Below, piece by piece: positions 1 to 64,000 of a DNA stretch of 64,000 nt. Location of the stretch: the IMG/VR virus record IMGVR_UViG_3300002835_000134, positions 1-64,000 of that record, one strand, 5' to 3'. Every line of letters begins with the position of its first letter. The stretch's first letter is position 1. Under the pieces are notes generated by a model. That model saw only the letters and a program-made list of their open reading frames with translations, ran no database searches and was not told where the DNA came from. Made by a program: the position numbers and the translations under genes. The stretch comes from a virus.

Positions 1-59
1 CGACACGCCCGACCCCGTGCCTTTGCGGGCGGATCACCTTTTGTCAAGGCGACACGCCG
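1..59. repeat. ~60-bp intergenic cassette, copy 1
   Basis: 1-30 identical to 881-910; 41-59 (TTGTCAAGnCGACACGCCG) matches 921-939. Confidence 0.95.
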
Positions 60-63
60 CTAT

Positions 64-162
64 CTATTGATAATCTTTTAGGATTTCCTCAAGCTGATTT
101 ATTTGCTCATCGCTAAGATGATCTAATTGAATTGCTTTTTCAAATCCGAATAAGTCGCTCAT
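64..162 (-). CDS. small early hypothetical protein (32 aa, MSDLFGFEKAIQLD...)
   Basis: Hand-translated; ATGA overlap with upstream ORF stop. Confidence 0.6.
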   Translation of the reverse strand: MSDLFGFEKAIQLDHLSDEQINQLEEILKDYQ

Positions 163-353
163 TCGTTTTCCATTTCTGCTAAATAATCTTCGTGTTCAAT
201 AAGCCCGATTGAAAATGCGATAGGGTCGCAACATTCCAAAATCTCGGCGGGTGTAAAAGTTGAATAGCCAATTTTTACAGTAGGATAAACATCATTTAGT
301 AAATCAATAAAACTTTCTTTTATTTCTAAATCAATTTCAAACTGCGATTTCAT
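159..353 (-). CDS. acidic early hypothetical protein (MKSQFEIDLE...ECCDPIAF)
   Basis: Track ORF 159..401; likely start ATG 353 preceded by GAAAGAGG. Confidence 0.7.
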   Translation of the reverse strand: MKSQFEIDLEIKESFIDLLNDVYPTVKIGYSTFTPAEILECCDPIAFSIGLIEHEDYLAEMENE

Positions 354-489
354 CTGCGACCTCTTTCCATTCAAAACAATAAGAGTCTGAAACAAAAGCA
401 TTTTTCACAACGCTATCAAATAAAGATAACGCCATTTCTTCATCTTCTGCGTCTATGTCTAGCCAAACGCCAAATGTGTATTTTTTCAT
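337..489 (-). CDS. small acidic hypothetical protein (50 aa, MKKYTFGVWLDIDAEDEE...)
   Basis: Hand-translated, ATGA-coupled to the upstream ORF. Confidence 0.6.
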   Translation of the reverse strand: MKKYTFGVWLDIDAEDEEMALSLFDSVVKNAFVSDSYCFEWKEVADEIAV

Positions 490-611
490 TCGAACGCACC
501 TTCCTCTAATAATCCTAATTCGATGTTGAACAATTCATCGGGTGTTGCTTCGGATAAATCTACCCAACCCGCACCCTCGTTATCTATGCGAAAGATTTCT
601 ACATAACCCAT
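486..611 (-). CDS. small acidic hypothetical protein (41 aa, MGYVEIFRIDNEGAGWVDL...)
   Basis: Hand-translated; RBS AAGGAGG upstream. Confidence 0.65.
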   Translation of the reverse strand: MGYVEIFRIDNEGAGWVDLSEATPDELFNIELGLLEEGAFE

Positions 612-740
612 TTAGTCTGCCTCCTTAGTATTGAATAGAGAGGACATCTTATCATTAGCCTCTGACATTGTTGCGATAGCCTTCAATAGGCTTTCCTTGC
701 GTGTGGCTTCTACATAAGCCTTGTATTCATCAAGTGTCAT
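612..740 (-). CDS. small hypothetical protein (42 aa, MTLDEYKAYVEATRKES...)
   Basis: Hand-translated; RBS GAAAGG; promoter directly upstream. Confidence 0.65.
   Translation of the reverse strand: MTLDEYKAYVEATRKESLLKAIATMSEANDKMSSLFNTKEAD
646..668 (-). promoter_or_regulatory. early promoter ATGTCA-N11-TAAGAT (inside ORF)
   Basis: Same geometry as three other copies. Confidence 0.5.
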
Positions 741-772
741 TTTATCGACCTTTCGTTGTTGGTTATAATGGT

Positions 773-801
773 ATTATACACGAGCACCCCGACATTATCA
801 A
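773..801 (-). promoter_or_regulatory. early promoter TTGATA-17-TATAAT containing ATGTCG-N11 element
   Basis: Near-consensus sigmaA boxes with 17-bp spacer. Confidence 0.75.
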
Positions 802-833
802 CACGACACGCCGTATTTCAAGAAATCTTTTTA

Positions 834-849
834 TGTGATAAATCTCACA
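834..849. promoter_or_regulatory. CRP/GlxR-type site TGTGA-N6-TCACA (perfect)
   Basis: tgtga taaatc tcaca; near-matches at 959-974, 1712-1727, 2054-2069. Confidence 0.65.
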
Positions 850-880
850 AAATTCCAGGGGCTCTGTAACGTATCCGTAA

Positions 881-939
881 CGACACGCCCGACCCCGTGC
901 CTTTGCGGGCCAGCTTGACTTTGTCAAGCCGACACGCCG
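881..939. repeat. ~60-bp intergenic cassette, copy 2
   Basis: See copy 1. Confidence 0.95.
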
Positions 940-944
940 TAGCG

Positions 945-1055
945 TTAGCGTAATTTATTGTGAATTAGATCACGAATTACTAGGCGTAGCATAATTAGGG
1001 CGGGGATACCGATACCTAATTGGACTAGCGTAGTTAGTATGCGATTAGTAGTCAT
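945..1055 (-). CDS. small membrane protein (36 aa, MTTNRILTTLVQLGIGIPALIML...)
   Basis: Hand-translated; hydrophobic stretch; ATGA coupling. Confidence 0.55.
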   Translation of the reverse strand: MTTNRILTTLVQLGIGIPALIMLRLVIRDLIHNKLR

Positions 1056-1207
1056 TTACGATTACTCCATTTCTTATAAGCCTTATACGCTACTACCGCT
1101 AGGGCAGTAAGAATAATAGTGTGCCAAGGTAGATAGATAGCCCCTAAGAAACTATCTAACTCTAATCCGTAGTCGTTTAGTTCTAATAGTATTCCGCTTA
1201 TTGTCAT
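1052..1207 (-). CDS. small membrane protein (51 aa, ...IYLPWHTIILTALAVVAYKAYKKW)
   Basis: Hand-translated; one TM segment with basic tail. Confidence 0.6.
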   Translation of the reverse strand: MTISGILLELNDYGLELDSFLGAIYLPWHTIILTALAVVAYKAYKKWSNRK

Positions 1208-1209
1208 TA

Positions 1210-1392
1210 TTAGTTATCCCAACTTAGTGCGAATACTTTTGCTAGTTCCTCATCATCAACATCATCAAAGTCATCAACGGGAGGTTGCTCCTCATCTACC
1301 TCATCAAGGTAAGCGTATGCGTCCGATATATCGGATTGGATTGACTCATATTTATCTATTGAGTTAGTTTTGTAAGAGTATGCGTATGACAT
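1210..1392 (-). CDS. highly acidic hypothetical protein
   Basis: Track ORF, D/E-rich. Confidence 0.65.
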   Translation of the reverse strand: MSYAYSYKTNSIDKYESIQSDISDAYAYLDEVDEEQPPVDDFDDVDDEELAKVFALSWDN

Positions 1393-1541
1393 TAGTTTTG
1401 TTCTACCTTTCTCATATGTGCTACAACATTTTTAGAAACCTTTTGTAAGTCGCTTACTACCTTTAGCATTTCATCTGCGCTAGTAGCGGTAAAGAAGCCG
1501 AGGAATTGTGCCCCGTCCCATAGTGAGTATGTGATTGTCAT
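1392..1541 (-). CDS. hypothetical protein (MTITYSLWDG...)
   Basis: Track ORF 1392..1604; likely start ATG 1541 after GAAAAGGA. Confidence 0.65.
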   Translation of the reverse strand: MTITYSLWDGAQFLGFFTATSADEMLKVVSDLQKVSKNVVAHMRKVEQN

Positions 1542-1580
1542 TTTATTTTCTATCCTTTTCGTTAGTTGGTTATTTGGTTG

Positions 1581-1634
1581 AGAGCGATTATTTGCTAGGC
1601 TCACCTTTCGGATTATTTGCTAGGCTCACGCTCT
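1581..1634 (-). ncRNA. candidate symmetric structured leader RNA
   Basis: AGAGCG-[17 nt]-CC GAAA GG-[same 17 nt]-CGCUCU between promoter and RBS. Confidence 0.5.
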
Positions 1635-1661
1635 AATTCTTTATTTAATTTGTATGTCGTA

Positions 1662-1692
1662 AGACTATCACGACCTACTGACATCTAGACCC
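1662..1692 (-). promoter_or_regulatory. early promoter GGGTCTAGATGTCA-N11-TAGTCT
   Basis: Shares GGGTCTAnATGTCAGT with the 1984-2014 promoter. Confidence 0.65.
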
Positions 1693-1717
1693 ATTTGGGG
1701 CTAGTGTCGTGTGTGAT

Positions 1718-1927
1718 TTATACCACACAAGGCTCAATGGTAAAGTCCTCGTCATTTCCGACATAGACCTCGCCCTTGCCGTGGCAATTTGAGCAATAGG
1801 TAGGGAGAGAGAATAAGTGTTTTAGCAACGCCTTTCGCTCATAGGTAGTCAATTCGGGGTGGTTAGACTTCACGCCCCCGTGTTGATATTCATAGACAAT
1901 TTTGTCTAGTGTATTTTGAGTGAGCAT
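1718..1927 (-). CDS. hypothetical protein with CxxCxGxG motif
   Basis: Track ORF; RBS GAAAGGAG. Confidence 0.7.
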   Translation of the reverse strand: MLTQNTLDKIVYEYQHGGVKSNHPELTTYERKALLKHLFSLPTYCSNCHGKGEVYVGNDEDFTIEPCVV

Positions 1928-1983
1928 TTGATTGCTCCTTTCTTTAGCGGATTTCTTTACCGCTTGTTTTTCTTTATATATTT

Positions 1984-2014
1984 AGTCTAGCAGGGGGGAC
2001 TGACATTTAGACCC
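1984..2014 (-). promoter_or_regulatory. early promoter GGGTCTAAATGTCA-N11-TAGACT
   Basis: Motif shared with 1662-1692. Confidence 0.65.
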
Positions 2015-2189
2015 CTATTCTCGGGCGTGTCGGAATTTATTTTAGAATAACCCTGTGAGATAGGACACACTCACGCTCAATATGGGCGGACTATCCATTT
2101 TGTCCGATTTTGATTTATATGTGTATCGTACAAATTAAAAATATATTAACATTTTCTGAAATCTAAAAAAGCAGTTGATCAAAAAAAGC

Positions 2190-2217
2190 TTGACATCGAA
2201 AATATAAATAGTATAAT
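2190..2217 (+). promoter_or_regulatory. sigmaA-type promoter TTGACA-16-TATAAT
   Basis: Perfect hexamers in AT-rich divergent intergenic region. Confidence 0.7.
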
Positions 2218-2316
2218 TTTTCTAGGGGGGTCGGGGGGTCAGCAAATCAATAAATAATAAATATTAATATATATAAGACCTAAGACCTAAGATCAAGTGA
2301 ATAGTATAATATAAAT

Positions 2317-2994
2317 ATGGCAAAAATTAAAGCTTATTTAATAGGGGACTGTCAATCCAATAGAATTTACGAACACTATAATGGAGACGGATCAATGCTT
2401 GATTTGTACTTATGGGGCAAAGGTGGACAGAGTGCCTGGAACTTCAACCCACAAAAATTTAAAAAGACAGAGATGCTTGGATCTGGTTTAGAGCATGGCG
2501 TGAATAAGACATACAAACCATTTTCATTTTCTTTAATAGAGAACAAGCCAGAAAATCTTATAATAGCTTGGTTTGGATATATTGATTGCAAGTACAAGAT
2601 ACACTTAGCAGGCGGGGATACCGAAAAGACAGCTTATAAATATCTTGAATCATTAAAGAGAGAATACAATGAGGCAACTATATTATTGATAGAGCCATTA
2701 CCTCAATTCATAGAAGATATCTATATAGAGTCAGAAAAAATCCCAGTATTTGGATACGATATTCGTAGGCCTATAGAATTAGAATTTTGTCATCATCTAA
2801 AAAAGTTTGCAAAAGACTTTGGCATAACTGATTATATAACTCAAGAAGAGATCCTAGAAGCAGTTGGCTTGCCAGTATTGAGATTAAAAGATACTCCAAA
2901 CGATAGAGTTATAGAAATTGATGGATTAAAGCCACATCATAATTTAGCTATCTATAATTTAATAATTCAGAAATGTATGAAGATAATATCCTAG
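2317..2994 (+). CDS. SGNH/GDSL-like hypothetical protein
   Basis: LIGDC block, WFGYID, C-terminal DGLKPH; leaderless TATAAT-N6-ATG. Confidence 0.55.
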   Translation: MAKIKAYLIGDCQSNRIYEHYNGDGSMLDLYLWGKGGQSAWNFNPQKFKKTEMLGSGLEHGVNKTYKPFSFSLIENKPENLIIAWFGYIDCKYKIHLAGGDTEKTAYKYLESLKREYNEATILLIEPLPQFIEDIYIESEKIPVFGYDIRRPIELEFCHHLKKFAKDFGITDYITQEEILEAVGLPVLRLKDTPNDRVIEIDGLKPHHNLAIYNLIIQKCMKIIS

Positions 2995-3022
2995 TTGACT
3001 ACAATTATGGTATACTAGTGAT

Positions 3023-3142
3023 ATGAAATGTAACTTTTGCGATAATCCAAAATACATAGAGCGTATGAACTCTAAAGGCGTACTTGAAAATTTTTGTCAG
3101 AGTTGTATTACAAAATTAATTAGCGGGAACCGAGTAAGTTGA
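3023..3142 (+). CDS. small Zn-finger protein (CNFC...CQSC)
   Basis: Hand-translated; TGGTATACT-N6-ATG. Confidence 0.6.
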   Translation: MKCNFCDNPKYIERMNSKGVLENFCQSCITKLISGNRVS

Positions 3143-3236
3143 GCTGGATACAGGCATCAGTTATATTTGGACCAATAATAATATTGATCATTGCATTTTG
3201 GGATGATATAAAATAAAGCAGTTGACTAGGATATAT

Positions 3237-3380
3237 ATGAAGAAATTATCAGCATTAGTAAGTACCATTGCGATAGCAATCCTTTCAGGAGTTGCATTGT
3301 CTAAATTTTTAAATTGGGCGGGACATCAAGAAATCTTTGATTTCGACCTAGATGAAGATATAGATAATGAGGATGTCTAG
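3237..3380 (+). CDS. small membrane protein with acidic tail
   Basis: Hand-translated MKKLSALVSTIAIAILSGVAL... Confidence 0.55.
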   Translation: MKKLSALVSTIAIAILSGVALSKFLNWAGHQEIFDFDLDEDIDNEDV

Positions 3381-3702
3381 GTCAATACTCTGGCTATCTT
3401 GGATTCCAGGAACATACTCAATAATATACAATATGGTAAATAGGGACGAATCGGACAAGCTAGCGAAATATCTAGCCGATGTGAGATATCAAGAAAATAA
3501 TTATTTTGAAGCTAACAATCTTATGGCTAGGTCTTCGCTAGAATGGGTCATAAAGGGCCTTAAGAGCCGATTAGAGACTTGTATGAACGCAGAGTCAGGG
3601 GTATGTGACCTATGGTACTTAGAATCCCATTCTGACTGTTTATTACTAATGAATCTAATATATGAATATAGTGGAGATCCCCTGTATGATGCTAAATTAT
3701 AA
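3367..3702 (+). CDS. hypothetical protein (start may be ATG 3433)
   Basis: Track ORF. Confidence 0.55.
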   Translation: MRMSRSILWLSWIPGTYSIIYNMVNRDESDKLAKYLADVRYQENNYFEANNLMARSSLEWVIKGLKSRLETCMNAESGVCDLWYLESHSDCLLLMNLIYEYSGDPLYDAKL

Positions 3703-3778
3703 AATGGGTTCTTCTACCGCCGCCGCACTTCAATTTTTTCACTTTCGCACTATTTGCCCATTATGGTATTATTTATAA

Positions 3779-4288
3779 ATGAATAGTTTAATATTAACTT
3801 TTCCAAGATGCGGATCATTCTATCTGCAACAACTTATTCATCAAAATTCTGGAATCATGCTTCCAAAAAGCCATATCATAGAAGGGTCTGATAAAAAAGA
3901 TTTAATATCTATCATTAGGAATCCACAAGACTCTATTAAGTCTATGATTTCGATGGAAATGCATTACAATAAAGATTACAGATTTAACTTAAAAGATATA
4001 GAAAGATCTTATATAGAAATGAATGATTATTTAACTAATAATAATGCATTATTGATTAGGTACGAAGACTTACTAGACAAGCCACAAGAAATAACAAAAA
4101 GAGTTTGTAGGTTTTTAGGTAAAGAGATTTTAAGTGTTAACTACGTTAACGTTCTAAAAGACATTAAAGAAGACAATCACTTGGTATCCAGCAAAGACTC
4201 TAAATATTATCTACTTGTAGACATAAAAAAAGAAGATTTAGTTGATGCCAACGAGTCCTATTTTAAAACTTTAGAAAAATGTATTTAG
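3779..4288 (+). CDS. sulfotransferase-like P-loop protein
   Basis: TFPRCGS (5'-PSB-like), IIRNPQD, IRYEDL motifs. Confidence 0.75.
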   Translation: MNSLILTFPRCGSFYLQQLIHQNSGIMLPKSHIIEGSDKKDLISIIRNPQDSIKSMISMEMHYNKDYRFNLKDIERSYIEMNDYLTNNNALLIRYEDLLDKPQEITKRVCRFLGKEILSVNYVNVLKDIKEDNHLVSSKDSKYYLLVDIKKEDLVDANESYFKTLEKCI

Positions 4289-4302
4289 TCCTAATATATC
4301 TT

Positions 4303-4854
4303 TTATTTTTTTATTAAGCATATACCTTGACCTCTTAGCTCAATTTCTGTAATGTCATTAAAAAAGTCTCTAACTGCTTTTTCGGCACCGTATGAGAAAC
4401 CTTCATGAAAATTAGTTATTACCCAACCTCCAGGAATAACCTTATCCCAAAAGAATTCTAAAGAATCCTTTGTCGGTTGATATAAACTTAGGTCTAAATG
4501 TAGCAATGCTATAGGTCTATCTTTTATCTCGTTAAATCTAGATGGTATCCATCCTTTATAAAAATAAATATTTTTATATTCTGATAAAACATTTTTGCAT
4601 ACATCAATTTCAGACTTCCAGGTAAGCTCTTTGTATATAGGGTTATCGAATTCTCCTACTTCAGAAAGCCCTTCCCATGAATCAAATAGGTGAAGATCTT
4701 TTTTACAATGCTTTGCTAATTTTTCTGCAGATGATCCAGTCCAGCTACCACACTCTACAAAATCACCATCAGGAATAGAGAGATTTAATAATGTTGCATC
4801 AAACTCTAATGCCCATTCTTTATTTACCGTAGGGTATGTAATTCTATTTACCAG
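4303..4854 (-). CDS. TylF/MycF-family O-methyltransferase, non-canonical (CTG or ATT) start
   Basis: Frame open well upstream of track ORF: GDFVECGSWTG, FDSWEG, KGWIP, HLDLSLY. Confidence 0.75.
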   Translation of the reverse strand: MVNRITYPTVNKEWALEFDATLLNLSIPDGDFVECGSWTGSSAEKLAKHCKKDLHLFDSWEGLSEVGEFDNPIYKELTWKSEIDVCKNVLSEYKNIYFYKGWIPSRFNEIKDRPIALLHLDLSLYQPTKDSLEFFWDKVIPGGWVITNFHEGFSYGAEKAVRDFFNDITEIELRGQGICLIKK

Positions 4855-5668
4855 CTCTGTTTTCTAGTTCGTCTCTTAGTTTATCTTGAGCAGTAGTACG
4901 CTCCTGGATCATGTCGGCAAATTGAGGGTTAACTCTAAACGGAGAGTTCCAGTCATTTAGCTGTCTTTCAGTAGGATTTTCATGTCTTCCTATCTGCTCT
5001 TCCCATTCAGGGGTTTTGTAATTATAGAATGTTCCTGGATTGTCCTCTGCAAGTAACGCAAAAGTTGAAAATGCGTATCTGGTTCCAGAAAGAGTTTCCA
5101 TTGTTCCGTGATCGTATGGAGAGCAAGCTCCATGTAAAACTATGTCTCCAGGCTTTACTGGAACGATTAAGCACGGCTCTGCCATTTTTGCTTCATCTAT
5201 TCTTAGGTTGCCAGTCTTTTCTGTGCCGTCTGGATTTATGTTTGGATAGTATAGTTCTCCGCCAGTAAAGTCTCCAATGTATGCAATCATTCCATACTCT
5301 AGTTCACAACAAGTTGACCATTGATCAATTTCCAATAATAGGTGACAGTTTCCTTTTCCAGGGCTATCGGTATGTACAAACATTCCTTCGTCTCCAGGAC
5401 CAGTAACCATAAGGTTCCTTACTGGGTGAATAACAATTTCAGGGTGTATCAATTCAGACATGAACTTCCAAAGAGGGAAGGTCTCTTTAAATGGAGGGCT
5501 CATCTTGTCTGCATACCAGTCTCTAACGCTCCACAAATTTGGGTTAGAGTGTCTTTCAAATTCTTGTCCTCTAGCGTATACCGCATCGTAGATATCTTTT
5601 GGAATTACATTTTCAAATTTGTATATTCTTGGAGCTAACTTTATACAGCGTGGATCGTCATAAAACAT
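4844..5668 (-). CDS. 2OG-Fe(II) oxygenase, prolyl-hydroxylase-like
   Basis: HTD...DFTGGEL...H...GTRY. Confidence 0.85.
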   Translation of the reverse strand: MFYDDPRCIKLAPRIYKFENVIPKDIYDAVYARGQEFERHSNPNLWSVRDWYADKMSPPFKETFPLWKFMSELIHPEIVIHPVRNLMVTGPGDEGMFVHTDSPGKGNCHLLLEIDQWSTCCELEYGMIAYIGDFTGGELYYPNINPDGTEKTGNLRIDEAKMAEPCLIVPVKPGDIVLHGACSPYDHGTMETLSGTRYAFSTFALLAEDNPGTFYNYKTPEWEEQIGRHENPTERQLNDWNSPFRVNPQFADMIQERTTAQDKLRDELENRAGK

Positions 5669-5808
5669 TATTTCTTCTTTCTCTTAAATAATTTTTTTAA
5701 AAAGTTTTCAATTTTTGCTTCTAACTTACCAGCATGACTATCCTCTTTATAATGACGGGATCGAAAGTACGGGCTCTGCATAGCTTTGGAAAAATGATCT
5801 CTTGCCAT
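5668..5808 (-). CDS. small basic protein (46 aa, MARDHFSKAMQSPYF...)
   Basis: RBS AGGAGG; TGGTATAAT at 5844-5836. Confidence 0.65.
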   Translation of the reverse strand: MARDHFSKAMQSPYFRSRHYKEDSHAGKLEAKIENFLKKLFKRKKK

Positions 5809-5855
5809 GATTAACCTCCTAAAAGATGTTAATTAATTATACCACTAAAAGCATT

Positions 5856-5938
5856 AGAAAACCCCTAATCAGAGGCGGATCCGATTAGGGGTTTAAGGAC
5901 TTTCGCCCTATACAGGGAGTACGAATACTCAACCTGAA
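5856..5938 (-). ncRNA. candidate small RNA (three hairpins, intrinsic terminator)
   Basis: Own promoter; UUCG and GAAA tetraloop hairpins; 14-bp terminator stem with U tail; no ORF. Confidence 0.65.
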
Positions 5939-5943
5939 TACTA

Positions 5944-5972
5944 AGTGTATATTTAATGCCTTACAAAGTCAA
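5944..5972 (-). promoter_or_regulatory. promoter TTGACT-17-TACACT driving the candidate sRNA
   Basis: Near-consensus boxes, 17-bp spacer. Confidence 0.7.
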
Positions 5973-5975
5973 GCA

Positions 5976-6599
5976 TTATTTCCAAACTAGGCCTTGTCCA
6001 GTAGGTAGCTCTAATATTTTATCTTTACCAAAAAAATCATCCATTGCTTTTCTTGCACCAATAGTTTTATATGAACCATAATCGTCACAAATAATAACGC
6101 CACCAGGAACAATTTTTGGCCAGAAATAGTTTATTGAGTCTTTTGTAGGTTCGTATAAATCAACATCAATATGAACATAAGAATAGTTCAGGGGTTCTAT
6201 TTTTTCAAAAACATCAGGTATCCATCCAGCATATAGCTCTGGGCTTCTGCATCCTTCTAGGATAAGTTTGGCTCTGTCGATTGGAATTTCTAGTTTAACT
6301 GTTTTAAAGTAATCAGTATCAAATTCTCCAGGCTCTGAAACTCCTTCAAAAGAATCTATTCCTATAAATCTTTTATCACACAAGTCTTGAACAAAATACA
6401 TTGACATTCCTGCATATACACCGCACTCCGCAAAATTTGCATGAAGCTTTGCCTGTTGAATTGCTATTTGTCTTAGAACATACAGCCTTCCATAAAAAGG
6501 GCTATTTATATCATTAGACATATTAGCCTTTTTGTTTAATGCATCGTGAATAGATGTAAATACGGGGTCGTCAACCCATCTTGCTACAGATGATTCCAA
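5976..6599 (-). CDS. TylF/MycF-family O-methyltransferase
   Basis: AECGVYAG, DSFEG, HIDVDLY, PGGVIICDDY. Confidence 0.9.
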   Translation of the reverse strand: MESSVARWVDDPVFTSIHDALNKKANMSNDINSPFYGRLYVLRQIAIQQAKLHANFAECGVYAGMSMYFVQDLCDKRFIGIDSFEGVSEPGEFDTDYFKTVKLEIPIDRAKLILEGCRSPELYAGWIPDVFEKIEPLNYSYVHIDVDLYEPTKDSINYFWPKIVPGGVIICDDYGSYKTIGARKAMDDFFGKDKILELPTGQGLVWK

Positions 6600-6806
6600 T
6601 TACTCTTCTGTTCCTATTAATTGCCAGCTAGGATGATGTGTAACCATTCCTCTAATTGCTAAGCACTCTTCTTCAGAATTTGCAGTAACGATAAGCTTTG
6701 CATTTATGCCATTAGGAAATTCTTCTGACCTGTCTAGGCCGTTAGCATTTTCCCTAAAGGTTTGTAATACAACTTCTGTAATTGGCTCAAATATATATTT
6801 AGTCAT
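6600..6806 (-). CDS. hypothetical protein
   Basis: Track ORF in tightly packed operon. Confidence 0.65.
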   Translation of the reverse strand: MTKYIFEPITEVVLQTFRENANGLDRSEEFPNGINAKLIVTANSEEECLAIRGMVTHHPSWQLIGTEE

Positions 6807-6987
6807 TTATAATACCCTTTTCTAAAAGAACGTCATATAGAGCAATTGCAATAACCTTAAAAGATTCATTGCCCTGTTCCATATATACCTTCTGATCTTC
6901 TTCCGATGTACCAGCTCTAGAATATAGATCCTTCATCGTATCGATTATCGAATTCAACATTATGTCTAATGTATCTTGTCTACTCAT
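6799..6987 (-). CDS. hypothetical protein (MSRQDTLDIML...)
   Basis: Track ORF 6799..7023; start chosen after AGGAG. Confidence 0.65.
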   Translation of the reverse strand: MSRQDTLDIMLNSIIDTMKDLYSRAGTSEEDQKVYMEQGNESFKVIAIALYDVLLEKGIIND

Positions 6988-7195
6988 TTGTTTCTCCTGG
7001 ATTATAAGAAGGCGACGGCCCAAGTAAGTAACCCGCCTGATGATATTCTACCATTTTAGCAGTATCTTCGCTACCAGCTAATTTATTAGATATCAAAGTC
7101 AATATGTCATATATTCTATGAAGCATGATATACGAGACCATAGGGAGATTGTCCTCTAAGTTGCTTGTATTTTCGTTATTCTGGTCTTCCTGCAT
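6980..7195 (-). CDS. hypothetical protein
   Basis: Track ORF. Confidence 0.65.
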   Translation of the reverse strand: MQEDQNNENTSNLEDNLPMVSYIMLHRIYDILTLISNKLAGSEDTAKMVEYHQAGYLLGPSPSYNPGETNE

Positions 7196-7286
7196 CTAGC
7201 CAAAAAACCTCTCTACCCATAGCATCGGTAACCTGCATTGGTGCCGATTCTTTATTCTTTTCACATTCACAATTACAATTTGTCAT
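7176..7286 (-). CDS. small hypothetical protein (MTNCNCECEK...DAMGREVFW)
   Basis: Hand-translated; fills operon gap with ATGA overlap. Confidence 0.5.
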   Translation of the reverse strand: MTNCNCECEKNKESAPMQVTDAMGREVFWLDAGRPE

Positions 7287-7498
7287 TTTTTATTTACCGA
7301 ATCAACTGCTCTAACAATATTTTCATAAGTAGAGGTTCCAATATTTTTTTTATATTTACACTCAAGGCAGTACAGATATATTCTATCTTCTAAGTCTTGA
7401 TTTGAAAAGAGAATGGATTGGTCTACTGGGCATAAAAGCTTTTCAACCAATCCTTCCCCTGACATGGAGATGTAAGTTGATACATACTGTATCCTCAT
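7283..7498 (-). CDS. Zn-ribbon-like protein
   Basis: CPVD...CLEC. Confidence 0.65.
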   Translation of the reverse strand: MRIQYVSTYISMSGEGLVEKLLCPVDQSILFSNQDLEDRIYLYCLECKYKKNIGTSTYENIVRAVDSVNKK

Positions 7499-7508
7499 CC
7501 CATCTCCT

Positions 7509-8057
7509 TTACTTTGTCGGAAATTTTAAATAAAATTCCTTAGCTCTTGGGGTCATACCCTTCCAAGCTGACCAATCAATACCGCCATCGGTCATATAAT
7601 ACGTTATCTCTGCGTTTGTTACTGGGTCGAATAACTCCTTGTTACTCTGTAGATCAAATTTCTCAAGTCTTGCTGGACCTAAGTCTCCGATCATATTTAT
7701 TTGAAATAATCCGTAAGAACTATCTCCTGTATTCCTATTCCCGTTATATGCAAGCGGTCTTCCATTAGATTCACGCTTTGCTATGGACCAAGCTTGTTTA
7801 AGGCCTACTCCTTCGAATCCTACAGTCTCAAGTAATAGTTTTAACTCTTCGTCTGTAAGCATCTCAGATGGTTTGTAAATTTCTTTACTAAAGCTATCTA
7901 AGACTTCTTGCTTTAATTGGGCTTCAGTTTTCACTAAAGGTTCTACTACAGTTAAAGCGTTTGCCGAGTTACCAAACAAAAATAACATTGTTACTGCTAT
8001 TATTGTCCAGTCACGAACCAAATCGCTAAACTGTTGCTTTATATTCTCCATTGGCAT
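7509..8057 (-). CDS. lytic transglycosylase / lysozyme-like protein with N-terminal signal or TM segment
   Basis: AKRES catalytic Glu, SYGLFQIN, WSAW. Confidence 0.85.
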   Translation of the reverse strand: MPMENIKQQFSDLVRDWTIIAVTMLFLFGNSANALTVVEPLVKTEAQLKQEVLDSFSKEIYKPSEMLTDEELKLLLETVGFEGVGLKQAWSIAKRESNGRPLAYNGNRNTGDSSYGLFQINMIGDLGPARLEKFDLQSNKELFDPVTNAEITYYMTDGGIDWSAWKGMTPRAKEFYLKFPTK

Positions 8058-8233
8058 TTCCTCCTATAGAGATAACGAACTACAATCATAACATTAATAT
8101 ATAGACAATGTCAACCTAGTTAACTAAAATAGTTAAACATATTTAAGGCACTAGACCGCTAAATAAAAGTTTGATACACTAGGACTTCATCTAAAAATTA
8201 TACCGCAAGGCGGAGAAAAGGTCGTATAAAAAA

Positions 8234-10168
8234 ATGTCACAAACTATTGCAAATCCTTATGAGAACTTTATTGCTTTATCCAGATATGCAAAATGGGTAG
8301 AAGCGGAAGGTCGTAGAGAAACATGGGGAGAAACAGTAGATAGATATTTTTCTTTTATGACCAACCATTTAAAAGAAAACCATAATTATATTCCAAATGA
8401 GAAGCTTGTTGCGGAATTAAAAGAGTTTGTATTTGAAAGAAATGTAATGCCATCTATGAGATCAGTCATGACTTCTGGAGCCGCATTAGAAAGAGACAAC
8501 GTTGCTGGATACAACTGTGCATTTTTACCAGTTGATTCTCCAAGATCGTTTGACGAAACAATGTATGTTCTTATGTGTGGAACAGGTGTTGGATTCTCAG
8601 TAGAATACAAGTACATTAATAAGCTTCCTGCCGTTCCAGAAAAACTAGAAAAATCAGATACTGTTATTGTGGTAGAAGATTCAAAACAGGGCTGGGCAAA
8701 AGCATACAGAGAACTTTTAGCACTGCTTTGGACTGGACATATTCCAGCAATTGATGTTTCAAAGGTCCGTCCAGCAGGAGCAAGACTTAAAACTATGGGC
8801 GGAAGATCATCTGGCCCACAGCCATTGGTAAACCTTTTTGACTTTACGATTGCAAAGTTTAAGAATGCAACAGGAAGAAATTTAAAGCCAATTGAATGTC
8901 ATGACATTATGTGTAAGATTGGTGAAGTTGTTGTTGTAGGTGGAGTTCGTCGCTCTGCAATGATTTCTCTTTCTAATATTAACGATATTGAGATGGCTCA
9001 AGCAAAGTCAGGAAATTGGTGGGAGCAAAGCCCACAACGTGCATTATCAAACAACTCTGTTGCATATTCACGCAAGCCAGAGATGGAGCAATTTATTGCA
9101 GAATGGAAATCTCTTTATGACTCAAAGTCGGGAGAACGAGGTATATACAACGTGGCCGCAGCTCAAGCCCAAGCAGCCAAATTTGGAAGAAGAGATCCAG
9201 ATATACACTACGGAACTAACCCATGCTCAGAAATTATTTTACGTCCTTACCAGTTTTGTAACCTTTCAGAAGTCGTATTACGTGAAAATGATACAAAGAA
9301 AGATATTCAGCGCAAAGTTGAGCTTGCAACAATTCTTGGAACGTGGCAATCAACACTGACAGACTTTAAGTATCTTCGCAAGATTTGGAAAGACAATACT
9401 GAAGAAGAAAGACTTCTTGGAGTTTCTCTTACTGGACAGTTCGGTCATAAGTTCATGTCTGGCAAAGAAGATTTAATTGCTCTTGAAGCATTTCTTATGA
9501 CTTTACGTGAGAAGGCAAGAGAAGTAAATAGAGAAGAGTCTGGCAAGATTGGAATTCCTGAATCTGCAGCAATTACTTGCGTTAAGCCTTCAGGAACAGT
9601 GTCTCAATTGGTCGGTGTATCTTCAGGAATGCATCCATGGCATTCACCACATTATATTCGCACAGTTCGTGGCTCAAAGGGAGATCCCATTTCTACATTT
9701 TTGAAGGAAGTTGGAATCCCTGTAGAAGATGACGTAATGAAGCCAAACGATACATACGTGTTTTCGTTTCCAGTAAAAGCACCAGAAGGTGCAATTGTTA
9801 GAAATGATTTAACTGCAATTGATCACTTAAACATTTGGCTTGTTTATCAGCGAGCTTGGTGTGAGCATAAGCCTTCTATTACTGTTTCCGTAAAAGAAGA
9901 TGAATGGATGGAAGTTGGAGCCTGGGTTTATAAAAACTTTGACGAAGTTTCTGGAATCTCTTTCCTTCCTCATTCAGAGCACACTTACAAGCAAGCTCCA
10001 TACCAAGAAGTTGAAAAAGCAGAATACGATGCTCTTGTTGCAAAAATGCCAACTAGCATTAGATGGGAAGACCTATCATTTTATGAGACAGAAGATGGCA
10101 CATCTACAAATGCCACGCTTGCTTGCAGTTCAGACGGAAACTGTGAACTTGTGGATATCTCGGCATAG
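8234..10168 (+). CDS. nrdJ: class II (B12-dependent) ribonucleotide reductase
   Basis: YNCAF, GTGVGF, TNPCSEI, TCVKPSGT, C-terminal CSSDGNC. Confidence 0.95.
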   Translation: MSQTIANPYENFIALSRYAKWVEAEGRRETWGETVDRYFSFMTNHLKENHNYIPNEKLVAELKEFVFERNVMPSMRSVMTSGAALERDNVAGYNCAFLPVDSPRSFDETMYVLMCGTGVGFSVEYKYINKLPAVPEKLEKSDTVIVVEDSKQGWAKAYRELLALLWTGHIPAIDVSKVRPAGARLKTMGGRSSGPQPLVNLFDFTIAKFKNATGRNLKPIECHDIMCKIGEVVVVGGVRRSAMISLSNINDIEMAQAKSGNWWEQSPQRALSNNSVAYSRKPEMEQFIAEWKSLYDSKSGERGIYNVAAAQAQAAKFGRRDPDIHYGTNPCSEIILRPYQFCNLSEVVLRENDTKKDIQRKVELATILGTWQSTLTDFKYLRKIWKDNTEEERLLGVSLTGQFGHKFMSGKEDLIALEAFLMTLREKAREVNREESGKIGIPESAAITCVKPSGTVSQLVGVSSGMHPWHSPHYIRTVRGSKGDPISTFLKEVGIPVEDDVMKPNDTYVFSFPVKAPEGAIVRNDLTAIDHLNIWLVYQRAWCEHKPSITVSVKEDEWMEVGAWVYKNFDEVSGISFLPHSEHTYKQAPYQEVEKAEYDALVAKMPTSIRWEDLSFYETEDGTSTNATLACSSDGNCELVDISA

Positions 10169-10234
10169 TGGTAGAATTATAGTATTGGGTAAAACCAAAA
10201 TTCATGGGCACCCCGCCCACGAGGAGATGATAAT

Positions 10235-10474
10235 ATGGCTAAATTTGCAAAAGCAGATTTAAACAAAGATGGAAAGGTAACAATGCAAGAACAGATTCTA
10301 GCAGCGTTAGCAAGCTACGGAAGAGCATTTCTTTCAGCAGCGCTAGCCTTATACATGACAGGCAATACAAATCCTAGAGATTTACTACTTGGCGGCATCG
10401 CAGCTGTTGCACCAGTAATCCTGAAGGCACTTAACCCAAATGACAAGAATTTTGGGTTCGTTAATAAAGCTTAA
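10235..10474 (+). CDS. putative holin with N-terminal EF-hand loop
   Basis: Two hydrophobic segments, LKALNPNDxxFG tail typical of small actinophage holins; DLNKDGKVTMQE. Confidence 0.7.
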   Translation: MAKFAKADLNKDGKVTMQEQILAALASYGRAFLSAALALYMTGNTNPRDLLLGGIAAVAPVILKALNPNDKNFGFVNKA

Positions 10475-10489
10475 TAAATAGTCGATTAA

Positions 10490-10525
10490 GAATACTCCTG
10501 TGCTAAAATTAGTACAGGAGTATTC
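10490..10525. terminator. 16-bp inverted repeat (terminator and/or promoter hairpin)
   Basis: GAATACTCCTGTGCTA-AAAT-TAGTACAGGAGTATTC. Confidence 0.6.
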
Positions 10526-10546
10526 CTATTTAGGAGACTATGGCAA

Positions 10547-10894
10547 ATGGCAGGACAAAAGAACTTTGAAGTAGATCAAAATGCAACATTTAGCTTTATA
10601 CTAGAATATAAAGACGATAATGGAAATGCAATTGATCTTACAGGCGCATCCGCAAAGATGCAGGTTCGTGATACAAAGGGTGGAGCAAAATTAGCTGTTA
10701 CCTTAACATCACCTTCTGGTGGAATAGTAATTGACCAATTAAACGGAAAGTTAACTATCAAAATGACACCTACACAAACAAACAAACTCTTTTATCCTAA
10801 ATCATCTTATGATTTAATGGTTGTCGATTCTAATGGGAACAAAATAAAACTCCTTGAGGGCTTTATGACGCTCAATAGATCGGTAACCATATAA
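10547..10894 (+). CDS. virion structural protein (BppU/Ig-like fibre-associated)
   Basis: DQNATF..IDLTGASAKMQVR..YDL pattern seen in phage structural proteins. Confidence 0.65.
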   Translation: MAGQKNFEVDQNATFSFILEYKDDNGNAIDLTGASAKMQVRDTKGGAKLAVTLTSPSGGIVIDQLNGKLTIKMTPTQTNKLFYPKSSYDLMVVDSNGNKIKLLEGFMTLNRSVTI

Positions 10895-11334
10895 TGACAG
10901 AATCAATAGTCGTAACCGAAGTAATCAATGATGTAATAATCTCATCCCCAGGACCTCAAGGCCCTAGGGGTAAAACCATTTTAAGTGGCACGGGTGCACC
11001 ATCAAATAACCTAGGGCTAGAAGGAGACTTCTACTATGATTCAGTTTTATCTAAATTTTATGGACCAAAGCTATCAGACCTAACTTGGCAAAATGCCAAG
11101 GTCATAACTCTTACAGCAAACACTCTATCGTACTCATGGGAATTGGCACAGCTAACTGGTCCAGTTGCTGGAATATATTCTTTATCAATAGAGCATAACT
11201 TGGGTTATCACCCAAACGTAACAATCAAATCAAGCGCAGGGGATATACTTGAAACAGGTATAGACTATAACAATATAAACAAAATTACACTGACTATGGC
11301 ACAGCCATTTTCAGGGACAGCATATCTGTCATAA
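10894..11334 (+). CDS. fibre-associated protein with short collagen-like triplets
   Basis: PGPQGPRG, HNLGYHPNV. Confidence 0.6.
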   Translation: MTESIVVTEVINDVIISSPGPQGPRGKTILSGTGAPSNNLGLEGDFYYDSVLSKFYGPKLSDLTWQNAKVITLTANTLSYSWELAQLTGPVAGIYSLSIEHNLGYHPNVTIKSSAGDILETGIDYNNINKITLTMAQPFSGTAYLS

Positions 11335-11346
11335 GGGGGAAAGACA

Positions 11347-12318
11347 ATGTCAAAAAAGTTTTTAGTTAGTATTGACCTCAATAAAAATGAGTTACTCAAT
11401 GCTAGAATTCAAAATTTAGGATCAGCACCAAGCAGCCCAGTATCAGGTCAGGTTTACTACAATACTGGCGATAATATCATGTACTTCTGGAATGGAACAG
11501 AGTGGATTTCTACTTCTGGCTCATTAGAAGTTATTCAAGATGCAATTGGAGCATACGTAGAGGGCGGAGTAGGTCTTACAAGATCTTACAACGACACCAC
11601 TGGTGTAACAACAATAGATTTAGATAACACAGCAGTCACAGCTGGAACATATGGTTCAATTACCAAGGTTCCAACATTTACCGTTGATCAGCAAGGACGA
11701 CTAACTGGAGCTAGCGAAGCTAATCTAGTTATTCCTCTAGATACACAAACAACAGGGGACTATGTAGCAACAATTGTTGGAACAGCCAACGAAGTTACAG
11801 TATCTCCAAATAGTGGTCATAATGCTGCAGTAACTATAGGTCTTCCAGATAACGTAGAGATTACTGGTAACTTACAAGTTGGCGGAAACTTAAATGTTAT
11901 TGGAACAGTTAACTCTGTAAATACTACACAGATTAACATTGAAGATAACAAGGTAAAGCTTAATAGCAATTTCACAGGAACTCCAACAACAGATGCAGGA
12001 ATTGTTGTAGAGCGTGGAACACAGACAGATGTTGAAATTCTATGGAATGAAACTTCAGATAAGTGGACATTAACAAATAATGGCACAAACTATCACGCAA
12101 TTGCAAGAAAGTATGCAGAAGTTCTTTCAGCTGCATCCACAACCCACCCAGTACTTCACAGGTTGGGCACAACAGAAGTAACAGTTCAGATATTTGAAGC
12201 ATCATCTCCATTTGCACAAATTGAAGCAGATGTAAAAATAACAGACGAAAATTCTGTAACTATTGATTTTGCCGTTGCTCCTACAGCAGGGCAATACAAG
12301 GTAGTAGTAGTAGGATAA
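11347..12318 (+). CDS. tail-fibre-like structural protein
   Basis: VTAGTYG..TVDQQGRLT repeat, AGIVVERG. Confidence 0.65.
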   Translation: MSKKFLVSIDLNKNELLNARIQNLGSAPSSPVSGQVYYNTGDNIMYFWNGTEWISTSGSLEVIQDAIGAYVEGGVGLTRSYNDTTGVTTIDLDNTAVTAGTYGSITKVPTFTVDQQGRLTGASEANLVIPLDTQTTGDYVATIVGTANEVTVSPNSGHNAAVTIGLPDNVEITGNLQVGGNLNVIGTVNSVNTTQINIEDNKVKLNSNFTGTPTTDAGIVVERGTQTDVEILWNETSDKWTLTNNGTNYHAIARKYAEVLSAASTTHPVLHRLGTTEVTVQIFEASSPFAQIEADVKITDENSVTIDFAVAPTAGQYKVVVVG

Positions 12319-12321
12319 TAA

Positions 12322-12783
12322 ATGTCACGTCAAATGAAGGTTGCATTAAACCTGTTAACAATACAGGATGATCCAGCCAATGCTCGTGAGGGTGACGTTT
12401 ACTATAATGTCATTACAAAAAACTTACGTATATTTAATGGTACAGTCTGGATAGAGCTTACACCCCCAAGCGATGACCCAACTCCATTTTATGAGCATAC
12501 ACATACATATGACGGAAAACTACATACAGTAGATGTTAGAAACCCAATAAGGTTTCAAGATTTTAATGAAAATGCAGGGCCTGCAGAATCTTTACCAATA
12601 GTTGCAGGTATAATAGGAGGAGGGCCAGAGGACGATTTGATAAATCCAAATTATACTCAATTAACTTTGTTTAGTGGTGGCGCTCCAGATTCAATACCAG
12701 AACCAGAAGAAGACTACACACTGTTAGAAGGAGGAGCTTCACAAGAACAAGACTCAACAGTTATTGATTTTGGAGGAGCATAA
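12322..12783 (+). CDS. fibre-associated protein
   Basis: GDVYYN..LRIFNG..W motif; context. Confidence 0.55.
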   Translation: MSRQMKVALNLLTIQDDPANAREGDVYYNVITKNLRIFNGTVWIELTPPSDDPTPFYEHTHTYDGKLHTVDVRNPIRFQDFNENAGPAESLPIVAGIIGGGPEDDLINPNYTQLTLFSGGAPDSIPEPEEDYTLLEGGASQEQDSTVIDFGGA

Positions 12784-12786
12784 ATA

Positions 12787-14616
12787 ATGTCAACAAAAAT
12801 TCTATTTAGAAGAGATACATCTATAAACTGGACAACAGTAAACCCAGTTTTACTTTCAGGTGAAATCGGTATTGAAACCGATACATATAAATTTAAAATA
12901 GGTAATGGTTCTAGATGGAACCAGCAATCATTTTATGCATTTAAAGTAGGCGCAGCTAATGGTGTTGCAACGCTTGGCGCAACTGGAAAAGTTCCAATTT
13001 CTCAATTGCCAGATTATGAGTCAGTTAATACTGAAGTACAGGCAGTAGTTGATGCAAAGTTTAGCACTCAATCAACAAGCAATTTATCAGAAGGATCTAA
13101 CTTATACTTTACAAATGCAAGAGCGCTTGCTGCTAATGCATCAGCAATTTCTAATGCTGCCACCGCTGAATCGGTAGCAAGAAGCTCAGCAATTGCAGCA
13201 GCCAAAGCAGAAGCAATTGCAGCAGCAGAAACTTCATCGACATCAGCAATTGCAGCAGCTAGAGCAGGAATTTTAACAGAAGCTTATTCAGATGCTACAA
13301 ACATAGCAGGATCACTTGTTACACAGGAAGCAGCAGCAAGATCTTTAGAAATAACTGCAGCAATAGACGAAGAGGTGTCAGATAGAAATAGTGCAATAAA
13401 TACTGCAATTTCTAATGAAATTATTAACAGAAATATTGCAATAAATTCTACGACTACAACTCAAATTGCAGAAGGAACTAATTTATACTTTACAGACGCC
13501 AGAGCAAAAGCAGCTGTTGCATCAGATATTGCTACAGCCACAGCAAGCGTTTCCCTGACAGGGAAAACAACAAATCACCTTGCAGAAGGCACATTAAATA
13601 AATACTTTACAGATGCCAGAGCTTTATCTGCAACAAACTCAAAGTTTACACAAGCAACAATTTACACAAATACGGTAGCAGAAGAATTAAGAGCAGAAAT
13701 TGCAGCAGCCTATGTAACAAATCCATCGTTATCTAACCAGCTAGGAGCATATGTTTCTGAAGGAGATAAAGATCAGCCAGGAGGATACGCTGGCTTAAAC
13801 AATTCTTCTCAAATTTTAGAGTCAGTTATTCCATCAACAATTGCAAGAACGACAGACATTACAACAGCAATTGCAAATGTTGTTAATTTAGCCCCAGACT
13901 CACTAAATACTTTAGGTGAGCTTGCAACTGCTTTTCAGGCAGATCAAAGCGGTCTTGCAGCATTAGTAACTACAGTAGGAACAAAATTAGACTCATCCGT
14001 AGCTGCTACAACATATGCACCAAAAGCAAATCCAACCTTTACAGGAACAGTCGCTGGAATTACAAAGACTCACGTAGGCCTAGGAGATGTTGATAACACA
14101 TCAGATATAAATAAGCCAATTTCAACGGCAGTAAATACCGCTCTAGATCTCAAGGCTCCATTAAATAGCCCTGTATTTACTGGGGCTATAGATTTTACTG
14201 GAGTGGATGTAACTGGATTAACAGCAATTGCAGGACTTCCAGATCAGACATCACATTCTAATAAATTTTTAATGACTAATGGCTCTAGCCCTAGCTGGGA
14301 AACTTTAGACGTTTCTGCTTTAGCACCACTAGCAAACCCAACATTCACAGGAACAGTTTCATTTACAAATGCCACTGTTAACTTTAGTGATTCTTCAATA
14401 CCAAGCGCAGCATTAGAAGGCGTAATCCCAAATACTAAATTAGAAAAATCTTCTATCGGTATTAACGGAAACGTGGTTTATCTAGGAGACGTAGTAACAC
14501 TTGGAGGATATTCAAATGCCGCCAGCCCTAATGCACAAAACAAAATATTGTATGGAACTTCTGTTGATGCGCCAGCTGGCACATACGTAGCAGGAGACAT
14601 TTACATTCAATACTAA
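12787..14616 (+). CDS. tail fibre with Mtd-N-like N-terminus
   Basis: RRDT..W..NPVL..GEIGIETDT; LNTLGELA; VGLGDVDNTSD. Confidence 0.75.
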   Translation: MSTKILFRRDTSINWTTVNPVLLSGEIGIETDTYKFKIGNGSRWNQQSFYAFKVGAANGVATLGATGKVPISQLPDYESVNTEVQAVVDAKFSTQSTSNLSEGSNLYFTNARALAANASAISNAATAESVARSSAIAAAKAEAIAAAETSSTSAIAAARAGILTEAYSDATNIAGSLVTQEAAARSLEITAAIDEEVSDRNSAINTAISNEIINRNIAINSTTTTQIAEGTNLYFTDARAKAAVASDIATATASVSLTGKTTNHLAEGTLNKYFTDARALSATNSKFTQATIYTNTVAEELRAEIAAAYVTNPSLSNQLGAYVSEGDKDQPGGYAGLNNSSQILESVIPSTIARTTDITTAIANVVNLAPDSLNTLGELATAFQADQSGLAALVTTVGTKLDSSVAATTYAPKANPTFTGTVAGITKTHVGLGDVDNTSDINKPISTAVNTALDLKAPLNSPVFTGAIDFTGVDVTGLTAIAGLPDQTSHSNKFLMTNGSSPSWETLDVSALAPLANPTFTGTVSFTNATVNFSDSSIPSAALEGVIPNTKLEKSSIGINGNVVYLGDVVTLGGYSNAASPNAQNKILYGTSVDAPAGTYVAGDIYIQY

Positions 14617-14630
14617 GAACGGAGAAATAA

Positions 14631-17600
14631 TTGCCATTTAAAATTTTTGACGGGTCCTCTTGGTTGCCGTCCAAAAAAATTAAAGTCGTAACGGGTGCAG
14701 GCCCACAAGACTATAAGAAGGCATTTATTTTTAACGGAACATCATGGGTAGAAATATTAGAAAAGCCAAAAAAGCTAACAGATCCAACTTTATCATATTC
14801 AAGAACAGATGAGTTTAAAGGAGTTGGACAAACAGTAACCTCTACAAATGGAACTTGGGAAGGTAGTCCAACATCTTACAAGTACCAGTGGGAAAAGGGA
14901 ATATATGCTGGGGCAGAGATCAACTGGTCAGAAATTACTGGGGCAACACAAAATAGTTTCCTATTAACTGGAGATCTAGTTGGATATAAAATTAGATGCG
15001 CTATTATTGCTACAAATAATGCAGGTGACAGCGAAAAAGCTTATGGGACATCTGCATTCATCATGTTGCCTGAATTCATTCAAACAATAACTGCATTTGT
15101 GCAGCAAGATAGTGTCGGATATATAAACGGAAAAATTAGAGTATTTTGGGATATATCTGAAGGCGCAGACGGATATGAAATAATTTATCAAGGTCCAGGA
15201 ATTCCAAATACTGTAGTAAGAATTACAGGACAAGGAAACAACCTTTGGGACTTTGATTTCGGAGCTAATAATTTAGACGATCTTATTGGATTAACGACTG
15301 TTGGGATATCTATAGCTCCATATAACAACACATCTTCTGCCGCTGCGGCATACAGAGCGGCAATTGGAAGCAATGAAACTGAAACCTTAAAGCTTTACCA
15401 AAACGCAAGCATTAATAATTTAAATCCCTTATTGCCATCATTAACTGCAACTGTTTATCAAAATCCTGGAGGAGTAGATGATCAGGCTGGAATTATTGAT
15501 TGGTCTTTGATTAATATAACACAGACGAGATATGAAATTTACTCAGAGTGGCCAGACGGAAGTCCGTTTGGTCCATTTGCTATGGCAACTAGAGATGCCA
15601 CATCAAGCTTTATAACAAATTATACACCAGGCTCAACGTCTGGACCATGGAAAGTTCGTGTATATGGAACATCACGAGGATATCGTGGAACACCTACAGT
15701 TGTAGACTTCTTTAATCCAACACAAGAATATTATTGGGAATCAGATTCAGGCTCATTCGTATCTTCTTCTGTAAAACCAGTTTCTAGCACTCCACCAACA
15801 CTAACCCCTACTGGGGATGTAGGTTCTGGAATAACTATAACTGCAAATCAAGGAGAATGGACAAACACTCCAACCTCTTACAATATAAATATTATGAAGC
15901 TTAGCCCACTAACAATTGTAGCAAGCGGTACAACAAGTGCTACTTATACAACAACCCAGCAAGACCTTACAGACCAGGCAGAGTTTAAGGCATATGCTAC
16001 TGCAACAAATAGTGCTGGTACAAGCTTAACAGCAGAGTCTACAACTACAACAAGATGCTTTACCGCAAGCACAATTCCAAGTGGAGGAGTAGCTAATATA
16101 TTTGGTAGCGGACAAGTAGGCACTACAATTTCAATGAGCACTACTGGATGGTCTACTGGTAGCGGTCTACCACTTGGTTACAATACAACTTTACAAAAAA
16201 TGGACGGCCAGGCAAATTATGTTGATATGGGAGTTACTTCTTATGTAGTAACAGCAGCAGATTTATCCAACTACATATCTAAAGGAGGAGGATCTTTTCC
16301 TCAAATGTTTAGAGCTAAAGCAAGTGCATATAACTCTGCAGGAACATCAGATCCAGTTTATTCTAGCTCCATTACTGCAAGTGCTTCAACCTTTATTGTT
16401 CCTAATTTTGTTGGAGGTTCAGTTCCTTCAAGCACCAGCCAATATACAATTTCTAATGGCGGACAAGGAAACTTTACATCTAACCTTTCTTCAGTTGGAT
16501 TAGTATCATCACAGTCCCCAGCTGCTGGTACAACAGCAAATGTTGGATCAACAATTACTGTGTATACATACGCATACCAGGCAGCTGGAGTTGCTCCATC
16601 AGGAGGACAGGCATCGATATCTGGAACTGGAGTTGTTGGAACAACTATAACAGCTGGAATTTTAACAGCAGCTACAGGAACTCCAACACCAACTTCATCA
16701 ATTCAACTTCAAGCAAGTGATTCAAACTTAAACTTTGTAGACACAGGAAGCACAAGTGTAACAGTAACACAGGCAGACGTAGAAGTATATATTAGCAAGG
16801 GTGGAGTATCAGCTCCAAGACAATGGAGAGCAAAGCTTGTTTCGACAAATGCTAGTGGTACAGAAACAGTCTACACTGGTTCTATTTCTGCTTCTGCTGC
16901 AGTTATATCACCTACTTTCCCAACCTTCCCAACCTTCCCAACTTTCCCAACCTTCCCAACATTTAAGGCGCCATCTTTCCCAACGTTCCCAACTTTCCCA
17001 ACCTTCCCAACTTTCCCAACGTTCCCAACTTTCCCAACGTTCCCAACGTTCCCAACATTTAAGGCGCCATCTTTCCCAACGTTCCCAACATTCCCAACGT
17101 TCCCAACGTTCCCAACGTTCCCAACGTTCCCTTACTTCCCTGCATTTAAGGCGCCATCTTTCCCTACTTTCCCTACCTTCCCTACCTTCCCAACGTTCCC
17201 AACATTCCCAACCTTCCCAACCTTCCCTGAATTTAAAGCAAGTAAATCTTGTTTAGAAGCAAATACCAGGTTGCTAACATTAAATAATGGTTATGTTGCA
17301 GCAAAAGATATATCAATTGGAGATAAACTAGTTTCTATTTCAGCAGCAGACTTCGGCAATCAATCAATGAAGTTCTTTAATGTCAATAAAGATGTAAATC
17401 TTGTAGGCGTTGAAGTTATTAAATCTGAAATGTCAACAAAGGATGTTCTTTCATTCAACGGAACAGAAAAGTATTTCTCTTACGGACAGCCAATATTTAT
17501 TAAGCAAGACGGACTTGCAACATGGGTAGAAGCGGGATCGGTAAAAATTGGAGATACTCTATTAACAATAGACGGCTCTACAATAAATGAAGTTTTGGTT

Positions 17601-17696
17601 AACTCCATAGAGACAGATACTGATAAAGAAGTATACGATATCAGGACACTAGAAAACCAGTGGTTTATTGCAGAAGGATTTATTGTAATTAGTTAA
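14631..17696 (+). CDS. virion/surface protein: Ig-like repeats, PASTA-like domain, (PTF)n repeat, C-terminal Hint domain
   Basis: GTW..PTSY.YQW repeats; VPNFVG..SQSPAAGT; CLEANTRLLT...VYDI...FIAEGFIV. Confidence 0.8.
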   Translation: MPFKIFDGSSWLPSKKIKVVTGAGPQDYKKAFIFNGTSWVEILEKPKKLTDPTLSYSRTDEFKGVGQTVTSTNGTWEGSPTSYKYQWEKGIYAGAEINWSEITGATQNSFLLTGDLVGYKIRCAIIATNNAGDSEKAYGTSAFIMLPEFIQTITAFVQQDSVGYINGKIRVFWDISEGADGYEIIYQGPGIPNTVVRITGQGNNLWDFDFGANNLDDLIGLTTVGISIAPYNNTSSAAAAYRAAIGSNETETLKLYQNASINNLNPLLPSLTATVYQNPGGVDDQAGIIDWSLINITQTRYEIYSEWPDGSPFGPFAMATRDATSSFITNYTPGSTSGPWKVRVYGTSRGYRGTPTVVDFFNPTQEYYWESDSGSFVSSSVKPVSSTPPTLTPTGDVGSGITITANQGEWTNTPTSYNINIMKLSPLTIVASGTTSATYTTTQQDLTDQAEFKAYATATNSAGTSLTAESTTTTRCFTASTIPSGGVANIFGSGQVGTTISMSTTGWSTGSGLPLGYNTTLQKMDGQANYVDMGVTSYVVTAADLSNYISKGGGSFPQMFRAKASAYNSAGTSDPVYSSSITASASTFIVPNFVGGSVPSSTSQYTISNGGQGNFTSNLSSVGLVSSQSPAAGTTANVGSTITVYTYAYQAAGVAPSGGQASISGTGVVGTTITAGILTAATGTPTPTSSIQLQASDSNLNFVDTGSTSVTVTQADVEVYISKGGVSAPRQWRAKLVSTNASGTETVYTGSISASAAVISPTFPTFPTFPTFPTFPTFKAPSFPTFPTFPTFPTFPTFPTFPTFPTFPTFKAPSFPTFPTFPTFPTFPTFPTFPYFPAFKAPSFPTFPTFPTFPTFPTFPTFPTFPEFKASKSCLEANTRLLTLNNGYVAAKDISIGDKLVSISAADFGNQSMKFFNVNKDVNLVGVEVIKSEMSTKDVLSFNGTEKYFSYGQPIFIKQDGLATWVEAGSVKIGDTLLTIDGSTINEVLVNSIETDTDKEVYDIRTLENQWFIAEGFIVIS
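16911..17234 (+). repeat. 9-bp tandem repeat encoding (Pro-Thr-Phe)n punctuated by KAPS
   Basis: CCAACnTTC units directly visible. Confidence 0.95.
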
Positions 17697-17742
17697 TAAA
17701 TAATGCTGTATAATATACACATAGGCAGTAAAAGGAGGAAAA

Positions 17743-18291
17743 ATGGCTACCAGCTTTCCAACAAGTAAAGATAACCTCTCTAATCCATCTGCAAATGATG
17801 AGCTTACGGGACATGCGGCACAACATACAAATGCCAATGATGCAATTGAGGCACTAGAAACAGTAGTAGGTGTAACTGGATCAACAGATTCAAACTCTAT
17901 CACATATAAGGTTAACCTTATAAATGACACACTGGTTTCAATGACAAATGCAACAGATGCAATTTCAACCCTTTTTGGCCTTGAAGGCAACAACGACCTA
18001 ACAGTCAATGGAATTGAGAATAAGACAACTATAGATAGCTTCCAGGCGTCAGACTATAGAACAGCTACCTATTCTCTTCAGATAAGTCGTGGAACAGAGT
18101 ATTATTTCTCTAATATCAGCGTTCTACACGACTCCACAAACATATACGTTTCAGAATCAGACATAGTCTCAAATACGAACAACAATCTTGCCAACGTATT
18201 GTTTGAACAATCCAATGGTATAATTAATCTAACGGTCACACCAGTTTCAACGGCTGTAACGGCTAGATATTTTAGAACGGCATTAAAGTAA
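17743..18291 (+). CDS. virion structural protein
   Basis: ATSFPTS.D..HA.QH.NANDAIEALE; C-terminal YRTATY domain. Confidence 0.65.
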   Translation: MATSFPTSKDNLSNPSANDELTGHAAQHTNANDAIEALETVVGVTGSTDSNSITYKVNLINDTLVSMTNATDAISTLFGLEGNNDLTVNGIENKTTIDSFQASDYRTATYSLQISRGTEYYFSNISVLHDSTNIYVSESDIVSNTNNNLANVLFEQSNGIINLTVTPVSTAVTARYFRTALK

Positions 18292-18318
18292 ATAAAGCAG
18301 TAAGAGGAGTCATAAAAT

Positions 18319-19758
18319 ATGGCAATTGTAAATAAAAACTTTAGAGTAAAGAATGGTCTTATTGTCGACGGTTCCGTCGCAACAGTAAATGGCTATAATG
18401 TATTAACAGAGGCATCAACAGCTTTTATTATCTCAACAATTGGCGGATCAGCAGATAGCGCAAACACTCCTAATTCTGTTGTTAAGCGTGATGGAAATGG
18501 AAACTTTGCTGCAGGCACAATTACAGCAACCTTCCTAGGCAACGTAACTGGTGACGTAACAGGTACAGTTTCAAGCATTTCAAATCATGACACAAATGAT
18601 TTAGTAGAAGGAACAGGCGCAGGTTCAAATCTATATTTTACTAATGCAAGAGCATTAGCAGCCACAGCAGCAGCATACGATGCAGCAGGTTCAGCAGCAG
18701 CAGCACAAGCAAATGCAGCAACAGATGCAACATCAAAGGTTGCAGCAGAAGCTACAGCACGTACTTCAGCAATTGCATCAGCAATTGCTACAGAGGTTGC
18801 TGATAGAAATACCGCAATTGCAACTGCCAAATCAGAAGCAATTTCTGCAGCAGCAGCAGACGCCACAACTAAGGCTAACGCAGCGCAAGCAGCAGCATCA
18901 GCAGACGCCACAACTAAGGCTAACGCAGCGCAAGCAGCAGCAGAGGCTACCGCAGCAGCAGCTCTTTCAACTGCAATATCAACAGAAGTTTCAGCTCGTA
19001 ATACAGCAATTTCAACTGCAGTAGATTCATTAGTAGATGGAGCACCATCTCTTCTTAACACATTAAATGAATTGGCAGCAGCAATAAATGACGACGCTAA
19101 TTACACAACAACTCTTACATCAGCATTAGCTACAAAGGCTAATTCAACTGATGTTACAGCATCAATTGCAACCGCAGTAAGCACTGCATCATCTGACGCT
19201 ACAACCAAGGCTAACGCAGCCCAAGCAGCAGCAGAGGCAACAGCAGCAGCAGATGCTACAGCAAAGGTTTCAGCAGAAGCAGCCCTAAGAGTATCTGGCG
19301 ATTCAGCTTCAGTTGCAACAGCAGCAGCAGATGCTACATCTAAGGCTAACGCAGCGCAAGCAGCAGCAGAGGCAACAGCACAATCTGCTCTAAATGCAGT
19401 CAAGGATGGAACTACAAAGTTTACAGCAGTAAATGTAAACGATGTGGCTGTAGTAAAAGCAGCAACCACAACAGTATCATCAGCAAGCACTGTAAATGCT
19501 CTTACATGGGCAGCAGCAGATTATCGTACAGCTAAGGCTCTTGTTAAGTTCAAGAATGGAGCAAATACTCAAGTTTCTGAGATCTTGCTCACACTTGATA
19601 CCAGCAATAACGTGGCAATAACAGAATTTGGTTCAATTGGAACCAACGGAGATCTAGGCTCAATTTCAGCAGCCTATGTTTCAGGAAATGTTTCAATATC
19701 AGTAACCACAGTATATGCCTCGACAGATGTCATGGTATATGCAACATTAATTAAATAA
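18319..19758 (+). CDS. Ala-rich tail-fibre-like protein
   Basis: ADATTKANAAQAAA repeats; LNTLNELAAA. Confidence 0.75.
   Translation: MAIVNKNFRVKNGLIVDGSVATVNGYNVLTEASTAFIISTIGGSADSANTPNSVVKRDGNGNFAAGTITATFLGNVTGDVTGTVSSISNHDTNDLVEGTGAGSNLYFTNARALAATAAAYDAAGSAAAAQANAATDATSKVAAEATARTSAIASAIATEVADRNTAIATAKSEAISAAAADATTKANAAQAAASADATTKANAAQAAAEATAAAALSTAISTEVSARNTAISTAVDSLVDGAPSLLNTLNELAAAINDDANYTTTLTSALATKANSTDVTASIATAVSTASSDATTKANAAQAAAEATAAADATAKVSAEAALRVSGDSASVATAAADATSKANAAQAAAEATAQSALNAVKDGTTKFTAVNVNDVAVVKAATTTVSSASTVNALTWAAADYRTAKALVKFKNGANTQVSEILLTLDTSNNVAITEFGSIGTNGDLGSISAAYVSGNVSISVTTVYASTDVMVYATLIK
18856..18942 (+). repeat. 42-bp direct repeat, period 45
   Basis: 18856-18897 = 18901-18942. 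Confidence 0.9.
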
Positions 19759-19824
19759 TTAAATAACAAGGTATGGGGTCCTTTCAAAACCCCAACAAAA
19801 CAATTAGGGGATATGTGAACTTAA

Positions 19825-20196
19825 ATGGCAACAGTAGATAAAAACTTCAAGGTAAAAAATGGCCTTAATGTAGCAGGTGCTGCCACTTTTGGTGCAGCAG
19901 TAAATGTAGAAAACTTAGTCTTAAATTCAACCCCCCTAGCTTTTGACTCTTCAACTGGACGACTAAAAATCCAGATTGGCGGAGTTTGGAAAGAAATTGC
20001 TCTATTAGTAGATGCACAAGAAGACCCAACAGCACTGACATTCATGGACATTGGTTTGGCTATCGATTACGATGGCTCACCAGTTTATAGCGTCTTTGCC
20101 AATGGAGTAAACACCGTAGCAACAAAGTTTGCCGATGGTGGAAGCTATACAACAGATACATTTAGCTACACATTCGATTCTGGAACAATTGCTTAA
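19825..20196 (+). CDS. fibre-associated protein
   Basis: N-terminus KNFKVKNGL paralogous to the 18319 protein. Confidence 0.7.
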   Translation: MATVDKNFKVKNGLNVAGAATFGAAVNVENLVLNSTPLAFDSSTGRLKIQIGGVWKEIALLVDAQEDPTALTFMDIGLAIDYDGSPVYSVFANGVNTVATKFADGGSYTTDTFSYTFDSGTIA

Positions 20197-20257
20197 TTGT
20201 TTTGGAATTATTGTGATGCTATAATTACCAAATAAGTCTAAATAAGGGGTGGCATAA

Positions 20258-22453
20258 ATGTCAACAGTAAGAATTCAAGTAAGAAGAGGAACCGCCTCAC
20301 AGTGGACCTCCGTAAATCCAATTTTGGCAGCGGGAGAAATGGGTGTCGAGTCAGACACAAACTTATTTAAGTTTGGTAACGGTACCTCAACATGGACCGC
20401 TCTTGCATATGCTAACAATTCAGACGTAGCAATAGCAGAAATTTCACAGGATGCTATTAATAATGCCCTTTCATTAGGCGCAGGACTTTCAAAAACATAC
20501 AATGACGGCGCAAACTCAATCACAATAACTGTTGATTCAAATGTTGTTGCACTCAAGTCATATGTAGATGCAGCAGTAACAAGTTTATCAAACACAGTAG
20601 ATGCAGATTATCTTCCAGTATCTGATCGTGGTGTTGCAGGTGGAGTAGCTTCACTTAACAATAGCGCATTGATACCAGACAATCAAATCAATGAGTCATT
20701 CTGGGCAACAAAGCTTGATGTTGCTTCACTAAGCTCAGGACTTCAGATTAAGGGTTCAGTTCGTGTAGCATCAACAGAAAACTTTGCAGCAACCAGAGCA
20801 GCTGGAACAGCAGATGCATCAGGTGGAAACGGAGTAGGAGAAACATTAACAGCCTCTGCAAATGGAGCACTTTCAATTGATGGTGTTACAGTAAATGCAG
20901 GAGACAGAGTTCTTCTTAAGAATCAAACAGATGCAAAGCAAAATGGTATTTATACAGTAACAAACGCAGGTGGATCTTCAGCAGCAGCAGTTTTAACTCG
21001 TGCAACAGATTCAGATAACAGCGTAGACGGAGAAGTCAGAGAAGGCCTCTTTACCTTTACACAAGATGGAACTGCAAATGCTCGTGACGGATATGTTCTT
21101 CTAACAGAAGGCTCTAGAGCAGGAGAAATCTTCCAGCTTGGAACAGACTCCCTTAACTTCACACAGTTTACAGGAGCAATACCAGTAACAGTAGGAGCTG
21201 GCCTAACAAATTATAATGATCAAATAATTGTAGATTTTGAAACAGTTGCTCAAAAGTCTACTCTAGATACATTTATTTCATCAACAGCAACTAACTTTAC
21301 TAACAACACTTCAACACTTAACAGCTTAGATGCAAGACTTGATCAAGCCGAAACAGATATAGACGCAGTTCAGCTGTATGGCCCAAGACTAACAATAGCT
21401 GAAGAAGACATTACAGCTATCAAGGCTTTAAATGTTACACAAACTGATAATATTGCTAATTTAACATCAGTTAATGGAACCCAATCAACAGCTATCACAG
21501 CCATTGAAACAAAGAATACAGATCAAGATACTCTTCTTGCCACACATACAGCAGATCTTGCTACTAAGGGTGAGCAGATTACAGCAATTCAAGGAATTAA
21601 TGCCACACAAGCTTCTGATATTACTGCAATCAACACATCAATAACATCAATTAATACAAACTTAGCTCCAAAAGCATCACCTACATTTACAGGAACAGTT
21701 GTTCTTCCAGAAACAACCTCAATTGGAAATGTTGATGCAACTGAGATATCTTATGTAAATGGTGTTACTTCAGGAATTCAGGCACAAATTGATACAAAGC
21801 TTGCAACAGCAACAGCAGCATCTACATATGAAACAATTTCAAATGTAGCGCTAAAAGCACCACTAGCAGATCCAACATTCACAGGAACTGTATCTGGTGT
21901 CACAAAAGCACATGTAGGGCTTGGAAACGTTGATAATACATCAGATGCATCAAAGCCAGTATCTACAGCTCAGGCAGCAGCGATTGCTACTGCAAAATCA
22001 GAAGCTCTTGCAGAAGTTACAGCAGTAATTGCTGGCGCTCCAGGAGCACTGAATACTCTTGATGAGCTTGCAGCAGCTTTAAATGATGATGCTAACTTTG
22101 CTTCAACTGTAACAACAGCAATTGCTACTAAGGTTAATTCATACACCACAGTAGTAAACAGAACAGCAAACTTCGGAATCAACGATGCAGACTACAAGGA
22201 CGCATGGTTAGATGTAGATGCTACTGGAGACATTACAATTACAGTTCCAGCAGACGGAACAAACTCACGGACATATCCAGTTGGAACATCATTCGATATA
22301 TTTAGAGCCAACACAGGAAATGTAACAATTGCAGGTTCAGGAGCAACAGTTAATGGAACTCCAGGATTAAAGTTGAGAGCACGGTACTCTTCAGCAACAT
22401 TGTTTAAGAGATCAGCAAACACATGGGTCCTTATCGGAGACCTAACAGCTTAA
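20258..22453 (+). CDS. tail fibre with Mtd-N-like N-terminus
   Basis: IQVRRGTASQW..GEMGVESDT; GDRVLLKNQT..NGIY; coiled coil. Confidence 0.75.
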   Translation: MSTVRIQVRRGTASQWTSVNPILAAGEMGVESDTNLFKFGNGTSTWTALAYANNSDVAIAEISQDAINNALSLGAGLSKTYNDGANSITITVDSNVVALKSYVDAAVTSLSNTVDADYLPVSDRGVAGGVASLNNSALIPDNQINESFWATKLDVASLSSGLQIKGSVRVASTENFAATRAAGTADASGGNGVGETLTASANGALSIDGVTVNAGDRVLLKNQTDAKQNGIYTVTNAGGSSAAAVLTRATDSDNSVDGEVREGLFTFTQDGTANARDGYVLLTEGSRAGEIFQLGTDSLNFTQFTGAIPVTVGAGLTNYNDQIIVDFETVAQKSTLDTFISSTATNFTNNTSTLNSLDARLDQAETDIDAVQLYGPRLTIAEEDITAIKALNVTQTDNIANLTSVNGTQSTAITAIETKNTDQDTLLATHTADLATKGEQITAIQGINATQASDITAINTSITSINTNLAPKASPTFTGTVVLPETTSIGNVDATEISYVNGVTSGIQAQIDTKLATATAASTYETISNVALKAPLADPTFTGTVSGVTKAHVGLGNVDNTSDASKPVSTAQAAAIATAKSEALAEVTAVIAGAPGALNTLDELAAALNDDANFASTVTTAIATKVNSYTTVVNRTANFGINDADYKDAWLDVDATGDITITVPADGTNSRTYPVGTSFDIFRANTGNVTIAGSGATVNGTPGLKLRARYSSATLFKRSANTWVLIGDLTA

Positions 22454-22477
22454 CAAATAAAATTATAGGAGATATAA

Positions 22478-23953
22478 ATGGCAAATAAAAGAGTAGGTAT
22501 TCAATCTTCGGCTCAGGACAACTTCCTTGAGCCAAATGCAGTCACATCTTTAGCTTCCACTGCCGTAAATGGTGGAGCAAGCGGAAGTGGATCAGTAAAC
22601 CTAACTTGGTCTTTACCAGCTGCATCTCCACCAGCAACACTTTATACAATTACATCAACTCCAGCAACAACAACACAAAGTACCACAGGAACTTCTTTTA
22701 CTTTTCCTGGCTTAACTGGAGGAACTTCTTACACATTTACTGTAGTAGCATCAAATGCAGCAGGAAATAGCTTACCAGCTACTTCCCCTGCAGCTACTCC
22801 AACTACTTTGCCAAATGCGCCATCAGCGCCAACAGCATCTTCTCCAAATGCTAATCAGGACACAGTTTCCTGGGCAGCACCATCTGATTTAGGAGGAACT
22901 CCAAACACTGGATACATCCTTAAGTCTTCTGATGGACCAACATATAATCTTGGTGCAGGAGTAACATCAACAACAATTAATGAAACAGCTGGAACAGCTC
23001 AGACTTATCAAGTTCTTGCAAAGAATGCAAATGGTGATGGCCCATATTCAACTTCATCAAATAGCGTTACTACAACAGCACCATACTTCCCACCGTTCTT
23101 CCCATTCTTCCCACCGTTCTTCCCATTCTTCCCGTTCTTCCCACCATACTTCCCACCGTTCTTCCCATTCTTCCCGTTCTTCCCACCATACTTCCCACCG
23201 TTCTTCCCATTCTTCCCGTTCTTCCCACCATACTTCCCACCGTTCTTCCCATTCTTCCCGTTCTTCCCACCATACTTCCCACCGTTCTTCCCATTCTTCC
23301 CGTTCTTCCCACCATACTTCCCACCGTTCTTCCCATTCTTCCCGTTCTTCCCACCATACTTCCCACCGTTCTTCCCATTCTTCCCGTTCTTCCCACCATT
23401 CTTCCCGCCTGGGTTTGGACCGTTCTTCCCACCAGGGTTCGGACCGTTCTTCCCACCGTTCTTCCCACCAGGGTTTGGACCGTGGTTTAAGTCTAAGTTT
23501 TGTATTGAAGAAGACTCAGAGGTGTTAACTTCAAATGGATACATCTTAGCAAAGGATGTAAAGGTTGGAGATGTACTTCTCACAATTGATCCATCCGAAC
23601 TAAATAATGGAGATATGACTTCAGATATAGTTCTAAGAGATAAGGTAACACTTAGCGAGACAACTGTTGTCAAGCATGAATTAAGTCAAAAAGATTTAAT
23701 TAAGTTCAACGGCTCTGAGACACTATTCTCAGAAGGACAGCCAATCTTTGTAAAAGAAGGCGACTTAATTAAATACAAGGAGACTGGACAGGTTCAAGTT
23801 GGAGACATACTTGTAACCCTAAGAGTAGAATCTTGCGAGATAATATTCGAGACAGTTGACACTATTGAAAAGCTTCCAGCAAAGGATGTCTATGACATAA
23901 GATGCGAGCCATCACAATGGTTCATAGCAGGAAACTACATAGTAATATCTTAA
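22478..23953 (+). CDS. two fibronectin-III domains, Pro/Phe-rich repeat, C-terminal Hint domain
   Basis: LTW..P, LTGGTSYTFTVVA.N; CIEEDSEVLT...VGD...VYDI...FIAGNYIV. Confidence 0.85.
   Translation: MANKRVGIQSSAQDNFLEPNAVTSLASTAVNGGASGSGSVNLTWSLPAASPPATLYTITSTPATTTQSTTGTSFTFPGLTGGTSYTFTVVASNAAGNSLPATSPAATPTTLPNAPSAPTASSPNANQDTVSWAAPSDLGGTPNTGYILKSSDGPTYNLGAGVTSTTINETAGTAQTYQVLAKNANGDGPYSTSSNSVTTTAPYFPPFFPFFPPFFPFFPFFPPYFPPFFPFFPFFPPYFPPFFPFFPFFPPYFPPFFPFFPFFPPYFPPFFPFFPFFPPYFPPFFPFFPFFPPYFPPFFPFFPFFPPFFPPGFGPFFPPGFGPFFPPFFPPGFGPWFKSKFCIEEDSEVLTSNGYILAKDVKVGDVLLTIDPSELNNGDMTSDIVLRDKVTLSETTVVKHELSQKDLIKFNGSETLFSEGQPIFVKEGDLIKYKETGQVQVGDILVTLRVESCEIIFETVDTIEKLPAKDVYDIRCEPSQWFIAGNYIVIS
23081..23487 (+). 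repeat. Pro/Phe repeat; six perfect 42-bp units (23141-23392) encoding PPYFPPFFPFFPFF, then PPGFGPFF units
   Basis: Directly visible. Confidence 0.97.
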
Positions 23954-23962
23954 AATAAATAA

Positions 23963-23996
23963 AATAAGGGGGCTAGCGAGAGCTGGCCCCCTTATT
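23963..23996. terminator. intrinsic terminator
   Basis: AATAAGGGGGCTAGC-GAGA-GCTGGCCCCCTTATT. Confidence 0.85.
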
Positions 23997-24010
23997 ATTT
24001 GTATATAGGC

Positions 24011-24039
24011 TTGTATCTATAAATCTAAAATGCTATACT
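24011..24039 (+). promoter_or_regulatory. promoter TTGTAT-17-TATACT, leaderless, for the oxygenase cluster
   Basis: Extended -10 TGCTATACT, 6 nt before ATG. Confidence 0.7.
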
Positions 24040-24045
24040 TGAAGC

Positions 24046-24792
24046 ATGACTAATATACAGGATGACTGGTTTGAAAAAGATAGGTCTGAAACTTCTTCAA
24101 ATAGAAAAGCAGACGTAATGTTTGGGGACATTAAAGTAACCAATGAGGCGTTAGGCTTAGACCTATATAACAATGCATTAGACCAAACGAGAATACAGTG
24201 GTACATAGATACACTAGAAAAGAATCTAAAGCCAGGAACTAAGTATCATTGGAACGAAGCCCGTGTAACAAATTCAGATCAGCCAATTAAAAAGGCTAGA
24301 GACTGTGTTGATTTTAAGATGAACTACAGCACACTTGGCGGTAAACAGAATGAAGAAAATGCTGAGCTATGGCAAGTCTATGATGAAATTTATAAAAAGC
24401 TTAAGTCTTGTGTTGATCACTACTGCAGGTACTGGGGAATTAATGTAACATATTACGAGGTATTTAATTTTGTAAAGTATGAAGGCGAAGGCAAAGAGTT
24501 TAAGATTCATGCAGACGATGGCCCAATGTACAAGGCAGCTGTGTCAGCAGTGATTTACTTAAATGACGACTATGAGGGTGGAGAGATCTATTACCCACGA
24601 ATGGACAATAAGACAATTAAGCCAAAGCAAGGAGACATAGCAATCTTTCCTTCTAATTACATATATGAACATGCGTCTCTTCCTATAAAGTCTGGAACAA
24701 AATATTGCGTTGTTATAATGATGGATTTAAATGATATGGCCCACCAGGGACATATTCAAAATGCTGCTGCTGCAGCATCTTCACCGTACTAA
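24046..24792 (+). CDS. 2OG-Fe(II) prolyl-4-hydroxylase-like oxygenase
   Basis: HAD, YLNDDYEGGE, FPSNYIYEH, GTKY. Confidence 0.9.
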   Translation: MTNIQDDWFEKDRSETSSNRKADVMFGDIKVTNEALGLDLYNNALDQTRIQWYIDTLEKNLKPGTKYHWNEARVTNSDQPIKKARDCVDFKMNYSTLGGKQNEENAELWQVYDEIYKKLKSCVDHYCRYWGINVTYYEVFNFVKYEGEGKEFKIHADDGPMYKAAVSAVIYLNDDYEGGEIYYPRMDNKTIKPKQGDIAIFPSNYIYEHASLPIKSGTKYCVVIMMDLNDMAHQGHIQNAAAAASSPY

Positions 24793-24800
24793 GGAGAAAA

Positions 24801-25538
24801 ATGGAAACGATAGACCCAGCTCAAGAAATTAAAAAGCTGCAAGACCAAAAGTATATTAGCGAATGGGAAGCAGAGCAGCACAGACCAATCAAGCAGACCT
24901 GGACAGAAAAAATTGATCTAGGAAACGGAATCTGGTGCTATAGAAATGTATTGCCAGCAGGTAGAAACATCCCAGAAAGACTTGAAGAAATCCTTGCAGC
25001 AAAAGATAATCAGTATGAGTGGATGCCAGCTTACGTGGGCTACCAAGAAAGAATGCCAGACTATAGAGATTGTGTTGACTTTAAATACAAGAAGACAGAT
25101 ATCTATGGAGAAAAAGAAGCAGACAATAAGCTGAGAGAAATTTGGCAAGAGTGCTATGACCCTCAATACCAAGCAGTTCGTGACTATTGTAGAATATATA
25201 ACATTCATAATTTAAGATACTGGGAAGCATTTAACTTTATTAGATACGAGCCTGGAAATCACTTTATGGAGCACCACGACCATGGCTATTCATACAACTG
25301 TACAGTTTCACTTGTAGGATATTTCAATGACGACTATGAGGGTGGAGAGCTTTACTTTAGACTGCAAAATCTAAACCTTAAACCACAAGCAGGAGACCTG
25401 TTTATTTTCCCTTCAAACTTTATGTATCCTCATCAAGCTAAAAAGGTTGTATCAGGAACTAAATATTCAATAGTAACAATGCTAGACTATAGCGCCAAAT
25501 TCCATACACAAGAAATGTTTATTGAGACAGGTGACTAA
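24801..25538 (+). CDS. 2OG-Fe(II) prolyl-4-hydroxylase-like oxygenase
   Basis: HHD, NDDYEGGE, FPSNFMYPH, GTKY. Confidence 0.9.
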   Translation: METIDPAQEIKKLQDQKYISEWEAEQHRPIKQTWTEKIDLGNGIWCYRNVLPAGRNIPERLEEILAAKDNQYEWMPAYVGYQERMPDYRDCVDFKYKKTDIYGEKEADNKLREIWQECYDPQYQAVRDYCRIYNIHNLRYWEAFNFIRYEPGNHFMEHHDHGYSYNCTVSLVGYFNDDYEGGELYFRLQNLNLKPQAGDLFIFPSNFMYPHQAKKVVSGTKYSIVTMLDYSAKFHTQEMFIETGD

Positions 25539-26269
25539 TGAGTAATAAAATAAATGCCTACAGAACTTCTCCAACCGCTTTTGTTGTAGAACCTCTATCA
25601 GTAGTAAGAGACTGGATGGATGCGACCTTTGATAAACACGCATACCATTGTTTTCCAGTAACCCTTGCAAACACTATAGGCTGGGGTATTTCTGCAAAAA
25701 CTGATATTAAGTTTATTTGGGATGGAATTAATGACCACTCTGGAGATCATGTAAAGATACTAGAAGGAGAAGGTCTTTGCTATACAGGCAGGGGACAATC
25801 AACTTTAAGCTTTAATACAAACTTAAAATTTGTCACCGATAAAAATATAAGCTTGTTGGCTGTAAACCCTCCAAATTTCTTTAATAAAGATTTTGAAGTT
25901 ATTTCATCTGTCATATCCACTTCTTTTTATCCACACCCATTGCCTCTTGCAATAAAAGCTTTAACTGCTAACAAAGAAATTACTATAAAAGCAGGACAAG
26001 TAATTGCAGCAATTATACCTCTGTCATTAGGACAGCTAAAAGATTCTACTATAAACGTTGATGATTATGTTAGCGATCCAGTTGCTGAAAAAGCAGCTAA
26101 GGATTATGGAAATGCATCTGCAGTAAAAACTGCTTTAGGTGAGTGGACTGATTGGTATAGAGATGCAATAAATGAAAAAGGCGAATCTGTCGGAGAGCAT
26201 GAAGTTAAAGCATTAAAGCTTAAGACTGTATACGTTAAAGACGGGAAACAGTGTGGCACTAACGATTAA
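25538..26269 (+). CDS. DUF6065-like protein
   Basis: RDWMD...AYHCFP..LAN..GW pattern recalled for DUF6065. Confidence 0.7.
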   Translation: MSNKINAYRTSPTAFVVEPLSVVRDWMDATFDKHAYHCFPVTLANTIGWGISAKTDIKFIWDGINDHSGDHVKILEGEGLCYTGRGQSTLSFNTNLKFVTDKNISLLAVNPPNFFNKDFEVISSVISTSFYPHPLPLAIKALTANKEITIKAGQVIAAIIPLSLGQLKDSTINVDDYVSDPVAEKAAKDYGNASAVKTALGEWTDWYRDAINEKGESVGEHEVKALKLKTVYVKDGKQCGTND

Positions 26270-35874: not shown

Positions 35875-37233
35875 ATGAACATCGAGAAGTCCAACTGGTC
35901 TAGCGATGGAGAAAACCTCCATCTCTCAGTCCCATTCACTAAAGTAAATCGTGAGAACAGAACCGTATCAGGTTTTGCGACTCTTGACAATGTTGATCAA
36001 ACAGGCGACGTTGTAACAGCTGAAGCAAGCATGAAGGCATTTGAAAATTTCAGAGGAAATCTTCGTGAGATGCATCAGTCAATTGCAGTCGGTAAAGTTG
36101 TTTCCTTTAAGCCAGAAACATACTACGACCAAAAGTCTAATAATTTTTATAACGGTGTTTACGTAACATCATACATTTCAAAGGGTGCACAAGATACTTG
36201 GGAAAAGGTTCTTGACGGCACTCTTTCTGGTTTCTCAATCGGCGGAAAGATTAAAGAGTCAGATAACGAAGTTAACAAAGCAACAGGTGAAGCAGTAAGA
36301 TTTATTAAAGACTACGATCTTGTAGAGCTTTCAATTGTAGATTCACCAGCTAATGAACTTTGTAACATTTTTTCAATTGAAAAAGTAAATGGTCAAATGG
36401 TATACAAAGGTATCGCTACGGAAGTAGTAACAGAAAATATTTTTTACTGTGAGGAAAGCGACTCTGTATTTATGTCAACAGAAAAAACTTTCGAATCACC
36501 AGTATCAGGAAAACCAGCAGCTCTCATTGGCTGGGTGGAGAGTTCAGATATGAATAAATCAAAAGAAATAAATAGAATTCTTGCTTCATTTAAGAAGTCA
36601 AGATTACCGTTGCCTGAAACACAAATAGCAAAACAGGCAAACGTAGAAGGAGGTAATAAAATGTCAGATACAAAAATTGATAATGTTGCAGATGCTCCAG
36701 TAGCAGAAGCAGTAGTCGTAGAAGCACCTGTAGCAGAAGCCGTAGCGGCTCCAGCAGCAGATGAATCAAGCGTCAATCTTTTTGACAAGTCATTAGAAGT
36801 TGCAGCAGTTGCAACTGAAGATACCTCTGCCGACAACGTTGAAAAAGCAGCCGAAGCAGTAGAAGTTATGGTTGATGAACCTGATTTTGCAAAAATGTTA
36901 GGCGATCTAAAAGGCTTTTTCTCAGAAACACTAGCAAAGGCAAGCGAAGTAAATGCTGCACAAGTTACAGATATTAAAACATCTGTAGAAGCATTTAGCA
37001 AGAATGTTGATGCTAGAATTTTAGAGTTGGCAGAAAAGCACAGCGCACTTAGTGATGCTGTGTCAGAAATAAAGGGCACCATCGAAGGTGTTCAAAAGCA
37101 GGTAGATGCCGTAGAAGGCTCTACCGCAATTAAGAAGTCCTCTGACCTTGGCGGGTCTGAGGTGTTTACAAAGTCCAAATCAAAATGGTCAGGAGCTTTC
37201 CTCGGTTCCGTAAATGAAATCTTTCAAAATTAA
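35875..37233 (+). CDS. prohead protease with scaffold-like C-terminal region
   Basis: VSGFAT, REMH, GFSIGG, ELSIVDSPAN; acidic coiled-coil C-half. Confidence 0.9.
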   Translation: MNIEKSNWSSDGENLHLSVPFTKVNRENRTVSGFATLDNVDQTGDVVTAEASMKAFENFRGNLREMHQSIAVGKVVSFKPETYYDQKSNNFYNGVYVTSYISKGAQDTWEKVLDGTLSGFSIGGKIKESDNEVNKATGEAVRFIKDYDLVELSIVDSPANELCNIFSIEKVNGQMVYKGIATEVVTENIFYCEESDSVFMSTEKTFESPVSGKPAALIGWVESSDMNKSKEINRILASFKKSRLPLPETQIAKQANVEGGNKMSDTKIDNVADAPVAEAVVVEAPVAEAVAAPAADESSVNLFDKSLEVAAVATEDTSADNVEKAAEAVEVMVDEPDFAKMLGDLKGFFSETLAKASEVNAAQVTDIKTSVEAFSKNVDARILELAEKHSALSDAVSEIKGTIEGVQKQVDAVEGSTAIKKSSDLGGSEVFTKSKSKWSGAFLGSVNEIFQN

Positions 37234-37250
37234 GGGTAGGTGAAATAAAA

Positions 37251-38300
37251 ATGAGTAATGAATTATTAGAAAAGGCCGCAGCAGCAGGTACAACAGTATC
37301 AACTGGTTTTGGCTCATCAACTGGTGGTACAGGCGTCCACGTTGCTTCAGAAAATGGCAACGGTGGTCTTCTTAACCCAGAACAATCAGCAAGATTCTTG
37401 GACTATATGTTCGACGCTACCGTAATTGGTAAGGTTGCACGTACAGTTCGCATGAAGTCTGACACAACAGAGATTGATCGTATGTCAGTAGGAGAAAAGC
37501 TTGTAAAGCTTGCATCCGAAGGAGAAAACACAGCCGTAAATCAAGGCGTAACATTCTCAAAGATCTCTCTAACAACAAAGAAGCTCCGCATGGACTGGGA
37601 ACTTTCAACTGAGTCTCTAGAAGACAATATCGAAGGTGCAGATCTTGAAGATCATATTGCACGTATGATGGCAACACAAGCTGGAAATGACATCGAAGAT
37701 CTTATTCTTAACGGTGACACATCACTTTCAGCCGATGCTCTGTACAAGTCATTTGACGGTGCAGTTAAGAAGGCAAAGACACACGGTCGTGTAGTCGATG
37801 CAGCAGGTGCGGGAATTTCCCGTGAAATCTTCAACAAGGCTCTTAAGGCAATGCCACGTAAGTACAAGCAACGTCGTACAGACCTTCGTTTCCTTTCTGG
37901 ATCAAACTTGATCCAAGATTACTTGTTCTCTAACTCACAGAACATTCAGAACGTTACTCCACAAGATATTGCCTCTGGCATCATCCGTGGTGACGTTCCT
38001 GTTCTTGGAGGTCCAGCAGGATATGTAGCTCCATACGCATTTGGTATTCCAATCGTTGAAGTTCCATTGCTTCCTGAGACACAGACAGGTACATACGCAA
38101 CTCCATCAGGTTCACACGGAGACGTCCACTTGACATTCCCAAATAACGTAGTTATTGGTATCAAGCGTGATGTAACCGTTTACCGCTTCTTCCAGCCACG
38201 TAAGGACACAATCGAGTACACAATGTATACCCGTGTTGGCGTTCAAATCGAGCAGGCAGACGCTTGGGTAGTTGTAAAGAACGTTAAGGTTGCTTCTTAA
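37251..38300 (+). CDS. major capsid protein (HK97 fold)
   Basis: GGLLNPEQ, LEDNIEG, DIEDLILNGD; position and strong codon bias. Confidence 0.92.
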   Translation: MSNELLEKAAAAGTTVSTGFGSSTGGTGVHVASENGNGGLLNPEQSARFLDYMFDATVIGKVARTVRMKSDTTEIDRMSVGEKLVKLASEGENTAVNQGVTFSKISLTTKKLRMDWELSTESLEDNIEGADLEDHIARMMATQAGNDIEDLILNGDTSLSADALYKSFDGAVKKAKTHGRVVDAAGAGISREIFNKALKAMPRKYKQRRTDLRFLSGSNLIQDYLFSNSQNIQNVTPQDIASGIIRGDVPVLGGPAGYVAPYAFGIPIVEVPLLPETQTGTYATPSGSHGDVHLTFPNNVVIGIKRDVTVYRFFQPRKDTIEYTMYTRVGVQIEQADAWVVVKNVKVAS

Positions 38301-38322
38301 TTAATTAAGAATTAAACTACCG

Positions 38323-38358
38323 AAAGGCCCCCAATTAATTTTGGGGGCTTTTCATTTT
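38323..38358 (+). terminator. intrinsic terminator after capsid gene
   Basis: AAAGGCCCCCAA-loop-TTGGGGGCTTTT. Confidence 0.85.
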
Positions 38359-38406
38359 AATTTATCAATGCTATAATTAAAGGACCTAGAAAGAGGAGAA
38401 CTAAAT

Positions 38407-38799
38407 ATGTCATTTGACACATTAACAGTAGCTGAATTAAAGGAAATTGCAACGGAGTTTGCAGTAGACACAGAAGGCCTAAAAAATAAAAAAGAAGTAA
38501 TTGCTGCCATGGCAGAAGAGGGCGTAACCTATTCTGTATATCAAAAGACAGTTAAAGCAATTGAAGAGGCTACAGAAGAAATTGAAATTTTACCAGTTTT
38601 TGATCCGAAGGCTCAGCCAGAAGATACTATCTTGGTACGTATGACAAGAGATAATCATAGATATGATATTCACGGATACAGCTTTACAAAGACTCATCCC
38701 TTTGTAGCAATGTCTGAAGATGATGCTCAAAAAATCTTTGATACAGAGGAGGGTTTTCGTTTAGCGACACCAAAGGAAGTTCAGGACTTCTACAACTAA
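38407..38799 (+). CDS. head-associated protein with Rho-N-like motif
   Basis: LTVAELKEIA...KKEVI. Confidence 0.6.
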   Translation: MSFDTLTVAELKEIATEFAVDTEGLKNKKEVIAAMAEEGVTYSVYQKTVKAIEEATEEIEILPVFDPKAQPEDTILVRMTRDNHRYDIHGYSFTKTHPFVAMSEDDAQKIFDTEEGFRLATPKEVQDFYN

Positions 38800-38815
38800 A
38801 CGTTAACATAAGTTA

Positions 38816-39739
38816 ATGGAAATATTAGCAGGAACAAACTCACCAATACAGCACAGGGTATTTTGGAAAGGCGAATCTGCAGTTGCAGATAGCATACCCA
38901 CAGTATCTTTATTACGAGCAGATGTACCAGCACAAACAGTTTTATACTCTGGCACTGCAGTTCAATCAGAGACCGATACAGGGGTTTACAATTTTTATGC
39001 ACCACAAACCACTAAGCTTCCAGGATCTCTTATTGCAAGATGGCAATATGCGGTTGAAGGTTTTTCTATATCATATGATCAAAATGTTGATGTAGTTAAG
39101 CCATACGTAGACTTGTCACAAGTGATTAATGGTTTAGGTTTGGGCTCTGACTACAATGATCCAAATAGCAGAACTTATCAAGAGCTAGTTGATGCCGAGA
39201 AGTACTCTCGTAAAGTAATTGAAAATTACACTCAGCAAAAGTTCTACAGCTATCTTTCATCAGAGATTGCTTATGGGTCTGGTAACGATATTCTTCCTTT
39301 ATCTAATAAGATAAACACTCTTCAAGCAATAGAAGTAAATGATATCCCGCTTACAGGAATGCCATTTGAAGTTGCTGAAAGTGGATTTTCAATTAGATTA
39401 AATCGTGCAGATATGCTTGACAACGTAACATATGTTGCTAACGGCTTGATCCCACCAACTATCAATGACTACTCAGGAATCTTTAATAAAGATGCTAGAT
39501 ATAAAGTCACGGGATACTTCGGCTGGGAAAAAGTTCCAAATGAAGTTGAGATGGCAGCTATTGAACTTATGAAAGACTATTTCTCTAAAGACAAAGTATG
39601 GAGAAACAAGTATATAAAGAGCATATCCACATTCGACTGGCAGTTTGATTTTAACTCAGCCACCTTTTCGGGTACTGGTAATAACTACGTAGACCAATTG
39701 CTTTTGCCTTATGTAATAAGCAAAATGGTATTGATATAA
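38816..39739 (+). CDS. head-tail adaptor
   Basis: IENYTQQKF, GYFGW..VP.EV..AAI, VDQLL.PY. Confidence 0.75.
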   Translation: MEILAGTNSPIQHRVFWKGESAVADSIPTVSLLRADVPAQTVLYSGTAVQSETDTGVYNFYAPQTTKLPGSLIARWQYAVEGFSISYDQNVDVVKPYVDLSQVINGLGLGSDYNDPNSRTYQELVDAEKYSRKVIENYTQQKFYSYLSSEIAYGSGNDILPLSNKINTLQAIEVNDIPLTGMPFEVAESGFSIRLNRADMLDNVTYVANGLIPPTINDYSGIFNKDARYKVTGYFGWEKVPNEVEMAAIELMKDYFSKDKVWRNKYIKSISTFDWQFDFNSATFSGTGNNYVDQLLLPYVISKMVLI

Positions 39740-39740
39740 A

Positions 39741-40166
39741 ATGAATAATCTTGTAGACTCCATCCTAAGCATGAAGATGGATGTGTATGTGCAGCAAGAC
39801 GTACAGGACCAGGATACAGGCGCTATAAAAAAAGAATGGCTTTATTCAAAAACTGTTGCCTGCTATGCAAGAGGAATAATCACTAGCAGCGGAGCCAGAT
39901 CTTCAGATGTCCAAACCATGAGTAATAGATATACTAACAAAGAAAATATTGAAATTAGAACTGAAGCAAGAGTAACCCTAAGAGACAAGATTACAAATAT
40001 TAGAGACTCATCAGATAATGTTATTTGGGCCGAGCTAAATTACCCAACAGAAACTCCAACAGTCTTTGAACTAATTGGAACTACACCAATCACTGACCCA
40101 TTCGGCGGAATACTAGGATACAACTGTTCAGCCCGTAGATCGGAGAATCAGGTAATTGGACTCTAG
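39741..40166 (+). CDS. head closure/stopper protein
   Basis: Position and size. Confidence 0.6.
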   Translation: MNNLVDSILSMKMDVYVQQDVQDQDTGAIKKEWLYSKTVACYARGIITSSGARSSDVQTMSNRYTNKENIEIRTEARVTLRDKITNIRDSSDNVIWAELNYPTETPTVFELIGTTPITDPFGGILGYNCSARRSENQVIGL

Positions 40167-40944
40167 TGTTGCTTTACTACAAACCGCAAGCGGCCTTGAA
40201 CGACCAATGGCTGGAAACAAGCCTGGGATAATTAAAGATTCCTCTGTAGCACAAATATCTGCATTCCTTTATTACCAAGCAAGTGTCCTTGGAAAACTTA
40301 CAGCAAACAAAGCCTTTCAAAGTTTATTTAAACAAACTATATTTAATCAGATAAATAAAGATTTTGGGGACTATATAGATTCATCTGCAAGAGTAAAGCC
40401 AACTGCATTGCACCATGTTTATGAATGGAATAAAACGGGGCAAGAGACATCTAGACTATTTAAATTAAACAGGATGGATGCAGATGGACTTTCATTTAGA
40501 GTAACATATGACTTTAAATTATCTAAGTCTTCTGTCCCGTCTAAAAATAAAAAACAAAGAAAGAAATATGTATTTGCAACAAAGGCTTCTGTGATGGAAG
40601 CTGGAATGCCCGTAATAATCCGTCCAAGGTCCGCTGAGCGCTTAGTATTTGAGTTAGATGGTATTACCGTGTTTATGCCCAAAGGGTCCTCAGTGACCGT
40701 TAAAAGCCCAGGAGGACGTGCCTCATCAAATCAATTTAGACTACACTACGGAAGATATTTTGGGGGGCAGCTTGTTAATAATTCAATCAAGGCCTCTGGG
40801 TTTCAGAATATATTTAACGCCAAAATGAGCAAGGCATTAGATACACCAGCAAGTATTCGAAAAGTGCAATATAGCTTCACAGCTGGTAAAATTAGGTTGG
40901 AAGCAGATATGGAATTACAAACGGCATTTGGGGGAGCACTATGA
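40156..40944 (+). CDS. neck/tail completion protein
   Basis: Position; IIRPR..LVF motif. Confidence 0.55.
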   Translation: MDSSVALLQTASGLERPMAGNKPGIIKDSSVAQISAFLYYQASVLGKLTANKAFQSLFKQTIFNQINKDFGDYIDSSARVKPTALHHVYEWNKTGQETSRLFKLNRMDADGLSFRVTYDFKLSKSSVPSKNKKQRKKYVFATKASVMEAGMPVIIRPRSAERLVFELDGITVFMPKGSSVTVKSPGGRASSNQFRLHYGRYFGGQLVNNSIKASGFQNIFNAKMSKALDTPASIRKVQYSFTAGKIRLEADMELQTAFGGAL

Positions 40945-41450
40945 CAGTAGATTATAAGATAGATGCAGTATTTGAACTACGCAAGTTCCTCTGGAATGAA
41001 TTAAAGACTACAAAGATATTTGATCCTACAGAATACTACAGCGATAATATTAATATGGAGATTATTCCAATTATCCCAGTTCAGCAACAGCCAGAACTCA
41101 ATCAATTTTTAAGCGGGAAGAAGCATATTGTCTATGACAAGATTGGCCTATCCTATGAGGACATATGGCTACTATGCTGCGAGAAGGTTTTATTTACAGT
41201 GTATTCCACAGACGTATCCGACATATATGAGATCCGAAATTTGATGACAGACCTATTCAGAAGAATGGACGATTCTGCCAGAGATATTAATAAATTTAAG
41301 GATGAGCCAAAGATTAAATTTCACAGTATACAGGTTGTTGAGACCTCACCCATAACCCCGTCAGAGGAACTTCAGGGCTTCCTATCGTCCGACATAATCC
41401 TAGAAGTAAAATATTCAAGAATCACTGGCCCAGATGGACGTTTTATCTAA
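40941..41450 (+). CDS. tail terminator-like protein
   Basis: Position before tail tube. Confidence 0.55.
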   Translation: MTVDYKIDAVFELRKFLWNELKTTKIFDPTEYYSDNINMEIIPIIPVQQQPELNQFLSGKKHIVYDKIGLSYEDIWLLCCEKVLFTVYSTDVSDIYEIRNLMTDLFRRMDDSARDINKFKDEPKIKFHSIQVVETSPITPSEELQGFLSSDIILEVKYSRITGPDGRFI

Positions 41451-41451
41451 G

Positions 41452-41480
41452 TTGCGTTTGGGGTCATTATACACTAAAAT
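41452..41480 (+). promoter_or_regulatory. late promoter TTGCGT-17-TAAAAT
   Basis: Matches 35839-35867. Confidence 0.65.
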
Positions 41481-41570
41481 TAGCTTAGAGGAAAAAGCCT
41501 AGCCAGCTTTGATTTAGATTTAAAACGTAAGTCAATATATATATATTTATTTAACAGGAGGTTTTACAAC

Positions 41571-42311
41571 ATGGCACAAAACACAGGTAATGCTAGAAAT
41601 ATTCTTGTTGGTGCGTCACCATTGTTCCTTACAACACTTGATATCACATCTGGGCAATATGCAGATTTTGAAGCAGGAGTTTTAAGAGCAGGCACAGCAA
41701 CAAAGAACGATAAGGTACCAGCATTCGTAGCACCAACAACATCAGCAGCGGGAACATCTTACACAGATACACTTAACGCACTAGATGCAGGTGTAGGACA
41801 AGATGGAGCCTACCGTAACGTAGGTTACACAAATAACGGTCTTCAGGTTACATACAACCCATCATACGGTTCAGTAACAGTAGATCAGCTTCTTGACTCA
41901 GCAAAGCTTTTCAAGGAGACAATGGAAGTTATGATCGCAACAGAAATGGCAGAAGGTACTCTTGAGAACGTTCTTGCTGTATTTGGTCAGCGCTCAGACA
42001 CATTAGATTCATCAGTTGCAACAAAGAAGACTCTAGGTCTTGCTGGTGGAGCACTAGGTGAGGCTCCAACAGAGCGTCAGCTAATTGCAGTTGGACAGGC
42101 TCCAACTTCAGATACAGTTTCAGCTTCTGAGCGTGTATATTATGCACGTCGTGTTCTTTCTGTACAACAGTCACAGTTCTCTTTGGCTCGTAACGCAGCA
42201 TCAACATTCCCAGTAACATTCCGTTTGCTACCATCAGGTGCATCGACTCACGCTGGTAAGGAATATGGTTTCATTGTAGACCGTGTTCTCTCAAAGCTAC
42301 CAACACCATAA
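41571..42311 (+). CDS. major tail tube protein
   Basis: NILVGA, VGYT..GL, VDQL, FPVTF; AGGAGG RBS; terminator follows. Confidence 0.85.
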   Translation: MAQNTGNARNILVGASPLFLTTLDITSGQYADFEAGVLRAGTATKNDKVPAFVAPTTSAAGTSYTDTLNALDAGVGQDGAYRNVGYTNNGLQVTYNPSYGSVTVDQLLDSAKLFKETMEVMIATEMAEGTLENVLAVFGQRSDTLDSSVATKKTLGLAGGALGEAPTERQLIAVGQAPTSDTVSASERVYYARRVLSVQQSQFSLARNAASTFPVTFRLLPSGASTHAGKEYGFIVDRVLSKLPTP

Positions 42312-42334
42312 TTAATATAATTAATTAATAGATT

Positions 42335-42360
42335 ACCCCCCAAGCAATTGGGGGGTTTTC
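42335..42360 (+). terminator. intrinsic terminator
   Basis: ACCCCCCAA-GCAA-TTGGGGGGTTTT. Confidence 0.85.
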
Positions 42361-42420
42361 TATTGCCATTGTATTTTGAATATGATACAATAATTAAGAC
42401 TAGATCCTAGGAGGATTAAA

Positions 42421-42753
42421 TTGGCAACTACAGTATATGATGTTGAAGAAATTCAGCTACAGAATGGCGCTACAGTTAAGCTTAAGCCTTTAACAATTAA
42501 AGAGCTACGTGAGTTTATGAAGGTCATTAATAAGACACAAGAAGTAACAACAGAAGACGAAACATTAACAATCCTTATTGAGGCTTGTGGAGTGGCTTTA
42601 CAGAAGCAGCTTCCAGACTTAGTAGCGGACAAAGACGCATTTGAAGACACACTTGACGTTCCAACTATCAATCGCATTCTTGAAGTTTGCGGAGGAATTA
42701 AGATGGACGACCCAAACCTACTAGCGGCAGCAGTACTGGCTGGTCAGAACTAG
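42421..42753 (+). CDS. tail assembly chaperone (gpG-like)
   Basis: Between tube and tape measure; KLKPLTIKEL. Confidence 0.85.
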   Translation: MATTVYDVEEIQLQNGATVKLKPLTIKELREFMKVINKTQEVTTEDETLTILIEACGVALQKQLPDLVADKDAFEDTLDVPTINRILEVCGGIKMDDPNLLAAAVLAGQN

Positions 42754-43085
42754 ATCTAGCCGCTTTAGAAGGGGAAGTTTTTCTTCTTGGTAATTGGATA
42801 AATTACGAACAGTTAGAAGAAAGTCTTTCAATGCCAGAATTAGTCCAGACTTTTAAATCAATGCAAAAAACTGAATCGGAAAAAAGAAAATTCTTAGCTT
42901 CAATTCAGGGAGTAGATTTAAATGAAAGCAGTAATGAAAATAAGGAGGGGTCATCCTTCGAAGATGTTAAAAGAAGAGCACTTGGAATTACGGCATCAGC
43001 AAACGATGTTGTATCATTACAAGGGTCATTCGCCAGCGAAGCTGGTTTTGGCATTGGAGCGGGATTAGGATACTCTATAGAGTAA
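42711..43085 (+). CDS. tail assembly chaperone gpT-like part, via -1 frameshift at C CCA AAC (42711-42717)
   Basis: -1 frame open from 42702 (WSELDLAALEGEVFLLG...) into track ORF 42831; X XXY YYZ heptamer. Confidence 0.8.
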   Translation, partial: PKPTSGSSTGWSELDLAALEGEVFLLGNWINYEQLEESLSMPELVQTFKSMQKTESEKRKFLASIQGVDLNESSNENKEGSSFEDVKRRALGITASANDVVSLQGSFASEAGFGIGAGLGYSIE

Positions 43086-43094
43086 CATAGTAAT

Positions 43095-46000
43095 ATGGCA
43101 GATAATAATTTAACCACGTTTATTACCGCCAACGCAGACTTTACGAGTTTAAGAACTCAGCTAGCTGCGGTTACTGCCCAACTCGTAAAATTACAAGAAA
43201 CAACTGCTGGCACAAACGCTAAACTTGCAAATCAAATTGCAGTGATGAACAAGTCGTTTGCCACGACACTTACTTCAACAGGGCAATTTTCACAACACTT
43301 TGTATCTCTAACTTCAGACGTAGACAAGTTTGGAAGAAATTTAGATAGAGGCCGACTCAAGCTCAACGAATATTATAATGCTTGGAGCGGCCATACAAAG
43401 AAAACAAGCAATTTAGTTAGAGAACTTGCTAAGCAGCAAGTAATGCTTCAGCAGGCTATAGTTCAGCCTGTAGGTAAAAACGCACAAGGCTTAATGCAAT
43501 ACAATGTTATGGTTGCAAAGGGTCTTGATGAAGTAAAGAACAAGATGGCTATTGCTACACAGCAAGCGGCAATTATGAACAAGGTCATGCTTGACGGATC
43601 AACAGGACTTATTAACTGGGGTAAAAATACTCAGTGGGCTGGACGTCAATTAACAGTAGGACTTACTGTTCCACTTATTGCATTTGGCGCAGCAGCACAA
43701 AAAGCATTTAAAGAAGCAGACCAAGAACTAGTAAGATTAACAAAGGTTTATGGCGGATTAGCTGCAACATCTTCAGCAGATTTGGCTCAAGTTAGAAAAG
43801 ATATTAGCGCAACCGCAAAAGAAATTGCAAGCTCTTATGGAGTTGCATACAAAGAAACAATTGCATTAGCGGCTGATCTTGCAGCAACAGGACAACAGGG
43901 CAACGACTTAATAGCTGCTACACAACAAACTACAAGGCTAGCGGTTCTTGGTGAAGTTGATAGACAAGAAGCAATGAAAGCAACTCTTGCAATTCAAAAC
44001 GCATTTAAACAAAGCACAGACGAACTTACCGCATCAATTGACTTTCTTAACGCAGTTGAAAACCAGACATCAACAAGCCTTGCAGATTTAACTGAAGCTA
44101 TTCCAAAGGCAGGGCCAGTAGTTAAATCACTAGGTGGAGATGTAAAAGATTTAGCGCTTTACCTTACAGCAATGAAAGAAGGCGGAGTAAACGCTTCTGA
44201 AGGCGCAAACGCAATTAAGTCTGCAATGGCATCATTAATTAACCCAACAAAAGTTGCAACCGAACAATTTATGGGGTTTGGAATTGACCTTAAGGGAATA
44301 GTAAACGATAACGCTGGAAACCTTACAGAAACTATAATGGACTTGCAATCAGCGCTAGACCAGCTTAATCCTTTAGATAAATCTAGAGCAATCGAACAGC
44401 TATTTGGAAAATTCCAGTATGCAAGAATGTCTGCACTATTTGAAAACCTCGGGAAATCAGGGTCACAGACATTGCAAGTTATGGACTTAATGAAAGCAAG
44501 TGCGGTTGAACTTGCAGGTATCTCTGAGCGAGAATTAAAGATGATCACAGAGTCAGCCTCTGGACAGTTTAAGAGAGCATGGGCTGCAGTACAAGCAGAC
44601 CTTGCTACAGTAGGAGAGCAATTCTTAAGAATAAGCACAAAAGTTTTAAAGGTAGTAGATGCAATAATTAATTTCTTTAAAGCACTTCCAGGCCCAGTTA
44701 AAACATTCCTTAATGCATTAGGTGGAATAACAGCAATTGCTGGACCACTCATCATGATGGCTGGTGTTATGGGTAACTTTATTGGTTATGTTGTAAAGGG
44801 CATATTCCATTTAAGACAACTTGCTAAGGGTGGGCAGGGCTTTAGGTTATTAACTCCAGAAATCATTGCAGCAGATGCTGCAGCAAAGGGATTAGCAACA
44901 TCTTTTTATTCAGACTCAGAAGCAACTATAGTATTAAAAAATGCAGTAGACACTCTTGCAGCATCTTTCACAGGACTTGAGACAAGAGCCAACGCAGCTA
45001 AGGTTGCAGTTCAACCAGCAATATCTACAGTCGCAGGAAGTGTACTTGCAGCAGGCGGAGTGGGACAAAGAATAGTGGACAAGAGCAACCCACTAATTGG
45101 AGAGCCATACTCAAGAGATATGTCTCATATGATTCCAGCACAAACAAATCAGCCAGGAACTATATTTGGAACAGTTCCAGGTGCAGCTCCAGTTAATATT
45201 AGAATTGGTAAAAACCCACAAGCATATATGAACGCAGATATGCCAAAGATTCCAGGAGTTACATCAGTAAATGGAATATCTACTGGAGTAGTTGCAGCAG
45301 AAGCCGCAAAGTGGCATGCAATGACTGCAGCAATTGCAATGCAATCAGAAGCAGAAATTAAATTATTAAAGACAGAGGTAATGGCAACTGGAACAGTTAC
45401 ATCAAGCCTATCGGATTCCTATCAAGCTTTACTACCACAATTTTCCGAAATTACTCAACTTGCAGCAGCTGAAACACAAGCAATTGTTCAACAGCTTCAG
45501 GCAAGTAAAATAACAGTAGAGCAGGCAAGAGCAAAAGTAATTCAGTTAAATGCAACAGTAGAAGCAATGCTTGCAGAAACAACAGCACTTACAGCCCAAT
45601 CAATGGGAAGAACTGCAAACTTAACTACAGTGCCATTTACATCTCAGCCAGTAGTTGACCCAGCCACTGGGAAATCAAATATGAAAGAAATGTTCCATAA
45701 AGGATCAACAAAAAATCTTGTAGATAAAATTGCTAGAGCTCTCGGAGGAGTTAGAACTTCGGGCGCAGGGTATAACATTCAAACAACAAAACCTAAGTTT
45801 GCTGACGGCGGAATCGTACCAGGAACAGGTAATACAGATACATATCACACAACAGCAGAGGCTGGATCTTTTGTAATTAATAAGAAGTCTACTCAAGAAA
45901 ATATGCCAATAATAAGCAGTCTGCTAGGTGGAACTCCTAAGTTTGCTGACGGTGGTCAAGTACCTGTTGTTCTGACTCCTGGAGAAGCAGTAATACCTGC

Positions 46001-49000
46001 AGAAGTTGCACAAAAGAATATGCCTTTGATGTACGAGCTAAATGGTGGCCCAGGAAACACATCTGGAAGCGGAATGCATCTTCGTGGCGGATCAATTGCA
46101 TCTATAATTCGTGGAGTTACGCAAAGAGGAAGACACTATAAAGCAAAAGCATTGCTAGATGATGCTGGAATTCCTATTAACAAATTACAAAACTCTGTTT
46201 ATCCATTCTCACACTCACTTAATTTAAAAATAAGAGGTGGCGGAACAGCGTCAGCAAGAGAGTTTATAGACGTATTTGAATCACCAGACTCACTTAGATT
46301 AGCTAATGTTGTTTTAGATAGAAGTGGCTTAAAGCCAATAACTTCAATACAGCATCAAGCTATTAGAAAATATTTAAATGATCCTACCAAGGTAGATCCA
46401 TCTAAAGAATTAACAGAAGCTGGTTTTGGTTCTGAGTTAACAAAAGCATACCTATCTGCTGGAGTTAGCAAAGATCAGATAAGTGCAATTGCAGCAAAGC
46501 ATACAATGAGATTTGCTTTCCCAGGCACTGGAACAATTGTTGAAAGAAGAGACGCTTTGATTAAAAAGCTTCAAGATAAATATCCAGATGCCTCATTCTC
46601 GATAGATAAAAGATCAAATAATAATATAGTTGTAAAAATACCAGGACAAAAAGCATTTAAAATTGAGCATGAAGCTACAAGATCTATACACGGTGCAACT
46701 GGAGGAGTGTCTTATGAAACATTAAGACAGGATATTCCAGCAGGCGCTACTGCAGATGGAAAACTTGCATATGGGCATATTCCGTTAGACGAAACATTGT
46801 TAAATGCAGGAGGAATGGTACCTGGGAAATTTGCAAAAAGACTATTTGGCGGAGGAAGATTATTCCTTGGAATGCCTAAAACACTTAAGCAGGTAGAAGC
46901 CCAAAGAGCTCAAAAGGCTGCAATGGAAAAAGCAAGCGCTGCAGTAAATAATTCTAGATTTGCAAAAAAGCCTATTACACAATATGGAGATTTGTTAGAG
47001 CCAACTTCAGGTAGAAGCTTCCCAGTTCAAGGCATAGGAGGAGTTTATTCAAAGAACGGAGATAAGGTTTTTGTAAAGCCTGTCTTAGATGAAAAGGCTG
47101 CATTGGCTGAAATGAGAGCTACTCAAATTGCTCGTGAAGTACATGGATTAAATGCTCCAAACCAAAAAATTGTAGTTATGAGAGACCCTTCAGATCCAAC
47201 AGGCAAGCGTAAACTTCTTGCACTTGAATCAAAGTATGACGAAGCATTTGCAAAGCAAGATGGTAAATTTGACGAAGACCAATATTTTAGACAGCTAACA
47301 GCTTCAGCATTACGTGGAGACAAAGACCTAGGAAGAGGAAATCTATCAGGTAATGTTCTAGCGGATGTAGGTACAGCTGGAGTTTTTGCAACCGCCTCTG
47401 GTGTTAGAGATTACTCTGCAACAATGCCATCATTTAAAGATCAAGCTGTAATTAATTTGTTGGGTAAAAAAGGAAGCTCTGCAAAAAGATTCTTTGCAGA
47501 ATCTACATTGGATATACCAAAGGGAATGACTGCAGAACAGTATAATGATCGCATGCTTAAAGAGATCAACGATGCTTTGCCTAAGCTCAAGCAAACTGTT
47601 GCAACTTTCCCTGATTTAACTGCAGAAGAAAGAATTATATATCATGCAATGATTAAAAGACTTTCTGATGCAAGAAAGCCAAATGCAAATTATGCAGATC
47701 TACATGGCATACATTCTGCAGTACAAATATCTGAGCCAAAATCACTCACTCCTGCAGCAATTGCTAAAATGATTGCAGCAGATGAATTAAAGCGCAGACA
47801 GTCTGGACATTCAGTAAGCTTATCAGACGCTAGCTTTAAAACAGCTAGTAACGGATTTGCAATTGGTGGATTAATCGGCAATGTGCTTAAGGGCAGGGCA
47901 ATGCATAGAATTGGTGCAGGCTTTGGACCAACAGGGGCACCTAAGCCAAGCATGTATGAGTCAGCTCCCTGGGGAGTAAATTCATTATCTATTGAAATGG
48001 CTGACAAACTATTTGCAAATACAGGGCTAAGAAAGCACACTCAAAAATTATTTTACGATAAGTTTGCAGCAGCATTAGCAAAAGAAAAACCTTACGGATA
48101 TGTAAAAATGCCAGATGGTACATTAAAGAACGGACTTGAGCCAGACGTATTAGATTCCGTTATAAGATCAGCAGCATCAGATTTAATCGGGGATAGAAAT
48201 GTATTAAAGCAATTATCTCCAATTGATAAAGACATCTTAAGGCAAAAGTATCTGAACTGGGATTCTAAAAAAGATACTCCACTTACAGATTCTTTAAAGA
48301 AAATAATATTTAGTTTAGAGGGCAGAGAAAAGGGAGGACCAGTAAATGCTGGACAAGCATATGTAGTTGGAGAAAAAGGACCTGAGCTATTTGTTCCTAG
48401 AAATTCAGGCGGAATTGTTCCTAATAAAGCTACAATGGCACAAGGATATAACACAGGTGGATTCATTAAGATGATGCTTATGCAGATGCTTGGTTATCAG
48501 GGCGGAATGACTTTAGGAAAGATGAGCGGAATTCCTGGCGGAGATATTATTGGTGGAATGTTAGGTGGTATGCTAGGCATGGGCTCAATGGGTGGCGGAG
48601 GAAAACAAACTCCTATGACATCAAAGAGTAAATGGACAGCTCCTATGGGTGCAACAACCCCAGGAGCAAAAGTTCCATTTGCAGATGGACTTAAAGAGAC
48701 AAAGAATTTAACTGCATACGGAACCAGACTAGAAGCACTTTCTAATAGCACAAATAAGTTTGCCAAGTTTGGAGGCTTTGCACTCAAAGCTGTAACTAGA
48801 TTAAACCTTGCAGTAGGACTTGGTGCAACAGCAATATATCTTGCAAATAAAAGATGGCAAGATCATAGAGAGCATCTTAGAATTGGCGCACTTCAATATG
48901 GCCTAACAGAAGAAGCTGCTAAAAAAGCAGGCCTTAAATTTACTGACTATAGCTCAAAGCTTGCAGATACAGCGGCAAACATAAAAGCATTAAGAGAAAA

Positions 49001-51125
49001 GAATCAACTTCTTTATGAGAGCATGCAACTTGCTGGAACCCCAATAAAGCTTACAATCGAAGAATACAAAAAATTGAGAGCAGAAGTTAAATCTTCCTAT
49101 GCAGATCAAATTAAATTAATTAATCAGACTAAGGGTGACGGAAATACAAAGAAGCTTGCAATGGACCTAAAGGTTCAATTAATGGCTGCGGGAATGTCTG
49201 CAGAAGAGGCAACTAAGAAAATTTGGGCAATGTTTAAAATGTCTGAAAAAGCTAAAGATGCTGGAGCGTTTACATTAGGAAACGCAGGATTTAATAAAAT
49301 TGAAACAAAGCAAGACGCTGCAGCAAATGCAGTAGCAAGATATAGAACGGCAGCAGCGGAAGGCGGAGTAGAAGGAGCTAACCAGGTAAACACTGGACTA
49401 ACAGCAATTGATACAGGAATACAAGACTTAATTGATAAGAGCAAGGCGGAAAATAAAAAAGATAAAAGCAAGCCAATACTAACTCAATACGAAGCTCAAG
49501 AAAAATTAATGAAGAGGCTTAATGCCCTAGAGTCTTCAAAGATTAAGCTTACTGCAGCAACTAGAGCGGAAATGATTAAGCAAAACCCTGCTCTTGAAAA
49601 GGTACTCAATCCAGCAGACACACTTGTAAGCTTGTTTGAAAAAATGAATCTCGCATCTAAAGGATTCACTGGCAACCTTTCAGAGCTTGGCTCTGAGGCT
49701 GTATCGGCTTTATCTAGAGTTGCAGATGTTGCTGCTGCAACAATTGAATCACAGAATAAAAATGGAGCATTAAAAACACAGTATGCCGAGCTAGGAAGAC
49801 TGGAAAGTCGATATAAATCATTGGCTCAAGCGGCTAAGGGACAATCTGTTGCACAGCAAATAAGCACAAGAGATCAGTTAAAGGGATTGCAAAAGCAAAT
49901 TGATGCAAACAATAAGCTTGCAGACTCAAGACTAAAAGCACTTGATGCTGCAAAACAAGAAGGCGACCTAGCAAATGAAATTGCTAAAAAGAAAATTGAG
50001 TACGACTCTGCAATAGCAAGAGGAGATACAGCTACCGCTCAACAAGCAGGTCTAGATGTAAAGCAGCTTGAGTCAACAATGCAATACAACTCACAGAAAA
50101 AATCAATTGAAGATTCTAGAGATAGAATTAATGCAAAAATTCAACTTAAGATTGATGGAATTAACGATGCACAAGAAAAGCTGGGAGACAAAGCCAACCT
50201 AGCTGGAGAACAGCTTACAAAGCTTGCAACTACAATTGAAACAAAGAGACAAAAAATTGAAGACTATAATAAAGCAATGCTAACTCTTACACTAAATGCA
50301 CTTGCGCTAAACAAAACAGTTGATCAATATATTAAAGATACAAAAGCTGGAAAGGGCGATGCAGCAAGTCTTCTAACAACTGGCAAAGCAGTTGGCGCTT
50401 ACAAGGGAGATCTTAAGGGAATAGATGTCGGAGCAGAAGCAAAGAAGCTAATGGGCGAAACCTCATCTGGAATTGCGGCAGCATTATCTTCAAAGGGAAT
50501 CGACATGAAGGGTGGAGACATTCTTATTAACAACAAGAAGGTTGATTTTAAGAATGAATCAAAAAATACAGAATTTAAAGCATCTGTGTCACACCCAGGA
50601 GTACAATCTAAAACTTTTGGCAAGGGTCCTAAAGCCAAAACAATAATGACAGTAGACTCAATGTCATTACACGCACAAGGTATTGATGCTTCAATAGGAA
50701 GTGTATTTACACAAGGAACTCAAAAATACAAGATTACTGGGGTAGATAACGCCTACCTTAGAACCATGAGAGTAGAAAAAGCTGGTTACGGAACAACAAA
50801 GCTTAATCCAAATATTCCTACAATCGTAGGAGATCGTGGCCCAGAAATGGCGTTTGGCGGAATGGTTATTCCTAACATGTCTAAGATTCCATTTGCTTCC
50901 CCAAGATACGATGTAAACCAAGCTGCAAAGATGTTTGAGCCAATGCAGCAAAGCAACAAAGCTGGTGTAATTAATCTTACTCAAAACATATACCCATCTG
51001 AAGGAATGAATACAGATGCATTTGTTAGACAAGTTGTTTCAATGACAAAGCAAGCTATTGGACAAGATAGTAAACTAAATGCTAAAATGGTAGGAAACCC
51101 AATGAATGTGAGTATTAAAACATGA
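43095..51125 (+). CDS. tape measure protein (2676 aa) with internal accessory domains
   Basis: TP901-like core, FADGG motifs, VVGEKGPELF; follows chaperones. Confidence 0.93.
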   Translation: MADNNLTTFITANADFTSLRTQLAAVTAQLVKLQETTAGTNAKLANQIAVMNKSFATTLTSTGQFSQHFVSLTSDVDKFGRNLDRGRLKLNEYYNAWSGHTKKTSNLVRELAKQQVMLQQAIVQPVGKNAQGLMQYNVMVAKGLDEVKNKMAIATQQAAIMNKVMLDGSTGLINWGKNTQWAGRQLTVGLTVPLIAFGAAAQKAFKEADQELVRLTKVYGGLAATSSADLAQVRKDISATAKEIASSYGVAYKETIALAADLAATGQQGNDLIAATQQTTRLAVLGEVDRQEAMKATLAIQNAFKQSTDELTASIDFLNAVENQTSTSLADLTEAIPKAGPVVKSLGGDVKDLALYLTAMKEGGVNASEGANAIKSAMASLINPTKVATEQFMGFGIDLKGIVNDNAGNLTETIMDLQSALDQLNPLDKSRAIEQLFGKFQYARMSALFENLGKSGSQTLQVMDLMKASAVELAGISERELKMITESASGQFKRAWAAVQADLATVGEQFLRISTKVLKVVDAIINFFKALPGPVKTFLNALGGITAIAGPLIMMAGVMGNFIGYVVKGIFHLRQLAKGGQGFRLLTPEIIAADAAAKGLATSFYSDSEATIVLKNAVDTLAASFTGLETRANAAKVAVQPAISTVAGSVLAAGGVGQRIVDKSNPLIGEPYSRDMSHMIPAQTNQPGTIFGTVPGAAPVNIRIGKNPQAYMNADMPKIPGVTSVNGISTGVVAAEAAKWHAMTAAIAMQSEAEIKLLKTEVMATGTVTSSLSDSYQALLPQFSEITQLAAAETQAIVQQLQASKITVEQARAKVIQLNATVEAMLAETTALTAQSMGRTANLTTVPFTSQPVVDPATGKSNMKEMFHKGSTKNLVDKIARALGGVRTSGAGYNIQTTKPKFADGGIVPGTGNTDTYHTTAEAGSFVINKKSTQENMPIISSLLGGTPKFADGGQVPVVLTPGEAVIPAEVAQKNMPLMYELNGGPGNTSGSGMHLRGGSIASIIRGVTQRGRHYKAKALLDDAGIPINKLQNSVYPFSHSLNLKIRGGGTASAREFIDVFESPDSLRLANVVLDRSGLKPITSIQHQAIRKYLNDPTKVDPSKELTEAGFGSELTKAYLSAGVSKDQISAIAAKHTMRFAFPGTGTIVERRDALIKKLQDKYPDASFSIDKRSNNNIVVKIPGQKAFKIEHEATRSIHGATGGVSYETLRQDIPAGATADGKLAYGHIPLDETLLNAGGMVPGKFAKRLFGGGRLFLGMPKTLKQVEAQRAQKAAMEKASAAVNNSRFAKKPITQYGDLLEPTSGRSFPVQGIGGVYSKNGDKVFVKPVLDEKAALAEMRATQIAREVHGLNAPNQKIVVMRDPSDPTGKRKLLALESKYDEAFAKQDGKFDEDQYFRQLTASALRGDKDLGRGNLSGNVLADVGTAGVFATASGVRDYSATMPSFKDQAVINLLGKKGSSAKRFFAESTLDIPKGMTAEQYNDRMLKEINDALPKLKQTVATFPDLTAEERIIYHAMIKRLSDARKPNANYADLHGIHSAVQISEPKSLTPAAIAKMIAADELKRRQSGHSVSLSDASFKTASNGFAIGGLIGNVLKGRAMHRIGAGFGPTGAPKPSMYESAPWGVNSLSIEMADKLFANTGLRKHTQKLFYDKFAAALAKEKPYGYVKMPDGTLKNGLEPDVLDSVIRSAASDLIGDRNVLKQLSPIDKDILRQKYLNWDSKKDTPLTDSLKKIIFSLEGREKGGPVNAGQAYVVGEKGPELFVPRNSGGIVPNKATMAQGYNTGGFIKMMLMQMLGYQGGMTLGKMSGIPGGDIIGGMLGGMLGMGSMGGGGKQTPMTSKSKWTAPMGATTPGAKVPFADGLKETKNLTAYGTRLEALSNSTNKFAKFGGFALKAVTRLNLAVGLGATAIYLANKRWQDHREHLRIGALQYGLTEEAAKKAGLKFTDYSSKLADTAANIKALREKNQLLYESMQLAGTPIKLTIEEYKKLRAEVKSSYADQIKLINQTKGDGNTKKLAMDLKVQLMAAGMSAEEATKKIWAMFKMSEKAKDAGAFTLGNAGFNKIETKQDAAANAVARYRTAAAEGGVEGANQVNTGLTAIDTGIQDLIDKSKAENKKDKSKPILTQYEAQEKLMKRLNALESSKIKLTAATRAEMIKQNPALEKVLNPADTLVSLFEKMNLASKGFTGNLSELGSEAVSALSRVADVAAATIESQNKNGALKTQYAELGRLESRYKSLAQAAKGQSVAQQISTRDQLKGLQKQIDANNKLADSRLKALDAAKQEGDLANEIAKKKIEYDSAIARGDTATAQQAGLDVKQLESTMQYNSQKKSIEDSRDRINAKIQLKIDGINDAQEKLGDKANLAGEQLTKLATTIETKRQKIEDYNKAMLTLTLNALALNKTVDQYIKDTKAGKGDAASLLTTGKAVGAYKGDLKGIDVGAEAKKLMGETSSGIAAALSSKGIDMKGGDILINNKKVDFKNESKNTEFKASVSHPGVQSKTFGKGPKAKTIMTVDSMSLHAQGIDASIGSVFTQGTQKYKITGVDNAYLRTMRVEKAGYGTTKLNPNIPTIVGDRGPEMAFGGMVIPNMSKIPFASPRYDVNQAAKMFEPMQQSNKAGVINLTQNIYPSEGMNTDAFVRQVVSMTKQAIGQDSKLNAKMVGNPMNVSIKT

Positions 51126-51583
51126 CAATGACTTTGCCAGTAGGATCAGTTCTATACCTTGATACCTCTTTAACAGATACCCCAACTTGGGTTAAGCTTT
51201 CAGAACATAATAGGTCACCAATTTCAATTGATACTGAGAGGATTGAAAAGACTCAAAGAATGTCTGGCGGGACACTTAGAAAAGTATGGATTGCTGATAA
51301 GAAAACTATAAATACTAGTTGGAGCATGCTGCCAACAAATGACGCCATGACTGTTGATGGCGGATATGGAGCGGCTTCTATTAGAGCGTTTTATCATGGA
51401 GACAAGGGAAAGAATACATTTAAGGTAAAGATATCATACAATGGAGTTGCGGCTAGAGACGAGATACTATTAATGTCATTTACATCATGTTCATTTACCG
51501 TGGTTAAGAGAAATGTAAAAGAAAAGACTGCTGATTCTCCACAAGAATTTTGGGATGTTTCTATAGGCCTGGAAGAAGTATAA
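51122..51583 (+). CDS. distal tail protein-like
   Basis: RM..GTLR, directly after TMP. Confidence 0.65.
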   Translation: MTMTLPVGSVLYLDTSLTDTPTWVKLSEHNRSPISIDTERIEKTQRMSGGTLRKVWIADKKTINTSWSMLPTNDAMTVDGGYGAASIRAFYHGDKGKNTFKVKISYNGVAARDEILLMSFTSCSFTVVKRNVKEKTADSPQEFWDVSIGLEEV

Positions 51584-54500
51584 TGTTAACAGCAGCACCT
51601 GAAACAATAACTACTCTAAATCAATCTCAATCAATATCTATGCAAAATGGATGCTGGGTTGAATATAATATGAATGCATTGATTGATGGGGCAAAGATTG
51701 ATGATCCAAACGGTGTACTCACTGTAACAAAAACAGACCAAACATCAGGATACACATACAAGCCATTTGAAAAGCTATTCCCAGTATCATCAATTCTTGA
51801 TCCAAGAAGACCAAAATTTGCGGGAATTAAATATTTAATCCTAGATGACCCAAGCACAGCAAAAGATAAAGCTTCAGGAGTTATAGGTAAGTATAATACT
51901 GCAGCAAATTTTCCAGCTAGATTATATTTCTCTGGCTCTAAAATGGTTTATAAATACTGGGTAACTCCACAAGCAGCAGCGGGATCAACATCATTATCTA
52001 ATTGCGTATTGACTGCAGTATACCCAGCAGGCAAAACTGCAGTTACAAATAAGATAGTAGTTAAATTTGAAACGTCACACTCAAAACCAGTTAATTGGTC
52101 TCTTAAATTAATAGGACTTACTGGGACTGAAGTTCCCGTGGTATCGAACATTACAGTCACAGATGACATGAAGGGCGTAGTAAACCTATACTGGAACGGA
52201 ACAGCATGGACAACAACAGAATTTACAACTCCCTCTGCAGGAGTTGATTTAAGCGGACTTAAACTAGAAATATCTTCATTAGATACAGCAGGCGGGTTTG
52301 TGGGAGTAATAGAGCTATCACCTAGATATGTAGTAGATATCACAAGCAGATTAGTTTCAATGACTATAAACAAGTCTTCATCAGACGACGTATCTGGAAT
52401 AATTCCAGTAGGAGATGTCACATCCAACTCTATATTCTTAGATATAAATGGATACGACAGAGCATACGAATCTTATGACAAAAGCGTAGCATTTAATAAA
52501 AACAAATTTAATTTATACAAAGACGTAATAATCAAGCCATTTGTAAAAATTGGATCAGACAAGATTAGTCTAGGCGTGTTTTACACAGAATCATTTTCAG
52601 TAAGCGAGTTTGGAGATATCAGCCTAACAGGTCTTGATGGAGCCAAAGAGCTACAGTACATTAAGCCACCAGATATTGTTTGCAACGATATGACATCGGT
52701 TGCTATTATAAGAAGGCTGCTAGATTCAGTTGGGTTTACTAATTATAACTTTAACCTTACGACTACAGATACAACTGTTATAACACCATATCACTGGTAT
52801 ACAGATAATAGCAAGACGGTATGGCAACACATACAAGATCTTTGTAAAGACACACAGATGATAGCAACGTTTGACGAATTTGATGTTTTACAATTTTACC
52901 CAAGAGACTATATATTTAAAGCAGACAAGCAAACTAGCTTTAAACTAAGAGACAGAAATATAGGATCTAATCTTGCAAATATTTCTTCTATTTCAATTGA
53001 AAATGTTCCATCAGTTAAAGCCGTTAAGATAGTTTACACACCTCAGCTTGTAAGTTCATACAGAGGAACAGGAGAAAATTTATATGATGCCCCAGTCATA
53101 ACACTAGGAGCATCTGCTATAGTAAATAACATTCTGCCAACACAGCCGTCTTATACAAACAACTCAGGAGAGGTTGCAAGCAAGGGAATAGTCTCTTGTG
53201 AACCAGTAGTAATTTCTGGACTAGGTTCAGCTCAATATACATTTAGCGGGTATCTTGTTATAGAAAAAGAAATAATAGAATATGATGCCATAGAATACAG
53301 CTACACAGAGATAGGCACTGGAACTACAAAGTATAAGTGGATAGCAACAGATTCCGATGTTGCTAAATTTCAGGGGCTTGCTACTCCATCATCATTTAAA
53401 CCAACTAACAATTATAGAATTAAAACAAGAAATGCATTCGGTGTACTTGGTCCAGTAACCGCTTCTTATACACAAGCAGCAATGGATAAAGACATGACAC
53501 ACCTTTTAGGAAACTCCGATGACGGCTGGACACAAAAAGAATGGAACTCGGAGACTGGAGTGTTTACAGATAGTCCAGGATCAATGTTAACCACAAGCAT
53601 TCCTCAATATGATCCAAAAGGCTCAGATGGGCAAAGACTTTTATATAATGGTGTTTCTAGATCTATGGCTACAATATTTGCTAAAGACGTTAAGTACGTG
53701 CCAAGCCCTGATCCAGCAAAACCAACTGATGACAAATACATTCCAAATAAAATATATAAAATTGCAACAGCTGAAGCTCAGTATAACTCTAGCCCTGATA
53801 AAGCATTTGTAATTGGCGCCAATATGTATTTTCCATTAATGGTAGATAAAGATACAAAGAAGCAAACGGGCAACCAGATGACAATTGCTGGAATTGCATT
53901 TTCATTAAGCGCAGATAATAAAAGCGGCTACCTACTGTCTATTGGAACTTCTCAGAATAACAACGGAGATAAGACATACAGAGATGTTAATTTCTATAAG
54001 ATAGTTGCTGGCAAGCCTGTGGCCATGATAACAAGCCAAAAAGACGCAGACGGAACTATTATAACAAACATAAATGGCGGAGATTTATATAAGGTTGAAA
54101 TTAAAGCAATGACTATTATGAATGGCTCTACAGAAAATAGAGTATTTAAAATTTCATTAAATGGAAAGATAATAGGAGTTACAGATTCTTCACCACTTAC
54201 CCTTACAAATAAAATAGGAATAGCCTCACTACAGGGAACAACATCATTCGATTATGTTTACACAGCAAGCCTTACAAAAGAAGAATTTGGAGCCACTACT
54301 TCATTTGATGCTTATGCAGGATTTCTTTCAACCAACTCGTCCATGGTAAAATCATTTAGCGATTTTATATTTAATAAGAGTGATAAGCCAAAGACAGATG
54401 TATGGCTAAGGGAGTTCGGTCCAGTCGCCCGTGAGCTAAGAAGAATAACTGGAAGATACACAAACTCTCCAGGCTATCCCCTATATCCAGTAATAGTTCA

Positions 54501-54999
54501 AAACAATGACGTAACCCTAGTAGGATCTTCCCTTGACCCATTTACAATGGATGTATTTGTTATGAATAATACTGGAACGTTTACCGACCTTGCCAATGGC
54601 CAGCAAAAATCATTTGTTATTGTGGGTAATCAAATAACCCCATCAGACTCATTTGAATACATTGACCCTAAGCTTACCGATGCAGATAGGGCGGAAGAAA
54701 TTGCATTTGATTCCCTATGGATACAAAAAGAAACAGAGGCAGCCAAGCTATCTGAATGGATTACAAAACAATGGGCTAAGCAACAAAGGGTTGTCAGCAT
54801 AGAGACATTTATTAATCCTTTAATACAGATAGGCGATGTAGTTGAAATATCATATCCTAAAAACCAGCTTTATTCCTCAGAAGACGTAAACCCCCCATAC
54901 CCAGTAGGGAAATATGTTGTTCTCACAGTAGAAAATAGCTATGACGACCAAAGCGCACCTGTTACAAATTTAATGTGCAGATCGATTTATACTGGATGA
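51583..54999 (+). CDS. tail hub/minor tail protein
   Basis: Track ORF 51550..54999, likely ATG 51583; NPLIQIGDVVEI C-terminus. Confidence 0.75.
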   Translation: MLTAAPETITTLNQSQSISMQNGCWVEYNMNALIDGAKIDDPNGVLTVTKTDQTSGYTYKPFEKLFPVSSILDPRRPKFAGIKYLILDDPSTAKDKASGVIGKYNTAANFPARLYFSGSKMVYKYWVTPQAAAGSTSLSNCVLTAVYPAGKTAVTNKIVVKFETSHSKPVNWSLKLIGLTGTEVPVVSNITVTDDMKGVVNLYWNGTAWTTTEFTTPSAGVDLSGLKLEISSLDTAGGFVGVIELSPRYVVDITSRLVSMTINKSSSDDVSGIIPVGDVTSNSIFLDINGYDRAYESYDKSVAFNKNKFNLYKDVIIKPFVKIGSDKISLGVFYTESFSVSEFGDISLTGLDGAKELQYIKPPDIVCNDMTSVAIIRRLLDSVGFTNYNFNLTTTDTTVITPYHWYTDNSKTVWQHIQDLCKDTQMIATFDEFDVLQFYPRDYIFKADKQTSFKLRDRNIGSNLANISSISIENVPSVKAVKIVYTPQLVSSYRGTGENLYDAPVITLGASAIVNNILPTQPSYTNNSGEVASKGIVSCEPVVISGLGSAQYTFSGYLVIEKEIIEYDAIEYSYTEIGTGTTKYKWIATDSDVAKFQGLATPSSFKPTNNYRIKTRNAFGVLGPVTASYTQAAMDKDMTHLLGNSDDGWTQKEWNSETGVFTDSPGSMLTTSIPQYDPKGSDGQRLLYNGVSRSMATIFAKDVKYVPSPDPAKPTDDKYIPNKIYKIATAEAQYNSSPDKAFVIGANMYFPLMVDKDTKKQTGNQMTIAGIAFSLSADNKSGYLLSIGTSQNNNGDKTYRDVNFYKIVAGKPVAMITSQKDADGTIITNINGGDLYKVEIKAMTIMNGSTENRVFKISLNGKIIGVTDSSPLTLTNKIGIASLQGTTSFDYVYTASLTKEEFGATTSFDAYAGFLSTNSSMVKSFSDFIFNKSDKPKTDVWLREFGPVARELRRITGRYTNSPGYPLYPVIVQNNDVTLVGSSLDPFTMDVFVMNNTGTFTDLANGQQKSFVIVGNQITPSDSFEYIDPKLTDADRAEEIAFDSLWIQKETEAAKLSEWITKQWAKQQRVVSIETFINPLIQIGDVVEISYPKNQLYSSEDVNPPYPVGKYVVLTVENSYDDQSAPVTNLMCRSIYTG

Positions 55000-55016
55000 A
55001 ATGGTAGAATGTTAAT

Positions 55017-55379
55017 ATGAGCAACCAAAAACAACAGGCAGCTAAATCACCTAAAGCCAAGAAGTTATTATTATTTCCAGGAGATAAGCTTATAGAGGTC
55101 CTTAACCCAGACCTGTATCTAATTGTAGATCCGTCTACTTTAACTCAAGCAGAGATTCAAGGAATCCAAGATGATATAGAAGACTTCTTGGATGATGTTG
55201 AGGAAGAAATTGAAGATGACCCACTTGCTGGTCTTGGTGCTCCAAACCTAGAGGATATAACTTTAATAAGTAAAACGCTTGTAACAGATGGAAATAAAAA
55301 TCAATACGTAGAATTTAAATTTAATGTAAAAAATCATGTCGGAGCAGAAGTAGTAGGAGTAAATGGATATGGACAATAA
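55017..55379 (+). CDS. hypothetical tail-region protein
   Basis: Track ORF, leaderless. Confidence 0.65.
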   Translation: MSNQKQQAAKSPKAKKLLLFPGDKLIEVLNPDLYLIVDPSTLTQAEIQGIQDDIEDFLDDVEEEIEDDPLAGLGAPNLEDITLISKTLVTDGNKNQYVEFKFNVKNHVGAEVVGVNGYGQ

Positions 55380-56325
55380 ATTGTTGTTACAAGGAGAGTA
55401 CCGCTTTTATGAAGACGGGAAAGAAATTTATAGATCTAAAAACATTCTCACCAAGTTTGGTAAGAGATATATAACCCAGTACCTGGCGGGGCAAGCAACA
55501 ACAAACAATAAAGACATAGCTGTTGGAATAGGCTCAACCGTTGCATCAGAAAACAATACAGGATTAGATTTTGAATTTTATAGATCGCAGGTAAATATTT
55601 CAAGTGTTGATATACAGACAAGCACAACATCAGGATTAAGCACCTATGGGGTTGTTTACAAAACAACCCTACCAGTAGATGTTTCTGGAATTGTTTCTGA
55701 AATTGGTTTATTCCCAAGTGTCACACTTGGGTCAACAGACTATGCAAGCAAATCTATATCAACATTTTCAGATTATCAGCAATGGACAAATGATGACGGA
55801 TCCTATTCAACAGCAGTTACTTCTCCAACTCCAAGAATTGGAGCAAATCATTTATCATTAACAGCAGCAGCTTCAAATAGTAAACAGTATTCATCCAGCA
55901 TAGATATAGACATAAATGGGTATAGTCCAAATGACAGTCTTACACTTGCATATGTTCAAAGCGATTTAAATCTAGACTATGTATTTGTTAGATTCTATAG
56001 CTCTTCTACTAATTATTATGAAATCAGATATGCTGGAGACCCAGCAATTGGAAGCAAGATTAAACAATTAACTTTAAACAACCTGTACTCAAGTGGGTTT
56101 GGCGCTGGAACTCCAGACAAATCTTCAATAATTAAAGTATCGGTTGGAGCAAAAGCAAAATCTTCAGGCTCAACAAATGTATTATTTGATGGGCTTAGAA
56201 TTAATGATGAAGATTCATTTAGATCAGATTATGGTCTTATTAGCAGATCTGTTCTTACAGACCCAATAAGAAAATCAATCGGAAGACAGATGGATATAGA
56301 ATACAGATTAGGGTTAAACTTCTAA
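55363..56325 (+). CDS. minor tail/baseplate protein
   Basis: N.LT..G, IAVG.G, EIGLF, IEYRL pattern. Confidence 0.65.
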   Translation: MDMDNKLLLQGEYRFYEDGKEIYRSKNILTKFGKRYITQYLAGQATTNNKDIAVGIGSTVASENNTGLDFEFYRSQVNISSVDIQTSTTSGLSTYGVVYKTTLPVDVSGIVSEIGLFPSVTLGSTDYASKSISTFSDYQQWTNDDGSYSTAVTSPTPRIGANHLSLTAAASNSKQYSSSIDIDINGYSPNDSLTLAYVQSDLNLDYVFVRFYSSSTNYYEIRYAGDPAIGSKIKQLTLNNLYSSGFGAGTPDKSSIIKVSVGAKAKSSGSTNVLFDGLRINDEDSFRSDYGLISRSVLTDPIRKSIGRQMDIEYRLGLNF

Positions 56326-56326
56326 A

Positions 56327-64000: not shown

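Follow-up and report, generated by a model that had tools for sequence, protein, structure and literature searches.

Does the stretch between positions 5,856 and 5,972 of a lake phage genome encode a small RNA, and on what might such an RNA act? The DNA analysed here, referred to as the window, comprises the 64,000 nucleotides at positions 1-64,000 of a 72.6-kb IMG/VR record, IMGVR_UViG_3300002835_000134 (estimated completeness 67%, G+C 38%). The record contains genes for portal, protease and capsid proteins, a gene for a B12-type ribonucleotide reductase and a replication module with DnaB, a DnaG-like primase and a DnaE-type polymerase. Since its DnaB shares 66% identity with the DnaB of Streptomyces cluster-BE phages, and since homologues of a small ORF near the locus (X, see below) occur in the cultured-phage collection only in 44 Streptomyces phage records, the host is very probably an actinobacterium of fresh water. 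The metatranscriptome and metagenome data that match the window are labelled as lake water.

The original prediction, made by eye from the letters, placed on the minus strand a promoter, two hairpins and a 14-bp terminator in an RNA of about 80 nt without an ORF, and proposed that the terminator loop tunes the translation of replication genes by pairing with AGGCGGA near their starts. The elements at the locus are the following.

5967-5972, minus strand: -35 box TTGACT, read from the sequence.
5944-5949, minus strand: -10 box TACACT, read from the sequence, with a spacer of 17 nt to the -35 box.
5857-5941, minus strand: predicted sRNA of about 82-85 nt, with ends placed from the promoter and the terminator.
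5913-5936, minus strand: hairpin 1, with a CAGG/CCUG outer stem, a UU bulge, a GAGUA/UACUC inner stem and a UUCG loop (RNAfold).
5896-5909, minus strand: hairpin 2, AGGGC(GAAA)GUCCU, a freely covarying tetraloop hairpin (RNAfold).
5859-5894, minus strand: terminator hairpin, with the loop UCCGCC at 5879-5874 and a UUUU tract at 5858-5861.
5873-5880, minus strand: invariant 8-mer AUCCGCCU, consisting of the hexaloop UCCGCC and its closing A-U pair, the proposed seed.

The promoter and both hairpins were present just as described. RNAfold returned precisely these three hairpins at -36.5 kcal/mol, as compared to -19.9 +/- 3.0 kcal/mol for 200 dinucleotide shuffles (z = -5.6), none of which folded as well. 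The loop and the U tail of the terminator also stood, but the stem is 15 pairs long by RNAfold rather than 14; with the U tract next to it, the hairpin has the make-up of an intrinsic terminator. The transcript is predicted to start about 5-8 nt past the -10 box, at about 5941-5937. As expected for an RNA without an ORF, no minus-strand ORF of at least 30 aa was found inside it, and in the family alignment substitutions track base pairs, not codons. At the level of sequence, the locus is a stand-alone non-coding transcription unit with a promoter and a terminator of its own, and we are confident that it represents a genuine RNA gene.

Four features surround the locus.

6980-7195, minus strand: ORF X, 71 aa, phrog_12271 (function not known), a conserved upstream neighbour of the sRNA locus.
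5976-6599, on the minus-strand flank of the sRNA locus: TylF-like methyltransferase gene (Pfam PF05711).
5836-5844, minus strand: extended -10-like word TGGTATAAT for the downstream small ORF, read from the sequence.
5668-5808, minus strand: ORF Y, a small basic ORF of 46 aa, MARDHFSKAMQSPYF...KRKKK, a frequent downstream neighbour.

On the upstream side of the sRNA, 70 of the 111 ORFs belong to a single cluster, that of X. In the window, three inserted genes, the TylF-like methyltransferase gene among them, separate X from the sRNA. The largest downstream cluster is that of Y, with 23 of the 99 downstream ORFs, the other 76 being different. Pfam searches of X, Y and a 274-aa ORF yielded no family, Y had no PHROG family either, and the domain searches of X and Y detected nothing that binds RNA. 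The terminator is followed by TGGTATAAT (5844-5836), AGGAGG and the ATG of Y, and because of this order the sRNA looks like a transcription unit of its own. The -10-like word implies a second, separate unit on the far side of the terminator, and L016, L020 and L033-L043, all relatives, likewise have a TGnTATAAT-like word there.

Parts of the stretch are contained in 23 RNA runs. Contigs of RNA libraries from four of the runs cover positions 5000-5816 and 6007-6700 and leave 5817-6006 uncovered, with none bridging the two segments and none giving a usable end, although contigs of this kind cannot prove absence. Contigs break where co-occurring strains share sequence, and the gap at 5817-6006 is thus uninformative. 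Small structured RNAs get lost from such libraries. Two RNA contigs from two studies end at 5815 and 5816, a weak hint of a separate downstream transcription unit.

The sRNA belongs to a large family, spread over hundreds of contigs of uncultured freshwater phages, which are relatives of the Streptomyces cluster-BE phages. A covariance model, R1, built from 14 copies, matched the window at 5852-5944 with 96 bits. A pattern based on the loop matched at least 119 stretches, with 101 distinct variants among the matches listed, and more than 120 distinct family copies from lake phages were collected, located on viral contigs without exception. Relatives reached through the methyltransferase protein, independently of the RNA, bear the same element. 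The model search also recovered diverged copies in another subgroup. These lie upstream of the methyltransferase and have a wholly different hairpin 1 but the same terminator loop.

Covariation among relatives had been named as a check on the original prediction, and it was borne out: both sides of the pair change, in a compensatory manner, at 18 of 22 pairs among 94 distinct copies. The 94 rows were fitted to the model and hold three or four antisense terminator rows, so that the figures lean slightly toward the structure, yet the effect is still very large, with 97.0% of the cells paired versus 75.1% in shuffles and a covariation score of 0.479 versus 0.145 in shuffles (reached by none of 500) and 0.03-0.07 with slid partners. 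Compensatory changes were found in all three hairpins, as when AGGGC/GUCCU is replaced by AGAGC/GCUCU or UGCAU/AUGCA. In hairpin 1 (helices 1 and 2) all nine pairs vary on both sides, with 94-98% of the cells paired in the 94 copies. All five pairs of hairpin 2 show compensatory changes, and its loops among relatives include GAAA, GCAA, GUAA and UUCG. Helix 4, the terminator, is paired in 99.6% of the cells, with compensatory changes at 4 of the 8 modelled pairs.

The promoter recurs as well. TTGACN-17-TANNNT precedes 89 of 124 distinct copies, with a spacer of 17 nt in 88 of the 89, and most of the remaining copies carry near variants. The -10 variants in the family are TACAAT (45), TATAAT (19), TATACT (14) and TACACT (6).

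Searches beyond the family gave no relatives. A blastn search of positions 5600-6300 against 50,697 phage records produced no match. The Rfam search that had been proposed as a further check found no family at the gathering score in the window and chance-level matches only at E <= 10 around the RNA (Rfam 15); at the same cutoff the relative L105, which has an extra AUCCCAC loop, likewise gave chance-level matches only. A strict three-part pattern run on 185,579 species genomes gave 20 matches, all of them by chance in high-GC coding DNA without hairpins. R1 detected nothing in 151 genomes of one actinobacterial order, used as a stand-in that may not be the order of the host. A surface-level survey of the literature on phage and actinophage sRNAs and on Streptomyces phage non-coding RNA found nothing on this element. 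We regard the RNA family, as far as the sequences tell, as an uncatalogued one with strong covariation.

Since patterns that contain the loop cannot prove that it is invariant, we used two samples chosen without reference to it, one by protein X and the other by a hairpin-1 word. For the first sample, we took the best 80 of more than 550 loci encoding X homologues, of which 77 had at least 250 nt downstream. The exact word GGATCCGCCTC was present in 69 of these, while L260 (CAGAUCCGCCUCUG) and L292 (UAGAUCCGCCUCUA) differ from it in the stem alone and keep UCCGCC; the other six were truncated, had inserted genes or were an adapter chimera, with no sRNA in the available sequence. For the second sample, a 16-nt word from hairpin 1 gave 88 distinct matches, comprising 73 sRNAs and 15 unrelated coding sequences. 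The usual terminator word was found in 71 of the 73 sRNAs, and the two others have compensatory changes in the stem (L354, CCGA-UCCGCC-UUGG; L367, CGAA-UCCGCC-UUUG).

A-UCCGCC-U is thereby unchanged in 71 of 71 copies in the first sample and 73 of 73 in the second, and the 8-mer AUCCGCCU is the sole stretch that never varies in these loop-unbiased samples. It is the exact complement of AGGCGGAU, that is, AGGCGGA plus one base, and the heptamer UCCGCCU singled out in the original prediction coincides with this invariant part. An invariant hexaloop on a covarying stem is the pattern of a conserved, exposed seed in a base-pairing sRNA. In the window copy only this one loop is C-rich, with four C interrupted by a G. 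Reading the region as a GGATCC palindrome or restriction site was rejected because the stem letters change (AGATCC in L260 and L292, CGATCC in L354, GAATCC in L367) while the loop stays.

AGGCGGA occurs in 11 copies in the window, all on the plus strand, versus 2.7 +/- 1.6 in dinucleotide shuffles (none of 100 reached 11). One of these copies is the sRNA's own loop read in antisense. The copies that had been put forward as pairing sites all lie where they were said to be.

62165-62171, plus strand: AGGCGGA at dnaB, 5 nt before the dnaB ATG (62177), with a seed duplex of -13.3 kcal/mol.
61276-61292, plus strand: TGGAAGGCGGAGTAATG, a junction at which the phrog_9440 gene ends (..VWKAE*) and overlaps the start ATG of a zinc-ribbon ORF of 46 aa; this is the first of two direct repeats of 17 nt, with AGGCGGA at 61280-61286.
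61416-61432, plus strand: second copy of the 17-nt junction TGGAAGGCGGAGTAATG (..IWKAE* / ATG 61430), with AGGCGGA at 61420-61426.
8204-8214, plus strand: nrdJ leader hairpin CCGC-AAG-GCGG, with AGGCGGA at 8208-8214 forming its 3' half and 19 nt between the end of the word and the ATG.

The dnaB site has the position of a Shine-Dalgarno (SD) sequence, but it is also the in-frame GGC-GGA (Gly-Gly) of an upstream ORF ending ...EQGGIE*, and this is the commonest Gly-Gly codon pair. An alignment of 23 dnaB start regions has AGGCGGA in 13 rows and AGGCGG in 17; genome G003 reads GGGCGGGCU at this place. The words before the ATGs at 61290 and 61430 are real, but they do not count as two sites: the 17-nt repeat flanks the 46-aa zinc-ribbon ORF, both preceding ORFs end in ..WKAE*, and the copies at 61280 and 61420 are one duplication event rather than independent. 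The site in the nrdJ leader is not conserved. Here the word is the 3' arm of a small hairpin; it is conserved in genomes G001 and G002 and reads UAGGCGGAAG in G005, while in G003 and G004, which bear the sRNA, the hairpin is kept as CCGUAAAUCGG and AGGCGGA is lost.

Past the end of the window, dnaE has a site at its SD position too: GGCGGAU, 5 nt upstream of the dnaE ATG (record position 65618). When 21 dnaE start regions were aligned, 14 had GGCGGA at a distance of 4-8 nt upstream of the start codon, and these 14 represent three non-homologous contexts. The commonest, context A, is the coding end of a small ORF (CxGGY*), where the word is again an in-frame Gly-Gly GGC-GGA. In the second context the word lies in the spacer after a tRNA gene (aaauGGCGGAaauaaAUG), and in the third, context C, in a 25-nt non-coding spacer (AAAGGCGGAGA or uuaaAGGCGGAGAguuaAUG), with no other ORF over the word in either case; the context C word contains GGAG and could simply be an SD sequence. 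Two further dnaE contexts are without GGCGGA, one of them in the sRNA-bearing genome G019. Ranked by duplex energy, the start regions of dnaB and dnaE were among the top scorers in each of the three genomes that were examined first. No single target site is universal among the sRNA-bearing phages.

To what extent is the word associated with starts in general? Start calls were simple longest-ORF calls with candidate in-frame starts, which brings some noise into all start-proximal counts. The baseline for start-proximal GGCGGA was 27 sites among 878 called genes in six genomes, or about 3%. Under a binomial model that assumes independent contexts, the word would be found in three of five dnaE contexts by chance with a probability of roughly 3 in 10,000. 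The replication module, which accounts for 49 of 773 called genes in five genomes, contains 14 of their 22 start-proximal GGCGGA sites (3 of 3 in G000), but since sites are orthologous between related genomes this clustering comes close to a single observation. The start-proximal share of distinct contexts was 16 of 106 (15%) for AGGCGGA and 3 of 69 for AGGTGGA, whereas it was 21 of 57 (37%) for AGGAGGA, so that AGGCGGA is less start-associated than true SD words.

Other measures gave less. When the seed was compared with 150 composition-matched permutations over all start regions, there was no significant excess complementarity overall, and its number of sites at <= -12 kcal/mol was equalled or exceeded by 33 of 150 permutations in G000, 31 of 150 in G003 and 3 of 150 in G001. 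The caveat in the original prediction that the heptamer also arises from coding for EGG was justified: GGC-GGA makes up 32 of the 122 Gly-Gly codon pairs in the genome, more than any other pair, even though GGC is 21% of the Gly codons. Synonymous-codon shuffles gave 6.0 +/- 2.5 copies of AGGCGGA, and 17 of 500 reached the observed 11, which is mildly high. The excess over dinucleotide shuffles is mostly a codon-pair habit. In G000, GGCGGA occurs 33 times in the sense and 2 times in the antisense orientation, with 29 of the 33 sense copies being in-frame GGC-GGA, and on either DNA strand the orientation of the word goes with that of the coding sequence.

The sRNA-free contrast consists of one complete genome, the relative G024 (127 kb, 48% G+C), in which R1 has no match at E <= 1; it has 6 AGGCGGA, none of them start-proximal, and the sense bias of GGCGGA is absent (8 versus 7). 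Two other words were searched for in the window. GAGGCGGATCC, with up to 2 mismatches, had 9 matches versus 4.5 expected (5 of 100 shuffles reached 9), none of them at a start, and the complement of the hairpin-1 word had 16 versus 19.4 expected. Enrichment of the heptamer at starts, which the original prediction calls for, has in its favour the dnaE contexts, the clustering in the module and the comparison with AGGTGGA, and has against it the seed permutations and the codon-pair bias.

The sequences show how the gene is built, that it is conserved and covaries, that its loop is invariant and where the complementary words are placed; from this we infer that the sRNA would be produced, with what it would pair, and in which direction and when it would act. 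The host RNA polymerase would transcribe it from the near-consensus sigma-70-type promoter, up to the intrinsic terminator that would end the transcript. A promoter of this type implies that the sRNA is probably made early, and it may be abundantly transcribed. Hairpins 1 and 2 would serve as a structural scaffold, and the working part would be the invariant C-rich hexaloop of the terminator, 5'-(A)UCCGCC(U)-3', which may pair with 5'-(A)GGCGGA(U)-3' at the SD position of dnaB, of dnaE and of the gene that follows the phrog_9440 ORF; further messages, of the phage or of the host, are possibly targeted as well. The six to eight G-C-rich pairs would hinder binding of the 30S subunit, or re-initiation at overlapping stop/start junctions, and replisome synthesis would be tuned, most likely downward and with no chaperone.

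We give about even chances to this reading, a trans-acting phage sRNA that pairs with GGCGGA words at replication-gene starts. Of the original proposal that an sRNA tunes replication genes, the RNA gene, the invariant loop, the words at the SD position of dnaB and dnaE, the concentration of start-proximal sites in the replication module and their absence from G024 remain as support, while the permutation test, the codon bias, the duplicated junction at 61290 and 61430 and the nrdJ leader speak against it.

The invariance of the 8-mer could also be explained by a partner in the host, such as the G-rich ribosome-binding sites of conserved host mRNAs, in which case the RNA would serve host takeover and the matches in the phage would be incidental. 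We consider this unlikely, but several observations are in line with it. The 8-mer is fixed while the rest of the RNA and the phage proteins diverge, suggesting a partner more conserved than the phage starts, and the lack of a universal phage site and the non-significant permutation test for phage start regions point the same way. The host sigma-70-type promoter fits early expression, and a host sRNA, 6C, regulates the host dnaB in the same style (PMC6486639). A host target would leave unexplained, however, both the clustering in the replication module and the non-coding dnaE contexts. Pairing of the loop seed with 16S rRNA, moreover, was no better than that of permuted seeds in three stand-in Actinobacteria, where 33, 190 and 137 of 200 permuted seeds did as well, and 16S pairing by the loop was rejected for these three genes. 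Pairing of the hairpin-1 word with a 16S loop, suggested by an apparent complementarity, was likewise rejected since the family at large does not keep that word.

A 6-nt loop that never varies is typical of protein recognition too, and the RNA might bind or decoy a protein, with the loop and the GG-UY-GAG/CUC-CC motif of hairpin 1 as recognition sites and Y as one candidate partner. The sequence-specific bulge motif is indeed kept in hairpin 1, many copies keep GCAUCCCAC in differing structural settings, and the very basic small ORF after the RNA is the largest downstream cluster (23 of 99). Yet neither X nor Y showed an RNA-binding domain in the searches, Y is missing from most copies (76 of the 99 downstream ORFs are otherwise), and the complementary word at replication-gene starts is unaccounted for, which makes this explanation a rather doubtful one.

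Could the element, placed between blocks of early genes, be mere punctuation in cis, acting in termination, insulation, antitermination or attenuation and having no role in trans? In the L021-L032 subgroup the distance from it to the methyltransferase start downstream is about 20 nt, leaving no room for a second promoter, so that the methyltransferase must be read through the terminator. In contig L179 a coding region is immediately followed by the terminator hairpin alone, as a second copy, and no RNA contig bridges the element, although this last point is uninformative. A role in cis is nevertheless improbable, and the least likely of these three explanations, because termination needs no set loop sequence while the loop is invariant on a covarying stem, because a conserved consensus promoter of its own lies 5-8 nt before hairpin 1, and because two extra covarying hairpins would be pointless in a plain terminator; no alternative antiterminator pairing was noted on inspection by eye. 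More improbable still is that GGCGGA, located where GGAGG would be expected, is a private ribosome-binding word of the replisome genes in an entire clade of freshwater actinophages and the CCGCC of the sRNA a trans stand-in for the anti-SD sequence that would gate, or possibly enable, translation of genes that the host ribosome by itself reads poorly, an idea prompted by the loop region of one subgroup (GGAUCCGCCUCCUUU) and the 16S 3' end of two Actinobacteria (GGAUCACCUCCUUU) but opposed by loop flanks that are not conserved (L354, CGAUCCGCCUUGG; L367, GAAUCCGCCUUUGG).

To our knowledge, regulatory RNAs of phages are few, with almost all known ones coming from enterobacterial phages, and actinobacterial hosts lack Hfq. 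The closest cultured relatives offer a positional counterpart. Streptomyces cluster-BE phages (Jay2Jay, Birchlyn) have a strongly folded region (z = -3.5) after the phrog_12271 gene in the minus-strand block of the left arm, but its loops are UCUG and CAAACUA, with no UCCGCC; in Jay2Jay, R1 had no match at E <= 1 and Rfam gave chance-level matches only at E <= 10. The position is thus shared, with no detectable homology.

A phage small RNA of comparable action is the c4 antisense RNA of phages P1 and P7, the loops of which pair with ribosome-binding regions of the phage's own message and block translation. It differs in being processed from an operon transcript and in having one downstream target (ant) in an enterobacterial phage, and it is not known to share sequence with the sRNA described here. 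Among chromosomal regulators, RNAIII and RsaE/RoxS of Firmicutes expose C-rich motifs in loops and pair with SD sequences through a few G-C pairs without Hfq, and in Firmicutes sRNAs with C-rich loops the loop of the terminator hairpin can act as the seed. These are unrelated to the phage RNA in sequence and host, the comparison having been made through the Rfam scan only. RNAIII is also mentioned in PMC6486639.

The nearest likeness in style is to the 6C sRNA (B11, RF01066). In this RNA of Actinobacteria, C-rich loops bind panD and dnaB at their G-rich ribosome-binding sites with no need of a chaperone (PMC6486639). Both RNAs are short, 6C is chaperone-independent, as the phage RNA is proposed to be, and its C-rich loops, the last of them in a terminator-like hairpin, act on G-rich ribosome-binding sites (PMC6486639). 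A 6C copy from a Micromonospora genome has the loops GACCCCCCCG and UCCCCCC, which are of the same style as UCCGCC. The 6C model (RF01066), which found this genome's copy with 78 bits as a positive control, had no match in the window at the gathering score, nor in 5600-6200 or in L105 at E <= 10. The architectures also differ: 6C consists of two hairpins whose loops each hold about six C in a row, whereas the phage RNA has three, with the loops UUCG, GAAA and UCCGCC. Furthermore, 6C is chromosomal, whereas the phage RNA is phage-borne and its proposed targets are the phage's own genes. The sRNA family deserves an Rfam entry and would be a convenient metagenome marker for this phage clade. The phage RNA resembles 6C in style and is no member of that family; if its loop pairs with GGCGGA, it would be a phage copy of 6C-style control aimed at the phage's own replisome genes, and a simple, testable rule would tie a single six-base loop to a single ribosome-binding word.

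The codon usage of the phage bears on the word GGCGGA, which is complementary to the terminator loop of the predicted minus-strand sRNA. Among the Gly-Gly codon pairs of the whole record, GGC-GGA accounted for 32 of 122, which is about 2.5 times the expectation, and GGCGGA occurred in sense and antisense orientation at a ratio of 33:2. The same strong preference among Gly-Gly pairs was seen in the relatives G001, G003, G011, G019 and G020, while G024, a complete relative that lacks the sRNA, showed no such bias (sense to antisense 8:7). Possible sources of the preference are avoidance of internal GGAGG, a codon-pair bias of the host, or a cause tied to the sRNA itself.

The copies of the sRNA family also differ in hairpin 1. 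In a large subfamily, the apical portion of this hairpin holds an additional C-rich word that is conserved, GCAUCCCAC (for example at 4556-4571 in the related locus L105), and the local structures around the word vary from copy to copy. This word, which is absent from the copy in the window, may represent a second seed. In another related contig, L179, a full sRNA was accompanied by a second, bare terminator hairpin with the same loop, located directly after a coding region.

Two start regions of the window contain further conserved or repeated elements:

8150-8233: leader of nrdJ, with a conserved extended -10-like sequence TTTGATACACT followed by the small hairpin CCGC-AAG-GCGG
61276-61292 and 61416-61432: 17-nt direct repeat TGGAAGGCGGAGTAATG, flanking a 46-aa zinc-ribbon ORF (61290-61430)

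The nrdJ leader hairpin is changed to CCGUAAAUCGG by covariation in G003 and G004. A tandem G-rich word, GGGGGGTCGGGGGGTC, was observed in the divergent intergenic region upstream of nrdJ in loci L089, L090 and L091 (relatives G003-G005) and is absent from the window. The zinc-ribbon ORF shares the C-terminal end WKAE* with the phrog_9440 gene. Recombination appears to have placed this small gene into the stop/start junction, where other small genes are found in relatives.

The neighbourhood of the sRNA locus includes a block of genes:

3779-4288: sulfotransferase-like ORF
4844-5668, minus strand: 274-aa ORF without a Pfam or PHROG family

The 274-aa ORF overlaps the small basic ORF Y (5668-5808, minus strand) via ATGA, and both were found repeatedly downstream of the sRNA in relatives. 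Methyltransferase-like ORFs are also present in this block. One IMG/VR contig, L295, is a chimeric assembly, since it contains Illumina adapter sequence internally (about 1890-1960).

Unannotated, strongly folded intergenic regions (z = -3.5) were identified in Streptomyces phages of cluster BE:

Jay2Jay (L226), 2806-2945
Birchlyn (L227), about 3050-3200

No homology of these regions in Jay2Jay and Birchlyn to the sRNA family of the window was detected. The folded region is located directly 3' of the homologue of X, the 71-aa ORF (phrog_12271) upstream of the sRNA locus, and is preceded by a conserved, unusually A+T-rich stretch; it may be an RNA gene analogous to the sRNA of the window.
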